A stretch of DNA of 64,000 nt, taken from sequence record OR352954; one strand, given 5' to 3'. The notes under the pieces are model-generated. The model was not told the origin of the DNA. It saw nothing but the letters and a program-made list of their open reading frames with translations, and made no database searches. The position numbers and the translations under genes are program-made. The DNA is from Escherichia phage AV124. Of this stretch, positions 1-64,000 are shown piece by piece (positions within the stretch are counted from its first letter, which is position 1; each line of letters opens with the position of its first letter).

Positions 1-473
1 CCTTCTCATATGACCCTGAGACAGGTTTGTTTACTTGTATCAATCCTCTCGCTCGTCGTCATTTTGGTAAGGTTGCAGGCACAAAAAGGAAAGATGGGTA
101 TATACGCCTCGGTGTTAAGGTAAGCGGCAAGCTGAAAATGTTTCTCGCGCATAGGGTTGCCTGGGCTTTTTATCACGGTGTGTGGCCTGATGGCCTTATT
201 GACCATAAAGACTGGGACAGACAAAATAATAAAATAGACAATCTCAGGGTTGTTGACAAAAGCACAAATAATTATTATTATTCCCCTTGGAAAGGGAAGT
301 CACAGACAGGTTACAGGGGTGTTAGGATAGATAAAAGGAGAAATCCTCCCAGATATCAAGCTATTTTCTGCGACACTCATCTTGGGATGTTCTCTACAGC
401 AGAAGAGGCATATGCTTGCTATCAAAAGTATGTTATGAAGACACAGGAGATTATCGCAGATGCTGAAATATAA
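1..473 (+). CDS. HNH homing endonuclease with AP2-like C-terminal motif; 5' partial (start lies upstream of window)
   Basis: Reading frame open from window edge; 'HRVAWAFYHG...DHKDWDRQNNKIDNLR' HNH-type motif, 'GYRGV' AP2-like motif. Confidence 0.55.
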   Translation, partial: FSYDPETGLFTCINPLARRHFGKVAGTKRKDGYIRLGVKVSGKLKMFLAHRVAWAFYHGVWPDGLIDHKDWDRQNNKIDNLRVVDKSTNNYYYSPWKGKSQTGYRGVRIDKRRNPPRYQAIFCDTHLGMFSTAEEAYACYQKYVMKTQEIIADAEI

Positions 474-951
474 AGTTGGTGATTTGATTAAAGCTATTCA
501 AGATGGTGAAGTAAATGTTTTTGGTCATGGTTGTAATTGCTTTGTGACTATGGGTAGCGGGATCGCCCCGTTGATCAAAGAAGCATTCCCTAAGATGTAC
601 GCTGCCGACCTGAAAACTGAGAAGGGCGACAAGACCAAGCTGGGAACCTGTACAATGGCCTTTTTGAATGATGGGTCTCTCGTAGGATTTAATCTGTACT
701 CACAGTACGGTTATAATCGCCGCAAACAGGGTCTCAGGGACCTTGACTACAATGCCCTGTATGATTCAATGGTTGAAATGAAAAAGCTCTTACAGAGCTA
801 TACAGACGGCCCTATGGACACCTATCGAATCGGGTTCCCTAAACTAGGTGCTGGGCTTGCAGGGGGTGACTGGAATGTCATCGAAGCAATGATCAAATCA
901 ATCTTCTTTGATTGTGATGTAACTGTGTACATTCTGCCGGAGAAAAAGTGA
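460..951 (+). CDS. macro-domain (ADP-ribose binding/processing) protein
   Basis: 'GDLIKAIQDGEVNVFGHGCNCFVTMGSGIA' and 'IGFPKLGAGLAGG' resemble macro-domain Gly-rich loops (cf. YmdB/MacroD). Confidence 0.55.
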   Translation: MLKYKVGDLIKAIQDGEVNVFGHGCNCFVTMGSGIAPLIKEAFPKMYAADLKTEKGDKTKLGTCTMAFLNDGSLVGFNLYSQYGYNRRKQGLRDLDYNALYDSMVEMKKLLQSYTDGPMDTYRIGFPKLGAGLAGGDWNVIEAMIKSIFFDCDVTVYILPEKK

Positions 952-1120
952 TGACAGAAAAGAAAAACCTACACCCTGATACTGCATATGATCGTATTGT
1001 TGCGGCAATTCGTGCAATCGACCCGAAATTGGTAGACGCCCTTGACAGAAAGGATGCCCTCAACGATATTAATGATGCTTGCTATGAAGTTTTATGGCAA
1101 GATTGGATGGGGGATGATGA

Positions 1121-1330
1121 ATGATTGAACTTAAAGACGGCATGGTGGCCCACACCAAGAAGATCGACCTTCACGTTGGTAACACAGTGTTTACATACAA
1201 TGCACCACGAGGAAAGAGCTTTGTTGTTCTTCTACTTGGCGTAGAGAAGCCGGATGGTCAAGGAGAAGGTATTCAGATTGACGAATGGCTGAATAGTCGT
1301 GGCTGGAAGCTGGAGGGTCCTGATGAGTAA
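1121..1330 (+). CDS. hypothetical protein
   Basis: ORF track; start overlaps upstream gene. Confidence 0.3.
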   Translation: MIELKDGMVAHTKKIDLHVGNTVFTYNAPRGKSFVVLLLGVEKPDGQGEGIQIDEWLNSRGWKLEGPDE

Positions 1331-1541
1331 ATCGGTTTTTGTCATCTATGACACTGTTGACAAATGCCTCTGGAACCACAAAGCCAAGATTGGGTGGATT
1401 AGTTCCGGCGCGGCGAAGAACGCCTGGAATCTTGCCCACGCAACCTGGAGTGGGAAGCAGTATTTTGATGACCAGCAAAGATATGTAGTTCTTGAGCTTT
1501 CTGGCGGACACGTTAGTAAATTATTTGAGGAGAATAAATGA
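1323..1541 (+). CDS. hypothetical protein
   Basis: ORF with ATG at 1323 overlapping upstream stop (ATGAGTAA); translationally coupled small early gene. Confidence 0.3.
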   Translation: MSKSVFVIYDTVDKCLWNHKAKIGWISSGAAKNAWNLAHATWSGKQYFDDQQRYVVLELSGGHVSKLFEENK

Positions 1542-1894
1542 CCATGAATGAATCTGTAGATTCTGCAACCACCCCAATGATCGGTGGTAAGATTTACGCT
1601 GGCGTTATCATCAACGCCCGTCCGTTTGTGGAGGTATGGCCCCGTTGTATTTGTGGTTATCTGGCTGGCAAGGATCATCACAACCGAGGGTTTGATAATG
1701 GCCCTATTCGTACCTCCACGGTGCAAAGCCTGCTGCTGGAGAATGGTAAGCTATTCGCCATCACACTGAATAGCGCTTATCGCCTAGAATCTGTAGATCT
1801 GGCAGCTTTTCTTAATTGTCCTGGGTGGTTCGATGACCTTGATAATTTGATCACTCAGGCTGTAGCTCCTAAAAAGGGGGTGTCCATTGACTAA
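1538..1894 (+). CDS. hypothetical protein
   Basis: ORF track, 118 aa, start overlaps upstream stop. Confidence 0.4.
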   Translation: MTMNESVDSATTPMIGGKIYAGVIINARPFVEVWPRCICGYLAGKDHHNRGFDNGPIRTSTVQSLLLENGKLFAITLNSAYRLESVDLAAFLNCPGWFDDLDNLITQAVAPKKGVSID

Positions 1895-2930
1895 ACCAAT
1901 TAAATACCCAAGCACCGCACAGTTCCGTCAGGTTATCCGCACCATGCATGATAAACTGACGTTCGACGGTCTTGATGAAGAAGGCAATATCAAGCGTAAG
2001 GTTTTGCCACCGGACGCATACTTGATCCCGTACATTGGTACGGTTAAGCTCCACGGCACAAATGGTAGCGTGGTATTCCACTCTGAGGATGAAGTTGTCT
2101 TCCAGTCCAAAGAGCGTGTCGTTACTGTAGGTGACGATAACAATGGCTTCGCGGCTTTCATGTCTCGAAAAGACACCTCAGAGCTGCTTTCCCAGGTTAA
2201 ATACCTGTGTGAAGTCAATGAAGTTGAGTTCCAGTTCCCGGTTGAAATTGCTGGTGAATGGGCTGGTCGCGGCATTCAGAAAGGTGTTGCCATCACTGAA
2301 GTAGAGCCATTCTTTGCTATCTTCCGTGTGGCTGTAGGCCGGGATGAGGCGACGGATACCCTCAACTGGCTACCACCAACGTTCCAGTTTGGAATGGGAT
2401 TGCCGGATGCTCGTATCTACAGTATCCTTGACTTCGGTTACTGGATGGCTAATATCCCATTCAATGAGCCAGAACTTGTCCAGAATGACTTGGCAGAACT
2501 GACTCGTGAAGTGGAAAACAAATGCCCGGCAGGTAAGTTCTTTGGCGTAGAAGGTATCGGTGAAGGCATTGTCTGGTCTCCAAAAGATCCTGAGCTTTCT
2601 AAAATCTCTGGTCTGTGGTTTAAAGTCAAGGGTGATAAACATTCTGTATCCAAAGTTAAGACCCTGGCAGCGATCGACCCAGAACGCCTCGCAAGTATGC
2701 GTGAGTTCGTTGAGTACGCTGTGACGGAAGCACGTCTTGAGCAGGGTGTTAGCGAAGTCGGTCTTGACCAGACTAAGATTGGTGAATTCATTGGATGGAT
2801 TAACCGAGACATCAACAAGGAAGAGGGTGATGTTCTGGAAGCCAGCTCCATGACCATGAAAGATGTTGGTAAGTTTATCAGCAACAAAGCTCGTGCATGG
2901 TACATGACTCGTCTGAGTGAGGAGGGCTAA
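1887..2930 (+). CDS. ATP-dependent RNA ligase, Rnl2-like
   Basis: Nucleotidyltransferase motif I 'VKLHGTN' (cf. T4 Rnl2 KIHGTN), 'EGIVWSP' and 'FKVKG' downstream motifs; N-terminus 'KPIKYPS'; TTG start after GGGGG SD. Confidence 0.7.
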   Translation: MTKPIKYPSTAQFRQVIRTMHDKLTFDGLDEEGNIKRKVLPPDAYLIPYIGTVKLHGTNGSVVFHSEDEVVFQSKERVVTVGDDNNGFAAFMSRKDTSELLSQVKYLCEVNEVEFQFPVEIAGEWAGRGIQKGVAITEVEPFFAIFRVAVGRDEATDTLNWLPPTFQFGMGLPDARIYSILDFGYWMANIPFNEPELVQNDLAELTREVENKCPAGKFFGVEGIGEGIVWSPKDPELSKISGLWFKVKGDKHSVSKVKTLAAIDPERLASMREFVEYAVTEARLEQGVSEVGLDQTKIGEFIGWINRDINKEEGDVLEASSMTMKDVGKFISNKARAWYMTRLSEEG

Positions 2931-3112
2931 TGGCCCTCATTGTAGCCACAACGCGGTCTGTTGAAAAAAGACCTGGACATTCTTTCACCGAGTGTGATAC
3001 CTTGATTTTCGAAGATGAAGAACAGGGAAAAAAGTTTGTTAAAGATAACAAACAGTTTGTCTATAATGTCCAAAAAGCGAGGGTCATTAAAAATGGTGAG
3101 ACCAGAACCTAA
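2930..3112 (+). CDS. hypothetical protein
   Basis: ORF track, 60 aa, ATG overlaps ligase stop. Confidence 0.25.
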   Translation: MALIVATTRSVEKRPGHSFTECDTLIFEDEEQGKKFVKDNKQFVYNVQKARVIKNGETRT

Positions 3113-3278
3113 GTTTAAAGTCGGGCAGACAGTCAAAGATACCTGGAGCGGCAAGGTTGGCCCTATTTCCACCATGTACTTTTCAGAAGGAGACCAGTAC
3201 AACAAGGCAGAATGGGCATATTCTATAGACCATATCGGGTGGTTATTCCATCCAGAGTCTGACTTGGAGTCGGTGTAA
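3093..3278 (+). CDS. hypothetical protein
   Basis: ATG at 3093 in frame of track ORF 3015..3278. Confidence 0.25.
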   Translation: MVRPEPKFKVGQTVKDTWSGKVGPISTMYFSEGDQYNKAEWAYSIDHIGWLFHPESDLESV

Positions 3279-3697
3279 TGGGTCTTCGTGAATACTTAGC
3301 AGTCAAATTAAAACATGCAAAGGGGCAATCTATGGTTAAAGTGAATGGTAATACCATCACGATCAACGGGAATACCGTCGTTAATGGTGACATCATTGGT
3401 GGAGACTTGAGTATTTCTGCAAATGGGGATAAAATCCTCATCAACGGAAAAGAGGTCTATACCACTTCTGATAAAAACATTACCGTAGTCATCCACGGAA
3501 ATACAGGAAGCATAAACACCACATCTGGTGGTGTGAAGGTGTATGGCACAGCAGGTAATGTTAAGACTGTTTCTGGTGATGTCCGTATCGAAACAGGGTC
3601 ACTTGCAGATGTGACTACCGTCTCAGGAGATGTTATAGCAGAAACCATTGAAGGTAATGTGAAAACAGTTTCAGGAGATGTTTCTCACCGTCGTTGA
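3278..3697 (+). CDS. beta-solenoid repeat protein (DUF4097/bactofilin-like repeats)
   Basis: Tandem degenerate repeats 'VKTVSGDV' / 'GNTITINGNTVVNGD'; alternative start ATG 3332 with AAGGGG SD. Confidence 0.4.
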   Translation: MGLREYLAVKLKHAKGQSMVKVNGNTITINGNTVVNGDIIGGDLSISANGDKILINGKEVYTTSDKNITVVIHGNTGSINTTSGGVKVYGTAGNVKTVSGDVRIETGSLADVTTVSGDVIAETIEGNVKTVSGDVSHRR

Positions 3698-3739
3698 TAT
3701 ACAGCCCCATTATGGGGCTTTTTAATTTGGAGTGTAAAT

Positions 3740-4270
3740 TTGAAATTGAAAAATATGATTTTGGCAACCGCCTGTATCCTTTCTCTGACTACCACACCTG
3801 TCTTAGCCAAAGAAAGTGTAAAGAAGCCCAAAGTTATCCATCTTTGTAAGAAGGATGACACAGCGGTAAACATTTTAGCCTGCAACATGTACAAAGAAGC
3901 TCGTGGAGAGAGTGATTCCGGGTTAATGTCGATCGCATTCGTAACTTTGAATCGTAAGGATAACGATAAGTACCCTGGAACAGTAAAGAAGATCGTCTAC
4001 CAGCCCGGACAATTCTCCTGGACATCTTCAGGAACAACGTTTAAAGTCTATGAAAAGGATCGCTGGGAGAAGGCACAAGAGTTTGCAAAAGTTCTGATCA
4101 AGATTCATAAACAAAACAGGGTCGTCTACGATGCTCTGGACATAACACATGGAGCAACCCACTACCATTCACGAAAAGTAAAACCCTACTGGACAAAGGC
4201 CATGCTACGCACAGTCAGGATCGATAACCATATCTATTATAAAGAGAAAGAAGATTCTCAGGGGGCATGA
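3740..4270 (+). CDS. secreted SleB-like cell wall hydrolase (signal peptide)
   Basis: N-terminal 'MKLKNMILATACILSLTTTPVLA' signal peptide; 'YKEARGESDSG...VTLNRKD...IVYQPGQFSW' resembles Hydrolase_2/SleB catalytic domain. Confidence 0.55.
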   Translation: MKLKNMILATACILSLTTTPVLAKESVKKPKVIHLCKKDDTAVNILACNMYKEARGESDSGLMSIAFVTLNRKDNDKYPGTVKKIVYQPGQFSWTSSGTTFKVYEKDRWEKAQEFAKVLIKIHKQNRVVYDALDITHGATHYHSRKVKPYWTKAMLRTVRIDNHIYYKEKEDSQGA

Positions 4271-4274
4271 ACTC

Positions 4275-4430
4275 ATGAAGAAATTCTTAGCAATATTTGT
4301 TTGCATTACCCCTTTGTGTGTGATATTGTCACTGTCACAGCCCATATATTGGGAACAAATTTGTGGAGCATACGCAATAGGTATGGCTACAGCGGCCTTT
4401 AGACTAAATACAAACAACTGCAAAAAGTAG
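4275..4430 (+). CDS. small membrane protein (51 aa)
   Basis: ATG 4275 overlapping hydrolase stop; hydrophobic N-terminus 'MKKFLAIFVCITPLCVILSL'. Confidence 0.3.
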   Translation: MKKFLAIFVCITPLCVILSLSQPIYWEQICGAYAIGMATAAFRLNTNNCKK

Positions 4431-4439
4431 GAGAAGTAG

Positions 4440-6431
4440 ATGATAATCGAGCGTAATGAGAAGAAGGTAGAAGTTAGTACCAACGTCAAACGCTATCAAG
4501 CTGGTATCGCGATCAATGCTGAAACTTTCAGTATCTTGATCGATGGTATTTATGAGGACAAGATCCTTGCTGCCTGTCGTGAACCCCTGTTCAATGCGGT
4601 AGATGCACACACAGAAGCCGGATGCCGGGACAAACCGATTATCATCCACTCCCCAACGGACTTGGAACCGTGGTATTCTGTCAAGGATGGTGGTATTGGG
4701 ATGGACTTTGACATGGTTACCCAGACCTTCATGATGCTGGGATCGTCCACTAAACGTGAATCCAACGATCTGATCGGTGCGAAAGGTATTGGTTCCAAGG
4801 CCCCGTTCACCGTTACGGACATGTTCAGTGTCATCTCTATCAAAGATGGTACTAAAACTGTGTACTCTGTTCATAAAGACCAAGGTATTCCTGAGGTTGT
4901 TCCTCTTCACGAGTCTAAAACCATAGAAGAAAATGGTGTTGAAATCAAATTCAACGTTGATCCGACAGAGACTGAGAAATACCGCCGTGCAATTATTAGT
5001 TGCCTGCGTTATGCTAAGTTCCCTTACGAGATCAATGACCCGTTTGTGACTTCATCTATTCGAGACCGTACCTACCCGGTGCAGTATACGTTCAAAGATG
5101 AAGAATCTGGTTGGATGCTGGAAATGTATTCGTCGGTATCTAACAACGCCGATAGCGTTGTGGTTATGGGACAACAGCCATACAAGTCAAAGTTTCTGAG
5201 CAATAACCCTGAATGGCCTTTAATGATGGTTTCCATTCCGATCGGGGATTGTGACGTAAACCCAGGACGTGAATGGACTATCGAGGGTAAGAATGACCGT
5301 GGATTCGAAGAGCGTCTTAAGGCATTTGTCCAGACTGCCCTTGATCGTCGTGGTGAAGAAATCTATCATGAACTCCGTAAGCTTTCAAATCTGGCTGATG
5401 TATTAGCTTATATGAAGCGGGTAGGTGGTTGGTTTGCCACTAAATATGGTGCAAAGTACATCGCAGAACTCTTCGCAGAGCACACTAACTCTTTGAATAT
5501 TAAAGAGTGCGTGACTTATAATGGTCATGGTGAAAAGCGGAGGATGGATAAGACATACTCTTACACAGACATGATGAACGGCTTCCACCTTGTCTACAAC
5601 GATATTAATAAACTTGTTCGTAGCCGTTGTAATCAGTTATTTGATGTAACAGGCAAGGCCGTCTATCTGACGGACAATCTTGGTGTGGCACAAATGTGTG
5701 ATAATCCATTCTTTGCGGGAATGGTCCATAAGCTGTCGGATTTGGAAAAGCGTCCAGCATCGAAATCGGATAAAAAGTATGGCGGATATAGCCTGTATGA
5801 ACCAGGGCATCCAGTATGGATCATTGAGCAGAGTGGAGCTATTAGGAAAACACGTATCTCCCGTGCGGAATTTGATGATATCAAATATGCCATGGTCTAT
5901 TCTGGTGGTCAGGCACGAGGGACTTGTGACCTTGGGTCTACGGCGTACCTTTCTAACCGTCATCAACCGGAGACCTTCTTGTCAGATCTTGGTATTGATG
6001 ATAAATTATACATCGTACCTTTAAACCGAGTGAGTTGGCTGGATGATGATGTTAGGATGATTACACAGGACGACCTTTATAAGGTTGCAAGTTCAAACCT
6101 GTTGGATTATCATCTTAGTCAGTTAACCAGACAGCGTGAGTATCGCTCTCTCTTGGACGACTTAAAGGGAATAGGTGTAGAGGTTGTCAAAGATCCTGAA
6201 TACAAGCAAAAGGTTAATATGGCTAACACTCTTTACAATATTAAAGGTTATTATAGTGCAGAAAGAACTGCGAAGAGAATCATCAATGGACGTATTCGTG
6301 TTGGGAAAAGTCTGATTAACAAGGTAAAAGAGCGTTACCCGTTGCTGAAACACGTCCCGATGCAACATTTTAACTCACCAGAGGTGGTTGAGTACCGTAA
6401 ATTTATTGATAGCAAAGGAGAAAATAAATGA
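4440..6431 (+). CDS. rIIA: rIIA-like protein (GHKL ATPase N-terminal domain)
   Basis: GHKL-type boxes 'FNAVDAH' and 'GIGMD...GAKGIGSKAPF'; 663 aa; immediately upstream of rIIB-like gene with ATGA overlap. Confidence 0.65.
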   Translation: MIIERNEKKVEVSTNVKRYQAGIAINAETFSILIDGIYEDKILAACREPLFNAVDAHTEAGCRDKPIIIHSPTDLEPWYSVKDGGIGMDFDMVTQTFMMLGSSTKRESNDLIGAKGIGSKAPFTVTDMFSVISIKDGTKTVYSVHKDQGIPEVVPLHESKTIEENGVEIKFNVDPTETEKYRRAIISCLRYAKFPYEINDPFVTSSIRDRTYPVQYTFKDEESGWMLEMYSSVSNNADSVVVMGQQPYKSKFLSNNPEWPLMMVSIPIGDCDVNPGREWTIEGKNDRGFEERLKAFVQTALDRRGEEIYHELRKLSNLADVLAYMKRVGGWFATKYGAKYIAELFAEHTNSLNIKECVTYNGHGEKRRMDKTYSYTDMMNGFHLVYNDINKLVRSRCNQLFDVTGKAVYLTDNLGVAQMCDNPFFAGMVHKLSDLEKRPASKSDKKYGGYSLYEPGHPVWIIEQSGAIRKTRISRAEFDDIKYAMVYSGGQARGTCDLGSTAYLSNRHQPETFLSDLGIDDKLYIVPLNRVSWLDDDVRMITQDDLYKVASSNLLDYHLSQLTRQREYRSLLDDLKGIGVEVVKDPEYKQKVNMANTLYNIKGYYSAERTAKRIINGRIRVGKSLINKVKERYPLLKHVPMQHFNSPEVVEYRKFIDSKGENK

Positions 6432-7663
6432 GCAATCTTTTTAAATCCCGTGCAGATGCTCGTGTTTGTGCTGCAAGTCGTGGTATGAAAGTTGTGGACC
6501 GTGGTGTATCTCCGGCGGTCCTGGCAGAGGGGCGTTGGATGGTTGTCCCCAAAGACAGTATTGGTGCTTCCCCGGAAAAGACGATTTCCTTCGATATGGA
6601 AACTTACCCTGCGCCAACTGCTTCTATGTTCTTTGCGAGTCGGGGAGAAGCCCGAGCATTCTCTAAGACTGTACAGAATGCGAAGATTATCGATCATGCA
6701 AAGACAACAGCAGGACATGACAAAGAGGAGGGGGTTGTCAAGGACCTTGGCAAGCGTGGTAAGCGCTGGGAAGTGGTGTTCGTAGTTTCTGATGTAGAAG
6801 TGAGCATTACTGTTCCTCAGCTTCCAGAACCTACACCTGTGCCTATTAAGATTTCGGTTGTTGATGACACGAAAGCTGATCCCATTGTCATCATGACACC
6901 AGGCAACGTTTCCATCACACTTCCCGATGGAACTATTCATACTCTGGGCAGTAACAGCGAAATCTTTAACGACGTTGGTATGTTACTGTTAAACAACAAG
7001 ATCGACGAAGCCGTAGCTCTTATTGAGGCGGGAATCGCTGCAAAAGCTGAGGTGGCAATCGATCTTGGACCGGATATGAAGCTACTCGACGGTGTTCTAT
7101 ACTGGCACGGCATCAAACAAGAAAGCGGTATTGCTCGCCGTATTGTTTCGGATATCGAGACCGGGAAGTTCGATAACCGTTATGTTGAGTTCATGCGTAA
7201 ACTGATGCTCAACCCTTCTTACAAATCGGTTGAAATGCTGTACGACTTCCTGGAGCATAACAAGTTTGAGATCCTGGAGAATGGCAACATCTTGGCCTAC
7301 AAGGGGCTTAAACGCACTGAGAATGGTCCTCGTGACTGGTTCACAGGCTTGGTCCCTAACTGGGCTAACACCACCGTCACGATGCCAAGAAACATGGTTG
7401 AAGATGACCCAACCAAAGCTTGTAGTCAAGGGCTGCACATCGCTTCCAAGGAATATGCCCGCGATTATGGCAATGTGGTTGAGGTTTCTGTTGACCCGGC
7501 AGACATTGTTAGCGTACCATATAACTACAATAACAAGAAATGCCGATGCTGCCGCTATGAAGTATTGACAGGAAAAGAAAAGCCAGCAGGTGCTCCTGAT
7601 GTTATTGTTGTGGGTGTAAGGGGTGCTATCCTGGACGAAATTTATCTCGATAAGGAGGATTAA
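6428..7663 (+). CDS. rIIB: rIIB-like protein
   Basis: Position directly after rIIA with start/stop overlap; C-terminal 'CSQGLHIASKEYARDYG...VDPADIVSVPYNYN' resembles rIIB family as I recall it. Confidence 0.55.
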   Translation: MSNLFKSRADARVCAASRGMKVVDRGVSPAVLAEGRWMVVPKDSIGASPEKTISFDMETYPAPTASMFFASRGEARAFSKTVQNAKIIDHAKTTAGHDKEEGVVKDLGKRGKRWEVVFVVSDVEVSITVPQLPEPTPVPIKISVVDDTKADPIVIMTPGNVSITLPDGTIHTLGSNSEIFNDVGMLLLNNKIDEAVALIEAGIAAKAEVAIDLGPDMKLLDGVLYWHGIKQESGIARRIVSDIETGKFDNRYVEFMRKLMLNPSYKSVEMLYDFLEHNKFEILENGNILAYKGLKRTENGPRDWFTGLVPNWANTTVTMPRNMVEDDPTKACSQGLHIASKEYARDYGNVVEVSVDPADIVSVPYNYNNKKCRCCRYEVLTGKEKPAGAPDVIVVGVRGAILDEIYLDKED

Positions 7664-8970
7664 TGTCTGATTTTGGAGTGGGAACGGAAGAGGCCTTAGG
7701 TGCTATCATTGAAGGCAAAAACGTTTTCATTACGGGGCCGGGGGGCAGTGGCAAGAGCCATCTGATCAAAACAATCCAATCCCTGTATCCAAGTTCAACA
7801 TTAACAGTGGCCCCGACAGGGGTCGCTTCACTTAATGTTGATGGAATGACAACTCATCGAGCTTTCGGGTTATCAATGGGGATAGCCACAGAAGATGATG
7901 GTAAGACAGTAAAAACTAAACCTAAAAAACTTTTAAAAAGCAAATCTCTTGAGCGTATCATTATTGATGAAATATCTATGGTCCGAGCCGACAAATTGTG
8001 GGAAATGGATCAGAAACTGCGTGTTGCGAGAAGGGAGCCTAAGAAAGCTTTCGGCGGTCTTCAGGTCATCATGTTTGGTGATTTCTTTCAGAACCCTCCC
8101 GTTCTGACAGAGTCTGAAGAAAACGCTTACTTTGAACTCCACAGCACAGAATTATCTTGTTTCTCAGACACTTGGGGAGAGATAAGTCCATACCCTGTGC
8201 TTCTTGACAAGATTTATCGTCAAAACAGCGTGCATTTTTCATCGCTATTGAATCATATGAGGAAAGGCGAGCGTATTGATGAAATAGTTAAATTCCTCAA
8301 CAATCAGTGCTATTCAAAGGGTGCAGCACTGAATGCGATTACCCTAACTTCAACTAATGCCGCAGCGGAGCGTATCAACAAAAAGCATTACGATCAGATA
8401 CCGGGTGAAGAGGTTATTTACAAAGCCTCCAAAACAGGAGATTTTGCCCAGCGTCCAGTTGCTGAGAGTCTACACCTCAAGGTAGGGACTCGTGTCATGA
8501 TCACCGTTAATGATCAGAATCCAGATGAAGACGGTCCTAAATTTGTCAACGGAACGAGGGGTATTATCAAGGCTCTCGGAAAATTTTCGGTAGATGTTGA
8601 GCTGGAAAATGGTAAGATCGTAGAGATCGAAAAGAATGTGTGGGAGAATGTAGAATACTTCCCAAGAAAGGTTATCAAGAATGGTAAGACTGAAGAGGAA
8701 TTGGAAAAGATTGTTGTTGGAACATACACAAACTTGCCCATTCGCCTTGGTTATGCAGTGACCATTCACAAAGCTCAAGGCTTGACTTTGCCAGAGGTTA
8801 ATATAGACTTTGGTTATGGAGCTTTTGCTCCTGGGATGGCCTATGTTGCCTTTAGCAGGGCCACTTCTACAAAAGGTTTAAGATTGTTGCGTCCGGTTAA
8901 AGAACGTGATATTATCGTAGACCAAAGAATTGTTAAATTCTACAAAGACACATTCCCAGGAAAATTTTAG
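7663..8970 (+). CDS. SF1B DNA helicase, Dda/RecD-like
   Basis: Walker A 'GPGGSGKS', 'IIIDEISM', 'VTIHKAQG', 'AYVAFSRA' motifs in Dda/RecD order. Confidence 0.75.
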   Translation: MSDFGVGTEEALGAIIEGKNVFITGPGGSGKSHLIKTIQSLYPSSTLTVAPTGVASLNVDGMTTHRAFGLSMGIATEDDGKTVKTKPKKLLKSKSLERIIIDEISMVRADKLWEMDQKLRVARREPKKAFGGLQVIMFGDFFQNPPVLTESEENAYFELHSTELSCFSDTWGEISPYPVLLDKIYRQNSVHFSSLLNHMRKGERIDEIVKFLNNQCYSKGAALNAITLTSTNAAAERINKKHYDQIPGEEVIYKASKTGDFAQRPVAESLHLKVGTRVMITVNDQNPDEDGPKFVNGTRGIIKALGKFSVDVELENGKIVEIEKNVWENVEYFPRKVIKNGKTEEELEKIVVGTYTNLPIRLGYAVTIHKAQGLTLPEVNIDFGYGAFAPGMAYVAFSRATSTKGLRLLRPVKERDIIVDQRIVKFYKDTFPGKF

Positions 8971-8979
8971 GAGAAAATA

Positions 8980-9438
8980 ATGGCATCATATTCTCGTCTG
9001 GAGCTGGTAGAAAAGTTCCGCAAAGAACTTGAAGTATGGAATCAATGGCAGGTTCCTCGCTCTGAAAAAGCTATGGACACTACCCACATCCAAATGGCCT
9101 CTCTTGACGAGATGATGTCTGCTTATGGGTATGTCCCTCGTCGTCTTTCGAACTTCCCAGAAGTTAAAGATGGTCGCTTTGGCTACCAGCTTGCATTCCC
9201 TCGATGTAAAAAGATTTGTCGCCCATTCTTTATCTCGTTACAGGATGCAGTTAGCATCCATAATGGCAATGGGTACAAGGGGAATCCATTCCGTAGGTTG
9301 GGGGATCGCATGAGTTTTGCTCTACAGAACCGTATTGTTGAGCAGGTGGCGGTTCAGAGGGATAAGTCTTTGGAAGGTGGTATCAAATCAACTAAGAAGT
9401 GGATTAAGTTCTATGAGGAGAACAAAAATGCAGGTTGA
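8980..9438 (+). CDS. hypothetical protein
   Basis: ORF track, 152 aa. Confidence 0.4.
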   Translation: MASYSRLELVEKFRKELEVWNQWQVPRSEKAMDTTHIQMASLDEMMSAYGYVPRRLSNFPEVKDGRFGYQLAFPRCKKICRPFFISLQDAVSIHNGNGYKGNPFRRLGDRMSFALQNRIVEQVAVQRDKSLEGGIKSTKKWIKFYEENKNAG

Positions 9439-9610
9439 AGATTTTACCGACTTGAGTAAGGTAACAACAGAAAAGCTAATGAAACTCCGTGATATCGCTC
9501 AAGATTATCACGATGAGATGCAGCAAGCTGAACTGGAAGCGTGGGAAAGACTCCAAGATATAATTCATGAAATTGTCAAGAGGGCGAAGAATGTTCAAAC
9601 GTCTAATTAA
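9428..9610 (+). CDS. hypothetical protein
   Basis: ATG 9428 (MQVEDF...) in track ORF frame; coiled-coil-like. Confidence 0.3.
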   Translation: MQVEDFTDLSKVTTEKLMKLRDIAQDYHDEMQQAELEAWERLQDIIHEIVKRAKNVQTSN

Positions 9611-9905
9611 CTGGCTCTTTGCCAAAGAGGATGACACCACAGAAAATGAAGTTCGGGTATTCGACTTCACAGAGCAAGGGCCTGGTCATGACATCACTAT
9701 GCGAGTAATCAATGATGGTGAATATGCAGAGGCAGTGGTTGCCCTGAAACTTGCGGATCTGCCGCCTGCGGTTGGTGACTTCATTGTCGTAGTTTTAGAT
9801 GGTGTCCACAATACTTTTGTGGTAGAAACAGTGGAAGGCGTGAGCCTGACAGTTACTAAATTGACCCTGACTCGTTATGAAGGTGCAGAAGATGAAACAT
9901 CGTGA
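9591..9905 (+). CDS. hypothetical protein
   Basis: ATG 9591 inside track ORF 9567..9905. Confidence 0.3.
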   Translation: MFKRLINWLFAKEDDTTENEVRVFDFTEQGPGHDITMRVINDGEYAEAVVALKLADLPPAVGDFIVVVLDGVHNTFVVETVEGVSLTVTKLTLTRYEGAEDETS

Positions 9906-10374
9906 AAATATTTGTAAGCTTATTGATGATTTGAAGCGCATCGCAAGACAAGCAACACCAGGTAAGTGGTGGATAGATTCACATGGCCATGCTATGGTTG
10001 CATTTTCAACGGAAGATGCTGGCATGGAAACAGTGTTTGTGACAGACGGGAATATGGGTCCGGTTGTGCGCCATGAGAACACAGGTAATCTCTCGGCTTG
10101 GCGCAATGATATGGATGCAACATACATTGCGACTGCCTGCCCTCAGAATGTGCTGGCAGTTCTGGAATATCTAAGTTCTGGTGCTAACGCGTGGAATACC
10201 ATAAGCACTTATATGGAAACTCGCCTGCATGGTGATGCAGCCGCTTTACGTAATGATGTAAGCCGGAAGTTGTTTGATGACGGTTGTCATAGTGCAGCAA
10301 TCCATGCAATTCAGTTTATCGAGGCACTGATTGACCAGAATATTGAATTAAAGGCCGAACTGGAGTCTAAATGA
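9892..10374 (+). CDS. hypothetical protein (Ead/Ea22-like motifs)
   Basis: 'ATPGKWW' and 'CPQNVLAVLEYL' resemble motifs common in small lambdoid early proteins. Confidence 0.3.
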   Translation: MKHRENICKLIDDLKRIARQATPGKWWIDSHGHAMVAFSTEDAGMETVFVTDGNMGPVVRHENTGNLSAWRNDMDATYIATACPQNVLAVLEYLSSGANAWNTISTYMETRLHGDAAALRNDVSRKLFDDGCHSAAIHAIQFIEALIDQNIELKAELESK

Positions 10375-10607
10375 TAAAAGATTGTTTTGGGAATGAGGCG
10401 AGAGTTGGCGACAAGATCGCCTTCTCTCAAGGCAATGCTGGAGCAAAAAAGTGGGAATTCGGGGAGATTACCCGGATAACCGATAAGTGCATATATTTTC
10501 ATGGTCGCGCCGGGGGAATGTTCCGTGACTGGCGTGATGATACCGAGCTTCGCCGTGGAGAAGGCGCGTTCGTAATTAATTTAGAAGCGAGAGGACTTAA
10601 TGAGTAA
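10371..10607 (+). CDS. hypothetical protein
   Basis: ORF track. Confidence 0.35.
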   Translation: MIKDCFGNEARVGDKIAFSQGNAGAKKWEFGEITRITDKCIYFHGRAGGMFRDWRDDTELRRGEGAFVINLEARGLNE

Positions 10608-10884
10608 AGCCGCACTTCCTGTAGAGATCGAATTCAGTTATGACCACCCTACTGCTGGTGTCGTCACCGTCGAAGCACTTTATTCTGTGATGGAAGGCGA
10701 CCGTAACAGTCGTGAAAGCGATGTAGATTACAACGGTTTCCAGGATCTGGAGTATTATGCTGTATTCTCTGGAGATAAACAGATCTACGTTGACATTCCA
10801 GATGATGTCCTATACCATCATTTACGCGAGTATATCCGCAATCTTGAAATTGTAGGTTGCTTCCAGGAAGAGGAGGATTTTTAA
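10600..10884 (+). CDS. hypothetical protein
   Basis: ORF track. Confidence 0.35.
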   Translation: MSKAALPVEIEFSYDHPTAGVVTVEALYSVMEGDRNSRESDVDYNGFQDLEYYAVFSGDKQIYVDIPDDVLYHHLREYIRNLEIVGCFQEEEDF

Positions 10885-11102
10885 TGAAACACGAAGTTAA
10901 AGTCGTTGAATTCGAATTCGGTAAACACAGAGGTCCAGACTATGTGGCTAAAGTGTTGGCAGAACATCTTGATGAAGGATATACTATCGTAGGGCAATCT
11001 GAAAGTGCTAGATATCTGACCTACACTCTAGTTAAAATTATCCCAATTTCCATGACGGGTACGGTAACAAATGCCGATCACCAAGGGGTCAGTTTCCACT
11101 AA
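10884..11102 (+). CDS. hypothetical protein
   Basis: ATG 10884 (MKHEVKV...) within track ORF 10857..11102. Confidence 0.3.
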   Translation: MKHEVKVVEFEFGKHRGPDYVAKVLAEHLDEGYTIVGQSESARYLTYTLVKIIPISMTGTVTNADHQGVSFH

Positions 11103-11112
11103 GGGAGGCCGT

Positions 11113-11805
11113 TTGAAGAAGAAAGTGATCATTCTTTATGATTACACTTCGGTCATGGCGCGTCCTTGGTTAGAGGCTGGCTATGAAGTTTGGACTTTTG
11201 ATGGTCAACATTCACCAGGAGTCACCCGCGAGGGTGACCTTGTTAAAGTCGGGATGTGGTTCTTCCACGACAAGACCGTTCAACAAGCTCAAGAGATCAA
11301 AGAAATGGTTGGTGACAATGTTCACATCGTCTTTGGTTTCCCGGAATGTACTCACCTGACCAATGCGGGTTCACGTCATTGGGCTAAGAAAAGAGCAGCA
11401 AACCCTAACTTCCAGAAGGAAGCAATGGAACTTTGCCTATTGGTAGAGAAGGTTGGAGATTTATATAATGTTCCGTGGGCCTTTGAAAACCCTGTCGGTG
11501 TTCTTTCTTCAATGTATCGAAAACCTGATTACATGTTTGATCCTAAGGATTACGGCGGGTATCTCCCAGCCAATGATATACACCCACTATATCCGCACGT
11601 ATACCCTCCTCAGGACGCGTATAACAAGAAGACGTGTATTTGGATGGGTAATGGCGCAAAACAGCCTGACAAGCTTCCTGTGAAGGAATTGTACAAGGAC
11701 AATCCGGGCTGGAAGAAGTGTGGTGGCAAATCCACCAAGACTAAAAATATTCGTAGTTGTACACCTCGCGGTTTTGCGGAGGCGTTTTACCAGAAAAATA
11801 AATGA
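11113..11805 (+). CDS. compact C5-cytosine methyltransferase-fold protein (no obvious target-recognition domain)
   Basis: 'FGFPECTHLTNAG' (cf. motif IV GGPPCQ..S.AG), 'ENPVG' (motif VI ENV), C-terminal 'TPRGFAEAF'; TTG start 11113 after AAGGGAGG. Confidence 0.4.
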   Translation: MKKKVIILYDYTSVMARPWLEAGYEVWTFDGQHSPGVTREGDLVKVGMWFFHDKTVQQAQEIKEMVGDNVHIVFGFPECTHLTNAGSRHWAKKRAANPNFQKEAMELCLLVEKVGDLYNVPWAFENPVGVLSSMYRKPDYMFDPKDYGGYLPANDIHPLYPHVYPPQDAYNKKTCIWMGNGAKQPDKLPVKELYKDNPGWKKCGGKSTKTKNIRSCTPRGFAEAFYQKNK

Positions 11806-13877
11806 GAGGGATAATGGGAAATGGACCGGATTGGGCGGCGTATCGCAAAGGCGGCAATGAAAACCCAAGAGCAGGTTTTGGAAGTAATCGCGGAGGCAAG
11901 TTGAGTTATAGTAACAATCGAGTAGAAGAGACCCTGGAATCAGTGCTGTCTGGCACCCGCATCATGGCTGTTCCCGAAATGAGTCTCTCTCTTGAAGCAG
12001 CACAGTATTTTAAGATCCGTTCTGCGGTATCCCCGGCGGATGGTATCACCCCGGTAGCAACATACTTGCCATATTATGATAAGTATGGGAAACTGACAGG
12101 ATTCAAGAAACGTGACTGGACGCTACAAAAGGAGAAGACGGGACACTTTTCAACTGTTGGCGCTGTGAAGGCATCATCTCAGTTCTTCGGGCAGCATGAA
12201 GCCTCTATGGGTGTTGGTCGTAAACAGATCAATATCGTAGAAGGTGAAGGTGACGTATGCGCAGCATGGCAGGCAGCGTATGAGATGGTCAAGGCTATGT
12301 CTACCAGCCCAAAAGCCAGTAAAGGCGTTAAGGACTGGGCCGATAGCATCCTAAAAGGTATCCGTCATATCCAGAACGACGAAGACATTGGCGGTCTTCC
12401 GACACTACCTTATGTCGGATTAAACTGTGGTACTGCAAACGCTGTTGATACTTTCGCAAACAACGAAAAGTTCATTCGCAGTTATGAGAAGGTAGTCTTA
12501 GGTTTTGATAACGATGAAGCAACAGCGTTAGAAAAAGAAAAGAAAATAAAGAAAGGTAAAGAAGCAACCGACGATGTAGCCAGCTTCCTGCTGTCAGAAA
12601 ACATTTACGTTGTGCGATATCCCAACGAGCGTAATGACCCGGATGGCTTTAAAGACATTCGTGACATGTTTGATGCTGGTAAGATACGTGAACTTTACGC
12701 AATGTTCACCAAAGCAGACGATCGCTATGTTCCTGATAAATTGATCGGTCTTAAGGATATCACCATTGAAAACCTTCGTAAGAAGAAAAAAGATGGTGTT
12801 CCATTACCGGGTATGCCGGGGCTTTACAACCTTACCAGAGGCCCTCGTACTGGTGAGCTTTGGACATTGACCGGGCCGTCTGGTGGTGGTAAGTCTACAA
12901 TCTCTCGTAAGATTGAATACGCAATCATTGATTATCTTCGTGATATGTCAATTCCCCGCCTCGATGGCTGGACCGAGAGTGAGAAAGTAGCTATCATCCG
13001 GCTGGAAGAGGATGAAGAAGAGTCTGTAAACAGCTTGTATGCTGAAGAGCTGAAGGTGGACCCTAAGGCATTTGTTGCTGACCCGGAGCAGTTCTTAACC
13101 GAAGAGCAACACCTTGAAATTCACCAACGCTGGATTAGGGAAGATAAGATTAAGATCTTCGATCACTTTGGTTCTATCCCGACAGACCAGCTTATTCAGA
13201 AACTTAAGCAGATGGTGTTCCTTGATGGTTGTAAATGGATCATCCTCGATCACCTGTCGATGGTAATCTCTGGTCTTAAGTCCGACAACGAACGTCGAGA
13301 CCTTGATAACATCATGACCGAGCTGGCGGCTTTCTGTAAGAAGTACGATGTTTTCATCTTATCAATCAGTCACATGAAGCGTAAAGAACTTCAGCTTCCG
13401 AAAGATAAAGATGGGAATCTATTACCGTTCTGGTATCCGGTCCGTAAAGAAGACCTGCGCGGTTCTGCGGCCCTTGAACAACTCTCATGGGTGGTTCTGG
13501 GTGTTGAACCAGAAGAGCTTCCTGACCGCTCCCGTGGACGTGTACGTATCGTGGTGCTGAAGAACCGCCCACACAAAAAACTGGGTATCGCTGATACAAT
13601 GGTTATGGATGACAACGGGCAGTTCTCCGATGCTTCCGGCTGGGAATGGGAAGATGGGATGTTCAAGCTTAATGGTGAAGTTATGCTTCGTCCTCAGAGT
13701 CTGATCCATCAACTCTCTCTGGAAACTCCGGTTGGAAAGGTAAATGTTCCGGCACCTGAGTATAAGCCAACCATCGATCTTGATAGGACACCAGTCCCTA
13801 CTCTTGATCCTGACGATGATACGCCTTTCGCCCCGATAGGATTGCAATACGCAAAACATGCAATTTATGTAATTTAA
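11802..13877 (+). CDS. primase-helicase, T7 gp4-like (TOPRIM + DnaB-like helicase)
   Basis: TOPRIM 'NIVEGEGDVCAAW', 'VVLGFDNDEA'; helicase Walker A 'GPSGGGKST', 'IILDHLSM'. Confidence 0.8.
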   Translation: MRGIMGNGPDWAAYRKGGNENPRAGFGSNRGGKLSYSNNRVEETLESVLSGTRIMAVPEMSLSLEAAQYFKIRSAVSPADGITPVATYLPYYDKYGKLTGFKKRDWTLQKEKTGHFSTVGAVKASSQFFGQHEASMGVGRKQINIVEGEGDVCAAWQAAYEMVKAMSTSPKASKGVKDWADSILKGIRHIQNDEDIGGLPTLPYVGLNCGTANAVDTFANNEKFIRSYEKVVLGFDNDEATALEKEKKIKKGKEATDDVASFLLSENIYVVRYPNERNDPDGFKDIRDMFDAGKIRELYAMFTKADDRYVPDKLIGLKDITIENLRKKKKDGVPLPGMPGLYNLTRGPRTGELWTLTGPSGGGKSTISRKIEYAIIDYLRDMSIPRLDGWTESEKVAIIRLEEDEEESVNSLYAEELKVDPKAFVADPEQFLTEEQHLEIHQRWIREDKIKIFDHFGSIPTDQLIQKLKQMVFLDGCKWIILDHLSMVISGLKSDNERRDLDNIMTELAAFCKKYDVFILSISHMKRKELQLPKDKDGNLLPFWYPVRKEDLRGSAALEQLSWVVLGVEPEELPDRSRGRVRIVVLKNRPHKKLGIADTMVMDDNGQFSDASGWEWEDGMFKLNGEVMLRPQSLIHQLSLETPVGKVNVPAPEYKPTIDLDRTPVPTLDPDDDTPFAPIGLQYAKHAIYVI

Positions 13878-13933
13878 TACCAACTGAGAGGTGGGCGACG
13901 GTACAGTCTAGCCCACTTTGAATAGGAGGAATC

Positions 13934-16306
13934 ATTAAAGGTCTGTTTATACTGGATAACGAGGCCGATGGCCTGTTAGACGAAGTAACTAAGTACCATT
14001 GTACTTTGCTGAAAGAATTCGGAGTCAACAACTGGAACCTGTTTTTAGACCCCGCACACCCTGAATATGAAAGCGCTGTAGCCTTTGCCAGGAGCAAGAA
14101 GGATGCTAATCTTACAATTCGTTCATACGACGAGCTGGAAAGCTTCCTGAAGACTTGTAGAGCCATTGCGTGTCACAACCTGTTTGGTTATGACCTGCGC
14201 CTGTGGAAGAAGTTATCGGGCATTGAATATGATATGTTCAAAGACCCGAAGTGCATGGGGACGATTGGGGATACACAGGTAAATCTCTACGACACCCTCT
14301 CTATGAGCCGTGTGCTTTATCCTGACCGTCCATTACCTAACGGTTGCCCTGACTCTGTTCTTAACCCGGTAACCGGGAAGCGAGACCGTGTAGGTCCTCA
14401 TGGCCTGTTGGCCTGGGGCTACCGCGTAGCAAACAAGAAAGTTCAGATCGATGACTGGCGTAACCAACCCTTGTGGGAATACGTTAATCGTGTCTGGGAA
14501 GACGTTTTAATCAACGAGTTAGTATGGCAATCCCTGATCGATGAATCTACAGGTGCTCGCTGGCCTGATGACAAGCAGTTCATGTACAAAGATAAACCGG
14601 AAGGGATGCGGCAGATCAACTGGAAGAACGCGCTACGCCGCCGTATGTTGACTGATTACCTGATGATTGAGCAAGAAATTCAGGGTGTTCCATTCAATAA
14701 GCATGAAGCTGAAAAGCTGAGAGACCGTATTGATGTAATGATGAAAGAGATTGAGGAAGAAGTAGAACCTCAACTCCCGCTCAAAGAGATGACGAAGTCT
14801 CAACAGCCAAAATTCCCTGCTAATCCTTTTGATGGTGCAGGAAGAATTTCCCATCACGGGTGGAATTGGTTAGAATACAAGCTGGGATATCCAGTTAATC
14901 GTGAAGCGCTGGAATTCAAAGGTCCACCGAAGACGGCGTTTAAAGGTAACGGTGATGTAAGTGCAGCAGGGGAAAGATACTGTATCCAGAATGGTGTTGA
15001 AGACCCGGCAGCGATGCCAGACTTCATTAGAAGCCAGATAAAGAAAGAGAATACCCTTGTCCCATTGCCACCAGACCTAATGGAAAAGGCAATTGCCGAT
15101 CTTCGTGCTGGAAAGATGCCAGACCTGATGGTTCCGATGAAGATCTCGAACCAGGACGACATCAAGAAGTACCTGATCCGCGATGCGGGATGGAAACCAA
15201 CGCTCTGGCGTGTTAAAGATGTGACGAAAGACCAGTTCAAAAAGACCCGCGATGATGCGGAGGTTGATGGTCTGGTGCGTAAGTACATCGAAGAACTTGG
15301 AGAGTCCGAGTATAAATCTCTGATTCTTGAGCACTTAAATAATAGTGACGCAAAGTTCAATATCTCGGAAAACAAGTTCGACCATCGTCATGGTTCTGAT
15401 CGTGTTTACGAGGAGGTCTTCAAGAAGTTCCGACGCAAAGCTCGTCAACTGCCGACTTCACCACAGTTGAAGGATAACTTTGGCAAGCTGTGTCCTAACC
15501 TTGAAGTTATCGATGTTCACTTGGCTAAACAGATTGTTAAGTGGCTGTCATTACGTAACCGTCGTTCTGTTCTCGACCCTATTGACGAGGATAAAAACGA
15601 TACAGGGCTGTTGAATCATCCTCGCCTGGCGATTGATGGAAAACTTCCAGCTCGTTTCTCTGGTATCACTAACACCGGGCGTTGTAAGCACACCATTTGT
15701 GCAAACATGCCTAAGCCAGATCCTAAGGTGTTGTTGGGTAAAGAGATGCGTGGTCTCTGGGGTGTGACCGATGAATATTACCAGGTCGGTATCGATGGTT
15801 CTAACCTCGAAGGTATGATCGCGGCATGGGGTGCATATCAGTTCGATGGTGGTGAATACCTCCGTATCATGGAAAGTGGAGATGCCCACGCACGAAACGC
15901 CGAGGCATACACCAAAGCTTCTGGTACTCTGGTAACGCGTAACGGTGGTAAAGGGGTAACCTACGGCATCATGTATGGTGCTCAGGCAGCTAAGATTGCA
16001 GCAATGCTTCACATTTCCCTTGACAAGGCACAGGCGGTAATCGATGCTTTCTGGGATAGTAACTTTGGTTTGAAAGGTCGTAAGGAATGGCTTGAAAACT
16101 TCTGGGAAGCAACGGGTAAACGTTATATCCCTGGTCTCGATGGTCGTAAGATTTGGACCCGTTCTAAGCACTCTCTTCTGAATGCTTTCCAGCAAAACGG
16201 TGGTGCATCTCTATTCGATCTGGTTGGTATCCTGCTTCACTGGGAACTGATCAAACGTGGCTGGTATGATGATGACGTTCGTCGCCTGATTTACTACCAT
16301 AAATAA
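13934..16306 (+). CDS. DNA polymerase, family A, T7 gene 5-like; N-terminal segment (3'-5' exo + motifs A and B), ends just before motif C
   Basis: Exo I 'FILDNEADGLLDEVTKYHC' (cf. T7 'IVSDIEANALLESVTKFHC'), 'GPHGLLAWGYR', motif A 'GIDGSNLEG', motif B 'KGVTYGIMYGAQ'; no ATG/GTG/TTG between upstream TGA (13919) and Exo I, so start set at ATT 13934 after AGGAGG. Confidence 0.75.
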   Translation: MKGLFILDNEADGLLDEVTKYHCTLLKEFGVNNWNLFLDPAHPEYESAVAFARSKKDANLTIRSYDELESFLKTCRAIACHNLFGYDLRLWKKLSGIEYDMFKDPKCMGTIGDTQVNLYDTLSMSRVLYPDRPLPNGCPDSVLNPVTGKRDRVGPHGLLAWGYRVANKKVQIDDWRNQPLWEYVNRVWEDVLINELVWQSLIDESTGARWPDDKQFMYKDKPEGMRQINWKNALRRRMLTDYLMIEQEIQGVPFNKHEAEKLRDRIDVMMKEIEEEVEPQLPLKEMTKSQQPKFPANPFDGAGRISHHGWNWLEYKLGYPVNREALEFKGPPKTAFKGNGDVSAAGERYCIQNGVEDPAAMPDFIRSQIKKENTLVPLPPDLMEKAIADLRAGKMPDLMVPMKISNQDDIKKYLIRDAGWKPTLWRVKDVTKDQFKKTRDDAEVDGLVRKYIEELGESEYKSLILEHLNNSDAKFNISENKFDHRHGSDRVYEEVFKKFRRKARQLPTSPQLKDNFGKLCPNLEVIDVHLAKQIVKWLSLRNRRSVLDPIDEDKNDTGLLNHPRLAIDGKLPARFSGITNTGRCKHTICANMPKPDPKVLLGKEMRGLWGVTDEYYQVGIDGSNLEGMIAAWGAYQFDGGEYLRIMESGDAHARNAEAYTKASGTLVTRNGGKGVTYGIMYGAQAAKIAAMLHISLDKAQAVIDAFWDSNFGLKGRKEWLENFWEATGKRYIPGLDGRKIWTRSKHSLLNAFQQNGGASLFDLVGILLHWELIKRGWYDDDVRRLIYYHK

Positions 16307-17275
16307 CATTGTGGCTTTGTGAGGTAACTCACATCGAATAACTCCTTTAATTGCTGGGAGGCTAAGGTTGATATTCACTCGATAATAGAGTAAAATACAA
16401 CTATGTTAATCAGCAGCGAAGAGGATCAATGAAAAGTGTAAACTACCACGGATATGTGGTTTACGAAGACGGAACCATTATCGGAAGGCGCGGGAAACCG
16501 ATGCAAAAGGTAGATAATGGGAGGGGCTACCTAATTGTAAGTCTCTACCTTAATAAAAGAACAACGACAAAAGCTGTGCATGTTTTAGTGGCTGAGTGTT
16601 TCGTTCCCAACCCGGATAACCTCCCAGAGGTTGACCACAAGGATGGTGATAAGACCAACAACCACTACACCAACCTCCGCTGGGTAACAAGAGGTAAGAA
16701 CATAGAACATTGCTACACGTTGGAAGGTAGAAGTGCAACAGGTATTGCCAATGCAAACAGTAAGTTGTCAGAGGGAGAAGTGGAGAAAATCTGCTACCTC
16801 TTGCAGGAAGGCTTTAGTCAAGCTGCCATCCGAGACATGGGCTACCCATACGGAACAGTTAGGGCCATCAAGCAGAGACGACAATGGCTGCATATATCAT
16901 CTTCGTATCATTGGTCTTAACGTTCAGAGGCCAGCCGAAAGGCGTAGACGAGCGAGTGCCGTCGAAATGGGGAGCATCCTGAAAAGGATGGTGATATGGT
17001 CCGATCCTACGTGAAAACGTATGGCAACACGTAATGGTGTGGGCGAGATTAACGACCTCGCTAAACTTTTGGATGAATACCAGCTCCAGGTTCCTAAGAA
17101 ATACCTGAAGAAGTGGGAGTTCGACACCCTGGAAGAGGCAACAGCTTTCGTCAAAGAATGGGAAGCAAAAGGCCGGGTATTTGACGGACATGAATGGAGA
17201 AAGGCCGTCAAAGATGACAACGGTGATAAAGTCAAGGATGCGGAAGGCAATACAGTCTACGAAGGTATTTTCGGG
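16301..17275 (+). mobile_element. insertion interrupting the DNA polymerase gene; candidate group I intron carrying an HNH endonuclease ORF (alternative: gene-splitting homing cassette)
   Basis: Polymerase frame stops at 16304-16306 where motif C is expected; conserved C-terminus resumes downstream; possible P1 pairing CCAU(16297-16300)/GUGG(16311-16314); in-frame G-terminated 3' site at 17275. Confidence 0.3.
16429..16920 (+). CDS. HNH homing endonuclease
   Basis: 'VHVLVAECFV...VDHKDGDKTNNHYTNLRWVTRGKN' HNH_3-type motif; C-terminal HTH-like segment. Confidence 0.75.
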   Translation: MKSVNYHGYVVYEDGTIIGRRGKPMQKVDNGRGYLIVSLYLNKRTTTKAVHVLVAECFVPNPDNLPEVDHKDGDKTNNHYTNLRWVTRGKNIEHCYTLEGRSATGIANANSKLSEGEVEKICYLLQEGFSQAAIRDMGYPYGTVRAIKQRRQWLHISSSYHWS

Positions 17276-17419
17276 GACGATGGTAAAATCCACATCCAGT
17301 ATTGCCCTGTTGGTGAAATGGTCGTAAGATGTGTAGAGAAGGCCGCTCGTATCATGGGCAGTCCTGTACATATCACAGGGGCATATCTTACGGGCGCCAA
17401 TTGGGCGCAATGTCATTGA
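17021..17419 (+). CDS. DNA polymerase C-terminal segment (motif C region to C-terminal His)
   Basis: 'IQYCPVGEMVVRCVEKAARIM...ANWAQCH*' matches T7 DNAP C-terminus '...IQVGC..EEIAQVV...NWAICH*'; first ~85 codons lack polymerase similarity. Confidence 0.6.
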   Translation: MATRNGVGEINDLAKLLDEYQLQVPKKYLKKWEFDTLEEATAFVKEWEAKGRVFDGHEWRKAVKDDNGDKVKDAEGNTVYEGIFGDDGKIHIQYCPVGEMVVRCVEKAARIMGSPVHITGAYLTGANWAQCH

Positions 17420-17437
17420 TATATAAGGATATTTTAT

Positions 17438-18073
17438 ATGGAATTATGGAAAGACATCCCCTCTACGGAGGGGAGATACCAAGTAAGTAATTATGGAAGA
17501 ATAAAAAGGCAACGGTATTCTCGCATAAACAGCAATCAAGCAGCAAGTTGGGAGCAAGTATATGAAACAAAGATATTAAAGCCTTCAAAGGACACACACG
17601 GTTACCTACAAGCTTGTTACCTTGTGGAAGGAGAGAGGACTATAGCCCTGGTCCATAGGCTTGTTGCAGAAGCCTTCCTTGCACCGCCAAGTCAAGAGTT
17701 GATAGATGAATGTATGAAGGCTGGTCACAAAGTGGTTCTTGTCAACCACAAGGATGGAAACCCACTTAACAACCATGTTGACAACCTTGAGTGGTGTACT
17801 CCTTCTTACAACAATGAGTATAGTCCCCAAGATTATTCAAATAGGTCTGGGGATAACTGTAAACATGCGGTTCTTAAAGAATCTGATGTTGACAAAATAC
17901 TGGAACTACGTGGTAAAATGAGTCAGCAGGCCATCGCGGATATGTTCGATGTGAAACAGATCACTATCAGCAACATTTTCACCGGAAGGTCTTGGTCTTC
18001 TTATACCGGAATACCTCGCAAAGAGCGTAACAAAGGAAAACGTGCAGCTAAGACCAAACTGTTATCACAATAG
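17438..18073 (+). CDS. HNH homing endonuclease (NUMOD4-like N-terminus)
   Basis: 'WKDIP..EGRYQVSNYGRIK' then 'VHRLVAEAFL...VNHKDGNPLNNHVDNLEW'. Confidence 0.7.
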   Translation: MELWKDIPSTEGRYQVSNYGRIKRQRYSRINSNQAASWEQVYETKILKPSKDTHGYLQACYLVEGERTIALVHRLVAEAFLAPPSQELIDECMKAGHKVVLVNHKDGNPLNNHVDNLEWCTPSYNNEYSPQDYSNRSGDNCKHAVLKESDVDKILELRGKMSQQAIADMFDVKQITISNIFTGRSWSSYTGIPRKERNKGKRAAKTKLLSQ

Positions 18074-18081
18074 GAGATACC

Positions 18082-18309
18082 ATGTTTCCGAACAAACCTA
18101 AAGAAGCCACCCATTATTTTATGTATCCAGGGCATCCTACTCCGGGTGGTAATTGGGCATACTATGTCAGCTTTTTCAGGAAAGTTGCAGGTGAGTGGAT
18201 GGTGTACACTACCGATACCGACAATGAGTACCCAGGCTGGACATTAGCTTCTCGACGCTATAAGAATAAAAGCTTAGAGACTATGATTGAATATTTGCAA
18301 GAAATTTAA
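18082..18309 (+). CDS. hypothetical protein
   Basis: ORF track, 75 aa. Confidence 0.35.
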   Translation: MFPNKPKEATHYFMYPGHPTPGGNWAYYVSFFRKVAGEWMVYTTDTDNEYPGWTLASRRYKNKSLETMIEYLQEI

Positions 18310-18318
18310 AAAATAGTG

Positions 18319-18347
18319 TTGACACCCGTTTCGAATAGCATTAAAGT
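18319..18347 (+). promoter_or_regulatory. sigma70-like promoter candidate
   Basis: TTGACA (18319-18324), 17-nt spacer, TAAAGT (18342-18347), A/T-rich upstream. Confidence 0.35.
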
Positions 18348-18405
18348 GTATCACATGAAGACGAGAGATCTCGCTTCAAAACAACCTCACAAACAGGAGA
18401 ACGAA

Positions 18406-20436
18406 ATGACCGCAAAATATGAAACCGTACCTTATGCTGACTTCGTAAAAGCTCTGAAAGCTCAGTTCGCTGTCATGCAAGCGCTGGGTGCGCTTTACAC
18501 GGTCGATGTACCGAAAGATGAACTGTACGACCTGTACCTTGATTCTTTCCCGGAAGGCACCAACCTGATGTATAAAGAGCGCCGTGAATACGACTGCAAC
18601 TGCTGCAAGAGCTACATCCGTACTCTGGGCCGCGTAGTTGCTATTCACAACGGCAAGCTGGTATCTATTTGGGACGTTAAAGTTGGTGGTTATTACCAAG
18701 TAGTTGCCGATGCGATGAAAGCGCGTGTTGAAAGCTCCGAGATCCGCGATCGCTTCTTCCACTTCGAAGGCCGCGTTGGTACTGAGAGCAACGTAGTTCT
18801 CCTGGAAAATGGGAAAACCAAAACCTGGACCCACTTCCATCAGGCCCTGCCTCGCGAACTGGTTAAACGTGGTGAAGATATCCCTTCTGCCCTGGGTGAG
18901 TACCGTGACAACGCAACTGTGCTGGCACGTTCTCTGAAAGATATCGATATGGACTCTGCCGAAACGGTAATGGACCTGATCAACCAAGGCTCTCTGTACC
19001 GTGGTGATGAGAAAAAGCACATTGTTGCTGCCTTTATTAAGGCGAAACGTGCATACGACAAAACGCCGGAAGACCAGCGAATGAACTTCTGCTGGAAACA
19101 AAGTGAAACGCTGGGTAGACTGGGTCGCTTCCGTAATGATGTCATCGGAACACTGATGAGCGATCTGGCAGAAGGTGTTGATCTTGAAGCCGCAGTGAAG
19201 TCCTTTGAAGACAAAGTCTCAGGGACCAACTACAAACGTACTACTGCTCTGGTAACTCCGGGCATGATCAAGGCAGCACAAGAGAAAGTTGAAGCCCTCG
19301 GCTTGACTGAATCTCTGGCACGTCGCTTTGCGGTGACCTCTGACCTGACGATCAACAACGTGTTGTTTGCTGACCGTTCTGCAAAGGCCCAAATGAACGT
19401 ATTCGAGCAACTGGCAGCGTCAACCAAAAACGCGCCTAAGTCACTGTCGAAAGTGGAAGAGATCAGCATTGAGGATTTCATCAACAACGTTCTACCGAAA
19501 GCGGACACTATCGAAGCGCTGGTTGAAGGTCGTCTGACACCGAACCTGATGAGCTTGGTTGCCCCGGCAAACGCAGGTGCTCCTAACCTGTTCAAATGGG
19601 ATAACGGCTTCTCCTGGTCGTATAATGGCGAAGTAACTGACTCCATCAAGGAGCGTGTGAAAGCCGCTGGCGGCAGCGTGACTGGTGACCTGCGTGTTTC
19701 GTTGTCTTGGTACAACAGTGATGACCTCGACCTGCACGTATTCGAGCCTGGTGGCGGTCAAATTTACTTCGGTAACAAACGTGGTCGCTCAACGGGTACG
19801 CTGGATGTGGATATGAATGCCTATGGCAAGTCAGACGCACACCATCCGGTTGAGAACGTTACGTGGGAAAATGAGCGTAATATCACGGAAGGTGTTTACA
19901 AGGTTGTTGTTAACAACTATAATAAGCGCATGACTGATCGCGTTGGCTTCGAAGTCCAGATGGAATACAAAGGCCAAGTGTTCAACTTCGCATACCCGCA
20001 AGCTTTGGGTAATAGCAAGAGCCAGACCGTTGTAACATTTAAGTATTCTCGTGCGAAAGGTGTTGAAATTGTAGACAGCATCGGGCATACTAAGCAATCT
20101 AAAGAAGTGTGGGGCGTCTCTACCGAGACCTTCCAGAAAGTTTCTCTGGTGCTAAATTCTCCTAACTTCTGGGATGGTCAGACCAAAGGTAACAAACACT
20201 ACTTCTTTATGCTGGAAGGTTGCATTAACCCTGACGATACTCGTGGCTTCTACAATGAGTATCTGCGTGACGAGCTGCATGAGCATCGTAAAGTGTTCGA
20301 AGTGTTGGGTTCCAAGCTCAAAGCTGAACACTCCGCTGATCAACTGAGCGGCCTGGGCTTCTCGTCTACCCAGCGTAATGAGTTGGTTGTGAAGGTGACT
20401 GGTTCTTTCAACCGCACCCTGAAGATTAAGTTCTAA
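18406..20436 (+). CDS. large hypothetical protein (676 aa), unknown family; E. coli-optimal codon usage
   Basis: ATG 18406 after AGGAGA SD; strong CTG/CGT/GGT/AAA codon bias unlike neighbouring phage genes; no P-loop or recognisable catalytic motif found. Confidence 0.6.
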   Translation: MTAKYETVPYADFVKALKAQFAVMQALGALYTVDVPKDELYDLYLDSFPEGTNLMYKERREYDCNCCKSYIRTLGRVVAIHNGKLVSIWDVKVGGYYQVVADAMKARVESSEIRDRFFHFEGRVGTESNVVLLENGKTKTWTHFHQALPRELVKRGEDIPSALGEYRDNATVLARSLKDIDMDSAETVMDLINQGSLYRGDEKKHIVAAFIKAKRAYDKTPEDQRMNFCWKQSETLGRLGRFRNDVIGTLMSDLAEGVDLEAAVKSFEDKVSGTNYKRTTALVTPGMIKAAQEKVEALGLTESLARRFAVTSDLTINNVLFADRSAKAQMNVFEQLAASTKNAPKSLSKVEEISIEDFINNVLPKADTIEALVEGRLTPNLMSLVAPANAGAPNLFKWDNGFSWSYNGEVTDSIKERVKAAGGSVTGDLRVSLSWYNSDDLDLHVFEPGGGQIYFGNKRGRSTGTLDVDMNAYGKSDAHHPVENVTWENERNITEGVYKVVVNNYNKRMTDRVGFEVQMEYKGQVFNFAYPQALGNSKSQTVVTFKYSRAKGVEIVDSIGHTKQSKEVWGVSTETFQKVSLVLNSPNFWDGQTKGNKHYFFMLEGCINPDDTRGFYNEYLRDELHEHRKVFEVLGSKLKAEHSADQLSGLGFSSTQRNELVVKVTGSFNRTLKIKF

Positions 20437-20442
20437 TTAAAC

Positions 20443-20458
20443 AGCCCCTTCGGGGGCT
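20443..20458 (+). terminator. stem-loop (AGCCCC-TTCG-GGGGCT) after 676-aa gene; weak U-tract
   Basis: Perfect 6-bp stem with TTCG tetraloop 7 nt after stop. Confidence 0.3.
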
Positions 20459-20486
20459 AATATTGAAATCATAGAGGAGATAAAAG

Positions 20487-20882
20487 ATGACCACTACTAA
20501 CCTGTTCGAAGTTGCCACCCGTAAAAAACTGCGTTTTGCAAGTCCGAAAGGTCTACTGACCACAGAAGATCTGTGGGATCTGCCGATGACTGGTAATACC
20601 AGCCTAGATACGGTTTCCAAACTGGCTAACCGTGATGTGAAAGCATCTGCTGAAGAAAGTTTCGTTGTCGAGGCCAGTGCTGTAAATGGCGAAGCAAACC
20701 TGAAGCTGGATATCCTGAAGTACATCATCTCGGTGCGTAAAGCGGAGATCGCGGATCGCCAGGCAGCGAAAGAGAAGGTTGAGCGTAAGCGTAAACTTCT
20801 GGACCTGCTGGCAGAGAAGGATAACGAGAAAGATGCAGCGATGACTCGTGAAGAAATCCTGAAAGAGCTGGAATCTCTGTAA
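20487..20882 (+). CDS. hypothetical protein (131 aa, C-terminal charged coiled-coil-like region)
   Basis: ORF track; GAGGAG SD upstream; same host-like codon usage as upstream gene. Confidence 0.5.
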   Translation: MTTTNLFEVATRKKLRFASPKGLLTTEDLWDLPMTGNTSLDTVSKLANRDVKASAEESFVVEASAVNGEANLKLDILKYIISVRKAEIADRQAAKEKVERKRKLLDLLAEKDNEKDAAMTREEILKELESL

Positions 20883-20892
20883 TCTGCCCGCC

Positions 20893-20913
20893 AAGGCCCT
20901 TCGGGGCCTTTTT
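20893..20913 (+). terminator. intrinsic terminator
   Basis: AAGGCCC-TTCG-GGGCCTT hairpin followed by TTTTT. Confidence 0.6.
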
Positions 20914-20927
20914 GCATTGGAGAAAAA

Positions 20928-21287
20928 ATGAAAGTAACTGGCAAACAAACTGTTGTACAGAACGTGGAAGTAGATATCTCTGATGAAGAGATCATGAATA
21001 TTGTCAAGGCACAAACACCAGACTACCTCGCAGATGTCCTCACCAAAGAACTGCTGAGGAACTTCATCTATAGCTTGCCAGCAGATTTTACTGGTGAGCG
21101 GGCCGTGTGGGAAACACGTAAAAGAGGATATGAACCGTTTCTTGTACTTGTCCATGTAGACGCTTGGTGGGACTACCACAACAATGTTGGTGTGGATGAA
21201 GAAGTCAGACCGCTCACCGAAGAAGAAACGGCAAAATATAATATGATTTGCGGTTTGCGGGACTACATTAAGCATCTGCAAAAATAA
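20928..21287 (+). CDS. hypothetical protein
   Basis: ORF track, 119 aa. Confidence 0.45.
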   Translation: MKVTGKQTVVQNVEVDISDEEIMNIVKAQTPDYLADVLTKELLRNFIYSLPADFTGERAVWETRKRGYEPFLVLVHVDAWWDYHNNVGVDEEVRPLTEEETAKYNMICGLRDYIKHLQK

Positions 21288-21355
21288 TTCAAAAGCCTCT
21301 TGACTTCATGGTTGAGGGGCTTTATTGTTATGGAAGCTAAATAACCTGGGGGGTG

Positions 21356-21523
21356 TATGTTAGAGGCAATCAATTATTTCTTTTTAGTTCTGGCAGCAGT
21401 GGCCTGTGTTTCTTGTGCCTTCGGTGCTGTCTTTTCAAAAGATGAAACACACCGTACGGTGTACGTGCTTTGTGCAGTCATCAACGCCGCTTTTACGGTG
21501 CATCTCTGGAGTATCGCCCTATG
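21356..21523 (+). CDS. small membrane protein (55 aa)
   Basis: ATG 21356, hydrophobic 'FFLVLAAVACVSCAFGAVF'; below the 60-aa track cutoff. Confidence 0.3.
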
Positions 21524-21715
21524 AAGCTTTCACATTTTATTTATGCTGTGTTAGGCCTTATGGCCCTGACCATGCTGACAACGTTGGGGCTTTCATTTAC
21601 AGCAGGTCATGAGCAACAAACAAAAGAAATTTTGGGCGCAGGTTTCGGTATGTTCATGCTTGAATTCTTCCTGCTTCTTTTGGGAGGCGTGATTGTGGAT
21701 ACTTCCGGCTGGTAA
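21520..21715 (+). CDS. small membrane protein (65 aa)
   Basis: ATG 21520 overlapping upstream stop; two hydrophobic segments. Confidence 0.35.
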
Positions 21716-21725
21716 GGAGAAATAA

Positions 21726-21932
21726 ATGCGTGGATTTATGCCTTTGGTGAAACCTTTAGTAATCGTTGGAATAATTGTGGTAGTGGCGCTTTTTATTGTT
21801 GACACAGCAGATACCGTCACTCATAATTGTAAGCCTAACGGTGAGCAACGCCTTGCAAACAGTGCGGATGGCATTGTCGTTGAGAACAAACTGATCTGCG
21901 ACGGTGGTCGCGTGAAGTGGTCTCGCTACTAA
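21726..21932 (+). CDS. small membrane-anchored protein
   Basis: ORF track; 'LVKPLVIVGIIVVVALFIV' TM segment. Confidence 0.35.
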   Translation: MRGFMPLVKPLVIVGIIVVVALFIVDTADTVTHNCKPNGEQRLANSADGIVVENKLICDGGRVKWSRY

Positions 21933-21967
21933 ATCCTGACTAAATAATCTCAAGAGGAGAAAAACAA

Positions 21968-23056
21968 ATGACGATTACTCGCGGCCTTATCTTCGGGAAG
22001 TTTGCACCCCTGACCAACGGGCATATTGAATTCATTCGCCAGGCGGCTTCGCAGGTTAGTGCTCTGTACCTGTTCCTGTCATATGATCAGAAATTCGTTG
22101 ATGCACAACCAGAATGGATTCGTCCAAAGCTGGGGCTTGCTGATCGTTATCGTGACCTGCTGGATGTTATTGCCGATGAGGGACTTGACAACGTGAAGGT
22201 AGACTACGTTGATGAGTCGAATATCCCAGGATACCCTGAAGGCAGTGCTGCCTATGCAAAACTGATCCGTGAAAAGCAACCGTTCGTTAAGTACGATTTT
22301 GCTTTCTCTTCTGAGCCGGAGTATGAGTCTTACTTCAGTGAGTTCTTCCCTGAAGCGAAGCATGTAGTTATCGACGCAGAACGTAAAGCTGTTCCTATCT
22401 CAGCCACGATGATCCGTAATGATCCGTACAACAACTTCTACAACCTAGCGTGGCCTGCACGTAAGCGCTTCATGAAGAAGGTTGCCATCATTGGTGTTGA
22501 GAGTACGGGCAAGACAACCCTGACAAAACATCTGGCGCATACCTTCGGTGCTGGTTGGATTCCTGAGATCGGACGGCTTATCTGTGAGCGTGAATATCAC
22601 TCCAGTGAGTTCGCAATGTCTCGTGAAGACTACCTGCGTATCGCTATGGAGCACCGCCTGAAGGAGATGGAGTTGGCTGGTTGGGGTGATCGTGGGGTTA
22701 TGTTCTCTGACACCACAAACCTGATCACACACTTCTCTGGTGTTTGTGCTGATAAGATCGACTACGCAGACCTGTTGTTCCGGACACTAAGCCGTGAAGA
22801 GAGCTACAACTTCTATGACCTGTTCCTGCTCCTCACACCAGAGGTTCCGTGGGTTGCTGATCCTCTTCGCTTGCAGGATACACCAGAGAAACGTAAAGAA
22901 ACCCATTCTTTGCTTGACACAATGATCAGAGCATCTTACGATACAAGCAAGGTGGTGGTTATCTCCGGCAGTGATTACGAAGAGCGTACTCAGAGAGCTG
23001 AAGAAGCTGTCCGTAAATTGCTGAATATCAAAGGAGAACAAGATGGATCAAACTAA
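21968..23056 (+). CDS. nadR: bifunctional NMN adenylyltransferase / ribosylnicotinamide kinase, NadR-like (no N-terminal HTH domain)
   Basis: NMNAT motif 'GLIFGKFAPLTNGHIEFI' (cf. NadR 'FGKF.PLH.GH'); kinase P-loop 'VAIIGVESTGKTTL'. Confidence 0.8.
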   Translation: MTITRGLIFGKFAPLTNGHIEFIRQAASQVSALYLFLSYDQKFVDAQPEWIRPKLGLADRYRDLLDVIADEGLDNVKVDYVDESNIPGYPEGSAAYAKLIREKQPFVKYDFAFSSEPEYESYFSEFFPEAKHVVIDAERKAVPISATMIRNDPYNNFYNLAWPARKRFMKKVAIIGVESTGKTTLTKHLAHTFGAGWIPEIGRLICEREYHSSEFAMSREDYLRIAMEHRLKEMELAGWGDRGVMFSDTTNLITHFSGVCADKIDYADLLFRTLSREESYNFYDLFLLLTPEVPWVADPLRLQDTPEKRKETHSLLDTMIRASYDTSKVVVISGSDYEERTQRAEEAVRKLLNIKGEQDGSN

Positions 23057-23468
23057 TCTGGCAATTCTTCAGTTCTTGAAAGAGGATTTGGAGAGAACCG
23101 AGGCATGGACTTTCCACTATGTTATTGAGGAGGCCTTAGACCTCAGTCCGATGGTGGTGGACATCTCCCTCACGCAACTGGAGCAGGGTAAGATGATCAC
23201 TCGCTGCCTGTGTGGTTGCAATGGCATTATGATTGCCCCTGGTGGGTATGAGGTGCTTCCAAAGCCTGAAAAGAAAGAGCAGATTCTGGTCTGGAAAACA
23301 GCACAAGGAGATGTTGTCAGGTTGACTCATATGGCAGATGATCATCTCCGTAACGCGATGGTATGGCTTCTGGAGCAGCCCTATTTGAGCGAAGAATACG
23401 AAGGTGTTGGTATAACGACATGGCTCAAGGAGATGTCAATTGAACTGCACAGGAGATTTTCACTATAA
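23043..23468 (+). CDS. hypothetical protein (possible winged-helix N-terminus)
   Basis: ORF track, 141 aa. Confidence 0.35.
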   Translation: MDQTNLAILQFLKEDLERTEAWTFHYVIEEALDLSPMVVDISLTQLEQGKMITRCLCGCNGIMIAPGGYEVLPKPEKKEQILVWKTAQGDVVRLTHMADDHLRNAMVWLLEQPYLSEEYEGVGITTWLKEMSIELHRRFSL

Positions 23469-23662
23469 TGGCGATCAAAGTAATCTCCGAAGGTACTCCG
23501 TTTACGGCAACGTGTAAGAGTTGCAGGTCTGTGGTTGAATACAATTACACGGATACCTATGTATATTCCTACACTGTTGCTCGTGGAATGCGGGTAGGTC
23601 ATGGTGCGTACCGCTGCATCACCTGTCCTGTGTGCTCATCAAGGATCAGGCATAATGGCTAA
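23468..23662 (+). CDS. small zinc-ribbon protein
   Basis: 'CKSCRS' ... 'CITCPVC' Cys pairs. Confidence 0.35.
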   Translation: MAIKVISEGTPFTATCKSCRSVVEYNYTDTYVYSYTVARGMRVGHGAYRCITCPVCSSRIRHNG

Positions 23663-24008
23663 GGTGCTCAACTTCTACCACATTGGTAAAGTGATCCCTG
23701 AAAATGCCGAATACATGGGGCGAGCAATGCCCCATCTAGGCCTGAAGCAATCTAAATTCGCTAACCCATATAAGTTGTCGAAGGATGAGCCTCGTGGAGC
23801 CACCATTGAGCGCTATCGCGTGTGGTTGTGGCAACAGATCCGTTCTGGGAAAATTACTATTCAAGATCTTCTTGACTTGGATGGTAAAGACCTTGTATGC
23901 TTCTGTAAACAGCCGAACAAAGAGGTGGCATGTCATTGTGATGTGATACTTGCGGCAATCGAATGGGCAAAACAGAGGAAGACAAATGGCAATTCATGCA
24001 AAAAGTAA
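23655..24008 (+). CDS. DUF4326-family protein
   Basis: 'YMGRAMP...SKFANPYKL...IERYRVWL...LDGKDLVCFCK...CHCDVIL' matches my recollection of the DUF4326 pattern. Confidence 0.5.
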   Translation: MAKVLNFYHIGKVIPENAEYMGRAMPHLGLKQSKFANPYKLSKDEPRGATIERYRVWLWQQIRSGKITIQDLLDLDGKDLVCFCKQPNKEVACHCDVILAAIEWAKQRKTNGNSCKK

Positions 24009-24222
24009 TGGTCTGCTGATCGGCGGTAAGATCATCGAGGAGACACTGACAGGCTGGGTTTTCCAGGCAATGGATAACAAAGGTACTAATTTTGTGTTCA
24101 AGTCAGATGAGAAGAACCAAGTTTTTGACGGACCGAATGCTGTTGACGAAGCAATGGCTTGGCAAACTAAAGTCCGGGCAGAAATGAAAAATAAAAAGAG
24201 AAAGGGGCGCAAAAATGGCTAA
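23986..24222 (+). CDS. hypothetical protein
   Basis: ATG 23986 with GAGGA SD inside track ORF 23950..24222. Confidence 0.3.
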   Translation: MAIHAKSNGLLIGGKIIEETLTGWVFQAMDNKGTNFVFKSDEKNQVFDGPNAVDEAMAWQTKVRAEMKNKKRKGRKNG

Positions 24223-24475
24223 AGATACATGGGAAGTATTTCAGGATGACGACGAAATAAAGGTCATTGTCTCAGGCTCTCTTGAGGTAGGTGCCGGGTG
24301 GCGATCTTACAGCGACGTGTGTTCAGAGATTAATAACCTTGATGATGCAAAACTCATTGCCGCAGCACCTGAATTGCTTGACGCGGTTCTGGATCTGAAG
24401 TATAAGTTATACGGTAACGGCGCAGCAAGTCCTAAAATCGAGGCACTGTTGAAACGCTTGGAGAGAATTACATGA
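24215..24475 (+). CDS. hypothetical protein
   Basis: ORF track; 'LIAAAPELLDAV' motif common in small phage early proteins. Confidence 0.35.
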   Translation: MAKDTWEVFQDDDEIKVIVSGSLEVGAGWRSYSDVCSEINNLDDAKLIAAAPELLDAVLDLKYKLYGNGAASPKIEALLKRLERIT

Positions 24476-24702
24476 ACAAATACTACTTCGCCTTCGGAAT
24501 GAACCAAGAAACGAAGGATGGTATGTCTCTCGGTAATTACTACGTCTGCATCGAAGCCAAACACCATTACGATGCCAGATTTGAGATGTTCGATGCTCGT
24601 GGCAGTTCTTGGTCTTTTTGCTACACAGAAGAAGAATTTGCTGGACAACCAGAAAAATATGGATTAAAGTCTATTTCGTTAGACGAAGTTCGTATCCGAT
24701 AA
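24472..24702 (+). CDS. hypothetical protein
   Basis: ORF track, 76 aa. Confidence 0.35.
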   Translation: MNKYYFAFGMNQETKDGMSLGNYYVCIEAKHHYDARFEMFDARGSSWSFCYTEEEFAGQPEKYGLKSISLDEVRIR

Positions 24703-24722
24703 ACAATAGGAGAAAAGATTAC

Positions 24723-25424
24723 ATGATGAATCTATACGTAAAAACAACCTGGACAGACTTCTATGGTTGGACAAAACTCGAATACCTTTGGCTTCTAATC
24801 TGTTCTGCATCCATTGCAACGGTCTCTATCGTTACAGGTGGTACGGTGGTGGAGTTTATTTCCTCCGTCACAGGCATCGTCGGTGCGATTCTGGTTGCGA
24901 AAGGTAAACTTTCCAGCTACTATTGGGGCTTCATTGCCACGGTTCTGTATGCATATATCTCTTTCACGTACAAGTTGTACGGTGAGACGATTATGTACAC
25001 CCTGTTGTTCACCCCCATGCAGGTCATTGGCGGGGTGATCTGGGCGCGTAAGTTAACCGTCTCTGCGGATGGTGAGCGTGCGGATGTCATAAAGAAATAT
25101 CTGACCACAAAACAGCGCTGGATTGTTGGTATCGGGACATTGGTGACGATCGGATTATACGCCGAGTTCGTTAGCCTATTGAAAGGAAGTATGCCGGGTC
25201 TAGATTCTGCGACAGCAATCCTGTCAGTTCTAGCAACCTACCTGATGATGGTTCGTTATGCAGAACAATGGCTGATTTGGCTACTGGTGAACACTGTTGC
25301 AATTGTTATGTGGGTACAAGCTACGATTCATCATCAAGGAGCTGGTTCTGCAATTTTGGCTATGTGGGTCACATTCTGGCTCAACTCTCTTTATGGTTGG
25401 TATAAGTGGAGAAAGAATGGCTAG
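24723..25424 (+). CDS. pnuC: nicotinamide riboside transporter PnuC-like
   Basis: ATG 24723 after AGGAG; polytopic membrane protein ~233 aa with PnuC-like C-terminal 'WLNSLYGWYKW'. Confidence 0.7.
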   Translation: MMNLYVKTTWTDFYGWTKLEYLWLLICSASIATVSIVTGGTVVEFISSVTGIVGAILVAKGKLSSYYWGFIATVLYAYISFTYKLYGETIMYTLLFTPMQVIGGVIWARKLTVSADGERADVIKKYLTTKQRWIVGIGTLVTIGLYAEFVSLLKGSMPGLDSATAILSVLATYLMMVRYAEQWLIWLLVNTVAIVMWVQATIHHQGAGSAILAMWVTFWLNSLYGWYKWRKNG

Positions 25425-25538
25425 AAAACTAGTGTACGGGGTGGGCGAGTGATTCAACGCTTTACGGAAGTTCTAGACGGTATACTGGAAGACATTTCAA
25501 ATTTACGTGAAACAACCAATTTTGGAGGGGGGTAATAT

Positions 25539-25910
25539 ATGATTGGATTTTGGGAATGGTTGACCATGCACAACAACTGGGTTCCTGGCGTTATCATGTA
25601 TGCAATGATGTTGCTATGGGCTTTGGTCATCGCTTTCCGTAGTACGTGGAAAGGGTATGTTGTTGCAATCGTCTTGATGGCTGGTGTTGGTGGTACACTG
25701 TTTAACTTCCTCAGCACATACCTTGACGGTTATGGAATGTATCAGCGCCATTATACTACTTGCGCAAAGCCAGAGGCTGTGGTATCATTCTATGTGTTTG
25801 ATGCAAAGAAAGAGCGCTGTTATAAACCTGTTGTTGGATTTGCACCTGTTGATGATAATCAGGTAAAGACTCTGACACCGAAACAAATGGAGACTGGAGA
25901 ATGGCTTTAA
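25539..25910 (+). CDS. membrane protein, unknown function
   Basis: ORF track; 2-3 hydrophobic helices. Confidence 0.4.
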   Translation: MIGFWEWLTMHNNWVPGVIMYAMMLLWALVIAFRSTWKGYVVAIVLMAGVGGTLFNFLSTYLDGYGMYQRHYTTCAKPEAVVSFYVFDAKKERCYKPVVGFAPVDDNQVKTLTPKQMETGEWL

Positions 25911-26185
25911 CTCGTGAAGAACGCACAGGTGCCAAGTTTGTCGAGATGTATGAAGCAAGCTTAGGGGACAATCCTAATCTGGAAGAACAGTTAGTTCTCT
26001 CATATTTCAAGAAAAATGTAGAGGACCTGCCCGTGGACTTGTCTGATCCAACAAGTTTCCACAAAGCATTCCGGCAGGTTGACATCTGCCGTAAAGGTTA
26101 TCAAGACATGGTGATTTGGTCCCTGATGTCTGGTGGAGAATTAAATACAATCTGGAAAGTTTTGGAGGAATTTTATGCTAATTGA
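25901..26185 (+). CDS. hypothetical protein
   Basis: ORF track. Confidence 0.35.
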   Translation: MALTREERTGAKFVEMYEASLGDNPNLEEQLVLSYFKKNVEDLPVDLSDPTSFHKAFRQVDICRKGYQDMVIWSLMSGGELNTIWKVLEEFYAN

Positions 26186-26477
26186 TGAACTTGGTGTTAG
26201 TGGCCTTGTCCCAGATGCTTGGGCAGAGGCATATGGTAAGCCACAAGCTGATCCTCATTCTGTTTTCGCAGAGCTGCTTGGTGTAACACGACAACAAGCG
26301 AAGGTAATCAATTATGAGTATATGTACTCTGAAGAGGCCAAGCATGTTCGGGCGATCAAACTGTGGCATCTGGCGGGAAAAGAAACTCGGTATGTTTACC
26401 GGAAGCTTGCTAACCTCTTGTTGGAGAATGGGGTTATTGTTCCTCCACTGAGAGAAATTCTTGAAGAGATGGATTGA
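26175..26477 (+). CDS. hypothetical protein
   Basis: ORF track. Confidence 0.35.
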   Translation: MLIDELGVSGLVPDAWAEAYGKPQADPHSVFAELLGVTRQQAKVINYEYMYSEEAKHVRAIKLWHLAGKETRYVYRKLANLLLENGVIVPPLREILEEMD

Positions 26478-26478
26478 A

Positions 26479-26883
26479 ATGACTAAAATCCGAAAATTTT
26501 TCAAATGGTTATTGGGGTTATTCAGTACAACAACGGTCGTATCTATAGGGAAAGGAAACAGCACTTTTGTTAGCCAAACAACCAAGGTGACCACAATATC
26601 TTCTGAAGAGCTTAATGAGATGCTCAACAAAGCCTTTCGTCAAGCAAGACAAAATAGTGAGCGTAGATTGAAAATGTCACCCCCAACGCCACCTTCACCG
26701 CCTAAAAGACGTGTGGTCGTGGAGGATGGCGGTTATCGCCGGAGAAATGATGATGCGGCGATCATCAATACAACCACGATTAGTGATACGTATACCCATC
26801 ATACGCCAAGTCACTCGTCAAGTAGTCATGACTCGTATTCCTCCTGTGATTCGAGTTCATCATTTTCAGGTAGTTGTGATTAA
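26479..26883 (+). CDS. hypothetical membrane-anchored protein with Ser/His-rich low-complexity C-terminus
   Basis: ATG 26479; 'FFKWLLGLFSTTTVV' TM; C-terminal 'HHTPSHSSSSHDSYSSCDSSSSFSGSCD'. Confidence 0.35.
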   Translation: MTKIRKFFKWLLGLFSTTTVVSIGKGNSTFVSQTTKVTTISSEELNEMLNKAFRQARQNSERRLKMSPPTPPSPPKRRVVVEDGGYRRRNDDAAIINTTTISDTYTHHTPSHSSSSHDSYSSCDSSSSFSGSCD

Positions 26884-26892
26884 GGAGATAAA

Positions 26893-27114
26893 ATGAAAAT
26901 TGGTTTCTTAGGTCTTTTGGCGTTGGTATTTATCACGCTTAAACTGTGCGGCGTGATCGCCTGGTCTTGGTGGCTTGTTCTACTGCCGCTCTACTTCGGG
27001 TTGGCACTTGTTGTTAGTTTCGGGGTGGTTTTTGTTCTCGGAGCTTTCGGTGTATTCGCTGCTTCTGCGCTTATTGAAAAACTCAAATTCTGGAATAAAA
27101 AATCTGGAAAATAA
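26893..27114 (+). CDS. small two-helix membrane protein
   Basis: ORF track; mostly hydrophobic 73 aa. Confidence 0.35.
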   Translation: MKIGFLGLLALVFITLKLCGVIAWSWWLVLLPLYFGLALVVSFGVVFVLGAFGVFAASALIEKLKFWNKKSGK

Positions 27115-27170
27115 TTATTGACATAACGAGTGTAAAGGGGTAAGATACCCCTTCACTCATAAATGGAGGA

Positions 27171-27512
27171 TTGATGACTGAAGAAGTAACCCCTACCAAC
27201 GAAGCACGATTCCTTGGACTAGACCCCAATCAGTTCGGAACTGTGGTCTTCCTCTCAAGTGCCAGCGTTCAGATGGCTGACCATATCAATTCTGAACCCG
27301 TCAGAAAAGAAATGGAACGTTTAATCAGTGAAGGCAAACACGAAACTATCGAAACGGCGTTGGCCTGGGTTCGTGGTCAGCGTAATGCTGTGATGCAACT
27401 GAGCGGAGCTTCAACCTTCGCGCAAAACCTTTTGGCGCAAGTTGAAGATATGTTGGTTGATCAACTTCTTGCTGTACCAGTTACACAAGCCGTTGAAGAA
27501 AAATCTGAGTAA
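27171..27512 (+). CDS. hypothetical protein
   Basis: ORF track, 113 aa. Confidence 0.4.
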   Translation: MMTEEVTPTNEARFLGLDPNQFGTVVFLSSASVQMADHINSEPVRKEMERLISEGKHETIETALAWVRGQRNAVMQLSGASTFAQNLLAQVEDMLVDQLLAVPVTQAVEEKSE

Positions 27513-27525
27513 TAAAGGAGAGAAG

Positions 27526-28713
27526 ATGAGCGTAGTAAACGAATACAAAGACCCAATGTCCGGCAAAGTAAACCACTTCGCAAAAGGCAGCATCAAATTC
27601 ATCAGCATCAAACCCGTGAAGAATGCTGATCAAGATGGTATTAAGCGTACCCACATCCCTGCACGTAACGGTCAACCTGCTAAGGTGATTGAAGCCACCC
27701 ACACTATCAGCTTTTTAATGCAGGAAGTTGATGCGGATAATAACGTGGTAGACCCACAGAGCCAAGGCGATTGGATTGGTATGGGTGAGAAGAAACTTCA
27801 CGCCAGCCACACGGATAAGGTTCAGGTCAAGTTTGATTCCGGTTATAAAGATATTCTAGCTGGCATGGTTGTATCTTTCCCGCTGAAAGTCTCTAAGAAT
27901 GGGGATAAAACCTATATCAACGGCACTTTAAGCGGTAAGACATTCAACATTCTGGATGAAAGCAAAGCGGGCCAAGCTGCCCCTCGTCAACAGCAGTCTT
28001 CTGCCCAGGCAGCACAGTCGGGCGGTGGTGTTAAGATCTATGGTGAGATTACCGAAATCGTAGGTAATCTGGCGACTGTTAATGACGAGAAGAACGGCCC
28101 CGGCGGTGTAGTTCTTTCCGATGAACAACTGGCACAGGTATCTGTTGGTGGACGAATGACTGCCTTTGTGGATATGTCTAACGGTAACATCCTGAATGGA
28201 TTCAAAGCTTACGGCCCCGCAGGTCAGAACAACGGCGGTTCTGGTGGTAAAAAGAGTGGTGGGTACGACCAATTTGGTGTTGAAACAGGGCACGCCATTA
28301 ACGGTCTGAAAGAGTTGATGGGTGCTGGTTATAAAGTGAAGGATGAGCTGGAGACAGCTAAAGCCATTCACCGTGCCACATTGGATATGAAAGCGTTCGT
28401 TGCGGAGCGTACTGGTAAGCCAGTCGATTCTAACCCGGTTGGTGCAAGTGCAGGCAACGCAATTCTGGTTGCATGTAGCCGTTTCAATGCTAAGTCAGAT
28501 GTTTCTGAAGCAACGATTCTGAACGCAGCCAAAGATGTGTATACAAAGCTCTCTGAGCCGCTTTATACGTTCATTAGTGAAAGTGCCAAGGGTGCCGATC
28601 AAACTCCGTCACAGCCCGTCCAGGAGCGTTTAACGACACCTCCTGCCCAAGAGGCGCCCGCTATGGATTTTGATGAGCCACCGATGGACTGGGACGAAGA
28701 AATACCGTTTTGA
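27526..28713 (+). CDS. single-stranded DNA-binding protein-like, with E. coli SSB-type acidic C-terminal tip
   Basis: C-terminus 'EPPMDWDEEIPF*' (cf. E. coli SSB '...EPPMDFDDDIPF'); Gly/Gln-rich linker 'GPAGQNNGGSGGKKSGG'; ATG 27526. Confidence 0.55.
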   Translation: MSVVNEYKDPMSGKVNHFAKGSIKFISIKPVKNADQDGIKRTHIPARNGQPAKVIEATHTISFLMQEVDADNNVVDPQSQGDWIGMGEKKLHASHTDKVQVKFDSGYKDILAGMVVSFPLKVSKNGDKTYINGTLSGKTFNILDESKAGQAAPRQQQSSAQAAQSGGGVKIYGEITEIVGNLATVNDEKNGPGGVVLSDEQLAQVSVGGRMTAFVDMSNGNILNGFKAYGPAGQNNGGSGGKKSGGYDQFGVETGHAINGLKELMGAGYKVKDELETAKAIHRATLDMKAFVAERTGKPVDSNPVGASAGNAILVACSRFNAKSDVSEATILNAAKDVYTKLSEPLYTFISESAKGADQTPSQPVQERLTTPPAQEAPAMDFDEPPMDWDEEIPF

Positions 28714-29141
28714 TAATGAAAAGATGTTCTAATTGTGGGGCTGAAAAGCCCCTTGAACAATTTCAGATCAGGAGGGCTTCTAAGGATGGATATACCGCAT
28801 CGTGCAAGATTTGTCTTAAGGAACGCGACCGAATCAGGGACCAAGATCCTGAACGTAAAGCAATGAAAGAACGATACGTTAAAGGTATCGGAAGAGAAGC
28901 GGCAGCACGAGCAAAGCGGAAGTATATCGAGAAGAATCCGAAGAAGAGATCTGTGCATATAAAAACAGGTAATGCGATCCGTGACGGCAAGATATTTAAA
29001 CAGCCTTGTGAAGTTTGCGGAAGTGAAAATGTACAAGCTCATCATTGTGATTACGATAAACCTTTAGAGGTTATGTGGCTATGTCCTATTCATCATGAAG
29101 AGTGGCACAGGCAATACGGCGAGGCAAAGAACGCTATATAA
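28710..29141 (+). CDS. HNH endonuclease (Cys-rich, zinc-binding type)
   Basis: 'CSNCG...CKIC' and 'CEVCGSENVQAHHCDYDKPLEVMWLCPIHHEEWH'. Confidence 0.65.
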   Translation: MIMKRCSNCGAEKPLEQFQIRRASKDGYTASCKICLKERDRIRDQDPERKAMKERYVKGIGREAAARAKRKYIEKNPKKRSVHIKTGNAIRDGKIFKQPCEVCGSENVQAHHCDYDKPLEVMWLCPIHHEEWHRQYGEAKNAI

Positions 29142-29147
29142 AAGAAA

Positions 29148-29172
29148 AGGCTCCCAAATGGGAGCCTTTTTT
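29148..29172. terminator. bidirectional intrinsic terminator between convergent gene blocks
   Basis: AAGGCTCCC-AAAT-GGGAGCCTT hairpin flanked by A-run on one side and T-run on the other. Confidence 0.6.
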
Positions 29173-29173
29173 A

Positions 29174-30934
29174 TTACGGTCTTTGATAGACAGCTACATC
29201 ATAGACAGTCCCTCTTCCACAATAGGTTACTTGTAGAATTGTAACTGAATTTGCAGTAGTGCTGATCGTACCACCATTTATGATTTTATAAGATGCATCA
29301 AGGGTGACGGCATGTCCGCCAGTTGCATCCTGGAACAGATAGATCGTGGCAGTAAAAGCACTACCAAGATTTGCCCAAGGCCCGATAGTTAAAGTATTTG
29401 TCACATCTACGTTGTAGATGTTATTCATCTTCGTCAGATCAGAGCCTGTCCCTCCTGGTGTCCAAGTTGTTCCTGCGGAAGGTGTGGTAACAGAACCAGG
29501 GGTTGTTCCTACAAAATTCGCAGTGACCTTAGGAGCCGTTGCTTCACCCGTAATAACGAGGGATGCACCTTTTAGAGACCCGTATGCCTCTATTGTGGTG
29601 GTTGCCAGAACGGAGTTAGGGTTAATGTCCTTCCCGTTGACATCAACAGAAACGCCCGTTAGAGTACCAAGTACGTTAAGATTGTTTACAGTTGTTGTGC
29701 CTGTCCCACCATTATTAAGGTTGGCGTTTCCAGTAACTGTAAGGTTGGTGCTTACCGTAGCTGCCCCAGTAACTGCAAGCAGGCCCGTGATGGAGAGGTT
29801 TCCTGCAACAGAGCTAGCACTACCGGCTGTAAATCCCCCAGTTAATGTGCTGTTTCCATCGACTGTTAATGAACTTACTACGCCTAAATTCTGAATAGAG
29901 GCACTTCCGAGAGTTGTTACACCGTTTACAGTTAGATCAGACCCTATCTCGGCTGTTGTCGTTGTGGCAATAGAGTTGGGGAGAATGTCTAAGCCATCAA
30001 CACCGACATTGACACCGGACAACGAACCCGTTACTCTTACGTTTTCAAGTTCTGTCGTTCCGGTTACCTTAAGTCTTGGTTCCGTAGAGGCCTTGGAAGA
30101 GTTCCCTCGGATATACACATAGTCGAAGGTGTTATTACCGACACCAGTTAATGACATTGTGGTGTTATCTGCACTAGCTGTCCCATTCACAATAACTGCG
30201 GAAGTCAGATTATTGGTTTGAACAGAGTTCGGAGATATGATAGTCTTCAGATAGTTAGAGGCAGCGGTGTAGTCAAAAGAAAGAGTGGCAGTTTGTCCAG
30301 ATAACGAAATTTTCTGGAATTTACCAAGCACACCAGAGGCATCAAGCGTCCCACCAAATTGGGATGTCCCAGAAACAACCAATGTGTTAAGGGTTGAAGC
30401 ACCAACCACCGTAAGAGCAGCATAACTTGGAGAAGACCCAGCAAGAGAATTGATCGCTGCTGCGACAGCCAAGTTGACAAATGCAGTTGTCGCTATTGCA
30501 CCACTATTACTTCCCTGAGCAGGGGTAGGCGCTGTCGGAGAACCGACAAATGCAGGGGTATTAAGAGGTGCAAATTTTTCAGAAACTACAACGGAGTCAT
30601 TATAAACTTTCCAAGCGGTGCTTGTGGACGGATCGGCAGGTAAAGTGATAGGTGTAGATGGTGACGCTCCTGGGGCATACCACCAGAAAGTCCCTGCTGA
30701 ATTGGTGAAGGAATACAGTTGATTAAAAACTGTCGCCTGTGTACCAGCCACCCAAGGTTGTGGTGGTGTTTTAAAATACACATTGTCAAGAAGCGCTTTA
30801 CGTAATGTTGGAATCGTGCTACCATCTTCTACAATAACAGTGTCGATCGCCGATCCGTTGACCACCTTATGGAGACGCTCAGAATCCTCGATAACCTGAT
30901 CCACAGCCTGTTCAAATTGTGTTGTATCAGCCAT
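29174..30934 (-). CDS. tail fibre protein (long, repeat-rich)
   Basis: 586 aa, Thr/Ser/Gly/Asn/Val-rich beta-repeat composition typical of fibre shafts; last gene of late block. Confidence 0.55.
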   Translation of the reverse strand: MADTTQFEQAVDQVIEDSERLHKVVNGSAIDTVIVEDGSTIPTLRKALLDNVYFKTPPQPWVAGTQATVFNQLYSFTNSAGTFWWYAPGASPSTPITLPADPSTSTAWKVYNDSVVVSEKFAPLNTPAFVGSPTAPTPAQGSNSGAIATTAFVNLAVAAAINSLAGSSPSYAALTVVGASTLNTLVVSGTSQFGGTLDASGVLGKFQKISLSGQTATLSFDYTAASNYLKTIISPNSVQTNNLTSAVIVNGTASADNTTMSLTGVGNNTFDYVYIRGNSSKASTEPRLKVTGTTELENVRVTGSLSGVNVGVDGLDILPNSIATTTTAEIGSDLTVNGVTTLGSASIQNLGVVSSLTVDGNSTLTGGFTAGSASSVAGNLSITGLLAVTGAATVSTNLTVTGNANLNNGGTGTTTVNNLNVLGTLTGVSVDVNGKDINPNSVLATTTIEAYGSLKGASLVITGEATAPKVTANFVGTTPGSVTTPSAGTTWTPGGTGSDLTKMNNIYNVDVTNTLTIGPWANLGSAFTATIYLFQDATGGHAVTLDASYKIINGGTISTTANSVTILQVTYCGRGTVYDVAVYQRP

Positions 30935-30945
30935 TTAAGGTCTCC

Positions 30946-31221
30946 TTATTTAATTTCTTGTTTATCTTCATCTTCCGCTGCCTTTATAGCTAAACCCCAG
31001 CGAAGTGAGATTAGCTTGCTTATAAGTTGTGGAGCTGCTACAGTAGGTGCATATACCCACATGTACCATTCTGTAAGGGTTCCTTTAAATCCCCAGTACA
31101 GGAAAACAGCCGTCATGGATGCCAGACCTATATTGCTCCAAAACTTGGTATGTGAGGCCTTATCAGGGTCTATAGGGGACCTGACTAAGTCCTTTAGGAA
31201 CTTCATTATTCGAGTTGGCAT
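30946..31221 (-). CDS. small membrane protein (holin-like?)
   Basis: ATG 31221 (MPTRIMKF...) within track ORF; hydrophobic 'IGLASMTAVFLYWGF'. Confidence 0.3.
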   Translation of the reverse strand: MPTRIMKFLKDLVRSPIDPDKASHTKFWSNIGLASMTAVFLYWGFKGTLTEWYMWVYAPTVAAPQLISKLISLRWGLAIKAAEDEDKQEIK

Positions 31222-31234
31222 TTTACCTCGGGGA

Positions 31235-31708
31235 TCAATGAGTGAAGAATGGTAATGCCCTGGCAATCACCAACAGGCTTATGACAGTTGCAGTTTTTAT
31301 CCATTCCTTTATCGTCGTGTCTTTAAAATTTGCACAAAGTATGATAATTTCCATCCAAGTTTGGTAGGAAGAATTTATTACAAAATCAAAGAGTCCGGGG
31401 ATTATTAACGGAAACTGCATGGATATTATCTGGCAGAAGAGAATTGGCACTGCTACAGAGAGTGTTAGCTTTTTCTTCCATCCCGATAATATACACGCAG
31501 CACCAAAGATAAAAGAGATATCTAGGAACCAACATAGATTAAGGTAAAGAGATAGATCGAAAAACTGGGTGTTTGAAGAAAACCACCATAGGAGGGTATT
31601 CTCAAGAAAGATATGGACCATGCCAAAAACAGACATGATCCTTATACCTTTGTCAGAATGAAACAACAAAATAATAAAGCACAGAAAATAGAATACTGAG
31701 CTTATCAT
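31235..31708 (-). CDS. polytopic membrane protein in an AT-rich segment
   Basis: 157 aa with at least 4 hydrophobic helices; local GC visibly lower than flanks. Confidence 0.4.
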   Translation of the reverse strand: MISSVFYFLCFIILLFHSDKGIRIMSVFGMVHIFLENTLLWWFSSNTQFFDLSLYLNLCWFLDISFIFGAACILSGWKKKLTLSVAVPILFCQIISMQFPLIIPGLFDFVINSSYQTWMEIIILCANFKDTTIKEWIKTATVISLLVIARALPFFTH

Positions 31709-32019
31709 TTTGCGGATCTTTCCATTAACATCTGGAATTGCTTGGTGAGGTCTGTTCTTAAATCACCAACATCTCCCTTGATGTCCCTTCTAAGATCGGA
31801 AACATCATCCCTAATCGCTTTTAGCTTTTTATCTAAGATATCATCCAGCTTTTCTTTAGTGACCATTTCGGCCCTTATACGGATGATATCTTTGTCAAGC
31901 TCATCAAGGCGCTCTTGAGTCTTTTTGTAATCCGAGTACGTTATTCTTAGGACTCCGATCAGGACAAAGGTAATAACCCCCCAGACCGCCTTCAGGATAG
32001 CAAACAGGTCAATAGACAT
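31705..32019 (-). CDS. membrane-anchored coiled-coil protein (i-spanin-like architecture)
   Basis: N-terminal TM 'LFAILKAVWGVITFVLIGVL' then charged heptad-like region. Confidence 0.35.
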   Translation of the reverse strand: MSIDLFAILKAVWGVITFVLIGVLRITYSDYKKTQERLDELDKDIIRIRAEMVTKEKLDDILDKKLKAIRDDVSDLRRDIKGDVGDLRTDLTKQFQMLMERSAK

Positions 32020-32028
32020 AGTGCCCCC

Positions 32029-32508
32029 TTAGGCTGTCTGCGGAAGCTCTGGTTGAGGGTCTCCCTTGGTCCATCCTCTGAGATCGATGATATATTTCTT
32101 CATTGTCTCAACCTTATCTTCTTCACCCAGTGCAGCGTAAGTTGATAGCAGTATCGCGGCCCTTTGGAAAAGTCCTTGTTTCTTATTTTCAAAGATTCTG
32201 TCTTCCATCCACTCCACTTTTTCGAACTCTTCACCGTTAAAGATATGAGTTCTATTAGAGAAATCACTTGGGAGAGAATCTACAAGACGAAAGTAACAAT
32301 CTTCCGGGAAGAATTTGGTCGGGTCCGTATCTGCCATATAGACCTGACCGTTAGAATCGTATTGAATATATAGGCCTTTTTGTTTTTCTTTTAATTGAGA
32401 TACAAAATCGTACCAATCTTGACCGTTCTCATCTTTTAGATATAAGGCGCCAGGAACCGCAACCTTTTCTGGAGAATATCTAACCCATTTCATATCAGTT
32501 ATTTTCAT
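32029..32508 (-). CDS. putative tail fibre assembly protein
   Basis: Start overlaps stop of upstream fibre gene (TAATG); position and size typical of Tfa chaperones. Confidence 0.35.
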   Translation of the reverse strand: MKITDMKWVRYSPEKVAVPGALYLKDENGQDWYDFVSQLKEKQKGLYIQYDSNGQVYMADTDPTKFFPEDCYFRLVDSLPSDFSNRTHIFNGEEFEKVEWMEDRIFENKKQGLFQRAAILLSTYAALGEEDKVETMKKYIIDLRGWTKGDPQPELPQTA

Positions 32509-33554
32509 TAAAGCCCCACTGTATACCAAATGCCATCAAGAGCTTTCTGTAAAAATCTGAACCTTATCTCATCAATGTCGTGAAGATAAACATCTCCGCT
32601 GGCGTTCGCATCAATCAGGCCAGTCAATACAGAGCCGTCAGGTCCACGCGCGAAACGTCCACCTGGACCATAATTCTCAAAATCAACGTTGACTTTGTTT
32701 TGTTCTCCACTCCAACGAATGTCAGAAACCCCAATACTGATATGAAGATCACCATTGGCATTTGCAGCGGTACTATTTACTGCACGAACAATGGATCTTC
32801 CACCAACGGTTGCGTTGTTGGAGTTTACTACGAGGTTTTGTAACGTAGCTGTACCACTAACACCAAGACTGGTTGTCTGAATATTACCACCATTATTAAT
32901 GGTTGTCGATGCTAAGGTTCCTGTAGTCATCGTACCTGTGGCTGTAATATTACCCTGGACCCTTAACAGCGCAGTGTTTGTACCAGTTGCATTAAGCTCC
33001 ATCATGTTGAATGGTGAAACTGTAGCAGAGTTGTTTACAGGAACAAAGCGGAACCTCATGATATCAACATTAGATTGTCCAGCTACACCCGGATTATCAC
33101 CAATTACAAAATCCAAATAGGTTTGGTCAGTACCTAAGGTGGTTGTGATGTGTGCAGTATCGCTTGCATCAGATGGGAAGGTAATACGCGGAACAGTCAA
33201 AGGACCTGTCATCGTGTCACCTTCAACATTCACATAACGATTATCCCCTTCAGCTTTACTATAGACCTCTAGATTAGTACGAGCTGTGGCCTTATTCTCC
33301 ACATCACTTAAGTTCTGGTCTTTTCTTAAATAATCGGCTGCCATACCAGGAATTTGCTCAGTGGAAATGTAAGACATCCACCAAGTCATCATGTTAAGAA
33401 CATAGTTAAGTTCTTCACAAGCGGGTTTCTCACCCAAATCCCAACCCTTATCCCAAAGATCAGCGATAGGGGAGATTTTATTTGCAGTATGAGCATTAGG
33501 TAACACGACGTCACTTTCAGCCCATATCTGAAGAGGAATAGTAGGAATTGCCAT
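32508..33554 (-). CDS. tail fibre protein
   Basis: 'GDNRYVNVEGDTMTGPL' motif typical of phage tail fibres; repetitive Thr/Asn/Gly shaft. Confidence 0.6.
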   Translation of the reverse strand: MAIPTIPLQIWAESDVVLPNAHTANKISPIADLWDKGWDLGEKPACEELNYVLNMMTWWMSYISTEQIPGMAADYLRKDQNLSDVENKATARTNLEVYSKAEGDNRYVNVEGDTMTGPLTVPRITFPSDASDTAHITTTLGTDQTYLDFVIGDNPGVAGQSNVDIMRFRFVPVNNSATVSPFNMMELNATGTNTALLRVQGNITATGTMTTGTLASTTINNGGNIQTTSLGVSGTATLQNLVVNSNNATVGGRSIVRAVNSTAANANGDLHISIGVSDIRWSGEQNKVNVDFENYGPGGRFARGPDGSVLTGLIDANASGDVYLHDIDEIRFRFLQKALDGIWYTVGL

Positions 33555-33563
33555 GATTCTCCC

Positions 33564-34193
33564 TTATAATAGTGTGTTCTCTTCTTCGGAGGTATAGATA
33601 AGACTGGATAGGCCACCAGGCCCTGTTCGCGATGTGCTTACAGACCCAAAACCAATTGCATAGGAATCGTTTTTAAACCCAAAAGGTAGCCCTTCTGATT
33701 TTACCAGTCGAAGGTACGTAGGCATAGGGAGCATATCTTTTATTTCTTGTATAGCTGTTTCTATCTCGAAACAGCTATTAAAGATATTGATATCAAAACG
33801 ATAATTATCACCTTTGTAAGTGGTAAAATTCTCGGCTCCGAAGAGTTGCTTCAGCGTCCCAATTACCTCAGGCCTGGTCCCGTGTTTAGCTGTGCTTGAG
33901 AGCAGGATTGTGATAATGGCACGATAATTCATATCACTCAAGCCATTTCTGTCAATTCCCACTTGAGCACCAATCTCATCCAAGTTGACTCCTCCGGCAT
34001 TCTGGAGGAGACGCCCTTCTGCAAGATTGACCATCATCTCATCTACAGCCTTCATTCGTTCCAGATACACGGATAAAAATTTTACAAGGTTTTCTTTTTC
34101 CCGTAAAAAGTCCCCCGGCAGGTAGTCAATACCGTCCGAAACGAAATCATCCAATGGATGGATGTGGTTGACATCTTTTATCGTATCTGCCAT
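33564..34193 (-). CDS. baseplate protein (gpI/XkdU-like position)
   Basis: Position between baseplate J-like gene and tail fibre. Confidence 0.35.
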   Translation of the reverse strand: MADTIKDVNHIHPLDDFVSDGIDYLPGDFLREKENLVKFLSVYLERMKAVDEMMVNLAEGRLLQNAGGVNLDEIGAQVGIDRNGLSDMNYRAIITILLSSTAKHGTRPEVIGTLKQLFGAENFTTYKGDNYRFDINIFNSCFEIETAIQEIKDMLPMPTYLRLVKSEGLPFGFKNDSYAIGFGSVSTSRTGPGGLSSLIYTSEEENTLL

Positions 34194-34201
34194 AATCCCT
34201 C

Positions 34202-35695
34202 TTAGATTATCTGTAGGAATGTAATATTATCAGTGTCGATAGAGAATACCTCATCCATCCCTGCAACAACATCAGAGGTTGTATAGGAAGTATCAGGATC
34301 TCCGACGTTCTTGACATCCACATAAAGTTGTGTAAATCTACCAGCAGAGATAGAAGAACCTACAGCAGATACAAGCTGGATGTTGTATAAAGTGTCAGCA
34401 ATGTTAAGCGGGTCAATAACACCTTTGAGGGCGGACTTTATAGTATCCTGTTCAGTGGTTGAGAGGACCTTTCCTTTATAACGGACACGGATAGCCAAAT
34501 CCCGTGCCTGTGCTTTACTGTGATAAATTCGTTCTGTCTGATTATCCTCAGTAGGGACATCATAAAAAACATTACCATAGGTAGCGTTAGACAAAGCAAT
34601 TGAATTATAAAGTGCCTTGCTAATATCTTCAGTAGACCCACCATACACCACGGTCTCAAACTTGTACGGTGGTATTCCATTCTGGTCTGTAGTCCCTGTG
34701 TTATTTGAGAAGATTTTAACCTTACTTACACCACTCACCCCAAGGACAGCACTCACCACCGCAGGTCTGGTCGCAGCCGCACTCGATGCTGTTGTGTTAG
34801 AAGCCCTGACCTTGTATTCGGTGTCGGTCTCAACATCTGTACCCTCTGTGAAGGCATTCATGTTGTTAAGGCTGATGAACCCACCCGGTGTTGGGGAAAT
34901 CGAGGTTACGGTGTTTTTCTCTCTCGACAGTTCACCTGCCTCAACAGCAACAACATCCATTGTGATTGTACGTTCACCAACAATTGGTGATGTCCTGAAA
35001 TCAACACGGCTATTAAGGCCGATCATTTCAAGATTAGTATCATACCCAATGTACAATGCCCCGTTTTGAGAGTCAATGATGATCCTATCATTATTAAGCT
35101 CGGAGGTATTGTTGACAATAAAGCTCTTGACAGAGGCCATGAAAGTGTTAAGCTGAGAGCTATTAGGTGTTTTATTGGTCAACTGAAGAGTTGTTTGACT
35201 TGTGGTTCCGGTGTTTTGATTATTGATCTGGAAACTATAAGTACCTACAACCCAGTCCTTATTGAGAATTTTTTGTGCCAGTATGTTACCTGCAAGGGTG
35301 GTGTCGTCATTTAATACAAATGTACCACTATCAAGTGTGTATGTGTTTTGGGCATATACCATGTTGTAAGGGACAGTATTATTAACTGTCATCTCAACAG
35401 ATCCTGAACTTTTTGTCTTCCCTCGACGATAAACACCTCTTCGGGAAAGCAGCTCATCAAGATAAATCCCCTCAGCCCCTGCAAGGGTCTGAGCCGAATA
35501 AACTGACGCTGCCAGAAGGATAATCTGATATTCCCTTTCGTTGAAAATTGTTGTCAACTTGTCAGCAATTGTGTTAGTTTGCGTGTTGAAATTTTCACCA
35601 AAAGTTCTAATGAGGGTCTGTTTTGTGTCTGCGATAAGGTCATCAAGAGAGGGGATAGTGAAACCGTAATCGCTCAATCCATATTGAGTTGCCAA
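34202..35695 (-). CDS. baseplate wedge protein, gpJ/gp6-like
   Basis: 497 aa; position and size consistent with Baseplate_J family. Confidence 0.45.
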   Translation of the reverse strand: MATQYGLSDYGFTIPSLDDLIADTKQTLIRTFGENFNTQTNTIADKLTTIFNEREYQIILLAASVYSAQTLAGAEGIYLDELLSRRGVYRRGKTKSSGSVEMTVNNTVPYNMVYAQNTYTLDSGTFVLNDDTTLAGNILAQKILNKDWVVGTYSFQINNQNTGTTSQTTLQLTNKTPNSSQLNTFMASVKSFIVNNTSELNNDRIIIDSQNGALYIGYDTNLEMIGLNSRVDFRTSPIVGERTITMDVVAVEAGELSREKNTVTSISPTPGGFISLNNMNAFTEGTDVETDTEYKVRASNTTASSAAATRPAVVSAVLGVSGVSKVKIFSNNTGTTDQNGIPPYKFETVVYGGSTEDISKALYNSIALSNATYGNVFYDVPTEDNQTERIYHSKAQARDLAIRVRYKGKVLSTTEQDTIKSALKGVIDPLNIADTLYNIQLVSAVGSSISAGRFTQLYVDVKNVGDPDTSYTTSDVVAGMDEVFSIDTDNITFLQII

Positions 35696-35787
35696 TTCGT
35701 CCTCCTTTCAGGACCATGATTCTTTTGTATATTTTACCATACGCGGCAGTGTTTTGCAAATAAAGGGGAAGAAGCTACAAATGAAAA

Positions 35788-35807
35788 AACCACCCCGAAG
35801 GGTGGTT
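35788..35807 (-). terminator. intrinsic terminator (minus strand)
   Basis: AACCACCC-CGAA-GGGTGGTT hairpin overlapping stop of upstream gene, followed on minus strand by TTTTTT. Confidence 0.5.
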
Positions 35808-36639
35808 AGTTGCCGGACAAAGAGTCTTCCAAGGCTGAAAGGCGCTTGTCAAGATCCTCCTGCACCGCTATTGTTGCTCTAAGTATCCAGAATAAAAGCT
35901 CTTCTTTTCTGAAAGCGTACTCCTCGCCTGCTGGGTTATCACCATTAGCTTCCCACTTATCATAGCAAAATGCTGAGTATTTCGTCCAATCAAGACCATA
36001 CTTAAGCATAATCTTGATAGCATCTTGTACAGTAGGTCCCGAATGGAGTCTAGCTAAACCTTTTTCAGAAGAGTATTTTGCCAACCATTGCCAGACAGAG
36101 TCTAGTTTTCCAATCTCATAGAACGCTTTTACTTCTGCGGTTGAAATTTGGCGAAGGTTGGTTTTCTTTTTCTTATTGGAAGTAGAAATCACACTATTCA
36201 CAGCATAAACTTGATTCCAACGAAGAGCTGTAGTACCGTTTGAAATAAAGTTATCCCGCTTAGGGTAAAATGCTGCTAATGATGTAGATATCTGGACACC
36301 ATAAGATCTTTGCACTGGGCTTATAGATATTGTATCTGCATATGTCCCAACTTCGTTTCCAGAGGTGGCAAAATAATACCCATTAGATAGATTTTGCCAC
36401 TTGTTTGAAAGACTGTCCAGAACTTGCTGGACAGTTGATCCTGAATGTGTCCCGACCAAAGAGGCCCCTGAGACATCCATGATATCACCTTTCTTTAAGA
36501 TTCCAATATCAGAAATGAACTTACTAATAGTGGTTTTTTCTGTATCAACAGATGACTGGATGATTAGCTCATCAGTATCTGATACCAACACCTTATCAGA
36601 AAGATTTCTTATCTTAATGACTGGCAAATCAATTGACAT
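35806..36639 (-). CDS. tail fibre with shared N-terminal anchor motif and C-terminal intramolecular-chaperone-like domain
   Basis: ATG 36639 (MSIDLPVIKIRNL...) after SD; N-terminus paralogous to four other tail proteins; C-terminus resembles S74-type chaperone domains. Confidence 0.45.
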   Translation of the reverse strand: MSIDLPVIKIRNLSDKVLVSDTDELIIQSSVDTEKTTISKFISDIGILKKGDIMDVSGASLVGTHSGSTVQQVLDSLSNKWQNLSNGYYFATSGNEVGTYADTISISPVQRSYGVQISTSLAAFYPKRDNFISNGTTALRWNQVYAVNSVISTSNKKKKTNLRQISTAEVKAFYEIGKLDSVWQWLAKYSSEKGLARLHSGPTVQDAIKIMLKYGLDWTKYSAFCYDKWEANGDNPAGEEYAFRKEELLFWILRATIAVQEDLDKRLSALEDSLSGN

Positions 36640-36700
36640 ATTAACCTCGTTTTTAAGTCCCTCGTGACACGAAACGGATTTCTTTAAAGCCCCGTAACCG

Positions 36701-37501
36701 TTAGGCTGCAATCTTGCCAATCCGCTCCATCAGATATGCAAAAATCACATCCTGGGCACTAGTCCCGTAGGAATACAGACCAGGTATCACTATTGCATCT
36801 GACAGTACAGACGTCAGAGGTGAAACAGACCCATCTCCTGCTCCGCCCAAATTCATTTTTTGAGACGTGGTGTATTCAGGTATCGTATAGCCAGTCACCT
36901 GTCTGGTTGTTACCGCAGACTGGTCAGACCTTTGGTATGCAATAGCGTAAGCCCCTGTATTTTTGTTAGAACACATAACCACGGCGCAAAACAGACCAGC
37001 CCCCATATTTGATGGAGTGAAAGGGACATCTGGCTGTGTGCCACCATTAAAAAACACAGGGAAACTACCAGATGAAGTTGTGCGAATACCAACCCCATGA
37101 GGTGTTGTTTCTTGGGTTGCGATGGCTATCCTATCTGTCGGGGCTGATGATAATGCACCTGAAGGCAACTGGTAGATGAAGGCGAACGTATTGATGTTTG
37201 CGTCCATAACCACTTCGGTATCACCAGCCATACCGGATGCACCGGAGAAATTAATCCCCTGCAAAACAGGCCCATTCAGCTTTGTGGATGGCTCGAGGCC
37301 TGACTGGGAATTGAATTTTCCACCATCTACCCGGTTTGCGAGTGCGGAAACTTTTTGCCCGATCCCTAGTTTGATAAAATCAACCGTTGCAGGCGACCAT
37401 ATAGTGGGGTTTAAATTTGCCAGTGCTATTTCCGCAGCTGTCAAAGAATAAACGGGAAGCAATGGGTTATTTAACCCTGTGTCAGTGTAAAGAAGGCGCA
37501 T
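36701..37501 (-). CDS. tail-associated protein (putative fibre/adhesin)
   Basis: 266 aa Gly/Ser/Thr-rich; within tailspike cluster. Confidence 0.35.
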   Translation of the reverse strand: MRLLYTDTGLNNPLLPVYSLTAAEIALANLNPTIWSPATVDFIKLGIGQKVSALANRVDGGKFNSQSGLEPSTKLNGPVLQGINFSGASGMAGDTEVVMDANINTFAFIYQLPSGALSSAPTDRIAIATQETTPHGVGIRTTSSGSFPVFFNGGTQPDVPFTPSNMGAGLFCAVVMCSNKNTGAYAIAYQRSDQSAVTTRQVTGYTIPEYTTSQKMNLGGAGDGSVSPLTSVLSDAIVIPGLYSYGTSAQDVIFAYLMERIGKIAA

Positions 37502-37513
37502 TTTTTTTTATCC

Positions 37514-40036
37514 TCAGAAAACGTTGATTCGAAAAGCCGGTAACCAGTCGTAGAGGGTTACAGATGTATCGTATACCCACGCGATTCCGGCAGAAGATCT
37601 TACACACCCTCGTGCGCCCAAGGTCTTACCAGAAGGTTTGACAGTCGCACCGCTTTGAAGAGGATTTTCTACTGTCGCATAGGAAACCCGTCCAAAACGG
37701 CCAGTAGGAGCAGATGCTAGGTTAATCAGCACGCCCTTTCCGTCCGAGCTGATCGCTATGCTAGAAATGGCAGGGGGTGACGCCGATTCATCTGTGTAGT
37801 TAAAACCGTAATTTGCCAGGCCATCAATACTAATATTGGTCGTGTCTATCACCAGGTTGGTATACGAAGGGATGTTTATTTGTATTTGCGTGGGGGAGTT
37901 CCATACAAAACCATTCGGAACCATACCATACCAGCCGCTCGTAAACCACTCCTGGATAATTGCTCTTGCCACAGCCGCTCCACGTTTATTTTGTGCAGCA
38001 CAGGTGAGGTGCAAACCGTCCGTAATAAAATCGTACTGATACAAGGTATTTACGCAACGGAACTGCTCACGGCCATGTAGGTTGTTTACTGACATCCTTA
38101 CACGCTGGCCTGTAAACGCACCATGCCCGTCATTGACATACCCCAGCTGGGTGATGGCGATGATCGGCGGTTCGTTTTGACCAGTCCTTGCCATGATGTC
38201 ACTGATGACTTGCCTCTGGTACTGCTTCATCCTAGACTCATACATCCCTTCCCGCAACCCAGACCAGTCCTCGTCTGACTCTCCTTGCATCCAGTCAACG
38301 CAGAGAACAATCGGCAGCCAGCCACGCGCTTTACAGGCCGTCACGCAGTCTTCGATTGAATCCAGCATGTATTGGTACACGGCATTACCGCGTTTTTGGT
38401 ACTCGTATGCCTGCCCGGATTGGGCACACACGATTGATAGTGTGCGCGGCATGATTCCGGTAGCTGCAGCCATATCGCGAATGAAGGTGTTTGCCAAGCC
38501 AGATGCTGCAGTCTCCTTATCAGTGCCGCTTACTGCCTCAACCAGTGGCACCAGAGTAGTGCTGCGTGCCCCCGTTCTCCTGACCCCGCCAGATAGCATA
38601 AACGCGTTATCAGGATAAACTGGCGTCGACGCGATAATGGTTTGATCCGCATCTGGGCAATAGCCGCGTGCATTAGACTGCCCGGCAGTTACAAAAATGA
38701 AGCATACCGGAACATCTTCTGAATACGGGTAAGCCGTAGACCCTGACAAATGGAGTCCATACTCAGGGAGGATAGTCATATCATCGCCGCCACCCCCTCC
38801 ACTCTCCTGGTTAACAAGAACCAAGCCGCTATCGGAGTAGATCCAGTGATGGCCGCCAACCGTGTAAGCCTCAACGATCTGGTTTGTCGTGGCGTCAACG
38901 ATCATGCGCCACACCTTTTCACCGCCGATAAATTGCGGCACTGCCCCCTCAGTTCCGAGCGCATATAACTCAGCCTCTTGCGGCGTGAGCACTTCATAAT
39001 ATTTTCCGTCAGGACCAATTTGTATTAACCGCCCAGCGGCGTTTAAAAAAGGAGCCACTCTTTTTGTCTCCGGGTCATAACCCGCCAGGGCCACACTGTT
39101 TGATGATATCTGGTATGCGTAGTCGTCACGAGCTATCAACCTATCTGTCGGATTAAGAACCCCTGAATTATTCACATACTCATTTGCTAGGGTTGAGTCT
39201 GAAGAATTTCTAACCCAACAATGTGCCCCATTTGGGATATTACCTGCCGCAACCTCATTCTGGGCTACCGCCAGCGATTCATATCCCCGGATGGTATTTA
39301 TAATGGCCCCTGTTCCTGGAACAGCCGCGACTTCTTGAGCAACCCCTGCATTATTCTTGTACACTTTGAACGCTACAGAGCTACCACTTCCCTGAGGCAC
39401 TTGGAAATATTGTCCATCCGTAGTTGCAGCAAGACCTTCACTAACAGATGCGTATAAGTTTCCCAGCTCAGAGGCCTGCAATGCATATGCTTGTGCCTCA
39501 TCTCTCGCATCTTCTGCTTGGTCTTTTGCCTCAACTGCTTCGTTTTTGATTTCTGTTACTTCATCGAGCAGACTCAAACCACCAACAGTTACCCATGCAG
39601 ATGCTGAAACACCACCTGTTGTAGACGGGGTGGATTTTTCGGGTACTGTCTTGGGGAATGTCCCTCCCCATGTGTAACATTGCGCTCCTGCAATATGCCA
39701 AATAGCATCGTTGGCATAGGTTAATGTTGCACCATCTTCGAAAGAACCTTCTACCAAAGTTAGCCCAAGATCATGAAGTGCTCTTCTCCATAATTCTCTC
39801 TCATTTGCACGGGCAGTGTCAAGACTTTGTTGGACATGTGTCCCATCAGAGGTCCCTATAAGGGAGGCACCGCCATCCGCCGCCAAATCCCCTTTGTTAG
39901 CCAAGTCTAAGTCGGAGATAACCTGGGAGACAGTGGCCTTTTTGGTCTTATCTGGTTGTTCTACAACAAGGTAGTCGTCTCCGACCACTTGGGTTGCGGA
40001 GGGTAACTCCGCAATTTTAATTGTATCAAAGGCCAT
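37514..40036 (-). CDS. tailspike with SGNH/sialate-O-acetylesterase-like domain
   Basis: ATG 40036 (MAFDTIKIAELP...) after GGAGGG SD; anchor motif 'IAELPSATQVVGDDYLVVEQPDKTKKATVSQV'; 'FVTAGQSNARG' and 'DGLHLT' esterase blocks. Confidence 0.55.
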   Translation of the reverse strand: MAFDTIKIAELPSATQVVGDDYLVVEQPDKTKKATVSQVISDLDLANKGDLAADGGASLIGTSDGTHVQQSLDTARANERELWRRALHDLGLTLVEGSFEDGATLTYANDAIWHIAGAQCYTWGGTFPKTVPEKSTPSTTGGVSASAWVTVGGLSLLDEVTEIKNEAVEAKDQAEDARDEAQAYALQASELGNLYASVSEGLAATTDGQYFQVPQGSGSSVAFKVYKNNAGVAQEVAAVPGTGAIINTIRGYESLAVAQNEVAAGNIPNGAHCWVRNSSDSTLANEYVNNSGVLNPTDRLIARDDYAYQISSNSVALAGYDPETKRVAPFLNAAGRLIQIGPDGKYYEVLTPQEAELYALGTEGAVPQFIGGEKVWRMIVDATTNQIVEAYTVGGHHWIYSDSGLVLVNQESGGGGGDDMTILPEYGLHLSGSTAYPYSEDVPVCFIFVTAGQSNARGYCPDADQTIIASTPVYPDNAFMLSGGVRRTGARSTTLVPLVEAVSGTDKETAASGLANTFIRDMAAATGIMPRTLSIVCAQSGQAYEYQKRGNAVYQYMLDSIEDCVTACKARGWLPIVLCVDWMQGESDEDWSGLREGMYESRMKQYQRQVISDIMARTGQNEPPIIAITQLGYVNDGHGAFTGQRVRMSVNNLHGREQFRCVNTLYQYDFITDGLHLTCAAQNKRGAAVARAIIQEWFTSGWYGMVPNGFVWNSPTQIQINIPSYTNLVIDTTNISIDGLANYGFNYTDESASPPAISSIAISSDGKGVLINLASAPTGRFGRVSYATVENPLQSGATVKPSGKTLGARGCVRSSAGIAWVYDTSVTLYDWLPAFRINVF

Positions 40037-40234
40037 TTTTTGCCCTCCAAGAAGTTTATTTAGAATAGTCAATGATGACTGTCATATAATTGTTAAAGCT
40101 TTACATGGCAGGGGTGGGCTATCATACCCGCAACGGTAGGCTGTTCTTCCCTAACCGTTGCAGGCCGTAGTTAGTGTGAATTGTTGCGTATGTCATTATT
40201 GTGGTCTATTTATACAAACAATAATATTCATAAA

Positions 40235-41914
40235 TTACATAGATGGAAGTAGTGAAACGTTCACCGATCTAGCCAAACCATCTACGCTGGTAAGCAATAC
40301 TGTAATTTCCCCATCTGTTGCTGATATAGACAAAGCAACCTTGACCCCTGTGCCAGAAAGGCCAATCCTTCCAGAGTTTGCGACAATTCCGCTGGTGATG
40401 ATATCAAGATAGAAGTTGTTTTCGTGCCTTACACCTATAGGTATTTTTATATAATCACTCTGCGCAGTACTACCAATCCTACACTCAATCAATATGGCTC
40501 TGGTGATATACGTATCATATATGCCTTGCAAAATATTAGTTTTAGTGAATGATAATGTTGCGCCAGCAGATGCGGCAAGGATTCCTGAAGAAAGTGGCCC
40601 TATTATACGTCTACCATTGACTACCTGATTCATCCCCACGTTTACATCGTCATTAATCCCAAGACATCCAGTAATAGACTTCCTTACCGTCGAGGCTTTT
40701 TGATTAATGGCAGATGTCACAAATCCAGTCATATCCGAGCCTGAAATAAGAAGTGTTCCACCTCCAGCCCCAAGTATTGACACGTTGAAAGATGGCGATG
40801 TTGTCCCGCCGTCTCCGCTATCGTTTGCACCCTTCCCGGTTCTTACGTTTCCAATTTGTAACTTGCCATTATCAATGATGATGAAGTTAGCAGAGTAATC
40901 ACTTCCCTCTGGCTGGCTTGCGCCGCATCGCCTTACGTCAGCGCCGGTTACAATCCATTGTGCATCTTTGCCAGCCACTACACCGCCACGCCCAGCGCGG
41001 TCGCACAATTCGCCAATAATTGTATTTTCTACGGACTCATAAGCATAATAGTTGTCTGTGGCATTCCATTCGTTTCTGCATGAATCAAAGTTGTTGTTAT
41101 TTGATCCACCAGTCAAGGCAACGCCGCGATTGTTTGCGTTAATCACGCAAGCAACAAGGTTGGAATCAATCAGGTTTCTCACACCGTCACCGCACCCAGA
41201 CACAGAACAACGGGTGGCAAACAACGTCCCGGTGTAACCAGACCAACCAAGACCAACCGTAAAGTTGTATATGCCGCAACCTTCAAATCGCGTGCCGTTA
41301 AATTGCTCTGAAGAATTGGTGGAATAGAGCAGATAAGTAGTTCTATCTCTACCGTTAAAAACAATATCCCTGAAAACGTGCCTTTTGTTGGAGTAAAACG
41401 GGAACGTTTTTCCTGTAGCCACTTCAATCACAACGCCGCAATCGTCAAATGCACTGTCTGTCAATGGGTTGTATGGCCTAAAGCAACCCTCACCAATCAT
41501 AAAGAAACCAGAAGGTAGTGTGGCAGGGGAGTTCCCAAAGATGTAGCGACCTTTTACCCTAGGCAGGCATAGTGTCATTACTCCGTCAGAAATAGCATCC
41601 TTTAACGCATAGTCACAATCAACCTTAGCCCCGGTTGTTGAAAGAAGGGTTGCACGGTCAGTATCGTTCAAATAGCTAAAAATTGACTTTTGCGTTATTT
41701 CATCAAGTGGCGCTTTGCCTTTGTATACTTTACCAGAACCATCCGGCTGCGCCAAAGCCGCCAGCGTTGACTGCCCAACAACATCTCCAAGATAATTTAA
41801 AACTTGAAATAAAGTTGCCTTCTTTGTATCGTCGGGTTGATCGACCACGATCAGATCGTCTTCTGTTAGAGTGTCCGCGCTTGGCAACTCTGAAATTTTA
41901 ACACTCTGTAGCAT
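40235..41914 (-). CDS. tailspike, right-handed beta-helix type (putative depolymerase)
   Basis: ATG 41914 (MLQSVKISELPSAD...); anchor motif; Gly/Asn/Ser/Thr-rich beta-helix-like body. Confidence 0.5.
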   Translation of the reverse strand: MLQSVKISELPSADTLTEDDLIVVDQPDDTKKATLFQVLNYLGDVVGQSTLAALAQPDGSGKVYKGKAPLDEITQKSIFSYLNDTDRATLLSTTGAKVDCDYALKDAISDGVMTLCLPRVKGRYIFGNSPATLPSGFFMIGEGCFRPYNPLTDSAFDDCGVVIEVATGKTFPFYSNKRHVFRDIVFNGRDRTTYLLYSTNSSEQFNGTRFEGCGIYNFTVGLGWSGYTGTLFATRCSVSGCGDGVRNLIDSNLVACVINANNRGVALTGGSNNNNFDSCRNEWNATDNYYAYESVENTIIGELCDRAGRGGVVAGKDAQWIVTGADVRRCGASQPEGSDYSANFIIIDNGKLQIGNVRTGKGANDSGDGGTTSPSFNVSILGAGGGTLLISGSDMTGFVTSAINQKASTVRKSITGCLGINDDVNVGMNQVVNGRRIIGPLSSGILAASAGATLSFTKTNILQGIYDTYITRAILIECRIGSTAQSDYIKIPIGVRHENNFYLDIITSGIVANSGRIGLSGTGVKVALSISATDGEITVLLTSVDGLARSVNVSLLPSM

Positions 41915-41976
41915 CTTATATTTACCCCTCTTCTTAACATTAGTACATTTTACCACAAAGTTCAAAGATTTAAAAG

Positions 41977-41996
41977 AAGGGACCTTACGGTCCCTT
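41977..41996 (-). terminator. intrinsic terminator (minus strand)
   Basis: AAGGGACC-TTAC-GGTCCCTT hairpin after stop of 547-aa gene, T-rich tract follows on minus strand. Confidence 0.5.
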
Positions 41997-42001
41997 GCTA
42001 A

Positions 42002-43645
42002 TCATGTTCCAAATCCAACAATTCTATATTTCAAGGATGAGTTGTTGGTTGTGATGGAGACAACAACACCACCATCGGTTGTCCCATCTACTGTGGACAA
42101 AGTAAAGAGTCTTGAACCACCTGTCGTAGAACCAGTTCCTGGTGTCTGGTCATGATTACCGATAACCGTATAAGTGACCACCCCTTCCCGGTTAGTAGCA
42201 ATCAGTTCAACAGCCTGCGCCCAACTTGTTTGAGCAGAGGTCCAAACATCGATAAAAATTTTCTTGGTTGTCCGGTTCGGTATGGTGATAAGTTGAGTAT
42301 CTCCGGCGGCATAAAGCCCTTTAGTCCTAGTGTGATATTCGATCCATTGTAGATTATAACCCGGACTGGAAGTTGTCGGTTCTTGAGAGGTGTAGGACCA
42401 TCTTGTTACTTCCCCGACTTGGCTAACATGCTCAATTTTTCTTGAAAACTTATCTCTCAGCACGAAACTATAAGACCTCACACCATTGCTTTGGAGGTCT
42501 ACGTCAGCCTCTTTAGGATTTGGGTAGCTCCCTGTACCACCTACTTCGAACAGATCTTTTTTGCCAGCATCTGGCGCAATCCATCCATTTTTATCCATGT
42601 TGGCAAAGAATTCCTCAAATGCAAGCCAATACGATTCTTGATGCCCCAGAAGGTTGGGGTGAACAGTTTGCCCACTGTTAAACAATGAGCTAATGCCATA
42701 CTTGGCAAGGGCATCGAACCAATATTTTTCGACATCGATAAGAACACAACCCATTTCTACAGCAATCTGGCGAATAGCATCGTTTCCTCGCAAGAAACGA
42801 TGGCCCACCGTAATGGTCACACCATTCCATACTAAATCTACATTTGACTCGGCAGCGGAAGGGATGATACTATCATCAGAAACGGGGGCCGGGGAAGGGG
42901 AAGGCCATACTTGGGCGACACCCGGAGGCATACTCCAAGAATAAATGGGGATATTAGGATGTGGGGTGGTAGTAAGAATAACGTCACCACCTGCATCCCT
43001 AACATTTCTGATTGCAGCTCTTAATCTTTGCTTAAACCCATTCTCGTTGAAAGTCTGACCTGCGTTGTAGTTTGCTGTGGGAAAATCATTCATCCCATAC
43101 ACGAATAAGGCAATATCTGGATATGTCCCAGTAGCAACAACAGCAGGCCATTGGTCAACCAAAAAATTATTGATCGTTGACCCGTTTACAGACCTATTTA
43201 CAAAGGATAGTGGATATATCCCACCTTTATTAATGGATTTGTTAAAGAATTCAAAGAATTTAGCCACAGGAGCTTGGGTGGCAGGATCTGGTAATGTTGC
43301 ACCATTCCCCACAGAAGACCCAAATCCGTACAGTAGAAACTGCGTCTGCCCAGAGGCACCATGACGATAGGCGGTTAGTTTGTTAATAAGTTGGGGAAAG
43401 AGTGCCTGTGAATTCCCCGAAGCAGCCCTAATGGATTCCTCAACTGTTTTACCTGTGGCTGTCCCTATAAGGCTCGCACCATCATCATCAGCAAACATAG
43501 TTTCTCTGGATATATCCATATCAGAAACTAGTTGACTTAAGGTTGTCTTTTTCGTAGCATCTACTTGCTCCACAACAAGCAGGTCAGTCCCTGCAAGTGT
43601 AGAGGATGGAGGAAGTTCCGAGATCCTTGTGGTTGGTATTGACAT
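42002..43645 (-). CDS. tailspike with SGNH/GDSL-hydrolase-like domain
   Basis: Anchor motif 'ISELPPSSTLAGTDLLVVEQVDATKKTTLSQL'; 'YGFGSSVGNG' (block I) and 'YGMNDF' (block III). Confidence 0.5.
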   Translation of the reverse strand: MSIPTTRISELPPSSTLAGTDLLVVEQVDATKKTTLSQLVSDMDISRETMFADDDGASLIGTATGKTVEESIRAASGNSQALFPQLINKLTAYRHGASGQTQFLLYGFGSSVGNGATLPDPATQAPVAKFFEFFNKSINKGGIYPLSFVNRSVNGSTINNFLVDQWPAVVATGTYPDIALFVYGMNDFPTANYNAGQTFNENGFKQRLRAAIRNVRDAGGDVILTTTPHPNIPIYSWSMPPGVAQVWPSPSPAPVSDDSIIPSAAESNVDLVWNGVTITVGHRFLRGNDAIRQIAVEMGCVLIDVEKYWFDALAKYGISSLFNSGQTVHPNLLGHQESYWLAFEEFFANMDKNGWIAPDAGKKDLFEVGGTGSYPNPKEADVDLQSNGVRSYSFVLRDKFSRKIEHVSQVGEVTRWSYTSQEPTTSSPGYNLQWIEYHTRTKGLYAAGDTQLITIPNRTTKKIFIDVWTSAQTSWAQAVELIATNREGVVTYTVIGNHDQTPGTGSTTGGSRLFTLSTVDGTTDGGVVVSITTNNSSLKYRIVGFGT

Positions 43646-43657
43646 TTTTTCTCCCGA

Positions 43658-44272
43658 TTATTTAATAGTATTAATTGTGTTGTCTTCTGGCGTAACAATA
43701 GGCGTACTTTTACGAGTTAGTAATGATCCGGGGGTCACCGGATTTTCCATATCGCCTGCCCAAGTATTCCACCAAGTTGCATCACCAGTCTTAGGTAATC
43801 TAAAGTTGATAAGGTAGTATAACTTATTTCCCCAAGGTATCCAACCCTCATCCCCGCAAAGAGTTGTTGTTTCAGGCACCGGCGTCGGGTAGTAGTAATC
43901 ATCACCGCCTACGAAGGCTATTCTTACAATCTCCTGCTCTTTTGTTAAGACTTCAAAGAAGGCAGAATAGCTTCTTGTTGTATGGTCCATTACAGACTGG
44001 AAATCTGCAATTTCTAAAACATCTGGTTCAAGACGGGTTATTTCCTTTATCTTATTATCAAGGACCGTCTTCATAACCTTTTTGCTTATGTAGGTTCTAT
44101 AGGGAAATCCAAAGGTCTCATCAAAATACCAATCCCCTGCCCACACATTAAACCTTAGCCATAAGCGCTGTCGTAGACTTACTTGATTGGAGTCTATCAA
44201 CTGAAGACCTGTAGAAACATCAAGGTCTCCTGTTACCGGGTCCATTAAGAAGTCAGAATAAAGTGTCGCCAT
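43658..44272 (-). CDS. baseplate protein (XkdS/gp25-like position)
   Basis: 204 aa; position within baseplate/fibre cluster. Confidence 0.3.
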   Translation of the reverse strand: MATLYSDFLMDPVTGDLDVSTGLQLIDSNQVSLRQRLWLRFNVWAGDWYFDETFGFPYRTYISKKVMKTVLDNKIKEITRLEPDVLEIADFQSVMDHTTRSYSAFFEVLTKEQEIVRIAFVGGDDYYYPTPVPETTTLCGDEGWIPWGNKLYYLINFRLPKTGDATWWNTWAGDMENPVTPGSLLTRKSTPIVTPEDNTINTIK

Positions 44273-44283
44273 TGCTCCTCACC

Positions 44284-45519
44284 TTAAAGTTGGTCTGGGA
44301 ATGCGTTATTCTCAGAAATGATATTAGAAATTCCATCTACAATTGCGGTAGACGCCCTTTTAACGCCTATTCCAAGACCATTTTTTACAGTTACCGATCC
44401 TGTTACTGTTCCCTTGGCATTATCCAGCCAAGCACAACCCGCCTGATTGGCAATGGTCCCGGCGGTATTACCAAGACGCATATTCCCATCCATTACAACA
44501 GGTCCGTACTCAGTATCTCCATGAATATCACATGTTCCTGACTCTATAACAACCATACCGCCAGACACATTATGGTTAAAAGTCCCACCATTGAGTATCA
44601 TTGTGGTTGTTTCATGATTAGATGCCCCTTGAGCAGATTGTCCTGGAGCATCTCCATTATAGCTACCATCACAACCATTGAGTATCATGAGGCCAGCGCC
44701 TCCAGTTGGGGCATGTTGTCCAAAACCATCGTTACTTATACGATAAGCCTTTACATTGGTACATTCTATTCTTTCATTTCTTCCTGTACCACCAACGCCT
44801 CCATTAGCACAGTATTCAACCACAGAGTCATACACCGTTAGAAAACCTGTACCAGCAGGTTGAGTTGATAAGCCGCAGGATATCCCATTAATCATACAAT
44901 ATCTTGAGACTACATCCCTTACCGTAAGTAACCCGAAACCAACCGTACCGACACCGAAGTTTCTTCTTGAAACCTCTATTTGATGGGTATTCGGGTCTGA
45001 ATCATCAGGAAGCCTGACGTATATTGTCGAACCACTATAGCCGTATTGTCCTAAACCTGGAGTTGTTGGGGTGGTAGTATTCTGGACAAGCTTAAGATAA
45101 AAATCATCTTTGTCGGCTATTGTCTCTGTCATCGTGGTAACAACCACTTGCATTACAGATGTGTAATTTATAACCTTAGAATAAATGTTTCCAGAGAGTA
45201 CCCATCCTGAAGTATGCATTTCAGAACCATATATGTGCCAAGGTTCATTGTCAATACCCTCCAAGAAAACATTCATGGAAGTATCAAAAATAACTTCCTG
45301 GCGTAAAGGGTTTGTTTCTGGTGCAGCAATTTTTATGACATAGTCAGGAAGCCCAGCGCAGAGACCTAGTGCGAGGGACAAGGAGTTGACAGGATTGTTT
45401 AATGATCCTGTTCCTGCTGCGGAACCTCTCACAGTATCAACATAAAGAGGGTTTGGTGGGTATGTCCTAAGGACCCCCGGCGTGGGAACTCCTGTTCTCC
45501 AAGTTTGGGTAACACTCAT
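44284..45519 (-). CDS. beta-helix tail protein (tailspike-like, no anchor motif)
   Basis: Gly/Thr/Asn-rich repeats 'NGG.GG.G' typical of pectin-lyase fold. Confidence 0.4.
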   Translation of the reverse strand: MSVTQTWRTGVPTPGVLRTYPPNPLYVDTVRGSAAGTGSLNNPVNSLSLALGLCAGLPDYVIKIAAPETNPLRQEVIFDTSMNVFLEGIDNEPWHIYGSEMHTSGWVLSGNIYSKVINYTSVMQVVVTTMTETIADKDDFYLKLVQNTTTPTTPGLGQYGYSGSTIYVRLPDDSDPNTHQIEVSRRNFGVGTVGFGLLTVRDVVSRYCMINGISCGLSTQPAGTGFLTVYDSVVEYCANGGVGGTGRNERIECTNVKAYRISNDGFGQHAPTGGAGLMILNGCDGSYNGDAPGQSAQGASNHETTTMILNGGTFNHNVSGGMVVIESGTCDIHGDTEYGPVVMDGNMRLGNTAGTIANQAGCAWLDNAKGTVTGSVTVKNGLGIGVKRASTAIVDGISNIISENNAFPDQL

Positions 45520-45520
45520 C

Positions 45521-46273
45521 TTATGCCACCTTTGTCAATCTTACTGCCAGAAGAACAATAGCTGTTGCAACGGTATCGTTAGCTGATGTACCATTTCTAC
45601 CGACACGGACAGTGGTATGTCTTGTTGGGTCAACAGTTAGATCTTGCAATATCTGTGATTCAACCGCAATATACGGTGTTGCATTTGCCACGGGAATTAC
45701 TGCTCCGCCTGCTGGCGCTTGGTTGAATGATTCCCCTGCTGACCAACTGTTGATCAAACCTGAAAAGCTTACTGAACCAGAATTAGATACCATATTTGAC
45801 CAGATCAAGGAGATTCTCATCTTTGTCCAATGGGACGGGAGGTCTATCATCTTTGATACGGAAGCATCTACACCGTGATTAAACTGCCAGCCCCCAAGAC
45901 GTTGTGCGACAGCTCCGTAAGTTGCTGTTCCAATAACGAGATCGAAATCTTTCGCAGGAATGACTATGGAAGTTACAGCATTTTCAGGATCTGCGGTAAT
46001 TGCGTCAACGGATGTTTGAAGTTCTGTAAATTGTTGTTTTGTTGGTAGCTGGCTAGCTGTCTGTTCTGCGCTATCTGCTGCTTGGACGGCTTCATCTTTG
46101 GCAGCAACCGCCTCATCCTTGATGTCAGTAATGTCTTGAATAATTCCAATATCATTCATTGCCTTATCAAATGTAGCTTTCTTAGTTCCACCTGCCTGCT
46201 CAAATATGATAAGGTCGTTACCAGAAACGCTATCTGCATCAGGAAGCTCTGGAATACGGATTGTAAGACTCAT
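45521..46273 (-). CDS. short tail fibre with shared N-terminal anchor motif
   Basis: 'IPELPDADSVSGNDLIIFEQAGGTKKATF' anchor; 'EAVAAKDEAVQAAD' helical segment. Confidence 0.45.
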   Translation of the reverse strand: MSLTIRIPELPDADSVSGNDLIIFEQAGGTKKATFDKAMNDIGIIQDITDIKDEAVAAKDEAVQAADSAEQTASQLPTKQQFTELQTSVDAITADPENAVTSIVIPAKDFDLVIGTATYGAVAQRLGGWQFNHGVDASVSKMIDLPSHWTKMRISLIWSNMVSNSGSVSFSGLINSWSAGESFNQAPAGGAVIPVANATPYIAVESQILQDLTVDPTRHTTVRVGRNGTSANDTVATAIVLLAVRLTKVA

Positions 46274-46285
46274 TATGTTTTCCTT

Positions 46286-46987
46286 TTATTGGTTTGGGGC
46301 ATCAGTATTGTTCTGACCACCATCATCTGTCCAAGTATAGTGATGTGTATGGCGAATAAAATAATCATAAAAATCATTCATGTTGACACCACGCGCAGTA
46401 ATAATATTGCCATCAGGGGTAACTTGAGCGCCATTCATCTTAATCGTACCACCAGATTCTGCTGTCAGGTTTGCCGCTCCATTATCGAATTTGAAATTCC
46501 CAGATTGGTCAACCACTAATTTACCTACTGGCGTCTCCAGTGTGAAATCACCAGCAGGCGTCATTGAGAAATGCACCTTGTCGTTCCAAAGTTCAACATT
46601 GTCTGGATCTATGGTCATGGCATTCCCATCGCTGTGAACACCAATTATTGCCCACCCTGGGAACATATTATGAGTTGTCTGGTCATTATTATCATTCTCA
46701 TTTCTTTCTGAGAAGCTTAGACCCACAATATCACCAGGCTTCACAGGAAGCGTTAGGCGGGCTTTTCCTCCATTACCTGAAGGCATTGATAGAGGAACAT
46801 CAAAAACAGAACCATAGGCATCCACGGTGCCATCTGGGAAGTTTGTACTTGCAAGGGGTTGAACTGTTGCAGATGGGATGCTATAGTCTACATCAACTAC
46901 CTTTGCCCTTAGCCCTGTGTGAATATCTCTGGCCTGTTTCGCAAACCATTGATTAAGGGCTGCATCCATACGAGTTATTGCTGCCAT
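46286..46987 (-). CDS. baseplate central spike-like protein (His-rich apex)
   Basis: ATG 46987 overlapping upstream stop; C-terminal 'FIRHTHHYTWTDDGG' His cluster reminiscent of spike-tip metal sites. Confidence 0.35.
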   Translation of the reverse strand: MAAITRMDAALNQWFAKQARDIHTGLRAKVVDVDYSIPSATVQPLASTNFPDGTVDAYGSVFDVPLSMPSGNGGKARLTLPVKPGDIVGLSFSERNENDNNDQTTHNMFPGWAIIGVHSDGNAMTIDPDNVELWNDKVHFSMTPAGDFTLETPVGKLVVDQSGNFKFDNGAANLTAESGGTIKMNGAQVTPDGNIITARGVNMNDFYDYFIRHTHHYTWTDDGGQNNTDAPNQ

Positions 46988-47976
46988 TAGCCCTCCACAA
47001 TTCCACCACGGGTTTCTGCAAGTCCTAACTCTGTGATCCAATCCCCACCTTCGAGCTGGCCTTTGTGAGTTAAGTATACAACCTTGTAAAAACCTGTATA
47101 TTTCTGGCTCTTTAAAAATACCGTTGATTCTGGTATGATAGCGCCATTCATTTCTGTTACCACCACCAACCCAGCGTCTTCTTTTATCTCTGCGGAAGTA
47201 GGTTCATGAGGCTTAGAGGATTTTCTCTTAGACTTCGCCTTTTTTTCCTGTCTCCTCTTTGCAGGCTCGGGGTTCTGTGGCGTTGGAGAATCATGCATAC
47301 CAGATTCAGCGCTGATCTCAAAAACTGCCCTTTGAAATCTTTTCCCTTGCGTTGTCCAGTATACAGCCCCATCTTGAACACTGAAAGTAGACCCTGTATT
47401 CTTGGCTAATCTCTCCAGGTTATTTGCGGCGAGACCCGTAAAGGACATAGAGTGCTGAAGCGTCTGGTCTCCAAACTTGACGATTTTACCAACAGGGAGC
47501 TTCATATCAGAAGCGAGATCACTAATTACCGTATCTATTGGCGTACCTTTCTTATAAGAGCGGGAGGTCTTTGCCGTTTTAATGTTTACTGTCGCATCAC
47601 CGAGGATCATCTTTGTCTGACGGGTATTGCCGTCCCACTTATCCTGAACAAACTCTACGGTCCCAGAAAAGATAGTCTGATTCTCACCATCAAACCCGGC
47701 CTCAAGAACGATAGCAATGGACTCTCGTTGGTTAGCATCGAGGTAGCTCACCGTCTCATCGGAGAGGTTGTAGATGGTAACATACCCTTTATTAGGCTCC
47801 TTCGAGTTGTCTTTTTTGACCTCGAACTCGATGTTTGCGGCACCAGTTTCATTACTGATATAATACGCATCTTTGGCGTTCTGATTAGTGTAATCTGAGA
47901 TATTGGTAGGCTTTTCACCAACATACACTGGTTTGCCTATCGTTAGCTTATAGGTTCTTGTTCTGTAAGCAGGCAT
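46987..47976 (-). CDS. baseplate hub/assembly protein
   Basis: Position after tape measure cluster; Lys-rich internal segment. Confidence 0.3.
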   Translation of the reverse strand: MPAYRTRTYKLTIGKPVYVGEKPTNISDYTNQNAKDAYYISNETGAANIEFEVKKDNSKEPNKGYVTIYNLSDETVSYLDANQRESIAIVLEAGFDGENQTIFSGTVEFVQDKWDGNTRQTKMILGDATVNIKTAKTSRSYKKGTPIDTVISDLASDMKLPVGKIVKFGDQTLQHSMSFTGLAANNLERLAKNTGSTFSVQDGAVYWTTQGKRFQRAVFEISAESGMHDSPTPQNPEPAKRRQEKKAKSKRKSSKPHEPTSAEIKEDAGLVVVTEMNGAIIPESTVFLKSQKYTGFYKVVYLTHKGQLEGGDWITELGLAETRGGIVEG

Positions 47977-47979
47977 TGT

Positions 47980-48333
47980 TTACTCCTCAGCGGTCGTTAC
48001 CTCATCATCAGGAGACGAGTAAAGTAGTTGCAAGTCTGACAAAAATCCAATATTGTATCTCCCTACACGTTTAGTTGATTGAGTAAAAGAAAATACTCTC
48101 AACTGACCATCGGGAATATTGTCAAGATATTTGAAAGGCGCGAATATATCGAAAATTGTAGTTAATTTGAAAGATATTGTAGGTTCAGAACCAACATCCC
48201 CGAAATAGACAAGCCAAGACTCATCTCTTTCGTTCCATTGAAAACGCATTTCATAAGTTTGGCTATCTAGAACCACACGCATTGTCTGATCAGCAAAGCC
48301 GTCTATGTCCCAAGAAAATGTGATCGCCGCCAT
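47980..48333 (-). CDS. tail/baseplate protein, unknown
   Basis: ORF track, 117 aa. Confidence 0.3.
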   Translation of the reverse strand: MAAITFSWDIDGFADQTMRVVLDSQTYEMRFQWNERDESWLVYFGDVGSEPTISFKLTTIFDIFAPFKYLDNIPDGQLRVFSFTQSTKRVGRYNIGFLSDLQLLYSSPDDEVTTAEE

Positions 48334-49205
48334 TAGTTACCTACCGCTTTATTATAGTCGATGATATTACCATTTTGGTCCTTGAGCTTGCCATCCGGCG
48401 TCAACGTACCAACCACCTGGTCTTGCTTGGTATAATCGCCGATACCCATCTCATCTGCAACCTTTTGCCAACCATCTTGATTAGGACCAGCAAACTTAGT
48501 TCTCCTTGCAGTGACTTCTACTTCGTCATCTGTAGCCGAAGACTGAACAGAACCTTTCTGCTTTGTTTTCCCACCAGATTTTTTAGGGTCGGTATATACC
48601 GTGGCTAAGGCTGTCTTCCCAAGGGTAAAAGTACGGAACTCTGTAAACTCAAGTTGGAACACCAAAGCCGCCCCATCAGAATTGCTACGACTTGCTTCCA
48701 AGGAAGTCAAGATATAGTTTTCAATGATACGATCTTCCGTTACAAGCGTAACGATTTGGCGATCAGTGATGAGCCTTTCTAAAACCTCTAAGGCCTTTTC
48801 AGGACGTCGTGATTCGACAGGATTGTTAGGGTCGGTATCTTTGTCGATATAGTTGTTTTCGATCATATATAGTGGTGAGCTGTTTATTCTCGCACTAAAA
48901 GAGAATTTACCATCCTCTATTACGCCGTGATCACTGTATTTGACCTTATTCTCTACTGCGTAGGAGGTTTTGTCAACAGTTCTTGTATACGTATGGTCTT
49001 CAACAACATCAAATAAGATCGCAATATTATCCGTATAGTTTTTATTTTTTAATTCTACATTCCTTCCGCCATTATTAAGGCCGCTAGCAAACAACGTATA
49101 TTGAACTTCACTACTGGCATTCTGAGCCGTAGAGATCTTTTGCTCAACGTTTGCTGTAGCCTTACCTTGTTGCGGTTTGGACTGGTTGCTTGCTACAACT
49201 GCCAT
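48333..49205 (-). CDS. tail protein distal to tape measure (baseplate hub/DNA-circulation position)
   Basis: 290 aa immediately after TMP gene. Confidence 0.35.
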   Translation of the reverse strand: MAVVASNQSKPQQGKATANVEQKISTAQNASSEVQYTLFASGLNNGGRNVELKNKNYTDNIAILFDVVEDHTYTRTVDKTSYAVENKVKYSDHGVIEDGKFSFSARINSSPLYMIENNYIDKDTDPNNPVESRRPEKALEVLERLITDRQIVTLVTEDRIIENYILTSLEASRSNSDGAALVFQLEFTEFRTFTLGKTALATVYTDPKKSGGKTKQKGSVQSSATDDEVEVTARRTKFAGPNQDGWQKVADEMGIGDYTKQDQVVGTLTPDGKLKDQNGNIIDYNKAVGN

Positions 49206-49265
49206 AAAACCTCCTCAATAAGCTTGTTATGATTTTATCATAAATCTTCAAATAAAACAACGAAA

Positions 49266-49283
49266 AAGGGGCCGAAGCCCCTT
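49266..49283 (-). terminator. intrinsic terminator after tape measure gene (minus strand)
   Basis: AAGGGGC-CGAA-GCCCCTT hairpin then TTTTCGTTGTTTTATTT on minus strand. Confidence 0.55.
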
Positions 49284-49286
49284 GTG

Positions 49287-51698
49287 TTAATCTGGGACAC
49301 CAAGGATTAAATTGATGTTGCCCATATTCGATGCTTCGATCTGTTGGTCAATCATATCCTTCAGCTCTCCGGCATCCAGTTTGATAGTTATCTCACCAGA
49401 GACAGGCTCTGTCGGAATAACCATAGGCGGGGCAGCAGAAGACTTACCATTCGCCCCAGGCATCTGATTGTTCAGATAATCTAGGGTTGCCTTATCAGGC
49501 CCCCAGAGGTTAGAGAACCAGCTTCCTGTTTTTCCACTGACAATGCTATCATGCACATTGGAGAACACTTTACCACGCTCTTCGTTGAAGTCGCTGTACG
49601 GATTATATCTGTCGTTAAGTTCAGATCCTAAAGTGAACAGGGACAGCAGTCCACCTAAGGAACCTGCCCCTTTAAAGAACTTACCTACACGAGAGAATCT
49701 ACCACCCTTAGCAGGGCCAGCTCCGCCACCACCTTCGCCACCTTTAGGCGTAGCTCCATCACCTTTACCAAAAACAGCACCAATACTCTTGATCGCCCCA
49801 GCAAGGCCTGCGATCTTAGCGAGGATGTTGAACACCCTGACCAGAGATGTTGCAAAGAATATAGCACCTATTCCCCAGCCTACCCAGTTCCATGTCTTAG
49901 AAATATCTTCCCCATTCTTTCTGAATATGGGAATATATCTTTCTAAGATCGCATTAACCATCGTAAAGGCATTATACAGAGCATAAGGTATCTTCATAAA
50001 CCCGTCTATGAATCCTGCGACAAACTGCCCCACAGCTGCGGCGAGTGGACCATTAGAGTCCAAGATCTTGGCAAGGTTATTAAATGTCTCTGTCATCTTA
50101 TCACCAAAACCAGATTCGAAGATCTTGTTCTGGAAGTTCATCCAAGTCTGGGTAAGGCGTTGCATAGCAACCCGGTTACCTTGTAAAGCTTTCTGTAGTG
50201 CTCCACCCTTGTTAGCAGCTTCAGCATAGTATTTAGCAACGAACGGAAGCACTTTAGCAGCCTTCAGCTCACCCTTCTGCATCATATCCATCAATTTAGT
50301 AACGTCGATGGTGGAGTCGTTAAAAGCTTCTTGCGATGCCTTTATGAACACCTGTAATGATCCGGGGATACCTTCAGCAAGCTGTTGCTTAAGTTCTTCA
50401 GCCATGATCTGGCCTTTACCCATCATCTGTTGAATAGCTGTAATACCGCGTTGGTATTTTACAGGGTCAACCTGAAGGGCAGTTGCATACTCAGAGAATG
50501 ACTTGAAGAGTTGGTCGTTTTGTGATTTAGTAAGCACACCGTTTGCTGCGATAGACATTTGTGTGTAACCCTGGGCCGCTACCTTAAGGTCGAGACCTAA
50601 ACGATACGCCTGGTTTCTCACAAATTCAATACGCTTACCAGCCTCTGCGGAGTCATCGGATACCATCAGCATTGTTGCTTCCATACCCTGGAAGAACTGA
50701 CCCGTTTTCAGAACACTTGCAGCGGCATTAAACGCCCCGTATGCTGCTGTAACGCTGATCAATGTGCTACGTAAAGTTCTCAGACCATCATTCAGGGAAA
50801 GAGTATTAGCGCTGGCCTTACGAAGTCCAGTTTCCATAGAGGCAAGTTCTGCACGGAAATTTGATGCCTTCATGTTCCCGCTCTTCATATAGCGGTTGAC
50901 TAAAGAATCATACCCCGGCATCTTTCTTGCATATTTGTCACCATACTTGGCACGAAGACGAACGTTGGCGTTAGAGATTGTGCTGATCTTCGCTTCACGC
51001 GCTCTTGCTCTTCTCCCTGCCTCGCGCTCTTCATCGCGAATCATTTTCTCTCTGGCTTTATTGTCAGCCTTGTCCTGTTTTACTTGTTCTCGGCGTATTC
51101 TCGCATGGCCACGTTCCATTGCCTTGCGTTGCTGTTCAGCAACTTTCGGGTCATAAGCCGTAGCATTTGCATTGAGAATCGGAGATCCCCAGCCCTGAGA
51201 ACCTTTATTTTTTAGACTCTCTTCATATGCTGCCATGCGAGCGGCAGCGATAGAAGGATTCGTACCATACGTACCATTCTTAGCCGCAAGCTTTTCTTGT
51301 TGACGCAGTTGAGCCTTTAAAGCATTATAGTTTGCCTGAGATTCTGGAGACCGTCCAGCCGTTAATCTCGATACGGCTGCTTTTCTCCTGGCTTTTTCTA
51401 TCTTATCAATGGCCTCTCTTGCACGAGCTTCCTTTTTAGCCATCGCGATGTTATGTGCGGTAGTTTTTGCTGCTTCAGCTCGTTCTACTTGATTGAGACG
51501 CTTGTTTACCATCCTTGCTTGCATGGCAGAACGTTTAAGAGCAGCAGCGGGATCGGCTTTAGCAGAAGAAAAAGCTTTCCCGGTCTTTTCCCATTCGGAG
51601 CGAATTTGCTTTACAGCCTTCAAGGCGCGTCCAAAGGACGTTTTGTCAACGTCCCATGTGACCTTGTTGACTGTAGAAGTCACTATAATATTTGCCAT
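49287..51698 (-). CDS. tail tape measure protein
   Basis: 803 aa; N-terminal Ala/Lys/Arg/Glu coiled coil, central hydrophobic block, Gly-rich segment; follows frameshifted chaperone. Confidence 0.8.
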   Translation of the reverse strand: MANIIVTSTVNKVTWDVDKTSFGRALKAVKQIRSEWEKTGKAFSSAKADPAAALKRSAMQARMVNKRLNQVERAEAAKTTAHNIAMAKKEARAREAIDKIEKARRKAAVSRLTAGRSPESQANYNALKAQLRQQEKLAAKNGTYGTNPSIAAARMAAYEESLKNKGSQGWGSPILNANATAYDPKVAEQQRKAMERGHARIRREQVKQDKADNKAREKMIRDEEREAGRRARAREAKISTISNANVRLRAKYGDKYARKMPGYDSLVNRYMKSGNMKASNFRAELASMETGLRKASANTLSLNDGLRTLRSTLISVTAAYGAFNAAASVLKTGQFFQGMEATMLMVSDDSAEAGKRIEFVRNQAYRLGLDLKVAAQGYTQMSIAANGVLTKSQNDQLFKSFSEYATALQVDPVKYQRGITAIQQMMGKGQIMAEELKQQLAEGIPGSLQVFIKASQEAFNDSTIDVTKLMDMMQKGELKAAKVLPFVAKYYAEAANKGGALQKALQGNRVAMQRLTQTWMNFQNKIFESGFGDKMTETFNNLAKILDSNGPLAAAVGQFVAGFIDGFMKIPYALYNAFTMVNAILERYIPIFRKNGEDISKTWNWVGWGIGAIFFATSLVRVFNILAKIAGLAGAIKSIGAVFGKGDGATPKGGEGGGGAGPAKGGRFSRVGKFFKGAGSLGGLLSLFTLGSELNDRYNPYSDFNEERGKVFSNVHDSIVSGKTGSWFSNLWGPDKATLDYLNNQMPGANGKSSAAPPMVIPTEPVSGEITIKLDAGELKDMIDQQIEASNMGNINLILGVPD

Positions 51699-51710
51699 AA
51701 TTTCCTCAAT

Positions 51711-51743
51711 AAAAAAGCCAGGCTCCTGAAAAGGAACCTGGCT
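51711..51743 (-). terminator. stem-loop plus U-run immediately upstream of tape measure start (attenuator/terminator candidate)
   Basis: AGCCAGG...CCTGGCT 7-bp stem, then TTTTTATT, GAGGAA SD, ATG on minus strand. Confidence 0.3.
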
Positions 51744-51748
51744 TGAGA

Positions 51749-52135
51749 TTAACCTCTTCTGCCTTTGCTTCGGGGTTTAGCTGCTTCGGCGTCTGCTCTC
51801 GATTTCTCTTCTTTCTCATTAACATCGTTGATGAAATCTTCGACATCGAGATATTCGTTTAGCTTAAGCAAATATTCCATATCGGCAGACTCAAGGGAGA
51901 TATAAGATTCTCCCTTAAAGTTCTTCAGAGCACGGCACCAGAGATAGTCGAACCACGTCAGGGAACTATTTTTTCTTGCATAATCAATAGCTCTTTGGAC
52001 GACTTTAGAAATTTTGGACGGTGTTATTCCGCTGCCACTTCCGTCGGTTCCTGATCCACCGTCGCTACTTGGTGAACCATCCCGAAGTTGCCCAGAAGTC
52101 CCTGAAGGTCTGCGAAACCGTCTTTCGTGAAAAAA
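51749..52135 (-). other. -1 frame extension of the tail assembly chaperone (gpGT-like fusion via programmed frameshift)
   Basis: Slippery heptamer T_TTT_TTC (complement of 52129-52135) in 0 frame; -1 frame open with no start codon for ~125 codons to TAA at 51749-51751 (checked codon by codon). Confidence 0.5.
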
Positions 52136-52503
52136 CAGCCGTAGTTAATCTTCAGAACCTCCGCTACCAATTTGATCAGATCCAACATCTTGTCCTGGAA
52201 GATTGTATCAATATCAATCTTGCCAGCCATTCCGTTCACAGACACATCTTCAAGGATGAGGTCGAATAATTTTTCGATATCATCTTGCTCCATCTGCTCA
52301 AACAGGTATAGAATTGCGGTAGGTAGTGCTTCAGAGAGGTTAGACCCTCCGGTAAACAATGCACCACTAATAGTAGCCATTGGAACTGCGATATAACGAC
52401 CAATCTTAGGAAGGTTTTTCATAACCTTGGACGGAGACCAGTGTGTGATTACAAAGTTCTTACCAGCCAGATCGATTTCTGTGGTAGGTCTAAAATTCAT
52501 CAT
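52024..52503 (-). CDS. tail assembly chaperone (gpG-like, 0-frame product)
   Basis: ATG 52503 (MMNFRPTT...) after AGGAG; sits between tube and tape measure genes. Confidence 0.55.
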   Translation of the reverse strand: MMNFRPTTEIDLAGKNFVITHWSPSKVMKNLPKIGRYIAVPMATISGALFTGGSNLSEALPTAILYLFEQMEQDDIEKLFDLILEDVSVNGMAGKIDIDTIFQDKMLDLIKLVAEVLKINYGCFFTKDGFADLQGLLGNFGMVHQVATVDQEPTEVAAE

Positions 52504-52584
52504 GTGTACGCTCCTGCGTCTTTTAAAGTGTGGATATCCATGCGTGTTTGAAAAGGCCACATCCTTGTGGCACACGAAACGCTA

Positions 52585-53058
52585 TTAGATGATACCTGCA
52601 AGGCCAGCCAGACCGAAGCCTGTAGCGTACAGAGTATCTGGGCTTAACCATGCGTCCAGGATTCCGATTTCCCAGTCCATTTGGCCTACTTCAGTACCGT
52701 AGGTCAGGTCAGGCTGTTTCTGAATCCAACCAACTGTGCTCAGACCCATACCCTGGGAGCCTTCAAGAAGGACAGGGAAGAAAATCAGACCAGTGATGGA
52801 AGCTTGTTTCTGCCAGTTAGCCAAGTACCCGTTCCATACCGAAGTGTTCTGTAGAGAGACAGTCAGGACACCAGATTGGTTACGAGACAGCGCTGCTGAC
52901 AGTTCACCATCAACCCCCATGTGGGGGATGATGTTATCTTCGTTGCGAGCAACGACGATCTTGGTATCCGCTGCGAACCCAGTGACGCGCTGAGTCATCA
53001 TATAGAGACGCGCTTTCTGTGGGTCGTAGGCATACGGGGTTAAAATTCTTGTATCCAT
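52585..53058 (-). CDS. tail tube protein
   Basis: 157 aa, directly downstream of sheath-size gene and upstream of chaperone/TMP. Confidence 0.5.
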   Translation of the reverse strand: MDTRILTPYAYDPQKARLYMMTQRVTGFAADTKIVVARNEDNIIPHMGVDGELSAALSRNQSGVLTVSLQNTSVWNGYLANWQKQASITGLIFFPVLLEGSQGMGLSTVGWIQKQPDLTYGTEVGQMDWEIGILDAWLSPDTLYATGFGLAGLAGII

Positions 53059-53061
53059 TTA

Positions 53062-54558
53062 TTACACTCCTGCTGTTACTTGTCCGCTGGAAGAAGTAGA
53101 CCCGGTTTTGTCTAGCAGAACAGAGATGCGAATCTTGACGAAATGCAAGGAACTGTTGTAGACTAACTCTACCTTAACATTGTTAAGGGTACGAGATGCA
53201 AGGTCGTTAGATGGGATGCTTGCACGAAGCGGAATTGTTACAACCGGATCGTAGAACACCTTGTTGACGGAATCATATCCGGTCAAAATAGACCCATTAG
53301 TGATACCGACGTTCAGAGGACTGTTCATCAGGACTGCTTTTAGGTTCGGCATATCATCATCGCTCATCTTCATGGAAAGGCCAAGATTAGAACGGCGAGA
53401 CATATATGCGAAGATACTCTCTTCACTTCTGAATTTCAGCCAGTGTCCGAAACGAACTACGTCAACATACTGACCGGAAGCACACTTACCTTCCCAGAAT
53501 GCACCAACACCATTAATCATACGATAGAAGTTCAGGTTCTGTCCCCAAATTGTTGGGCGATCGGAAGAACTGAGTGTTGGAGCAACTACGCCAGGCATTG
53601 TCTTCAGGTGAATAGAATCACCATATGAAGGATCATTAGAAGCCATAGCCCCTATGATTCCTCCTTCGGAGAATGCACTATCCGCAAGAGGGTCGTACAT
53701 ACCAATACTGGTATCATATTGGAGAGCTTTTAGCTGATTAGCGATAGAATTGCCATCAACAACCAAGGATAGTTGGTCAGCTGTTGAATATACATGCAGC
53801 TTATAATTAGCAGATGCATAAGCGGCTGCACCAAGAATCGCAGATGCAATATGTTGCTCTGTACTCAGGAAATACCAGTTGTTATTTGCGGTTTCAATCT
53901 CCGGGAGAATTCCGCTAACTGTTTCCGTAGAGGTATTTGTAAGTGTACAATTACCATAATCGATACCGATGCTGAATGGCTCGCCGATAACATCAGAAGA
54001 TGTTGCCATAATGCCCTGGTCAGATTCGGTTGTAACCACCTCGTCATTGTTAGTCGCCAGCAGAGAGCCGTCGCCTTTCGGGGTGATTGTTACAACACCA
54101 GCGGTAGCTACTGCACCGACAATTACGTTAAGCGTGGTATCAGAGTTGATTGCAGATGCTAGGGCTGTTGCAATACTGTCTGGCGTAGATGCGGCAGTAA
54201 CAGGAATAACGATGCTTTTAGTATATGCGCCTGCTGCAACGTTGAAACTTACCGGGTTATTAGGATCTACGTTTGTCTGCCCTGTGAAATTGATAACTGT
54301 TGATTCCCATGCTTGTCTTCCGATCATAAGCGCTTGGGGGCGGAAAGTCCCAGCAAAGGCTTTTGTCGCAAAAGTATACGCAGGGGAACCTACAGCGAAA
54401 CCATCCGCAGCGAGTTCATCCAGATCTGTATATGTACGTACTCGTTCTGGGAAAACGTTGTGAATTGCGATAAATAGAGGGGTTTCAAACCCTACGGTGT
54501 CGATTGGTTGTGTCCCGAGAACAACCGTTACGTCAACAACCTTATCATTATAAGCCAT
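53062..54558 (-). CDS. tail sheath protein
   Basis: 498 aa; sheath-tube-chaperone-TMP order typical of contractile tails. Confidence 0.5.
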   Translation of the reverse strand: MAYNDKVVDVTVVLGTQPIDTVGFETPLFIAIHNVFPERVRTYTDLDELAADGFAVGSPAYTFATKAFAGTFRPQALMIGRQAWESTVINFTGQTNVDPNNPVSFNVAAGAYTKSIVIPVTAASTPDSIATALASAINSDTTLNVIVGAVATAGVVTITPKGDGSLLATNNDEVVTTESDQGIMATSSDVIGEPFSIGIDYGNCTLTNTSTETVSGILPEIETANNNWYFLSTEQHIASAILGAAAYASANYKLHVYSTADQLSLVVDGNSIANQLKALQYDTSIGMYDPLADSAFSEGGIIGAMASNDPSYGDSIHLKTMPGVVAPTLSSSDRPTIWGQNLNFYRMINGVGAFWEGKCASGQYVDVVRFGHWLKFRSEESIFAYMSRRSNLGLSMKMSDDDMPNLKAVLMNSPLNVGITNGSILTGYDSVNKVFYDPVVTIPLRASIPSNDLASRTLNNVKVELVYNSSLHFVKIRISVLLDKTGSTSSSGQVTAGV

Positions 54559-54590
54559 TGATTTCCTCTTCTTCTATTTCTTTCATAAAG

Positions 54591-55136
54591 TTATTGTTGA
54601 TCATCTGGAGCCGGATAGTAATAAACCATCTCTGCATTCACCCTTTCGATATCCTCGAAGGCCCCTGTATCTGTCACGCCAACGCAGACGTTAAACGTGA
54701 TAAGTACAGTTGCACGGTTTTCGAAGGTTTGCATGTTCAACGGAACTCTCTGGCGCGATACCGTTGAGGAAGAAGAATATGCAAATGGGGAATTGGTTGG
54801 AAAATACTTGTCGCAGATGTAGGGGAGGCTCAAGGCCTGTAGAATCCGAGTTAATGCATTTGATGCTTTTCCTCGAAATGCTGTCAGGTTGTAAACCACC
54901 TCGTAGTTGTGAGTTATTACAGCGTTACCGCTCTCATCTACCCACTCGTTCGCAGCCCAGTCCATCTGGTCAGCGGTAACTTGGTTGAGCATGATGAACT
55001 CACCCTCTACCTTGGATATGACGTCTCCGTCCCCGTCAATTATTTTTCTCCCCGTGACTTCTTTGCAAAATCTGGCGAGCGTAACTGCGAGGGCGTCAAA
55101 AATATCATCGGAGTTTGTTACGAAGTCTGCCATCAT
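54591..55136 (-). CDS. neck/tail terminator protein
   Basis: Small late gene between head and sheath genes, overlapping neighbours. Confidence 0.3.
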   Translation of the reverse strand: MMADFVTNSDDIFDALAVTLARFCKEVTGRKIIDGDGDVISKVEGEFIMLNQVTADQMDWAANEWVDESGNAVITHNYEVVYNLTAFRGKASNALTRILQALSLPYICDKYFPTNSPFAYSSSSTVSRQRVPLNMQTFENRATVLITFNVCVGVTDTGAFEDIERVNAEMVYYYPAPDDQQ

Positions 55137-55570
55137 AGGCCTCCTTCTGTCCCCGCAGGCGTAGAGATCACATACGCTCTGTAACGGCTCACCCCTGTCG
55201 TCTGATACGGATCAGACTTGATAACAGTAAACCATTCCATTTCCCCACGGGAATTCATGAGCTGGATTTGATCTGCTAGCAGGAAAGAACCTTCGACAGG
55301 ACCTTTAAGAAGAGTTGACGAATATACAGTGAATGAATCATACTGTCTGCCGCCAGCCTCGGTCAACTGAGAAGTGTAGTCTCTTGCTGCCTTGCCTGTC
55401 AGAGGCTGAACAACGCATTCCAAGACATCAAACTCTTCATACTGAATAGCGATCTCTTGGTTTTCGAATGGATTGTCTGGGTCTGGCTGGGAAAAAGTAC
55501 GATGTCTTCCGATGAAGGTCTTTCTCGGAATCAGCTTATTCCTGCCTATTAGTCTGTAGCCTGGTGTCAT
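55133..55570 (-). CDS. head-tail adaptor/neck protein
   Basis: ORF track, start-stop overlap with neighbours. Confidence 0.3.
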   Translation of the reverse strand: MTPGYRLIGRNKLIPRKTFIGRHRTFSQPDPDNPFENQEIAIQYEEFDVLECVVQPLTGKAARDYTSQLTEAGGRQYDSFTVYSSTLLKGPVEGSFLLADQIQLMNSRGEMEWFTVIKSDPYQTTGVSRYRAYVISTPAGTEGGL

Positions 55571-56040
55571 TTAGTCCCCTTCCCAGTGGAAATCTTATAG
55601 GTTGCAGATGACTTCAGGTCGCCGTAGTGGAACATGGCCTCTTTAAATCCTTTGACATCAGCCCACGCATCAGATACGATGTTATTAGGGAACAGACCAC
55701 CTTCGATGACATATCTAATCTTGTCTGCACCTGCTTGACCGATTTGTTTCAGGACTGGAGTCGGGTCTTGTGCTCCCGCAGCCAATTGACCAAAGAGGTC
55801 GATCTGAAATTTTTTAAGTTCTTTCTGGAAAAGAACACCCGCGCTGGTCATGAAAGTACGAGCCGGGAGGTTATTCCAACCCTCTTGATGAATCGCTGCA
55901 AGAGTTGCAGTATTCAGGCCGGAATAGTGAGGATCGTCGAAAAAGCCGTAGCTTACCTGACGATAATCCAGCTTCTTAACCACATTAAAGAAGTTCATCA
56001 GCTGGCTAAGATCTTGCGTACTTGTGAAATTTGGTCTCAT
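55567..56040 (-). CDS. head completion/neck protein
   Basis: ORF track. Confidence 0.3.
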   Translation of the reverse strand: MRPNFTSTQDLSQLMNFFNVVKKLDYRQVSYGFFDDPHYSGLNTATLAAIHQEGWNNLPARTFMTSAGVLFQKELKKFQIDLFGQLAAGAQDPTPVLKQIGQAGADKIRYVIEGGLFPNNIVSDAWADVKGFKEAMFHYGDLKSSATYKISTGKGTK

Positions 56041-56105
56041 GACTGCATCCGTTTAGGTATTTTACCACATTATCTTAGCAAAATCAATGATAAAGGTTTG
56101 GATAA

Positions 56106-56624
56106 TTAGTAAGGCCAACGGCGAGGGTATCGACGAGGAATTCCGGGTACTCCAGTCTGTGGAATTATGCCACCCACATCGAAAGGTCCACGGGAGTTTC
56201 TGTCGTATTTAACACGGTTGAACTCGTCTTCACGAACGCCCCCAACGATAACAAGGCCTCTGACCGCACTTAAGCAATCATTGACATAGTCAGGGTTTTC
56301 AAGCAGCCAGTCGAGGAAGTCTTTCCAATTCTGGTAAGGAGAACCACCTTTAATCTGGATAGTTTCATCACCAATCTTTTCAAGGCGATCCGTGATTGAT
56401 GCCTCTCCTGTGTTCACTTCCTGAAGAATCAACCAACGTACCACGTCAACAAGGGTATTGTAAATAACGTAGTAAACGGTGCATGGCGTGTTATCATCAC
56501 TGGGGTAATTAGCCTTTGATTTCTCTATTGCCAAAAAGGCAAGGATAATCTCGTCGGGTAAGACTTCCGGGGAAATGGACCCAAGGAGCAGGCGGATATA
56601 AGCAACAATTTCTTGGTCTGTCAT
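56106..56624 (-). CDS. head-tail connector protein
   Basis: ORF track, 172 aa. Confidence 0.3.
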   Translation of the reverse strand: MTDQEIVAYIRLLLGSISPEVLPDEIILAFLAIEKSKANYPSDDNTPCTVYYVIYNTLVDVVRWLILQEVNTGEASITDRLEKIGDETIQIKGGSPYQNWKDFLDWLLENPDYVNDCLSAVRGLVIVGGVREDEFNRVKYDRNSRGPFDVGGIIPQTGVPGIPRRYPRRWPY

Positions 56625-56656
56625 TTTCGCTCCTTCAAGCTCTTCTATTTATCAAT

Positions 56657-56722
56657 ATCTTATCATAGAACGTCGATTTTGTCATCAAAAACACTTGACA
56701 TCGTGGAACAGGGTGCTATTCT
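56657..56722. promoter_or_regulatory. divergent promoter candidates
   Basis: Plus strand: TTGACA (56695-56700), 16-nt spacer, TGcTATTCT extended -10 (56714-56722). Minus strand: ATGACA (56685-56680), 17-nt spacer, TAAGAT (56662-56657). Confidence 0.35.
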
Positions 56723-56748
56723 CAAAGAAAATTATTGAGGAGAATCCC

Positions 56749-57147
56749 ATGAAAGCAGTAATAGCCGGTGTTATCACAGCCATCGTTGTCTCGGGTGGAC
56801 TTATCTACTTTATGAAAACCAACCCCAATATGAACAAATTCGACGATGTTTCTTCAAGCTGGTTGTCGGCTGAAGAAAAAACAGAGGCCATTCATCGGAT
56901 TGCTGGGATGAAATGCGATACAGAATTCAGAAAGGCATTCATTCCCGGCACTCTGACGACGCAGACAGGTATGTTAGATGAGATGGAAGAACAAGAAGAT
57001 AGTTTCCAAGTAATGAGAAATATGGGGATAGTGAACGGTACTGTTCTTGCAACAGGAACTTACATCTGTAAATATTATAAGGATGGCCGACAACCTTATC
57101 TTCAGGTATCTTTGAAACCGGAGGCGAGACCGCTACTAAAAAAATAA
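56749..57147 (+). CDS. membrane-anchored protein encoded opposite to the structural operon (moron)
   Basis: ATG 56749 after GAGGAG SD; N-terminal TM 'AVIAGVITAIVVSGGLIYF'; own promoter and terminator. Confidence 0.5.
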   Translation: MKAVIAGVITAIVVSGGLIYFMKTNPNMNKFDDVSSSWLSAEEKTEAIHRIAGMKCDTEFRKAFIPGTLTTQTGMLDEMEEQEDSFQVMRNMGIVNGTVLATGTYICKYYKDGRQPYLQVSLKPEARPLLKK

Positions 57148-57163
57148 GGCCCCGGAGGGCCTT
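57147..57163. terminator. bidirectional terminator
   Basis: AGGCCC-CGGA-GGGCCT hairpin between convergent stops; T-run on minus side, TTATATT on plus side. Confidence 0.5.
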
Positions 57164-57167
57164 TATA

Positions 57168-57464
57168 TTACGCCATAATGCCAGCAGCCTTCAGCTTGGA
57201 AAGAAGGGCATTAAAGTCGGTAACCAGTCCAGCTACGTCAGTCGCCACCGTGTTGGCCTGTGTTTCTGCCATTTTAACACCGCCAACCACAGAAGTGGTT
57301 GCAGCCACGGGAGCAAAAGTGGTAGGCTTGCCAGTAATGTCGGCCCATGCCACAGCTCCACCGCCTGCGACAGCGATTACATCAGCGAAGGAAATAACTC
57401 CGCCAGTTGCAAGGTCAATCAGTTTTGTACCGTAGACCAGTCCAGCTACACCAGATGTTGCCAT
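57168..57464 (-). CDS. virion protein paralogous to N-terminus of the collagen-like protein
   Basis: 'MATSGVAGLVYGTKLIDLATGG' resembles '[23 protein letters not shown]' of upstream gene. Confidence 0.4.
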   Translation of the reverse strand: MATSGVAGLVYGTKLIDLATGGVISFADVIAVAGGGAVAWADITGKPTTFAPVAATTSVVGGVKMAETQANTVATDVAGLVTDFNALLSKLKAAGIMA

Positions 57465-57476
57465 TTTTCAATCTCC

Positions 57477-58616
57477 TTAGATTGCGGGTAATTGTGTTGC
57501 AGATTCAGGTACAACCTGTTCTGCGATTAACAAAATAGTTGAAGGGATGAATGTTGATCCAACAGCGGAAATCAAACACTGAGTCCCGTTTGTCGCCATA
57601 TTGCCATTAACATCCACGCTGAACATATTGAGTAAGTTAATTGTATCCTGTTGAGATGTACCTTGTACACGAGCTGCCGTTAGTCTGTTACCGACTGAAG
57701 GTGGGAAATTTAATTCTATCGCACGGTTACTTGAACTACTCGACCAAGTTCCAATCAAATTCAGCTTAAAGTAAACGCTAAAGTTTGAGTTGTATACAAT
57801 CATCTTATCGACGGTGGTATTGAAGAGCGGAGATAAACTACCGGAATGGGGTATATTCTTCAGAAGAGTGATAAGATTTGTTTCTGGACCTATCGTTACA
57901 TCTGTAAGATTTGTCCAAGTAACTTCCACCTTTCTTCTTATACGAGATTCCGCAGGGGTTCCTGGCTCACCATCATCACCTTTTGGTCCCTCTGGACCCT
58001 GAGGTCCAGATGGGCCTTGTGGACCAGCAGGCCCTGTAGGCCCGACCGGGCCTGTAGCACCTTGTGCTGCCATTAATGCCCAGTGTGTGGCAGAAGCCGG
58101 GTCTCCAGTAGGAGGCACTCCAGTTGACGTCAGTGTGTTGAAATACAATGCCCCGTTGTAAACAGCAGCATCGTTCTCAACATATGTTGTCGTTGAGGAA
58201 TAGTTACCTTTAAACTCTAGACCCGTAGCCCCAGAAGGTCCCGTAGGTCCCTGTGGCCCCGTTGGGCCTTGAGGCCCTTGAGGGCCAGTTGGTCCTGCTG
58301 GTCCTTCTTCACCTTGAGGCCCTTCCGGGCCTTGAACTCCACGAGGTCCCTGCGGGCCTTGGGTTCCAGGTATTCCTTGGATTCCCTGAGGACCTGTAGC
58401 CCCATCCTGCACATTTATAATCGTTTTTACAGCATCTTGGTCAGCTGCTTTTAATATCTCTTTACCAATATCAGACGCATCGGTGATAGATTCAACAGTA
58501 ATCTCACCTGACCCGCCATTCATGATATCATCAAAATCGATCTTATTACCAGTCTTCTGACTAACAAGTGTTCTTCCATAAACAACACCAGCTACGCCAG
58601 CCGAAGCTATTGACAT
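57477..58616 (-). CDS. collagen-like repeat virion protein (head or tail fibre)
   Basis: Two Gly-X-Y tracts '[19 protein letters not shown]...' and '[34 protein letters not shown]'. Confidence 0.6.
57957..58403 (-). repeat. coding Gly-X-Y (collagen triple-helix type) tandem repeats
   Basis: Periodic GGNCCN nonamers on plus strand; corresponds to aa ~72-132 and ~186-220 of the 379-aa protein. Confidence 0.7.
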
Positions 58617-58632
58617 ACTCTACCTCTCAGGC

Positions 58633-59166
58633 TTAAGCTGTCAGCGCTGCCTCAAGATCAGCCAACATGTTTTCGAAGGTCTTGGTCTTCGACAGAGTAA
58701 CACCTTTGTTTGCTGCGAATTCAGCAAGTTTATCTTTGCTGCCTTTTTTATCCGCATCATCTCGTAAAGCAGAGGCTTCCGCAATAATTGCTTTCACATC
58801 GGGGTTTACTTGCTCATTGGCTTTTGCATTATCTTCTATAACCTGTGCAACCACGGTTTCTTCAACCTTTTGTTTAGCCACTGACGACTTAACATCAGAA
58901 GGTGGTGTAATCTCACCATTAAAGAATACGATAAAGTTGCCCATTCTCAGGGTGGAGGCCTTAGTATCTACAGGAAGACCTGACAGGTCTGCAAGTTCCT
59001 GGAAGAACTCCATGAAAGAACGAAAAGCCTTCATTTGCTTACCAAGGGCGAATCCATTTAGGGGTAAGCGGCTTGAAGCACTAATGTTCAATTCGGGAAT
59101 GTATGCACCAAAGAACTTGAAAAGCTCTACCTTGTTCGGGAAAATGCGATAATTTTGATTTGCCAT
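58633..59166 (-). CDS. hypothetical virion protein
   Basis: ATG 59166 (MANQNYRIF...) after AAGGAG; downstream of capsid terminator. Confidence 0.4.
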   Translation of the reverse strand: MANQNYRIFPNKVELFKFFGAYIPELNISASSRLPLNGFALGKQMKAFRSFMEFFQELADLSGLPVDTKASTLRMGNFIVFFNGEITPPSDVKSSVAKQKVEETVVAQVIEDNAKANEQVNPDVKAIIAEASALRDDADKKGSKDKLAEFAANKGVTLSKTKTFENMLADLEAALTA

Positions 59167-59229
59167 AGAATCTCCTTTGATCCTCATAAACCTCTTGACA
59201 TATAAGATCACTATGCTAATCTTAAAATG

Positions 59230-59260
59230 AAAAAAGGGAGAGGTGATTAACACCTCCCCC
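59230..59260 (-). terminator. intrinsic terminator after major capsid gene (minus strand)
   Basis: 10-bp stem (one mismatch) GGGGGAGGTG/CACCTCTCCC with TTAAT loop, then TTTTTT on minus strand. Confidence 0.55.
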
Positions 59261-59284
59261 TCTTAGAGGTAGCTTTAAGCTATA

Positions 59285-60298
59285 TTACGCGAAAGTACCA
59301 GTCAGTTTAACAACCAGCTCTGGGCGGCAGTTAACTGTCAGGAAGGAAGTTTCAGACTCTACCTTCTCTTCACGCAGGTAAGCAGAAGATTTGTACCACA
59401 GGTACAGTTCTTGTGCCGGAGTATTCGCTTCACGAACATCATCTGCTGGCGCATAGTGGATCTGGAACATGTTGTCGATACCGCGCGGCAGCATGTAAGC
59501 TTCACCGTCCGGGATGTAACCGGAGATATCTTCGATGTACAGAACGTTTTTGTGAACGAAGGAACGGTTGTTAGCGTTTTCCTGACCTTCACCAAGACGA
59601 CGACGCAGCGGCTCTTGAGTAGAGCTGTAGTATTGGTATGCGTTCATGATCAGCGGGTGAGCGATGAAAGCAGAGAACCATTTACGAGAAGCCAGGACTA
59701 CGATGTCGTAGTTGTTTCCGTTGTCACCAGCGTTGTCGATGATGAATGCACGACCATCGTTTTCGAGCAGGTCAGACGGGTCAACTGCAACGTCAGTGAA
59801 ATCTACGTTAACAACTTCCTGGGTAACACCCCATTCGGTGAAGTAGTTATACTGAGCGGTCGGGTCCTGCGGTGCCCAAGATTTACCCATGATTGCCTGA
59901 AGCATTGCTTTTTCTTTAAGCTGTTCATGAGAAATACGGATACGACGAACAACACGTTCAACTACGTCCTGTACAGATTTAGGAGCATCCGCAGTGAAAT
60001 ATTTACGGAAGTTCTGTACGTCTGCCGGAGTGATCTGACGATCCAGCGGGAAGAACGGGATGTTGAAGTTTTTCAGTTGGGCCTTTTCAGTACCAACGTA
60101 GTTACGTTCACCCTGACGACGACGAGCTGGGAAGTCGGTTACAACTTCGTCAACACGCTCGATCTGGGCGATAGTAGAGACACCGTGATAAGCCTCGAAA
60201 AGGTTCATGTTGGTGATCATACGGTACTGACGAGGTACGATTTCCAGAGTTGCGCCTAGATCGACGATCTGGAAATCATTAGTGCGTACTACTGCCAT
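59285..60298 (-). CDS. major capsid protein (lambda gpE-like family suspected)
   Basis: 337 aa; follows scaffold and decoration genes; followed by strong terminator; pattern resembles Phage_cap_E proteins. Confidence 0.6.
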   Translation of the reverse strand: MAVVRTNDFQIVDLGATLEIVPRQYRMITNMNLFEAYHGVSTIAQIERVDEVVTDFPARRRQGERNYVGTEKAQLKNFNIPFFPLDRQITPADVQNFRKYFTADAPKSVQDVVERVVRRIRISHEQLKEKAMLQAIMGKSWAPQDPTAQYNYFTEWGVTQEVVNVDFTDVAVDPSDLLENDGRAFIIDNAGDNGNNYDIVVLASRKWFSAFIAHPLIMNAYQYYSSTQEPLRRRLGEGQENANNRSFVHKNVLYIEDISGYIPDGEAYMLPRGIDNMFQIHYAPADDVREANTPAQELYLWYKSSAYLREEKVESETSFLTVNCRPELVVKLTGTFA

Positions 60299-60318
60299 TA
60301 TTTTCTCCTTGGTGTAGA

Positions 60319-60738
60319 TTAGATAGACGTTACTGGGATCTCAACGGAGCCGTCGTAATATTTATCAGTGATCTTCAGACCTTTGGCCTCAAGAGCAGCG
60401 ATAGCAGCAGCGTTGATAGCAGTAGTACCGTCAGCAAAGAACAGTTTGGATTTGTTCAGGGTCAGACCACGAACAGCCACAACGAAGTTGTATTTAGTAC
60501 CAACAACAAACTCACGAGGAGCATCGTATGCAGGAACCAAATCGCGGTCGGTGATTACACCAAATGCGCTTGCAGCGTCGGAAGTTGCAGCCAGAGTACC
60601 ATCAGACTTGACGATCATCCCAGCCTTCAGCCCTGCGGAATAAGTGATTTCCATTTCCAGGAAGCTGTAGCCCTGATCAGAAGAATCAACTTTACCCAGG
60701 ACGATGTCAGAGTAGTACCCTTGAATCGGATTAGCCAT
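60319..60738 (-). CDS. head decoration protein (gpD-like)
   Basis: 139 aa immediately upstream of capsid gene; 'GTLAATSDAASAFGVI' resembles gpD-type core. Confidence 0.4.
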   Translation of the reverse strand: MANPIQGYYSDIVLGKVDSSDQGYSFLEMEITYSAGLKAGMIVKSDGTLAATSDAASAFGVITDRDLVPAYDAPREFVVGTKYNFVVAVRGLTLNKSKLFFADGTTAINAAAIAALEAKGLKITDKYYDGSVEIPVTSI

Positions 60739-60757
60739 TTATATTATCTCCTCGATA

Positions 60758-61753
60758 TTAGGCAGTTTTGCGAGCGCGAGCAGCTTCTAGAGCTTTCTGC
60801 ACGTTTGCTTTAAGAACGTCTTCGGCAGATTTAGCCAGGTCATCAGTCACAACCTCTTGGTTGATGCCATTTTCCTGAGTGCCGAACTCTTTCTTCACAG
60901 TTTCAACTTCTGTTTCCAGTTCGCTAATACGAGCTTGGGCTTTTTCCAGAAGAGCCACCACTGGGGCGTTAGCTTTTTCAATGATGAAGTCAGCAAGAGA
61001 TTCATGATCTTCTTCAGCGGCAAAAGTAAAACCTTTGGCTTTTGTAAGAGCATTTTTCTTTTCTGCTTCAACAGCAGCCTTGATAATCAGTTCTGCTTGG
61101 GCATTTTTTGCATTAGCTTCTTCAAGCTTTTTAACCAGGTCCAGGTACTCCTGGGATTTGGTTACATCAACAGTATCGGACACAGAGGTCTCCTTGTTTT
61201 CAATTGTATTTTGAACAGGTACGTCTGGTTTAGCAGCGTCCTTGATGACCTCAGTCTCCTGAGTGTCTTTGGCATCAAAAATGACACCGTGCTCTGCAAC
61301 ACCCTTCTCAAACATCTGTTGGAGTTTGATTAGTTCATATTGCTTCACAAGGTCCAGCTCTTCACCTGCATTTGCAGCTTTGGCGATAGAGATGGACTCC
61401 ATCTTCGATTCTAACCATTCTTGGTTATCATCATTCCAACGTTGCAGCCACTCATCATCAGGATTTTCAGCAGCAGCGTTTTCCAGTTCTGTTTCGAAGC
61501 CCAAAAGTTTGGCAAGGAGTTCAGCATCACTACTCCACATATCGAAGAAGCGACGAAGGAATTCTTCAAAGCTCATATCGACAGTAACTTGGCGAAGTGC
61601 CTTAACCACGTCTTTGGTAATCTGTTCAGGTGCAAGGTCAGACTTCATCAGAAGACTAACCGGACGCATATTTGCAGAATAACCTTGACTCTTGTGGCAG
61701 AGTGCGATACCCTTATCCTTAATAGTTTTGGCCTTGACTACGAGTGCGCTCAT
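60758..61753 (-). CDS. scaffolding protein
   Basis: 331 aa, Ala/Glu/Lys-rich predicted coiled coil; between portal-proximal gene and capsid. Confidence 0.5.
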   Translation of the reverse strand: MSALVVKAKTIKDKGIALCHKSQGYSANMRPVSLLMKSDLAPEQITKDVVKALRQVTVDMSFEEFLRRFFDMWSSDAELLAKLLGFETELENAAAENPDDEWLQRWNDDNQEWLESKMESISIAKAANAGEELDLVKQYELIKLQQMFEKGVAEHGVIFDAKDTQETEVIKDAAKPDVPVQNTIENKETSVSDTVDVTKSQEYLDLVKKLEEANAKNAQAELIIKAAVEAEKKNALTKAKGFTFAAEEDHESLADFIIEKANAPVVALLEKAQARISELETEVETVKKEFGTQENGINQEVVTDDLAKSAEDVLKANVQKALEAARARKTA

Positions 61754-62379
61754 TCGTTTTCCTCGGCAATCTCAATCCCGAAATCGAGTCCGGTGATTTC
61801 ACCAGTCTCCTTGTCTGTGTAGCCAGAGCATTGAATGCTCAGTCCACCGACAGCGTTGGCCTTTTTCAAGAGCCACAGTTCAGGATCATTGTATTTAACC
61901 TTAGCTACCCAGGTGCCAGCTTTAATGATTTGCTCGCTACCGATAACCACGACATCGAACTCTTCTTGAATCCAAGTCTTCTCGATGGTAAAGGCATCAG
62001 TCTCGACAATGTGGAACAGGTTCTCTTTAACAAGACCAGCCGCTCGCGCAGCATCGAAACTTTCCTTACCTTTGACGATTGTCTCTGGAGACATCCATTC
62101 ACCGTGGGCATCCCTAGTGTTTGGTTCATAAATGACTTCGTAAGAAATCATTTGTTCTCCAGCATCTTTGACAACAGATACAGGCTTGGCATTCTTTTGA
62201 ATTGCTGTCTTCTTCAGCCCTACATGGAGTACATCTTTAGATGCTTTCTCAATAGCGGCTTCAGGAGATAGGCCTGAATCAATCAGGCCATTTGCGAGAA
62301 CCAGTACCTTGCTCTTCTGAATGAGAGACAGATTCGATACTGATGCAGGAAGGTCAGCAATACTTGAGTATTTCATCAT
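61750..62379 (-). CDS. head morphogenesis protein (possible prohead protease)
   Basis: Position between portal and scaffold; no catalytic motif recognised. Confidence 0.3.
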   Translation of the reverse strand: MMKYSSIADLPASVSNLSLIQKSKVLVLANGLIDSGLSPEAAIEKASKDVLHVGLKKTAIQKNAKPVSVVKDAGEQMISYEVIYEPNTRDAHGEWMSPETIVKGKESFDAARAAGLVKENLFHIVETDAFTIEKTWIQEEFDVVVIGSEQIIKAGTWVAKVKYNDPELWLLKKANAVGGLSIQCSGYTDKETGEITGLDFGIEIAEENE

Positions 62380-62443
62380 TTTCCCCGTTGATAGTTATTT
62401 TAACACCGTTTATTTTCTTTTGCAAGTTATTTCAGTGAGTTGC

Positions 62444-63991
62444 TTAGTTATCCAAGTTAGAGACAGAATTATCTCTTACTTTAGACGTCCCATTACCAGA
62501 AGTACCTTGCTTCATTCCATCACCGGAGCGACTGGTATCTTCCCCAAGGATCTTGAGTAGTTCCTCTTGAGATGTGTTTTCAGGAATCTCTTCATCAAAC
62601 CCACCAACCTCAAGGATCTTATTGATAACTGTAGGTGTCTTCGGCAGATAACCAACAGCACCAATTCTCTGAACAAATTTGGAGAAGCTTTCCATATCAA
62701 CTTCCTGGATAGCTCCAGGCTTAAGTCTCGGCATGTCTTCATCAGACAAACGGATATTATTAAGAGCGAGTAGTTGAGGAATCAAGTTCTTGTTGAATGA
62801 TTCACAAATAATATCGATATCTCGTTGAACAAAATGCCCGTGGATTGTTTGTTTTGATTCCGACAGGTTGTAAGACCCTTGACCATCATTCCCTAAGTTG
62901 ATGAACCCCGCACCAAATCTGTCCAAGATCGCCTTCTTACGCTCTTGTATTAGATCCTTGGTACTATACTGTTTACCAACCCCATCGATTCCCTTAAGGG
63001 TCATCTTATACTGCTCACCGCCCTTATCATTCATATCTGAAGGTAAGATGAAGTAAGATTGTTCACCTGAGTGTGCGTTTGCAGCGTCAGCCATCAGACC
63101 ACGAACCATATCTGCTTCAGGTGATCTCGGGTCCATAGACGCCTTATTCAGAATTGAAGAAGGGATCTTTAATTCAATGATACCACCGAGGTCCTTAGAT
63201 GCCCCTATAACTTCAAGGTTTTCGATCAGGATTTTTTCACGGAATGCACGGTAACAACCAACAAGAGGTGATACACCTGTAGGGTTTGATTCTGTCCCAC
63301 CAAGAGACATTATCATCAACTTATTCACAGGGATGAATTTCTCATCCGCACTTCCTGACAGATTTGTGACGAGACTCATAGCCCCAGCAATCTGGTTCAT
63401 CCCGTTCTGAAAATTAGCAAAAGCCAGTGCGCTTTGATAAACACCCGTAATTGTCCTTCCATCATCGCTGAAGACAAAAGGTTTTGTACGAGAGAGGCTT
63501 GACTGAGGACGGAAAGCAATTTTGTCGATCGTCATATAGCCTGCGTACTTAGATGGCGCGGATTCTGTTCTGTAGACCTTTTCGAATACAGAGAAACCAT
63601 ACTCGTTAAATGTCGCAGCACTTCTCGCCACATCGCGAAGCGTCTGTTGGTTAGCAAGATTCTTCAGAGCATACTCGACGAAATCTGCCGCTTTTTTAGA
63701 CTCTTCACTATCTCGGTTGAAAAGAATTTTAAAATCATTGAAAGCCTTGGTGACAAAAACATATTTCGTATCCAGCGCTGTGGCAACAGTATGGTCTTGC
63801 TTCATGGAATCCACTGTTGCGAGGAACATAGGCCAGCGGAGTTCTTCAACCTTCATAATCTCAGATTCAGCACGAATCTGAGACAATGCTCCACTACCAA
63901 GTTCTCCAGTACGGACACGACTCACAGCAAGGTTTTCATTCCCTGCTTTTGCCACCGCATTCTTTCTTTTTCTGTTTCTGCGATTTGACAC
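62444..63991 (-). CDS. portal protein (putative)
   Basis: 515 aa; first gene of the visible late block, upstream of protease/scaffold/capsid. Confidence 0.5.
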   Translation of the reverse strand: MSNRRNRKRKNAVAKAGNENLAVSRVRTGELGSGALSQIRAESEIMKVEELRWPMFLATVDSMKQDHTVATALDTKYVFVTKAFNDFKILFNRDSEESKKAADFVEYALKNLANQQTLRDVARSAATFNEYGFSVFEKVYRTESAPSKYAGYMTIDKIAFRPQSSLSRTKPFVFSDDGRTITGVYQSALAFANFQNGMNQIAGAMSLVTNLSGSADEKFIPVNKLMIMSLGGTESNPTGVSPLVGCYRAFREKILIENLEVIGASKDLGGIIELKIPSSILNKASMDPRSPEADMVRGLMADAANAHSGEQSYFILPSDMNDKGGEQYKMTLKGIDGVGKQYSTKDLIQERKKAILDRFGAGFINLGNDGQGSYNLSESKQTIHGHFVQRDIDIICESFNKNLIPQLLALNNIRLSDEDMPRLKPGAIQEVDMESFSKFVQRIGAVGYLPKTPTVINKILEVGGFDEEIPENTSQEELLKILGEDTSRSGDGMKQGTSGNGTSKVRDNSVSNLDN

Positions 63992-64000
63992 GAGTCATCC

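What the first reader, a model, noticed from the sequence alone, without database searches (positions are those of the whole stretch)
51749..52503. Programmed -1 frameshift in the tail assembly chaperone upstream of the tape measure gene
The chaperone ORF (52024..52503) contains the canonical slippery heptamer T TTT TTC (complement of 52129-52135) about 35 codons before its stop. The -1 frame from that point is open for roughly 125 codons to a TAA at 51749-51751 and has no start codon of its own; I checked every codon. This matches the conserved G/GT arrangement of tailed phages. A stem-loop with U-run sits between the fusion stop and the tape measure start.
Basis: seen in the sequence. Interest (0 to 1): 0.5.

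Follow-up and report, generated by a model that had tools for sequence, protein, structure and literature searches.

The report
Frameshifted tail chaperone of a Klebsiella phage
This is the usual two-for-one gene trick of tailed phages: a few ribosomes slip back one base on TTTTTTC near the end of the tail assembly chaperone gene and make a longer fusion protein. It is ordinary biology, but none of about 20 related genome records inspected annotates it.

Summary
The window is a Klebsiella Mydovirus, an rV5-like myovirus. On the minus strand lie sheath, tube, a 159-aa tail assembly chaperone (52503..52024, Pfam Phage_TAC_15), an unannotated stretch, then the tape measure gene.

T_TTT_TTC (52135..52129) sits in X_XXY_YYZ register, 34 codons before the chaperone stop. 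The -1 frame opens 9 nt upstream of it and runs 126 codons to TAA 51751..51749, giving a 251-aa fusion.

In 21 related loci down to about 27% protein identity the -1 frame is open and encodes a conserved helical C-terminal domain. Nineteen keep T_TTT_TTC in register (18 confirmed by frame analysis); Barbavirus has G_GGA_AAG and a Vibrio phage A_AAT_TTT. That turnover favours ribosomal over transcriptional slippage.

The 48 codons that relatives leave as intergenic show substitutions at codon positions 1/2/3 of 24/23/116, so they are translated.

One detail is wrong: the -1 frame does hold an ATG (51880) and a TTG (51871), 83 and 86 codons after the slip. The hairpin with a U-run (51744..51715) is real and conserved in Vequintavirinae.

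Verdict: a new, unannotated member of the known G/GT frameshift class; low novelty.

The parts
52585..53058 (-). Tail tube gene (157 aa), immediately upstream of the chaperone
   Evidence: PF11681 and phrog_280. Follows the sheath gene 53062..54558 (phrog_205, E = 1.8e-110).
52511..52515 (-). Shine-Dalgarno AGGAG of the chaperone gene, 7 nt before ATG 52503
   Evidence: Read directly from the sequence. Relatives annotate the same start.
52024..52503 (-). G: tail assembly chaperone, zero-frame product, 159 aa
   Evidence: PF21822 Phage_TAC_15 at 96.9 bits (cut-off 22); phrog_3840 E = 1.4e-69.
52145..52147 (-). TAA that closes the -1 frame 9 nt upstream of the heptamer; upstream limit of the window in which a shift can occur
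   Evidence: In relatives this stop lies 3 to 93 nt upstream of the heptamer.
52129..52135 (-). Slippery heptamer T_TTT_TTC in X_XXY_YYZ register (codons 123-125: TGT TTT TTC, Cys Phe Phe)
   Evidence: In register at the homologous place in 18 of 20 related loci analysed. Replaced by G_GGA_AAG in Barba23A and A_AAT_TTT in Vibrio phage 249E41-1.
52024..52128 (-). Overlap region: zero frame encodes the 34-aa C-terminal tail of G; the -1 frame encodes the start of a Gly/Ser-rich linker
   Evidence: No stop in the -1 frame in any of 18 sequences. AlphaFold2 pLDDT is below 50 for fusion residues 131-163.
51749..52129 (-). T: -1 frame extension, 126 sense codons plus TAA 51751..51749; with codons 1-125 of G it gives a 251-aa GT fusion
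   Evidence: Matches phrog_10409 (E = 4.8e-39), phrog_8811 and phrog_16039, all of unknown function.
51881..52023 (-). Stretch left as intergenic in related records, yet coding in the -1 frame (48 codons, no ATG/GTG/TTG)
   Evidence: Against 8 relatives, differences at codon positions 1/2/3 are 24/23/116; 97 codon changes are synonymous and 34 are not.
51779..52006 (-). Folded helical T domain (fusion residues 167-242)
   Evidence: Four helices with block-mean pLDDT 71-89. Conserved motif: A172, L182 invariant; W184, E217 in at least 90%.
51749..51880 (-). 43-codon ORF from the internal ATG, annotated as a separate hypothetical protein in BIS47, VLCpiM5b and Mydo; here read as the C-terminal end of GT
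   Evidence: The Met is not conserved outside Vequintavirinae.
51705..51744 (-). Intrinsic-terminator-like hairpin (13 pairs, 4-nt loop) plus U-run, between the GT stop and the tape measure start
   Evidence: A hairpin plus U-run is present in all Vequintavirinae loci, with different stem sequences that still pair; absent in phi92/phAPEC8-like loci.
49287..51698 (-). Tape measure gene (803 aa), immediately downstream
   Evidence: PF20155 TMP_3; phrog_5255 at 1256 bits.

Best explanation
**Proposed mechanism**

This is a programmed -1 ribosomal frameshift of the G/GT type. Most ribosomes translate the chaperone gene to its stop at 52026..52024 and make the 159-aa G protein.

A minority pause with the two Phe-tRNAs on UUU (P site) and UUC (A site) within U_UUU_UUC. 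Both tRNAs slip back one base onto UUU UUU. Translation then continues in the -1 frame through a disordered Gly/Ser-rich linker and a four-helix T domain. The product is a 251-aa GT fusion that ends at TAA 51751..51749.

By analogy with lambda gpG/gpGT, the shared N-terminal domain of G and GT would coat the tape measure protein. The rare T domain would recruit tube subunits to start tube polymerisation. Neither protein would end up in the virion.

**What is shown and what is inferred**

- Shown here: the sequence anatomy, its conservation, and the coding signature of the extension.
- Inferred: that the shift is ribosomal, its efficiency, and the roles of the two proteins.
For: **In the window**

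1. The heptamer is in the exact register, and the -1 frame opens only 9 nt upstream of it.
2. The gene sits between the tube and tape measure genes and is a Pfam tail assembly chaperone.
3. The AlphaFold2 model puts the slip site at the end of the last helix (106-125) of the N domain. A disordered linker and a confidently folded helical domain follow.

**In relatives**

4. tblastn with the fusion finds the two-piece, two-frame arrangement in hundreds of phage records; 279 of 500 cover at least 80% of it.
5. In 18 of 20 related loci analysed T_TTT_TTC is in register at the homologous place. The -1 frame has no stop over 109-141 codons in all. After the G stop the zero and +1 frames hold 3 to 14 stops.
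6. The codon before the heptamer always ends in T, although it encodes Cys, Ser or Pro. Phe-Phe is always TTT-TTC.
7. Two lineages carry different canonical heptamers within a few codons of the same place. Barbavirus has G_GGA_AAG, the lambda type, and Vibrio phage 249E41-1 has A_AAT_TTT.
8. The 48 codons with no start codon show differences at positions 1/2/3 of 24/23/116 and 97 synonymous against 34 non-synonymous codon changes.

**From the literature**

9. U_UU.U_UU.C is among the more efficient -1 motifs in E. coli and shifts at more than 0.1% without stimulators (PMC4066793).
10. The same arrangement, with a GTTTTT motif, was proposed for the sister families Vandenendeviridae and Andersonviridae (PMC12846349).
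Against: There is no direct evidence of the fusion protein.

No conserved stimulatory RNA structure lies downstream of the heptamer, and no Rfam family matches. An SD-like GGAGGT or GAGGTG lies 13-14 nt upstream in many relatives, but the window has AAGATT there. Lambda-type G/GT sites also work at low efficiency with little stimulation, so this is weak counter-evidence.

Some relatives have an ATG, GTG or TTG soon after the G stop (PVP-SE1, rV5-like). Independent initiation there cannot be excluded from sequence alone. A run of six T could in principle also support polymerase slippage.
Confidence: 0.88

Rival explanations
1. Transcriptional slippage: RNA polymerase adds one extra U on the T6 run. 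A fraction of mRNAs then encodes GT in a single frame, and ribosomes never shift. The protein outcome would be identical.
For: The site is a homopolymer run, T6, preceded by C4-5 in phi92-like phages. [quoted passage not shown] 2022, known to me only from the title in the reference list seen). The conserved GTTTTT motif would suit either mechanism.
Against: Six T is shorter than the runs of about 8-9 that give efficient slippage by bacterial RNA polymerase (my own knowledge of the field, not tested here). The run is always positioned in X_XXY_YYZ register, which polymerase slippage does not require. Barbavirus (G_GGA_AAG) and the Vibrio phage (A_AAT_TTT) have heteropolymeric heptamers at the homologous place. 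These suit tandem tRNA slippage but are poor templates for polymerase slippage.
Confidence: 0.07
2. Two separate genes, as the databases annotate. G ends at its stop. A small independent protein is made from the -1 frame ORF, 43 aa from ATG 51880 or longer from a non-canonical start.
For: All records inspected annotate it this way or leave the region blank. PHROGs holds the fragment as separate families. Some relatives have a canonical start shortly after the G stop.
Against: The 48 codons upstream of ATG 51880 are under stronger purifying selection than the annotated 43, yet they hold no ATG, GTG or TTG. No SD is visible before ATG 51880. That Met is not conserved outside Vequintavirinae, and no start codon occupies a conserved column. 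The -1 frame is kept open back to the heptamer in every lineage.
Confidence: 0.04
3. Chance: a fortuitous heptamer next to a fortuitously open frame, with no product.
For: In-register heptamers do occur by chance elsewhere in the window: 46 in 26,220 codons. One example is T_TTA_AAG at 47116 in the hub gene.
Against: The heptamer, the open frame and the encoded protein are all conserved across subfamilies at about 27-30% identity. The extension has a coding substitution pattern.
Confidence: 0.01

Closest known systems
Phage lambda gpG/gpGT, and the conserved tail-chaperone frameshift of long-tailed dsDNA phages (Levin et al. 1993; Xu, Hendrix and Duda 2004, 2013, 2014, as summarised in PMC5009743)
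   Same: Position between the major tail or tube gene and the tape measure gene. [quoted passage not shown] A longer minor fusion product. A downstream ORF with no conserved start of its own. The Barbavirus relative even uses lambda's own heptamer, G_GGA_AAG.
   Different: No detectable sequence similarity to lambda G or T was sought or found here. The phage is a contractile-tailed myovirus of about 145 kb. The heptamer is T_TTT_TTC. An intrinsic-terminator-like hairpin sits between the GT stop and the tape measure start. Ratio and function are untested.
The -1 frameshift proposed for tail assembly chaperones (TAC-N/TAC-NC) of Vandenendeviridae (Pakpunavirus, phage Adele) and Andersonviridae (Felix O1-like, Mooglevirus): PMC12846349
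   Same: Related myovirus clades with the same virion module. [quoted passage not shown] The -1 frame is open through a region annotated as intergenic or as a small hypothetical gene. The argument there is also purely comparative.
   Different: That paper analyses the chaperone locus only in Vandenendeviridae and Andersonviridae, not in Vequintavirinae or Stephanstirmvirinae. Homology between those chaperones and this one was not tested here beyond weak hits to other chaperone PHROGs (phrog_1613, phrog_1688).
Phage P2 E/E+E' and Mu-type chaperone frameshifts in contractile-tailed phages
   Same: A myovirus context, with sheath, tube, frameshifted chaperone and tape measure in that order, and a T-rich heptamer. 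This rests on my own knowledge of Xu et al. 2004 and was not checked here.
   Different: Different protein families and much smaller temperate phages.

Membership tests
G/GT-type frameshifted tail assembly chaperone (Xu, Hendrix and Duda 2004 class) | Two overlapping ORFs located between the major tail or tube gene and the tape measure gene | tested here: met
   Tube 53058..52585, G 52503..52024, -1 ORF to 51749, tape measure 51698..49287.
G/GT-type frameshifted tail assembly chaperone (Xu, Hendrix and Duda 2004 class) | A slippery sequence in the correct register inside the overlap of the two frames | tested here: met
   T_TTT_TTC at 52135..52129 in X_XXY_YYZ register, 9 nt after the -1 frame opens and 34 codons before the G stop.
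G/GT-type frameshifted tail assembly chaperone (Xu, Hendrix and Duda 2004 class) | The downstream frame lacks its own conserved translation start | tested here: met
   No ATG, GTG or TTG for 83 codons after the slip. The first ATG (51880) has no visible SD and its column is not conserved. First starts fall at different places in different relatives.
G/GT-type frameshifted tail assembly chaperone (Xu, Hendrix and Duda 2004 class) | The arrangement (heptamer, frame relationship, extension) is conserved in divergent relatives | tested here: met
   18 of 20 loci analysed keep T_TTT_TTC in register and 2 carry another canonical heptamer. The -1 frame is open in all. The T domain is conserved, and the extension has a coding substitution pattern.
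G/GT-type frameshifted tail assembly chaperone (Xu, Hendrix and Duda 2004 class) | Both a short major and a long minor product are made, in a fixed ratio | not testable with these tools
   Needs protein detection in infected cells or a reporter assay.
G/GT-type frameshifted tail assembly chaperone (Xu, Hendrix and Duda 2004 class) | Both products are needed for tail assembly and absent from virions; the T part binds the tube protein and the G part binds the tape measure protein | not testable with these tools
   Needs genetics and biochemistry. The rV5 proteomics paper holds neither 'frameshift' nor 'chaperone', which says nothing either way.
Pfam PF21822 Phage_TAC_15 (tail assembly chaperone domain) | Score above the curated gathering threshold over the full domain | tested here: met
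   96.9 bits against a cut-off of 22; residues 14-130 cover profile positions 2-126 of 127. The domain ends at the slip site.
Known RNA frameshift stimulators (Rfam families; downstream hairpin or pseudoknot 5-9 nt after the heptamer; upstream SD as in dnaX) | A conserved stimulatory element at the proper spacing | tested here: not met
   No Rfam match. Minimum-free-energy folds downstream differ between relatives. The upstream SD-like GGAGGT of many relatives is AAGATT in the window.

The most novel reading that the evidence does not exclude
A whole clade of large lytic myoviruses uses an unannotated, stimulator-free -1 frameshift. The clade covers Vequintavirinae, Stephanstirmvirinae, Plateaulakevirus, Barbavirus and related Vibrio and Pseudomonas phages, about 500 records in the phage collection. 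The slippery heptamer has been swapped at least twice during evolution (T_TTT_TTC, G_GGA_AAG, A_AAT_TTT) while the decoding outcome stayed fixed.

In Vequintavirinae this is paired with a conserved intrinsic terminator placed directly between the GT stop and the tape measure start. Two recoding or attenuation devices in series would then set the G : GT : tape measure stoichiometry.
Probability: 0.35. Interest if true: 0.35.

Novelty: new member of a known kind. Interest (0 to 1): 0.25.

Why it matters
The main value is better annotation. In every related record inspected (about 20, including RefSeq entries for BIS47, PVP-SE1, phAPEC8 and muut) the T part is either a truncated hypothetical protein or blank intergenic DNA. 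Three PHROG families of unknown function (10409, 8811, 16039) are fragments of it.

Recognising the fusion assigns a function to roughly 275 nt per genome in several hundred therapeutic-candidate phages of Klebsiella, E. coli, Salmonella and Cronobacter.

The turnover of heptamers at one homologous site is a tidy natural experiment. It shows that selection acts on the decoding event rather than on the sequence. None of this changes what is understood about tail assembly.

Tried and rejected
1. **Downstream stimulatory RNA structure.** I folded 80 nt after the heptamer in 18 loci. The folds differ and none sits at a conserved 5-9 nt spacing. The conserved GGTTTCG block is explained by conserved residues in both frames (Gly-Phe in the zero frame, Arg-Phe-Arg in the -1 frame). 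It is absent in the Aeromonas phages.
2. **Upstream SD-like stimulator.** It is present in many relatives but not in the window.
3. **Rfam scan of 51500..52700.** It gave only two chance-level hits with E near 0.9.
4. **Solved structures.** phmmer against PDB sequences found nothing meaningful. Foldseek of the AlphaFold2 model against the PDB had no hit with E below 1; the best was 5ir0, E = 1.5.
5. **An apparently single-frame fused relative.** Salmonella phage GE_vB_MG matched as one tblastn piece. The record is marked UNVERIFIED and its frames are broken repeatedly around the locus. Its heptamer is unchanged. I rejected it as assembly error.
6. **Two records where only 'tail assembly chaperone' lay under the T match (H132, H139).** They do not annotate a joined CDS; the T part is simply blank.
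7. **Hairpin between the tube and chaperone genes.** It is not better than shuffles, z = -1.5.
8. **Other long -1 extensions in the window.** T_TTA_AAG at 47116 merely runs into the next gene, which has its own SD and a TAATG stop-start junction.

Full report
**What the window is**

The region 49000..54600 is 91-96% identical in DNA to Klebsiella and Raoultella phages of the genus Mydovirus. These include BIS47, VLCpiM5b, KB57 and Ro1. They belong to the subfamily Vequintavirinae, the rV5-like myoviruses of about 145 kb.

On the minus strand the order of genes is as follows:

| Feature | Coordinates | Evidence |
|---|---|---|
| Neck/tail terminator | 55136..54591 | PF23961 |
| Tail sheath | 54558..53062 | phrog_205 |
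| Tail tube | 53058..52585 | PF11681, phrog_280 |
| Tail assembly chaperone | 52503..52024 | PF21822 Phage_TAC_15, 96.9 bits; phrog_3840 |
| About 325 nt with no long ORF | | |
| Tape measure protein | 51698..49287 | PF20155, phrog_5255 |
| Baseplate genes | downstream | |

**Checking the observation**

- The chaperone ORF starts at ATG 52503, with AGGAG 7 nt upstream, and ends at TAA 52026..52024. It encodes 159 aa.
- TTTTTTC occupies 52135..52129 and reads TG[T TTT TTC] in the chaperone frame. That is the X_XXY_YYZ register needed for tandem tRNA slippage.
- TTC is codon 125, and 34 sense codons follow before the stop.
- The -1 frame is closed by TAA 52147..52145 and opens just 9 nt before the heptamer.
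- From CAC 52129 the -1 frame runs 126 sense codons to TAA 51751..51749. A shift would give a 251-aa fusion.

The claim that the -1 frame has no start codon is not literally true. There is an in-frame ATG at 51880 and a TTG at 51871. These define the 43-codon ORF that the ORF listing reports. BIS47, VLCpiM5b and Mydo annotate that ORF as a hypothetical protein. The first 83 codons after the slip site do lack ATG, GTG and TTG.

The hairpin with a U-run is real. It has a 13-pair stem at 51744..51715, a 4-nt loop, and then TTTTATT. The folding energy is -24.8 kcal/mol, z = -3.8, and none of 200 shuffles folds as well.

*Is it more than chance?* In-register heptamers with Y = A or T occur 46 times in 26,220 ORF codons of the window, so about 0.06 are expected in a 35-codon overlap. 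Three of the 46 have a -1 frame extending more than 30 codons past the zero-frame stop.

- One, at 47116, simply runs into the next gene, which has its own SD and a TAATG stop-start junction.
- One, at 57138, is at the last codons of a plus-strand ORF and reads antisense to a minus-strand gene.
- The third is this site.

**Comparative evidence**

tblastn with the 251-aa fusion against 50,697 phage records found 500 records. In 279 of them one place covers at least 80% of the fusion. Nearly all matches come as two pieces in two frames. I fetched 24 loci, L001-L024.

- *Frame analysis covered 20 loci.* These were L001-L017 and L021-L023, plus L024. The three left out were L018 and L019, inspected for annotation only, and L020, an error-ridden assembly.
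- *The 18 loci with T_TTT_TTC.* They keep the heptamer in register at the homologous position, at the end of the motif NYG(C/P/S)FF. They represent:
  - Vequintavirinae: Mydovirus, Seunavirus, Henunavirus, Vequintavirus, Certrevirus, and unclassified members such as phages Kashira and TH18.
  - Stephanstirmvirinae: Justusliebigvirus, Phapecoctavirus, and phages KP13-16 and Tr1.
  - Plateaulakevirus, from Aeromonas.
  - Pseudomonas phage PsgM04F.
- *Constraint on the heptamer.* The preceding codon encodes Cys, Ser or Pro but always ends in T. Phe-Phe is always TTT-TTC. The flanking codons vary freely.
- *The two exceptions.* Rheinheimera phage Barba23A has G_GGA_AAG, lambda's own heptamer, about three codons downstream. 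Vibrio phage 249E41-1 has A_AAT_TTT at the aligned position.
- *Frame openness.* In all 18 sequences tabulated (the window and L001-L017), the -1 frame has no stop from the heptamer to the end of the extension. After the chaperone stop, the zero frame holds 3-9 stops and the +1 frame 3-14. The -1 frame is also open past the chaperone stop in the other four loci analysed. The upstream stop that closes the -1 frame lies 3-93 nt before the heptamer, and only 3 nt in the Aeromonas phages. The heptamer is therefore the only shared place where a shift could occur.

**The extension is a real protein domain**

Aligned fusions show three parts:

- a conserved N domain;
- a variable Gly/Ser-rich linker;
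- a conserved C-terminal domain, with a consensus around (K/R)A(I/M)xYAxKNSSLxW(F/Y)DYL...GE(S/T)xxSL(E/D)...(Y/D)LLKxNEYLD.

The extension matches PHROG families 10409, 8811 and 16039, all of unknown function. These are evidently fragments of it called as small ORFs.

The strongest single test is on the 48 codons between the chaperone stop and ATG 51880. Relatives leave these unannotated, and they contain no start codon. Against 8 relatives they differ at -1 frame codon positions 1/2/3 by 24/23/116. Of the codon changes, 97 are synonymous and 34 are not. That is tighter purifying selection than in the annotated 43 codons, where the counts are 74 and 82. This stretch must be translated, and the only conserved way in is from the chaperone frame.

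An AlphaFold2 model built from 16 fusions has mean pLDDT 71.8 and pTM 0.64. It shows a folded N domain whose last helix is residues 106-125, so the slip site falls exactly at the domain boundary. Residues 131-163 form a disordered linker with pLDDT below 50. A four-helix domain spans residues 167-242, with block-mean pLDDT of 71-89. The Pfam chaperone profile also ends at residue 130.

**Mechanism**

The best-supported reading is tandem -1 slippage of the P-site and A-site Phe-tRNAs from UUU UUC to UUU UUU. This yields a minor GT fusion beside the major G product.

U_UU.U_UU.C belongs to the class of heptamers that are most efficient in E. coli. It shifts at more than 0.1% without any stimulator (PMC4066793).

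I found no conserved stimulator:

- Downstream folds differ among relatives.
- Rfam has nothing.
- The SD-like GGAGGT or GAGGTG 13-14 nt upstream in many relatives is AAGATT in the window.

A low, unstimulated efficiency is what lambda-type G/GT sites need; the lambda ratio is about 30:1 (PMC5009743).

The functional roles are inferred from lambda and not tested here. In that model G and the G part of GT coat the tape measure protein, and the T domain recruits tube subunits.

**Rivals**

- *Transcriptional slippage on T6* would give the same protein. It does not explain the strict X_XXY_YYZ register or the heteropolymeric heptamers in Barbavirus and the Vibrio phage. I give it about 0.07.
- *Independent initiation of a small T protein*, the database view, is contradicted by the coding signature upstream of any start codon. 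It is also contradicted by the lack of a conserved start column. I give it about 0.04.
- *Chance* is excluded by conservation.

**The hairpin**

The terminator-like hairpin between the GT stop and the tape measure start is conserved in every Vequintavirinae locus. Its stem sequences differ but still pair. Examples are AGCCAGGTTCC/GGAGCCTGGCT in the window, GGGCTGGAGTC/GACTCTGGCC in CR8 and GGCCAATGTC/GATGTTGGCC in Kashira. It is absent from phi92- and phAPEC8-like loci.

It probably attenuates transcription into the tape measure gene or stabilises the upstream mRNA. This was not tested.

**Comparison with what is known**

This is the conserved G/GT frameshift of long-tailed phages (Levin 1993; Xu, Hendrix and Duda 2004; reviewed in PMC5009743).

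The nearest published statement is a December 2025 paper (PMC12846349). It argues on the same comparative grounds for a -1 frameshift with a GTTTTT motif in the chaperones of Vandenendeviridae and Andersonviridae. Those are sister clades of Vequintavirinae.

Searches of the held library found no paper reporting it for Vequintavirinae, Mydovirus, rV5, PVP-SE1 or phi92. The rV5 genome and proteome paper contains neither 'frameshift' nor 'chaperone'. None of the roughly 20 annotated records inspected has a joined CDS.

**Verdict**

This is a new, unannotated member of a well-known kind. It is useful for annotation, and the heptamer turnover is neat, but a specialist would not be surprised. Interest 0.25.

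Noticed in passing
window 51705..51744 (-); L003-L010 and L017 just after the GT stop: The terminator-like hairpin between the GT stop and the tape measure start is kept in all Vequintavirinae loci, with different stem sequences that still pair. It is absent in phi92- and phAPEC8-like phages. An intrinsic terminator directly in front of the tape measure gene is an unusual place for one.
   Followed up: partly
window 49266..49283 (-): A second strong terminator-like hairpin (AAGGGGCTTCGGCCCCTT followed by TTTCGTTGTT) lies right after the tape measure stop.
   Followed up: no
L011 1124..1130 (Barba23A); L024 1336..1342 (Vibrio phage 249E41-1): At or within about three codons of the homologous site these phages carry other canonical heptamers, G_GGA_AAG and A_AAT_TTT, instead of T_TTT_TTC. 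The slippery sequence has turned over while the frameshift arrangement persisted.
   Followed up: partly
relatives, 13-20 nt upstream of the heptamer (for example L007, L008, L012, L015); window 52149..52154: Many relatives have an SD-like GGAGGT or GAGGTG about 13-14 nt upstream of the heptamer, encoding Leu-Glu-Val. That spacing resembles the dnaX upstream stimulator. The window has AAGATT there, and a GGAGG lies further upstream at about 52161..52165.
   Followed up: partly
window 47116 (-) and 46985..46989 (-): An in-register T_TTA_AAG lies 40 codons before the end of the baseplate hub gene, and its -1 frame is open into the next gene. That next gene has its own GGAGG and a TAATG stop-start overlap, so the heptamer looks fortuitous. 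The next gene (46286..46987) has no PHROG match.
   Followed up: partly
window 56695..57147 (+): A 150-codon plus-strand ORF with a predicted hydrophobic helix (MKAVIAGVITAIVVSGGLIYF) sits alone among minus-strand structural genes, in a gap with no minus-strand ORF. It may be an inserted accessory gene.
   Followed up: no
AlphaFold2 model of the GT fusion against PDB 5ir0: The best, non-significant Foldseek match of the model is ORF19 of a Vibrio cholerae PICI-like element (PDB 5ir0), a protein of unknown function (E = 1.5, TM-score 0.58 on the target). If real, it would hint that this element carries a chaperone-like protein.
   Followed up: no
L020 (MG969411.1, Salmonella phage GE_vB_MG): This UNVERIFIED record has many frame disruptions across the chaperone locus. 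That explains why the fusion matched it as a single tblastn piece. It is an assembly artefact, not a naturally fused GT.
   Followed up: yes
L011 1426..2064 and L014 1622..2298: In Barba23A a reverse-strand putative DNA-binding gene lies between the GT locus and the tape measure gene. In Aeromonas phage 4L372XY the gene annotated next after the GT locus is an endonuclease. The tight chaperone-tape measure linkage is therefore not universal.
   Followed up: no

Follow-up and report, generated by a model that had tools for sequence, protein, structure and literature searches.

The locus and its genomic setting

The window (the whole stretch of 64,000 nucleotides that was analysed) is 96-97% identical to phages VLCpiM5b and KpS8 and belongs to the Klebsiella Mydovirus group of the Vequintavirinae, a subfamily whose phages are called virulent or lytic in the literature (PMC7344957, PMC3606486). 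In KpS8, all annotated features of a 47-kb block, from 24.6 to 71.8 kb, are carried by the minus strand, with the sole exception of the orthologue of the gene considered here. The features of the locus are the following.

56106..56624, minus strand: head-tail adaptor gene, 172 aa, phrog_2663, which opens the neck/tail unit
56642..56665, no strand assigned: conserved 24-nt block in the adaptor mRNA leader, covering about -64 to -87 relative to the plus-strand start that is predicted
56657..56685, minus strand: late-class promoter candidate for the adaptor/neck genes, 9/12 consensus matches plus TG; the motif reads TATGATAAGATA
56687..56722, plus strand: predicted promoter of the membrane-protein gene, host sigma-70 early/middle class, from consensus match and conservation
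56737-56742, plus strand: Shine-Dalgarno sequence GAGGAG, 6 nt 5' of the ATG at 56749
56749..57147, plus strand: coding sequence, 132 aa, phrog_11434 'membrane protein', from family HMM and conserved start
57146..57163, both strands: predicted bidirectional intrinsic terminator hairpin, 7-bp GC-rich stem and 4-nt loop, from folding and conservation
57168..57464, minus strand: head-fibre protein gene, 98 aa, PF11133 Phage_head_fibr (E = 5e-11)

The head-fibre gene, the counterpart of which is named 'head fiber protein' in the records of relatives, is the final gene of the head unit and is convergent with the membrane-protein gene. On the other side, the adaptor gene is present in 271 phage records. 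Its homologue in rV5_ev147 is named 'Ad1 adapter protein' and homologues carry PF26075 Phage_Adaptor_PhiTE. Judged from this gene order, the membrane-protein cassette is placed at the border of the head and neck/tail late transcription units. A first-pass annotation had described here a plus-strand unit with its own promoter, an SD sequence, an ORF and a bidirectional terminator, lying between neck and head genes. Every one of these elements was found where it had been placed, down to the GAGGAG sequence and the 132-aa frame, the start of which is conserved.

The membrane-protein gene and its family

The protein matches the HMM of phrog_11434 with E = 1.1e-67, residues 1-131 being aligned to profile positions 4-134 of 134. 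PHROGs classes this family under 'moron, auxiliary metabolic gene and host takeover'. The gene is already in public records as 'membrane protein' and is one more member of its family. In particular, the product of PVP-SE1 gene 66 (YP_004893872, 'membrane protein') is orthologous, with the same locus, the same opposite orientation, and the same promoter and bidirectional terminator. Its record annotates one TM domain and nothing material distinguishes it from the gene of the window. Other orthologues occur, among others, in GAP31, 4MG, Av-05, KB57 and KpS8, all of them assigned to phrog_11434. In the records and the accessible literature, no orthologue has been given a function by experiment.

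In each of the 64 phage records, as well as in metagenomic contigs, the ORF is uninterrupted, its dN/dS is 0.05-0.18, and 19 residues, both cysteines included, are invariant across 14 family sequences. The GGAG/GAG core of the SD sequence is kept across the aligned loci. These comparisons indicate that the membrane protein is shaped by purifying selection. Two other ways of reading the region were rejected. A 150-aa version of the ORF, started by TTG, would begin inside the -35 hexamer at an unconserved position, and a 41-aa plus-strand ORF (56613..56738, annotated in FENT2 by PHANOTATE) spans both promoters. Beneath the membrane-protein gene, the ORF list contains no minus-strand ORF of at least 40 aa.

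The family is a narrow one. A word-indexed search of 5.8 billion proteins returned only two near-identical clusters, and an exhaustive profile search of 1.84 billion representatives returned four true clusters of ~135 aa, with no sequence relatives beyond about these four phage clusters. Five further matches of the profile search were discarded as repeat-summation artefacts, being repeat proteins that align repeatedly to varied short parts of the profile; they include P0006, an adhesin of the VCBS/RTX type, and P0010, which is a DNA repeat in translation. By tblastn, no match was obtained beyond the same 64 phage records. Searches of Pfam (E up to 10, all 10 members), NCBIfam, PADLOC and PDB sequence profiles gave nothing meaningful.

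Two promoter classes back to back

The plus-strand promoter is composed of an A-tract, AAAAACAC, at 56687-56694, directly followed by a -35 TTGACA (56695-56700), a 16-nt spacer, a TG (56714-56715) and a -10 TATTCT (56717-56722). This corresponds to 10/12 consensus matches plus TG, and the extended -10 promoter of the first-pass annotation (TTGACA...TGcTATTCT) is thus recovered at its position. Twelve loci from at least three genera (Mydovirus, Seunavirus, Avunavirus) and from metagenomes were compared. The -35 TTGACA is identical in 12/12 and the A-tract is invariant; the extended -10, TGnTAnnnT, is nearly invariant, with TA---T of the -10 fully so, and the spacer is unconserved. In a 10-kb scan, 15 promoter-like sites were found against 13.9 expected from shuffled sequence, and terminator-like sites numbered 17 against 9.1 +/- 3.7 expected. 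Since the consensus matches to promoters and terminators are by themselves not above chance, their significance rests on conservation.

In KpS8, TTGACA-N16-18 promoters are found 50-95 nt 5' of about 20 non-structural genes. Taking as the definition of the class an A-rich upstream element with a -35 TTGAC(A) and a -10 TAnnnT spaced by 16-19 nt, the whole placed 50-95 nt in front of non-structural genes, the arrangement AAAAACAC-TTGACA-16-TG-c-TATTCT has the features of a sigma-70 early/middle promoter of the Vequintavirinae. It also resembles the early promoter consensus of Certrevirus, AAAA(N3)TGTTGAC(N19)TATAAT (PMC7344957). From this promoter class alone we infer early timing of the membrane-protein gene. 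A literature search for transcriptomics of Vequintavirinae gave nothing relevant.

The mirror-image promoter candidate that had been proposed for the neck genes is also present and conserved. On the minus strand, a -35 ATGACA (56685-56680) is followed by 17 nt, a TG and a -10 TAAGAT (56662-56657), both blocks being invariant across the 12 aligned loci. This candidate fits the TGnTAAAATA motifs found 5' of four more minus-strand structural genes in the window, and also in KpS8. It likewise matches the late motif of rV5, TggTAaAAtA (PMC3606486). Structural genes bear motifs of the TGnTAAAATA type, and the TTGACA class precedes non-structural genes. The -35 elements of the two promoters are only 9 bp apart.

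The 24-nt block that partly overlaps the minus-strand promoter is unique within the window at up to 3 mismatches and is kept in 10/12 loci. It contains an exact match to the IHF consensus, TATCAATATCTTA, at 56650-56662. Considering that 64 kb contain 5 matches to this pattern where 4.05 would be expected, its designation as a predicted IHF site is only suggestive.

A terminator common to two convergent genes

The hairpin AAGGCCC-CGGA-GGGCCTT (57146-57163) overlaps the stop codon of the membrane-protein gene and is separated by 4 nt from the point where the convergent head-fibre gene ends. It is flanked by an A-run (57139-57144) and by a T-rich run; on the minus strand the hairpin is thus followed by a U-run, and on the plus strand by a weaker one. 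A terminator was detected on the minus strand with the tail ATTTTTTT. The hairpin energy is -11.7 kcal/mol on the plus strand and -14.5 on the minus strand, and the folding z-score is weak, at about -1.4. Across the loci the hairpin is kept, and TH18 and Av-05 show a compensatory change in it from GGCC/GGCC to GACC/GGTC (G-C to A-T). In the PVP-SE1 record (NC_016071), terminators are annotated on both strands. The GC hairpin that the first-pass annotation had assigned in common to the two convergent genes thus holds, and it is predicted to terminate both the plus-strand gene and the head-fibre transcript. No RNA family of Rfam was found in 56000-57600. With a predicted promoter at one end and a predicted terminator at the other, the inverted accessory cassette appears as a genuine gene with independent transcription.

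An old insertion at a transcription-unit boundary

The first-pass annotation had suggested that homologous phages be checked at this locus. The gene is found at exactly the same site in Mydovirus, Seunavirus, Avunavirus and TH18 and is absent from that site in rV5, CB7 (Certrevirus), Hena1 (Henunavirus) and Aeromonas phage 2L372X. It is limited to the clade in which adaptors are at least 75% identical to that of the window. Since sister genera live without the gene, its function is dispensable for the basic cycle. In rV5, CB7 and Hena1, a terminator lies directly 5' of the adaptor gene. It is followed by a late-type motif in CB7 and, weakly, in Hena1, and by none visible in rV5. In 2L372X, a late-type motif is present upstream of the adaptor gene without an obvious terminator.

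Orthologues are 37-45% identical between genera and 92-100% identical within Mydovirus, and they co-diverge with their neighbours. The GC content of the gene is 41.9% against 45.2% for the window, and its GC3 is 0.41 for neighbours at 0.40-0.50, so that comparison with the neighbouring genes reveals no clear anomaly that would signal a foreign origin.

The locus had been called a moron, and this view is retained in part. Like the morons described by Hendrix and Juhala in lambdoid and other temperate phages, the cassette is an extra gene that lies between conserved structural genes with its own promoter and terminator, as seen at the sequence level in 12 loci, and it stands at a unit junction. 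It departs from them in several respects. Instead of being recent or sporadic, it is fixed across three genera and its base composition is not distinct. Its terminator is common to the neighbouring gene and probably older than the cassette. Finally, the host phage is virulent, so that the part of the moron concept that concerns expression in a repressed prophage is probably inapplicable. Taken together, the comparisons describe a cassette that sits at a transcription-unit boundary like a moron, yet is ancient and vertically inherited.

Predicted topology and fold of the protein

Residues 3-22 (nt 56755-56814) form a hydrophobic helix with a Kyte-Doolittle hydropathy of 2.1-2.4, an N-flank charge of +1 to +2 and a C-flank about neutral. 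The single N-terminal transmembrane helix announced for this protein is therefore upheld as a hydrophobic segment, which may be an anchor, a cleavable signal peptide or an element for SAR-like release. The soluble domain announced after it is modelled with confidence as a compact alpha+beta domain. Residues about 36-132 (nt 56854-57144) would adopt a cystatin-like fold containing the invariant C56 and C107; two AF2 runs agree on its elements, with a pLDDT around 90. The prediction consists of a single long helix lying on an antiparallel sheet of four strands, that is, the helix wrapped by an antiparallel sheet that characterises the cystatin fold. Considering the weak charge asymmetry and the two invariant cysteines, a periplasmic topology is suggested. 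The N-terminus would probably be cytoplasmic and the domain periplasmic with a predicted disulfide, the protein being either anchored or released.

Cystatin inhibitors are marked by a conserved N-terminal Gly, by QxVxG in the first hairpin and by PW in the second; the family alignment contains neither QxVxG nor PW, hairpin 1 reading E-E/T-E-Q-x-E/D and hairpin 2 Y-K-D-G-x-x-P. From the secondary-structure topology, the invariant residues are expected to gather at a single end of the domain, formed by the SSWLS segment that precedes the helix and by the E81-Q82 and Y110-K-D-G-x-x-P116 hairpins. This conserved end is probably the binding site for a partner in the periplasm or the inner membrane. 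Foldseek returned only the protein itself in BFVD and nothing below E = 0.02 in the PDB. VirB8, TraE and DotI, bitopic inner-membrane proteins with cystatin-/NTF2-like periplasmic domains, as well as cystatin and latexin, are at most 12% identical to the phage domain. Compared with VirB8, the phage protein is of smaller size and simpler build, having one long helix and four strands, and it has no secretion-system context.

Possible functions

The reading that we favour, with a probability of about 0.55 for the explanation as a whole, is that of an early-expressed, insulated envelope-protein cassette at the boundary of the head and neck units. The gene lies, inverted, between the terminator of the head unit and the late promoter of the neck unit, and the cassette reuses the head-unit terminator in the opposite direction. 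Unmodified host RNA polymerase would transcribe it from the start of infection, and its orientation and terminator would shield it from late transcription. The exported domain, facing the periplasm and stabilised by a disulfide, would then meet an envelope partner.

The role itself is more tentative. The likeliest one, though held at well under even odds, is an early change in the envelope of the infected cell, which might serve superinfection exclusion or protection against the attack of later phages from outside. The logic would be that of T4 Imm and Sp and of P1 Sim, which are unrelated proteins. The genes for Imm, Sp and Llp are early ones, and their products act in the envelope. The protein of the locus resembles T4 Imm and Spackle, T5 Llp and P1 Sim in being small and exported or membrane-bound, and its gene has a non-late promoter, is dispensable and is confined to one clade. 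With a predicted cystatin-like alpha+beta fold and no lipobox, the protein described here differs from the helical Sp and Imm and from the lipoprotein Llp. Pfam, NCBIfam, PADLOC and PDB searches revealed no homology to exclusion, immunity or defence families, only its own PHROG being matched. No specific fold link to any exclusion protein was found with Foldseek, and a literature search for exclusion functions in Seunavirus or Mydovirus gave nothing relevant. With still more reserve, it may be imagined that the protein represents an unrecognised type of early envelope effector, the cystatin-like periplasmic domain of which, either tethered to the membrane or released, would bind an envelope target via its conserved loop edge. 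Candidate targets would be the tail lysin or DNA-entry machinery of an incoming phage, or a host periplasmic or inner-membrane protease.

An unlikely alternative is a regulator of lysis timing, in the form of a periplasmic antiholin-like or holin-accessory protein of the T4 RI kind that would bind the holin or a secreted endolysin and delay lysis. The protein is short, with a hydrophobic N-terminus (Gly/Ala/Ser/Thr 37-53%) and a predicted periplasmic domain, as in RI-type regulators. The phage encodes rIIA/rIIB, and no gene has been assigned to an antiholin in these phages. Moreover, Mydovirus KP12 has a SAR endolysin, and Vequintavirinae a SleB-like hydrolase with a signal peptide, which would need periplasmic restraint. 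However, Certrevirus has the SleB-like enzyme and lacks the membrane-protein gene. T4 RI is all-helical, whereas the predicted fold is alpha+beta. In Pfam, PHROGs and other profile searches, neither RI nor T nor a holin family of any kind was matched, and no lysis gene is nearby, the holin, endolysin and spanin candidates being elsewhere in Mydovirus/Vequintavirinae genomes. Thus, neither the similarity nor the lysis-gene linkage of a holin or antiholin of the T4 T and RI type was found. An early-class promoter also suits lysis timing less, although T4 rI is early-transcribed too. An i-spanin of the Rz type was considered separately and rejected, the domain being alpha+beta instead of a coiled coil and there being no adjacent lipoprotein ORF. 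The spanin pair of KP12 is peg.134/135, and spanin pairs of the subfamily adjoin the terminase gene (PMC7344957).

It is similarly improbable that the cystatin-like domain inhibits a periplasmic enzyme, by blocking an envelope protease of the host, or else a peptidoglycan hydrolase that is the host's own or the tail lysin of an incoming phage. Phage proteins, or the infected cell's wall, would thereby be shielded, and this mechanism merges with exclusion if the target is the tail lysin. The likeness to cystatin inhibitors is at the level of the fold only, with 3-10% identity and with QxVxG and PW missing. The same fold also forms NTF2-like and VirB8-like scaffolds devoid of inhibitor function, and none of the Foldseek matches was significant.

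A morphogenesis-linked or virion-associated membrane factor, the position of which between head and neck genes would reflect a role in assembly or in the particle, is very unlikely. The synteny with the head-fibre and adaptor genes is conserved, and a 12-kDa band from SDS-PAGE of KP12 virions was ascribed to a 'putative membrane protein' (PMC9902359). As far as the accessible text of that report indicates, this band was apparently named from its size alone (PMC9902359). The product of kps8_044, a 104-aa 'membrane protein' of the tail-fibre cluster, suits 12 kDa better than the protein of the locus, of about 14.7 kDa. In addition, the gene lies on the opposite strand under a promoter of non-late class, rV5, Certrevirus and Henunavirus make the same virion without it, and a virion protein that is assembled in the cytoplasm would not usually carry an exported disulfide domain.

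Finally, a non-functional chance ORF with chance promoter and terminator matches, an idea that could draw on the weak hairpin z-score and on promoter- and terminator-like matches not clearly commoner than in shuffled sequence, is effectively refuted by the comparative data, considering the frame intact in 64 records, its dN/dS of 0.05-0.18, the HMM match, the confident fold, and the clear phylogenetic footprint left by the promoter hexamers and the hairpin.

Significance

In most respects, this is an ordinary phage accessory gene, annotated already in public records. On another hand, Mydovirus and Seunavirus phages such as KpS8, KB57 and PVP-SE1 are candidates for therapy or biocontrol. In this context, a conserved and probably early envelope protein is a suspect for exclusion between the phages of a cocktail, for a change of the infected-cell surface, or for the timing of lysis. 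The two promoter classes placed back to back make the locus a handy test bed for the early-to-late switch in Vequintavirinae. The locus also exemplifies how an accessory gene may settle between a terminator and a late promoter, thereby rendering the terminator bidirectional. If the reading as an unrecognised envelope effector is true, Mydovirus, Seunavirus and Avunavirus would exclude other phages or protect the envelope by a mechanism unrelated to those of T4 Imm/Sp, T5 Llp and P22 SieA.

Genomic setting of the membrane-protein gene

In megablast searches with positions 54000-60000, the window is identified as a Klebsiella phage from the Vequintavirinae genus Mydovirus, 96-97% identical to VLCpiM5b, P8734, KpS8, KB57 and Mydo. 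Coverage is only 81-83% because of a minus-strand gene (57477..58616) that varies even between near-identical Mydoviruses, being absent in KpS8 and replaced in VLCpiM5b by one for a 210-aa protein. Its 379-aa product, encoded among the head genes, carries collagen-like Gly-X-Y repeats (PF01391) and, at its C-terminus, a tail-needle-knob domain of the Sf6 type (PF16532, 2e-29). Because its first ~30 residues resemble the N-terminus of the adjoining head-fibre protein (57168..57464), it may be a second, longer fibre of the capsid.

The membrane-protein gene sits within a long minus-strand structural block. Of all features annotated between 24.6 and 71.8 kb in the complete KpS8 genome (CDS and tRNA genes), only kps8_068, the 'membrane protein' orthologous to the ORF studied here, lies on the plus strand. 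The elements proposed by the first-pass annotation (promoter, SD sequence, 132-aa ORF, hairpin and mirror-image minus-strand promoter) were all found at the expected positions:

56695-56700 (TTGACA), 16 nt, 56714-56715 (TG), 56717-56722 (TATTCT), plus strand: promoter, 10/12 match plus TG
56685-56680 (ATGACA), 17 nt, TG, 56662-56657 (TAAGAT), minus strand: mirror-image promoter
56737-56742, plus strand: GAGGAG, upstream of the ATG
56749 (ATG) to 57145-57147 (stop), plus strand: membrane-protein ORF, 132 aa
57146-57163, both strands: terminator-like hairpin AAGGCCC/CGGA/GGGCCTT
57168, minus strand: end of the convergent head-fibre gene (PF11133), 4 nt from the hairpin

Two further minus-strand regions concern gene calling. 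The 325-nt 'gap' at 51699..52023, downstream of the tail assembly chaperone ORF (52024..52575), is one long open frame overlapping the 3' end of that ORF in another frame; together they look like a programmed-frameshift G/GT-type chaperone pair overlooked by gene callers. The GTG-extended N-terminus of ORF 58633..59253 contains a strong terminator at 59232..59264, a 14-bp hairpin plus T-run that lies directly 3' of the gene for the major capsid protein (59285..60298). Since, in addition, the PHROG match of this ORF starts at residue 30, its true start is probably the ATG at that residue.

Conservation of the promoters and terminator

The hairpin was picked up by a terminator scan on the minus strand, with the tail ATTTTTTT, and its folding energy is -11.7 kcal/mol on the plus strand and -14.5 kcal/mol on the minus strand. 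Scans gave 15 promoter-like sites versus 13.9 in shuffled sequence, and 17 terminator-like sites versus 9.1 +/- 3.7. Because consensus matches alone are no commoner than in shuffled sequence, the comparison with related phages has to carry the argument.

By tblastn, the membrane protein occurs in 64 phage records, with identities of 90-100% in Mydovirus and 39-50% in Seunavirus (PVP-SE1, GAP31, 4MG, FENT2, SPLA5a, EspYZU15), Avunavirus (Av-05) and TH18. In every locus inspected, the gene has an identical position and opposite orientation between the adaptor and head-fibre genes; this placement extends to the most distant metagenomic members, P0005 (31% identity) and P0004. In TH18 (3938..4342, plus strand) and phages 19-1-2 and 24-2-1, the orthologue is labelled 'adenosine deaminase', which no search supports and which looks like an annotation error.

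In an intergenic alignment of 12 sequences, the TTGACA, the preceding A-tract and the T-A----T of the -10 element are invariant, and 11 of the sequences have the extended -10 TG; neither the 16-nt spacer nor the leader shows conservation. Such a pattern is that of a classical promoter footprint. The same invariance holds for the minus-strand hexamers. Conservation extends to the terminator stem, which has a compensatory change from GGCC..GGCC to GACC..GGTC in TH18 and Av-05; in the PVP-SE1 record, rho-independent terminators are annotated at this place for both strands. The footprint and the compensatory change thus back the earlier proposal of an own promoter and a bidirectional terminator. 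In Enterobacter phage FENT2, a PHANOTATE call for a 45-aa 'hypothetical protein' (798..935, plus strand) spans both divergent promoters; its window equivalent, a 41-aa ORF (56613..56738) also spanning them, is almost certainly spurious.

Two promoter classes back to back

Other minus-strand structural genes of the window are preceded by the motifs TATGGTAAAATA, TATGATAAAAT, TGTGGTAAAATA and GGTGTTAAAATA. These TG-n-TAAAATA motifs, accompanied by weak -35 hexamers (TTTGCA, TTGATT, TTGCAA), lie in intergenic regions upstream of four structural genes:

35696..35805, minus strand: TG-n-TAAAATA region
49206..49286, minus strand: TG-n-TAAAATA region
56041..56105, minus strand: TG-n-TAAAATA region
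62380..62443, minus strand: TG-n-TAAAATA region

TGnTAAAATA occurs 6 times in the 143.8 kb of KpS8, 4 of these being minus-strand sites within the structural block. The late-gene motif of rV5, TggTAaAAtA, is of the same type (PMC3606486), and the motif probably represents the late promoter class of the window phage. By its sequence, the adaptor promoter TATGATAAGATA belongs to this class.

On another hand, perfect TTGACA-N16-18-TAnnnT sites are found 50-95 nt upstream of about 20 non-structural KpS8 genes (for example kps8_016, 039, 098, 115, 116, 120, 135, 140, 169, 178, 200, 210, 211, 215, 216, 218, 237 and 241). The early promoter consensus of Certrevirus is AAAA(N3)TGTTGAC(N19)TATAAT (PMC7344957). 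The membrane-protein promoter, AAAAACAC-TTGACA-16-TGcTATTCT, with its -35 at 54 nt from the ATG, is assigned by its motif to this non-late class. Unmodified host RNA polymerase would then transcribe the gene from early in infection, and the opposite orientation and the terminator would insulate it from late transcription.

The mirrored -35 arrangement at 56680-56700 recurs in KpS8 (MT178275.1) at 72007..72045, where divergent TTGACA promoters at 72012 (minus) and 72016 (plus) lie back to back at the divergence of leftward and rightward gene blocks. A 24-nt block of the adaptor mRNA leader (56642..56665), at about -64 to -87 relative to the predicted transcription start on the plus strand, is conserved in 10/12 loci across genera and is not shared by other late-gene leaders. 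It contains an exact IHF-consensus match (TATCAATATCTTA, 56650-56662), which is only suggestive because the pattern occurs 5 times in 64 kb versus 4.05 expected.

Origin of the extra gene

A total of 271 phage records contain the adaptor gene. No opposite-strand ORF separates it from the upstream gene in rV5-type phages, Certrevirus CB7, Henunavirus Hena1 or Aeromonas phage 2L372X; homologous phages thus divide into these and the carriers, Mydovirus, Seunavirus, Avunavirus and TH18. The spacer holds a terminator hairpin followed by a late-type motif (CATGATAAAAT) in CB7, a terminator followed by a weaker one (TGCTAACAT) in Hena1, a terminator only in rV5, and a late-type motif (TGGTAAGAT) without obvious terminator in 2L372X. 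Carriers are exactly the phages with adaptors that share at least 75% identity with that of the window; the value is 65% in Hena1, 57% in rV5 and about 50% in Certrevirus. Judging from this distribution, the gene is extra relative to related phages, and the simplest history would be that the ancestor shared by Mydovirus, Seunavirus and Avunavirus acquired it once, with vertical inheritance since. Its insertion point would have been exactly the junction between the terminator of the head unit and the promoter of the neck unit, the pre-existing terminator now being used in both directions.

Base composition is unremarkable (GC 41.9% versus 45.2%; GC3 0.41 versus 0.40-0.50 in neighbour genes). 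The locus resembles a moron, as first proposed, in its anatomy, an extra gene at a terminator/promoter junction, but not in having unusual composition or a non-vertical history.

The protein and its possible role

The dN/dS of the membrane protein (0.05-0.18 at unsaturated distances) points to purifying selection, with a dN ~3-15 times that of the adjoining adaptor in the pairs compared. Nineteen residues are invariant among 14 sequences (M1, P26, S37, W38, L39, S40, E43, R50, C56, D57, F60, F64, G74, E81, Y105, C107, K111, G113, L130). The N-terminal hydrophobic stretch is unconserved in sequence (Kyte-Doolittle 2.1-2.4; 37-53% Gly/Ala/Ser/Thr/Cys). Its flanking charge, +1 to +2 on the N side and about 0 on the C side, and the two invariant cysteines favour an N-in/C-out topology that places the domain in the periplasm. 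With small residues close to its end (SGG, GAGA, AAGT), the stretch may alternatively act as a cleavable signal peptide or allow SAR-like release.

AlphaFold2 predictions from alignments of 10 and 14 sequences agree in structure (pLDDT 81.5 and 88.4, around 90 in the domain): helix 41-61, strands 69-81, 85-96, 99-110 and 117-122, and helix 124-129. The domain is cystatin-like and probably periplasmic. It has neither of the cystatin motifs QxVxG and PW, and Foldseek returned no significant match in PDB or BFVD. One end of the sheet would, in the predicted topology, bring together the invariant SSWLS segment and the E81-Q82 and YKDGxxP hairpins, forming a putative binding edge. An exhaustive profile search of 1.84 billion representatives yielded only 4 genuine clusters, indicating a tiny, phage-restricted family, and no sequence link to any characterised family was found.

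The protein may be envisaged as an early-made envelope protein, the periplasmic domain of which would bind an envelope partner. The best reading, tentatively held (probability about 0.3), is that it serves superinfection exclusion or protects the infected cell. Regulation of lysis timing is rather doubtful; a core lysis role is unlikely, since the spanin, holin and endolysin candidates of the subfamily are placed elsewhere. Inhibition of a periplasmic enzyme, partly overlapping the exclusion reading, appears no better placed than lysis timing. An assembly or virion factor is the least probable: a '12 kDa putative membrane protein' band is reported in the KP12 paper, but this label appears to be size-based and the band fits the 104-aa kps8_044 homologue better; the non-late promoter class and the absence of the gene from sister genera with the same virion make a virion role unlikely.

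Public annotation already includes the gene, the single hydrophobic helix of its product and the bidirectional terminator (PVP-SE1 gene 66; phrog_11434). The present analysis adds purifying selection on the protein, its cystatin-like, probably periplasmic domain, the contrast between its non-late promoter and the late class of the mirror-image one, and the placement of the cassette at a terminator/late-promoter junction that is seen bare in CB7 and Hena1. The locus is a phage accessory gene cassette.

Follow-up and report, generated by a model that had tools for sequence, protein, structure and literature searches.

Two adjacent genes on the minus strand of the window (the whole stretch of 64,000 nucleotides that was analysed) raise the question of what their products build on the virion and where they dock. 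One encodes a 379-aa protein with collagen-like repeats, and the other encodes a 98-aa protein that resembles the first at its N-terminus. The source of the window is a Mydovirus-like (Vequintavirinae) myophage. The answer we prefer is a pair of alternative head fibres of this Vequintavirinae myophage, both trimeric and with a shared anchor. We give this model as a whole a probability of about 0.6.

Gene Organization of the Fibre Slot

The gene of the putative long head fibre (379 aa) is located at 57477..58616 (-), and its product matches the Pfam families Collagen (4e-15) and Phage_tail_NK (2.2e-29). The gene of the putative short head fibre (98 aa) is located at 57168..57464 (-). Both open reading frames are present on the minus strand where the preliminary description had placed them, each with a Shine-Dalgarno site read off the sequence. 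These are GAGAGG at 58623..58628 (-) for the 379-aa gene and AAGGAG at 57473..57478 (-) for the 98-aa gene; the latter overlaps the stop codon of the 379-aa gene.

On its upstream side, the slot is bordered by an Inh_N-like gene of 177 aa at 58633..59166 (-) (phrog_3259, 6e-62), whose orthologues carry PF26097. A terminator with a 14-bp stem is found at 59232-59264, inside the longer 206-aa reading of this gene, and the ATG at 59166 is therefore the likely start. The downstream border is a phiTE-type head-tail adaptor gene at 56106..56624 (-) (phrog_2663; PF26075 on the orthologues). The genes for the major capsid protein (MCP; 59285..60298 (-); PF03864, 5e-40) and the trimeric decoration protein DEC (60319..60738 (-)) together span 59285..60738 (-). 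Their products are 56% and 47% identical to the MCP and DEC of phiTE, respectively, and the T=13 capsid structure of phiTE has been solved (PMC11972413).

An intrinsic terminator, formed by the hairpin AAGGCCCTCCGGGGCCTT and a run of T behind it, is seen at 57146..57163 (-). It is predicted to be the end of the capsid/fibre transcription unit, and it is common to a convergent plus-strand membrane-protein gene as well. In phiTE, a terminator is annotated at the corresponding position behind the gene for pTE217.

Domains of the Putative Long Fibre

The anchor module of the 379-aa protein is followed by a Gly-rich linker with a short helical motif (aa 33-71; 58404..58520 (-)). The same motif precedes collagen in the 446-aa and 500-aa paralogues of locus L004 and the 592-aa paralogue of locus L030. 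The linker is an optional module, missing in the 72%-identical relative P0002. Residues 1-72 have no match in Pfam, and in the AF2 model the linker has merely a short helix (aa 50-56) with low confidence. The AF2 run was of a monomer; it gives no usable model of the anchor, the linker or the collagen, and is silent on the trimer.

Two uninterrupted Gly-X-Y tracts come next. Tract 1 (aa 72-134; 58215..58403 (-); PF01391) consists of 21 triplets, or 20 if the final G-L-E is left out, and has Pro at 13 of the 21 X positions. Tract 2 (aa 186-221; 57954..58061 (-)) consists of 12 triplets by count. The Pfam Collagen score of the protein is 55.7 bits against a cut-off of 27.2, and the longest Gly-X-Y run in 10,000 shuffles of the protein is at most seven triplets. 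The non-collagenous segments are aa 1-71, 135-185 and 222-379. The tracts of about 20 and 12 triplets with non-collagenous flanks that had been described earlier are thus borne out.

The domain between the tracts (aa 135-185; 58062..58214 (-)) is a small beta-rich, CBM5/12-like domain, assigned by a weak Pfam match and by homologues. The profile PF02839 gives 14.3 bits here, below its cut-off of 26.2 (E 0.042), while the homologous domain of the L004 446-aa paralogue passes the cut-off with 28.7 bits, and most collagen homologues are annotated with PF02839. Its AF2 pLDDT is 74-85. It is 46% identical (E 6e-14) to the corresponding domain of the virion protein W70_129.

The C-terminal part (aa 222-379, domain 224-367; 57477..57953 (-) with the stop codon) is a Sf6-type knob. 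PF16532 (Phage_tail_NK) matches it with 102.7 bits against a cut-off of 27. Among PDB sequences it matches 3rwn (E 2.5e-28) and also 4k6b, and its AF2 model matches 3rwn in Foldseek with E 4.5e-14 and a TM-score of 0.77. The next Foldseek matches are TNF-like lectins, C1q heads and PRD1 P5. Knobs of this type are trimeric in crystals and hold L-glutamate between the subunits. The residues in contact with L-glutamate are kept (E231, K284, S333 and D335, corresponding to E181, K235, S283 and D285 of HS1). The profile score, the jelly-roll fold and these inter-subunit contact residues all agree with the Sf6 type, and the domain is probably a TNF/C1q-like jelly-roll of the trimeric kind. Since a trimeric-type knob flanks the collagen tracts, we infer that they form a trimeric triple helix. 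The trimerization predicted in the preliminary description is in this way supported by the conserved glutamate pocket behind the collagen.

An identity as a P22/Sf6 tail needle (gp26/gp9) was rejected. The PDB and Phage_tail_NK matches cover only aa 224-367, the protein starts with the head-fibre anchor, and its shaft consists of collagen in place of a coiled coil.

The closest relatives of the 379-aa protein are P0001 (98% identity) and P0002 (72%), both from metagenome assemblies. Among 50,697 deposited phage genomes a full-length match is absent, and parts of the protein are common in tail fibres. This would fit a gene that is a recent mosaic of tail-fibre fragments, non-functional or poorly expressed, a passenger cassette whose product is absent from virions. 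We consider this very improbable, because the gene has an intact reading frame, is preceded by a good ribosome-binding site and is tightly coupled to its downstream neighbour. Besides, the 98%- and 72%-identical full-length copies come from independent assemblies and carry substitutions without frame disruption, the functional knob residues are conserved, and W70_129, which has the same architecture, is assembled into virions.

The Putative Short Fibre

The 98-aa protein consists of an anchor (aa 1-37; 57354-57464 (-)) and a phi29-type C-terminal module (aa 41-98; 57171-57344 (-)). The module matches positions 222-277 of the 277 positions of PF11133 with 43 bits against a cut-off of 24.6; the 379-aa protein has no PF11133 match in Pfam. 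In the PDB, the 98-aa protein matches B2 gp45 (6.7e-12), crAss001 gp21 (7qof_l; 1.1e-6) and phi29 gp8.5 (1e-5). Its orthologues are annotated as "head fiber protein" in about 30 Mydovirus genomes. The layout, a short N-terminal segment and a phi29-type C-terminal module in about 97 aa, is that of crAss001 gp21. It is not the full layout of phi29 gp8.5, as only the last ~55 profile positions are matched and the N-terminus is an unrelated 35-aa anchor. Judged by its sequence, the 98-aa protein is a separate head fibre of the phi29/crAss001-gp21 type. The earlier term "short N-terminal paralogue" is imprecise: the protein is no truncated copy and has its own, different C-terminal domain.

The Shared N-Terminal Anchor

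The N-termini of the two proteins are identical at 18 of 44 positions (BLASTP E 5e-7). The 98-aa protein alone has the exact motif SGVAGLVYG, from which the relationship was first proposed; in the 379-aa protein it reads AGVAGVVYG (seven of nine). The similarity itself is real and longer than the motif. It comprises ~35 aa at the protein start with the pattern G-x-x-G-h-h-Y/T-G-x-x-L-h-D-x-x-T-G-x-x-I-x-h-x-D/E-h, then a Gly-rich linker. In the 379-aa protein the module corresponds to aa 1-32 (58521..58616 (-)). Here we define it as the "Vequintavirinae head-fibre anchor family". The anchor profile matches the 379-aa protein with E 1.4e-19 and the 98-aa protein with E 3.2e-15. A second profile, built mostly from window sequences and database matches, gives 1.4e-21 and 2.7e-17. 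Within the window, both profiles match these two genes only.

Thirty-one related loci were gathered via the phiTE-type adaptor gene. In about 5,600 ORFs from about 40 related loci, the anchor is seen solely at the N-termini of genes between the capsid and adaptor genes, and it is present at 26 of these loci. The family profiles match 43 ORFs at residues 1-45 with E-values from 1e-19 to 4e-6, all of them slot genes, and the anchor profile finds no further match up to E 10 among 5,417 ORFs, a restriction that the second profile reproduces. All 43 ORFs of the 26 loci, as well as the pair in the window, are on the same strand between the Inh_N-like and adaptor genes. Among 1.84 billion representative proteins the profile matches 31, nearly all at residues 1-40. 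Another protein search with the profile returned four short fragments only and is uninformative. Neither the N-terminal 72 aa nor a profile of 20 anchor sequences gave a meaningful match among PDB sequences.

The anchor is fused to different partners across the loci: collagen of 10-174 triplets, other tips, and an EPS depolymerase in the Erwinia phages Hena1 (gp219) and pEp_SNUABM_01. B2 gp45 was considered as a further carrier of the anchor and rejected, because the N-terminus of SP154 WIC41542, a close homologue of gp45, is unrelated to the anchor. A homologue of the module with an unrelated N-terminus on another capsid is consistent with the N-terminus being the capsid-specific part.

Variation Downstream of the Anchor

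The slot is hypervariable among relatives. VLCpiM5b, which has a 210-aa long fibre, is 97% and 96% identical to the window in DNA sequence on either side of the distal part of the 379-aa gene. The 97% identity stops at 58525, just past the anchor module, and there is no similarity from codon ~31 of the 379-aa gene to its stop codon. In phage Mydo the 379-aa gene is cleanly missing. The long fibre is lacking in the close relatives Mydo, KB57 and others, and the slot is empty in remoter relatives. Two types of knob, ~50% identical, are seen among the relatives.

The repeat DNA had been considered a likely hotspot for length variation. At the DNA level this idea is weak: TRF finds only 18 bp × 2.3 copies with a 75% match, and the triplet number of the 379-aa protein is unchanged in a relative with 98% identity. 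A slippage-prone tandem repeat is ruled out by the TRF result, by the longest exact repeat of only 13 bp, and by the mixed Gly and Pro codons. The triplet number does vary across relatives, from 10 to 174, but via replacement of all that lies downstream of the anchor and not via slippage. As the alignments indicate, the length differences come from cassette exchange just after the anchor.

Virion Presence and Docking Site

Are these proteins part of the virion? Two anchor-bearing homologues, W70_129 and pTE217, are found in purified virions and support the earlier claim of a virion protein. W70_129, which shares the architecture of the 379-aa protein, is represented by 728 spectra and visible on SDS-PAGE (PMC11370258). 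These counts indicate presence only, because tail fibres score as high; an argument on copy number from them was dropped for this reason. pTE217 is the fifth most abundant virion protein of phiTE and was assigned, by its abundance in mass spectrometry, to the "Pagoda" density at the hexamer centres, which is unmodelled (PMC11972413). The Pagoda is bound in several rotated orientations, which a trimer on a site of sixfold symmetry would be expected to show, and DEC occupies the threefold sites (PMC11972413). The gene for pTE217 occupies the equivalent slot ahead of the terminator, and its product carries the anchor with E 9.6e-4 in a leave-clade-out HMM (noise from E 1.1), a low score of 17 bits. 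The phiTE paper describes pTE217 as without detectable homology to other hexamer-centre proteins (PMC11972413); our anchor profile would link it to the head-fibre family. The papers on the phi92 and Bas63 structures contain nothing on head fibres or collagen.

A docking site on the capsid or neck common to both proteins had been suggested. The common site is favoured by the shared, lineage-restricted and strictly N-terminal module, found only in the capsid-to-adaptor slot. The anchor probably docks at the hexamer centres of the capsid rather than at the neck.

The genes that follow directly downstream of the slot are those for the head-tail adaptor, the neck and the tail terminator. It can be speculated from this position that the anchor docks at the neck or collar, like a whisker (cf. 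T4 fibritin), or at the tail, and that the 379-aa protein is a low-copy side fibre positioning the tail. EPS depolymerases normally sit on the tail. That the anchor is fused to such an enzyme would fit docking at the neck or at another site, and anchor-bearing relatives also include tail-fibre-like proteins. PHROG and GenBank label relatives as "tail fiber" or "tail needle knob", and no PDB sequence match places the anchor on a capsid. On the other hand, the slot shares a transcription unit with the capsid genes and has a terminator of its own at its end, and the phiTE paper has no mention of "whisker", "collar" or pTE214-216 (PMC11972413). We regard docking at the neck or tail as unlikely; if it were true, the long fibre would be an ordinary side fibre.

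Docking at hexamer centres, which we favour, is also compatible with a cement function. The fibres would mainly help the hexamers to withstand internal pressure; their collagen and knob would be incidental, or would serve dispersal or anti-aggregation in place of host adhesion. Many hexamer-centre decoration proteins do stabilize capsids (reviewed in PMC7602432), and the function of gp45 was left open by the authors of the B2 structure (PMC11654681). However, DEC already forms a cementing lattice, and the rapid exchange of tips, the two knob types and the wide range of triplet numbers fit surface recognition better. Because Mydo, KB57 and other close relatives lack the long fibre and remoter ones have an empty slot, the long fibre appears dispensable for capsid integrity. 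A cement role is thus improbable, even more so than docking at the neck. An adhesin role of the long fibre, which would help the virus stick to its host, is probable.

Proposed Assembly and Function

In the preferred model of two alternative head fibres, three long-fibre chains would associate via the knob, with its conserved inter-subunit glutamate pocket. The collagen tracts would then zip to a triple helix, a stalk of ~28 nm at 0.286 nm per residue in a fibre of ~35-40 nm. The three N-terminal anchors would plug a pocket at the centre of an MCP hexamer of the T=13 head, at up to 120 sites, and the DEC trimer would take the threefold positions. With one anchor and hexamer-centre pockets, the short and long fibres would either be rivals for the two classes of hexamer or divide them between themselves.

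For the CBM-like domain and the knob at the distal end, surface glycans (capsule, LPS or mucus) are possible targets of weak, multivalent binding, which is suggested by the fold of the two domains only. Such contacts could raise the rate of host encounter and would be dispensable for DNA injection. The anchor-coding 5' end could serve as a constant homology arm, by which phages would exchange the complete distal part through recombination.

A wider and tentative reading, with the odds somewhat against it, is that the ~35-residue module is a general "hexon-pocket plug" of Vequintavirinae. Each head would carry up to ~120 interchangeable trimeric modules and would, in addition to the tail, take part in the recognition or digestion of the host capsule. 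Two anchor subtypes would direct the fibres to one or the other hexamer class of the T=13 shell. The modules meant here are phi29-type tips, C1q-like collagen-knob adhesins with 10 to 174 triplets, and the EPS depolymerase of the Erwinia phages.

Phage head fibres are already known as decoration and are usually treated as minor ornaments; the pair in the window is a modular version. One short docking peptide appears to be reused, within one slot prone to recombination, for distal modules that differ greatly. This offers a testable handle on the tuning of reversible adsorption in large Klebsiella, E. coli and Erwinia myophages with capsule-covered hosts, and on which protein makes the unmodelled hexamer density of phiTE. 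The anchor peptide with a trimeric cargo might be a display scaffold for phage engineering, possibly with ~120 sites per capsid. In this subfamily, a protein labelled "tail fiber", "tail needle knob" or "EPS depolymerase" is not necessarily located on the tail.

Comparison with Known Fibres

Within the subfamily, pTE217 shares the slot before a terminator and the adaptor gene and has a homologous N-terminal module; it differs in its length (164 aa) and its other, non-collagen C-terminal part. W70_129 (Escherichia phage W70, OP778610) is in the same slot and consists of anchor, collagen, CBM5/12-like domain, collagen and globular C-terminus, as does the 379-aa protein, and it varies between close relatives. 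It is different in being 527 aa long, with many more triplets, another globular end in place of the Sf6 knob, and another anchor subtype. Phage W70 is without the short phi29-type fibre.

crAss001 likewise has a pair of dissimilar small fibre proteins, the trimeric gp21 and the dimeric gp29, in the pockets at the centres of two hexon classes (PMC10172136; PDB 7qof). The N-terminal ~38 residues of gp21 bind the hexon pocket, and residues 42-97 are a phi29 gp8.5-type module (PMC10172136). This module matches residues 39-97 of the 98-aa protein at the E-value given above, while the anchor has no sequence similarity to residues 1-38 of gp21. The N-termini of the two crAss001 fibres are unrelated, their oligomeric states differ, and their T=9 capsid has two hexon types, whereas the window pair has one homologous anchor (41% identity) and presumably a T=13 capsid. 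The crAss001 fibres are without collagen or knob.

The phi29 fibre gp8.5 (3qc7) is a trimeric, dispensable capsid fibre that shares homology over its last ~55 residues with the C-terminal end of the 98-aa protein. Its base, a beta-tulip, binds quasi-threefold sites, and its shaft is a helix-turn-helix supercoil; both features are missing from the window fibres. SPP1 gp12 is ~6.6 kDa with ~8 triplets and is not known to carry distal domains. The 379-aa protein, compared here by description only, has 33 triplets in two tracts with CBM-like and knob domains. SPP1 gp12 is a collagen-like trimer at the quasi-sixfold hexamer centre, bound reversibly, and host adhesion has been proposed for it (PMC7602432). 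B2 gp45 is a homotrimer on quasi-sixfold axes (PMC11654681).

The Sf6/HS1 knob (C-terminal domain of gp9) is homologous to that of the 379-aa protein, with ~39-45% identity and the same predicted fold. The Sf6 knob tips a coiled-coil needle plugging the tail channel, whereas the knob of the window tips a collagen stalk on a head-fibre anchor; the 379-aa protein has neither the gp26/gp9 N-terminal domain nor a coiled coil. When the Sf6 knob was put in place of the P22 needle tip, host specificity was unchanged (PMC3741392).

A collagen stalk with a trimeric jelly-roll head is also the architecture of C1q, adiponectin, and collagens VIII and X. The likeness to C1q/TNF is at the fold level only, with 7-15% identity, and lends no support to a common descent of the architecture. 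In Foldseek, the AF2 knob model matches the C1q heads and the TNF-like lectins PLTL and BC2L-C with E-values of ~1e-4 to 7e-4.

Organization of the Fibre Genes

Two fibre genes lie on the minus strand: one for the collagen-like 379-aa protein (57477–58616) and one for the 98-aa protein (57168–57464). Each is preceded by its own Shine-Dalgarno site, and that of the 98-aa gene, AAGGAG, overlaps the stop codon of the 379-aa gene. The order on the minus strand is the decoration protein DEC (60319–60738), the major capsid protein MCP (59285–60298), a strong hairpin, the Inh_N-like gene (58633–59166), the 379-aa gene, the 98-aa gene and a terminator at 57146–57163, formed by a GC-rich hairpin and a run of T. 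Past the terminator come a convergent membrane-protein gene on the plus strand (56749–57147), then the phiTE-type head-tail adaptor gene (56106–56624, minus strand) and neck genes. The predicted 132-aa membrane protein belongs to phrog_11434 ("moron" category), and its gene and the fibre operon end at one bidirectional terminator. Mydovirus, Seunavirus and 4MG-type loci have this gene; phiTE-type and Erwinia-phage loci lack it.

The hairpin directly 3' of the MCP gene (59232–59264, minus strand) has a terminator-like 14-bp stem. Because it falls within the mechanically called 206-aa ORF (58633–59253), the ATG at 59166 is the probable start of the Inh_N-like gene (177 aa, MANQNY...). A terminator is annotated at the corresponding place in phiTE, which suggests that transcription is attenuated between the MCP gene and those for the fibres.

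The flanking DNA matches Mydovirus phages of Klebsiella (Vequintavirinae, genomes of about 145 kb) at 94–97% identity. An ARAGORN scan of the 64-kb window detected neither tRNA nor tmRNA genes; related Vequintavirinae genomes have several tRNAs elsewhere. MCP shares 56% and DEC 47% identity with their counterparts in phage phiTE; in the solved phiTE capsid, a T=13 shell, DEC trimers occupy the threefold and quasi-threefold axes (PMC11972413).

The Shared N-Terminal Anchor

The N-termini of the two proteins are homologous (18/44 identical, E 5e-7), as the preliminary description proposed from a shared motif, although SGVAGLVYG is exact only in the 98-aa protein and reads AGVAGVVYG in the 379-aa protein. 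A profile of eight N-termini was searched against 5,417 ORFs, in six frames, from 31 loci collected via the adaptor protein, supplemented by loci from metagenomes and GenBank. It matched 43 ORFs (E 1e-19 to 4e-6) and none of the others at E up to 10. The match starts within the first ~18 residues of the stop-to-stop ORF in all 43, always upstream of the adaptor gene and on its strand, and between the Inh_N-like gene and the adaptor wherever the former can be located. In the window only the 379-aa and 98-aa genes match. The same set was returned by a second profile, built with phiTE-type sequences left out; the only non-training matches of the leave-clade-out profile are the phiTE-type proteins, all of which were recovered (pTE217 at E 9.6e-4, noise from E 1.1). 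Among 1.84 billion representative proteins the anchor profile found only 31, nearly all at residues 1–40, and among solved structures (PDB) none. Judged by sequence, the shared N-terminus is the anchor that defines the family.

The slot between the Inh_N-like and adaptor genes ranges from empty to 8.3 kb, with up to three anchor genes. In eight metagenomic relatives (L017–L023 and L036) the two bordering genes are adjacent, the slot being at most 88 bp with no fibre gene, which shows that the entire fibre cassette is dispensable.

Domains of the Two Proteins

The two uninterrupted Gly-X-Y tracts described before are present in the 379-aa protein, with 21 triplets at aa 72–134 and 12 at aa 186–221; 10,000 shuffles of the protein gave runs of at most 7 triplets. 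By standard collagen geometry the two tracts would together span ~28 nm. The tracts are preceded by a Gly-rich linker with a short helical motif (aa 33–71), also seen before collagen in some paralogues and missing in a 72%-identical relative. Between them is a small beta domain (aa 135–185), predicted with confidence by AF2 and weakly similar to CBM5/12 (Pfam, E 0.042); its homologue in a paralogue exceeds the Pfam threshold, and PF02839 is annotated on the corresponding domain of most collagen homologues. Residues 224–367 form an Sf6-type tail-needle knob (PF16532, 102.7 bits; PDB 3rwn, E 2.5e-28), whose AF2 model fits 3rwn with TM 0.77, followed by TNF-like lectins, C1q heads and PRD1 P5. 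In the known knob, L-glutamate is held between subunits by four residues (PMC3741392); all four are kept here (E231, K284, S333 and D335), which argues for a genuine knob trimer. The overall design resembles C1q, in which a trimeric jelly-roll head likewise tops a collagen stalk.

In the 98-aa protein, aa 41–98 match the final 55 positions of PF11133, the family of phi29 head fibres (43 bits), and, among solved structures, B2 gp45 (E 6.7e-12), crAss001 gp21 (E 1.1e-6) and phi29 gp8.5. B2 gp45 is a homotrimer on quasi-sixfold axes (PMC11654681). The 97-aa crAss001 gp21 is also a trimer, with residues 1–38 in the hexon-centre pocket and the same phi29-type module at residues 42–97; the other hexon class is taken by a second fibre, gp29 (PMC10172136). 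SP154 WIC41542, a close homologue of B2 gp45, has an unrelated N-terminus. The C-terminal module is therefore mobile, and capsid specificity appears to lie in the N-terminus.

The ORFs, the tracts and the N-terminal alignment confirm the original observation. This is a real, intact, modular pair of virion fibre genes. The most likely reading of the 379-aa protein is a trimeric fibre on a collagen stalk that shares its docking module with the 98-aa head fibre. Precedents exist for head fibres, for two fibres on one capsid, for collagen-like binders of hexamers and for mobile knob tips. Apparently undescribed so far are the cassette system built on a shared anchor, the link of this system to the phiTE Pagoda protein, and the combination of domains that recalls C1q.

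Location on the Virion

The anchor-bearing phiTE protein pTE217 (L006:20376–20870) is encoded in the same slot, ahead of a terminator. It ranks fifth in abundance among phiTE virion proteins and was assigned to "Pagoda", an unmodelled density at hexamer centres, which is disordered at the interface as if there were several rotated binding positions (PMC11972413). Such disorder would be expected of a trimer on a sixfold site. The phiTE paper reported undetectable homology between the putative Pagoda protein and other hexamer-centre proteins (PMC11972413); its first ~35 residues belong to the anchor family, alongside those of proteins annotated as head fibres in Mydovirus, Seunavirus and related genera. 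W70_129 of phage W70 has the layout of the 379-aa protein (anchor E 4e-8; middle domain 46% identical) and is variable among close relatives. On SDS-PAGE it can be seen among the virion proteins (PMC11370258), its spectrum count being proof of presence only. SPP1 gp12, a collagen-like trimer on hexamer centres, is a precedent (PMC7602432).

The anchor could possibly dock at the neck or tail rather than on capsid hexamers, since the slot adjoins neck genes and the anchor is fused to an EPS depolymerase in Erwinia phages Hena1 and pEp_SNUABM_01 (PDB 6tgf, E 1.5e-66; phrog_4250, E 6e-167). This 858-aa protein (L016:7314–9890, Hena1 gp219, NC_048828 67358–69934; L015:7319–9898) ends in an Ig/Hoc-like domain, and the adjoining "head fiber protein" has the same anchor. 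Either a depolymerase sits on the capsid surface or the anchor docks elsewhere than on hexamers. Of the earlier proposal of one docking site on the capsid or neck, the common module stands, with hexamer centres the most likely place; there the 379-aa fibre most likely acts as a low-affinity adhesin.

Exchange behind the Anchor

Besides the depolymerase, the anchor carries phi29-type tips, collagen that begins directly behind it (with 10, 12, 13, 14, 16, 18, 24, 26, 21+12, 28+12 and up to 174 triplets), collagen with a CBM-like domain and further collagen before various globular ends, or a tail-fibre-like region. The repeat DNA had been considered a likely hotspot of length variation, which is not borne out at the DNA level. 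A strong tandem repeat is ruled out by TRF (18 bp × 2.3 copies at 75% match; 9 bp × 3.2 copies), by the longest exact repeat of 13 bp and by mixed Gly and Pro codons. A 98%-identical relative has equal triplet numbers. Compared with VLCpiM5b, the DNA is 97% identical down to 58525 (about codon 31), then unalignable as far as 57481, from where identity is 96%; phage Mydo cleanly lacks the 379-aa gene. The differences in length come from replacement, and the anchor-coding segment thus acts like a constant arm for cassette exchange.

Many relatives also have in the slot a giant collagen-rich protein without the anchor (870–1117 aa, up to about 1,270 aa in W70; about 86–108 Gly-X-Y triplets), followed by a conserved 211–216-aa partner: L003:2685–5991, L004:1205–6139, L006:16386–20374 (phiTE_215/216) and L042:7003–11484 (W70_131/130). 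The pair is absent from the window. The giant protein of W70 has the top spectrum count of all virion proteins, 2032. The Sf6-type knob is also found on small (~230-aa) proteins of Citrobacter phage Margaery (gp129, L039:3243–3941) and Klebsiella phage Carvaje (gp015, L040:3749–4453). Such proteins occur in T4-like myophages, on the opposite strand amid early-type genes, and in a siphophage, beside the terminase gene; in these phages the label "tail needle knob" is uninformative on location.
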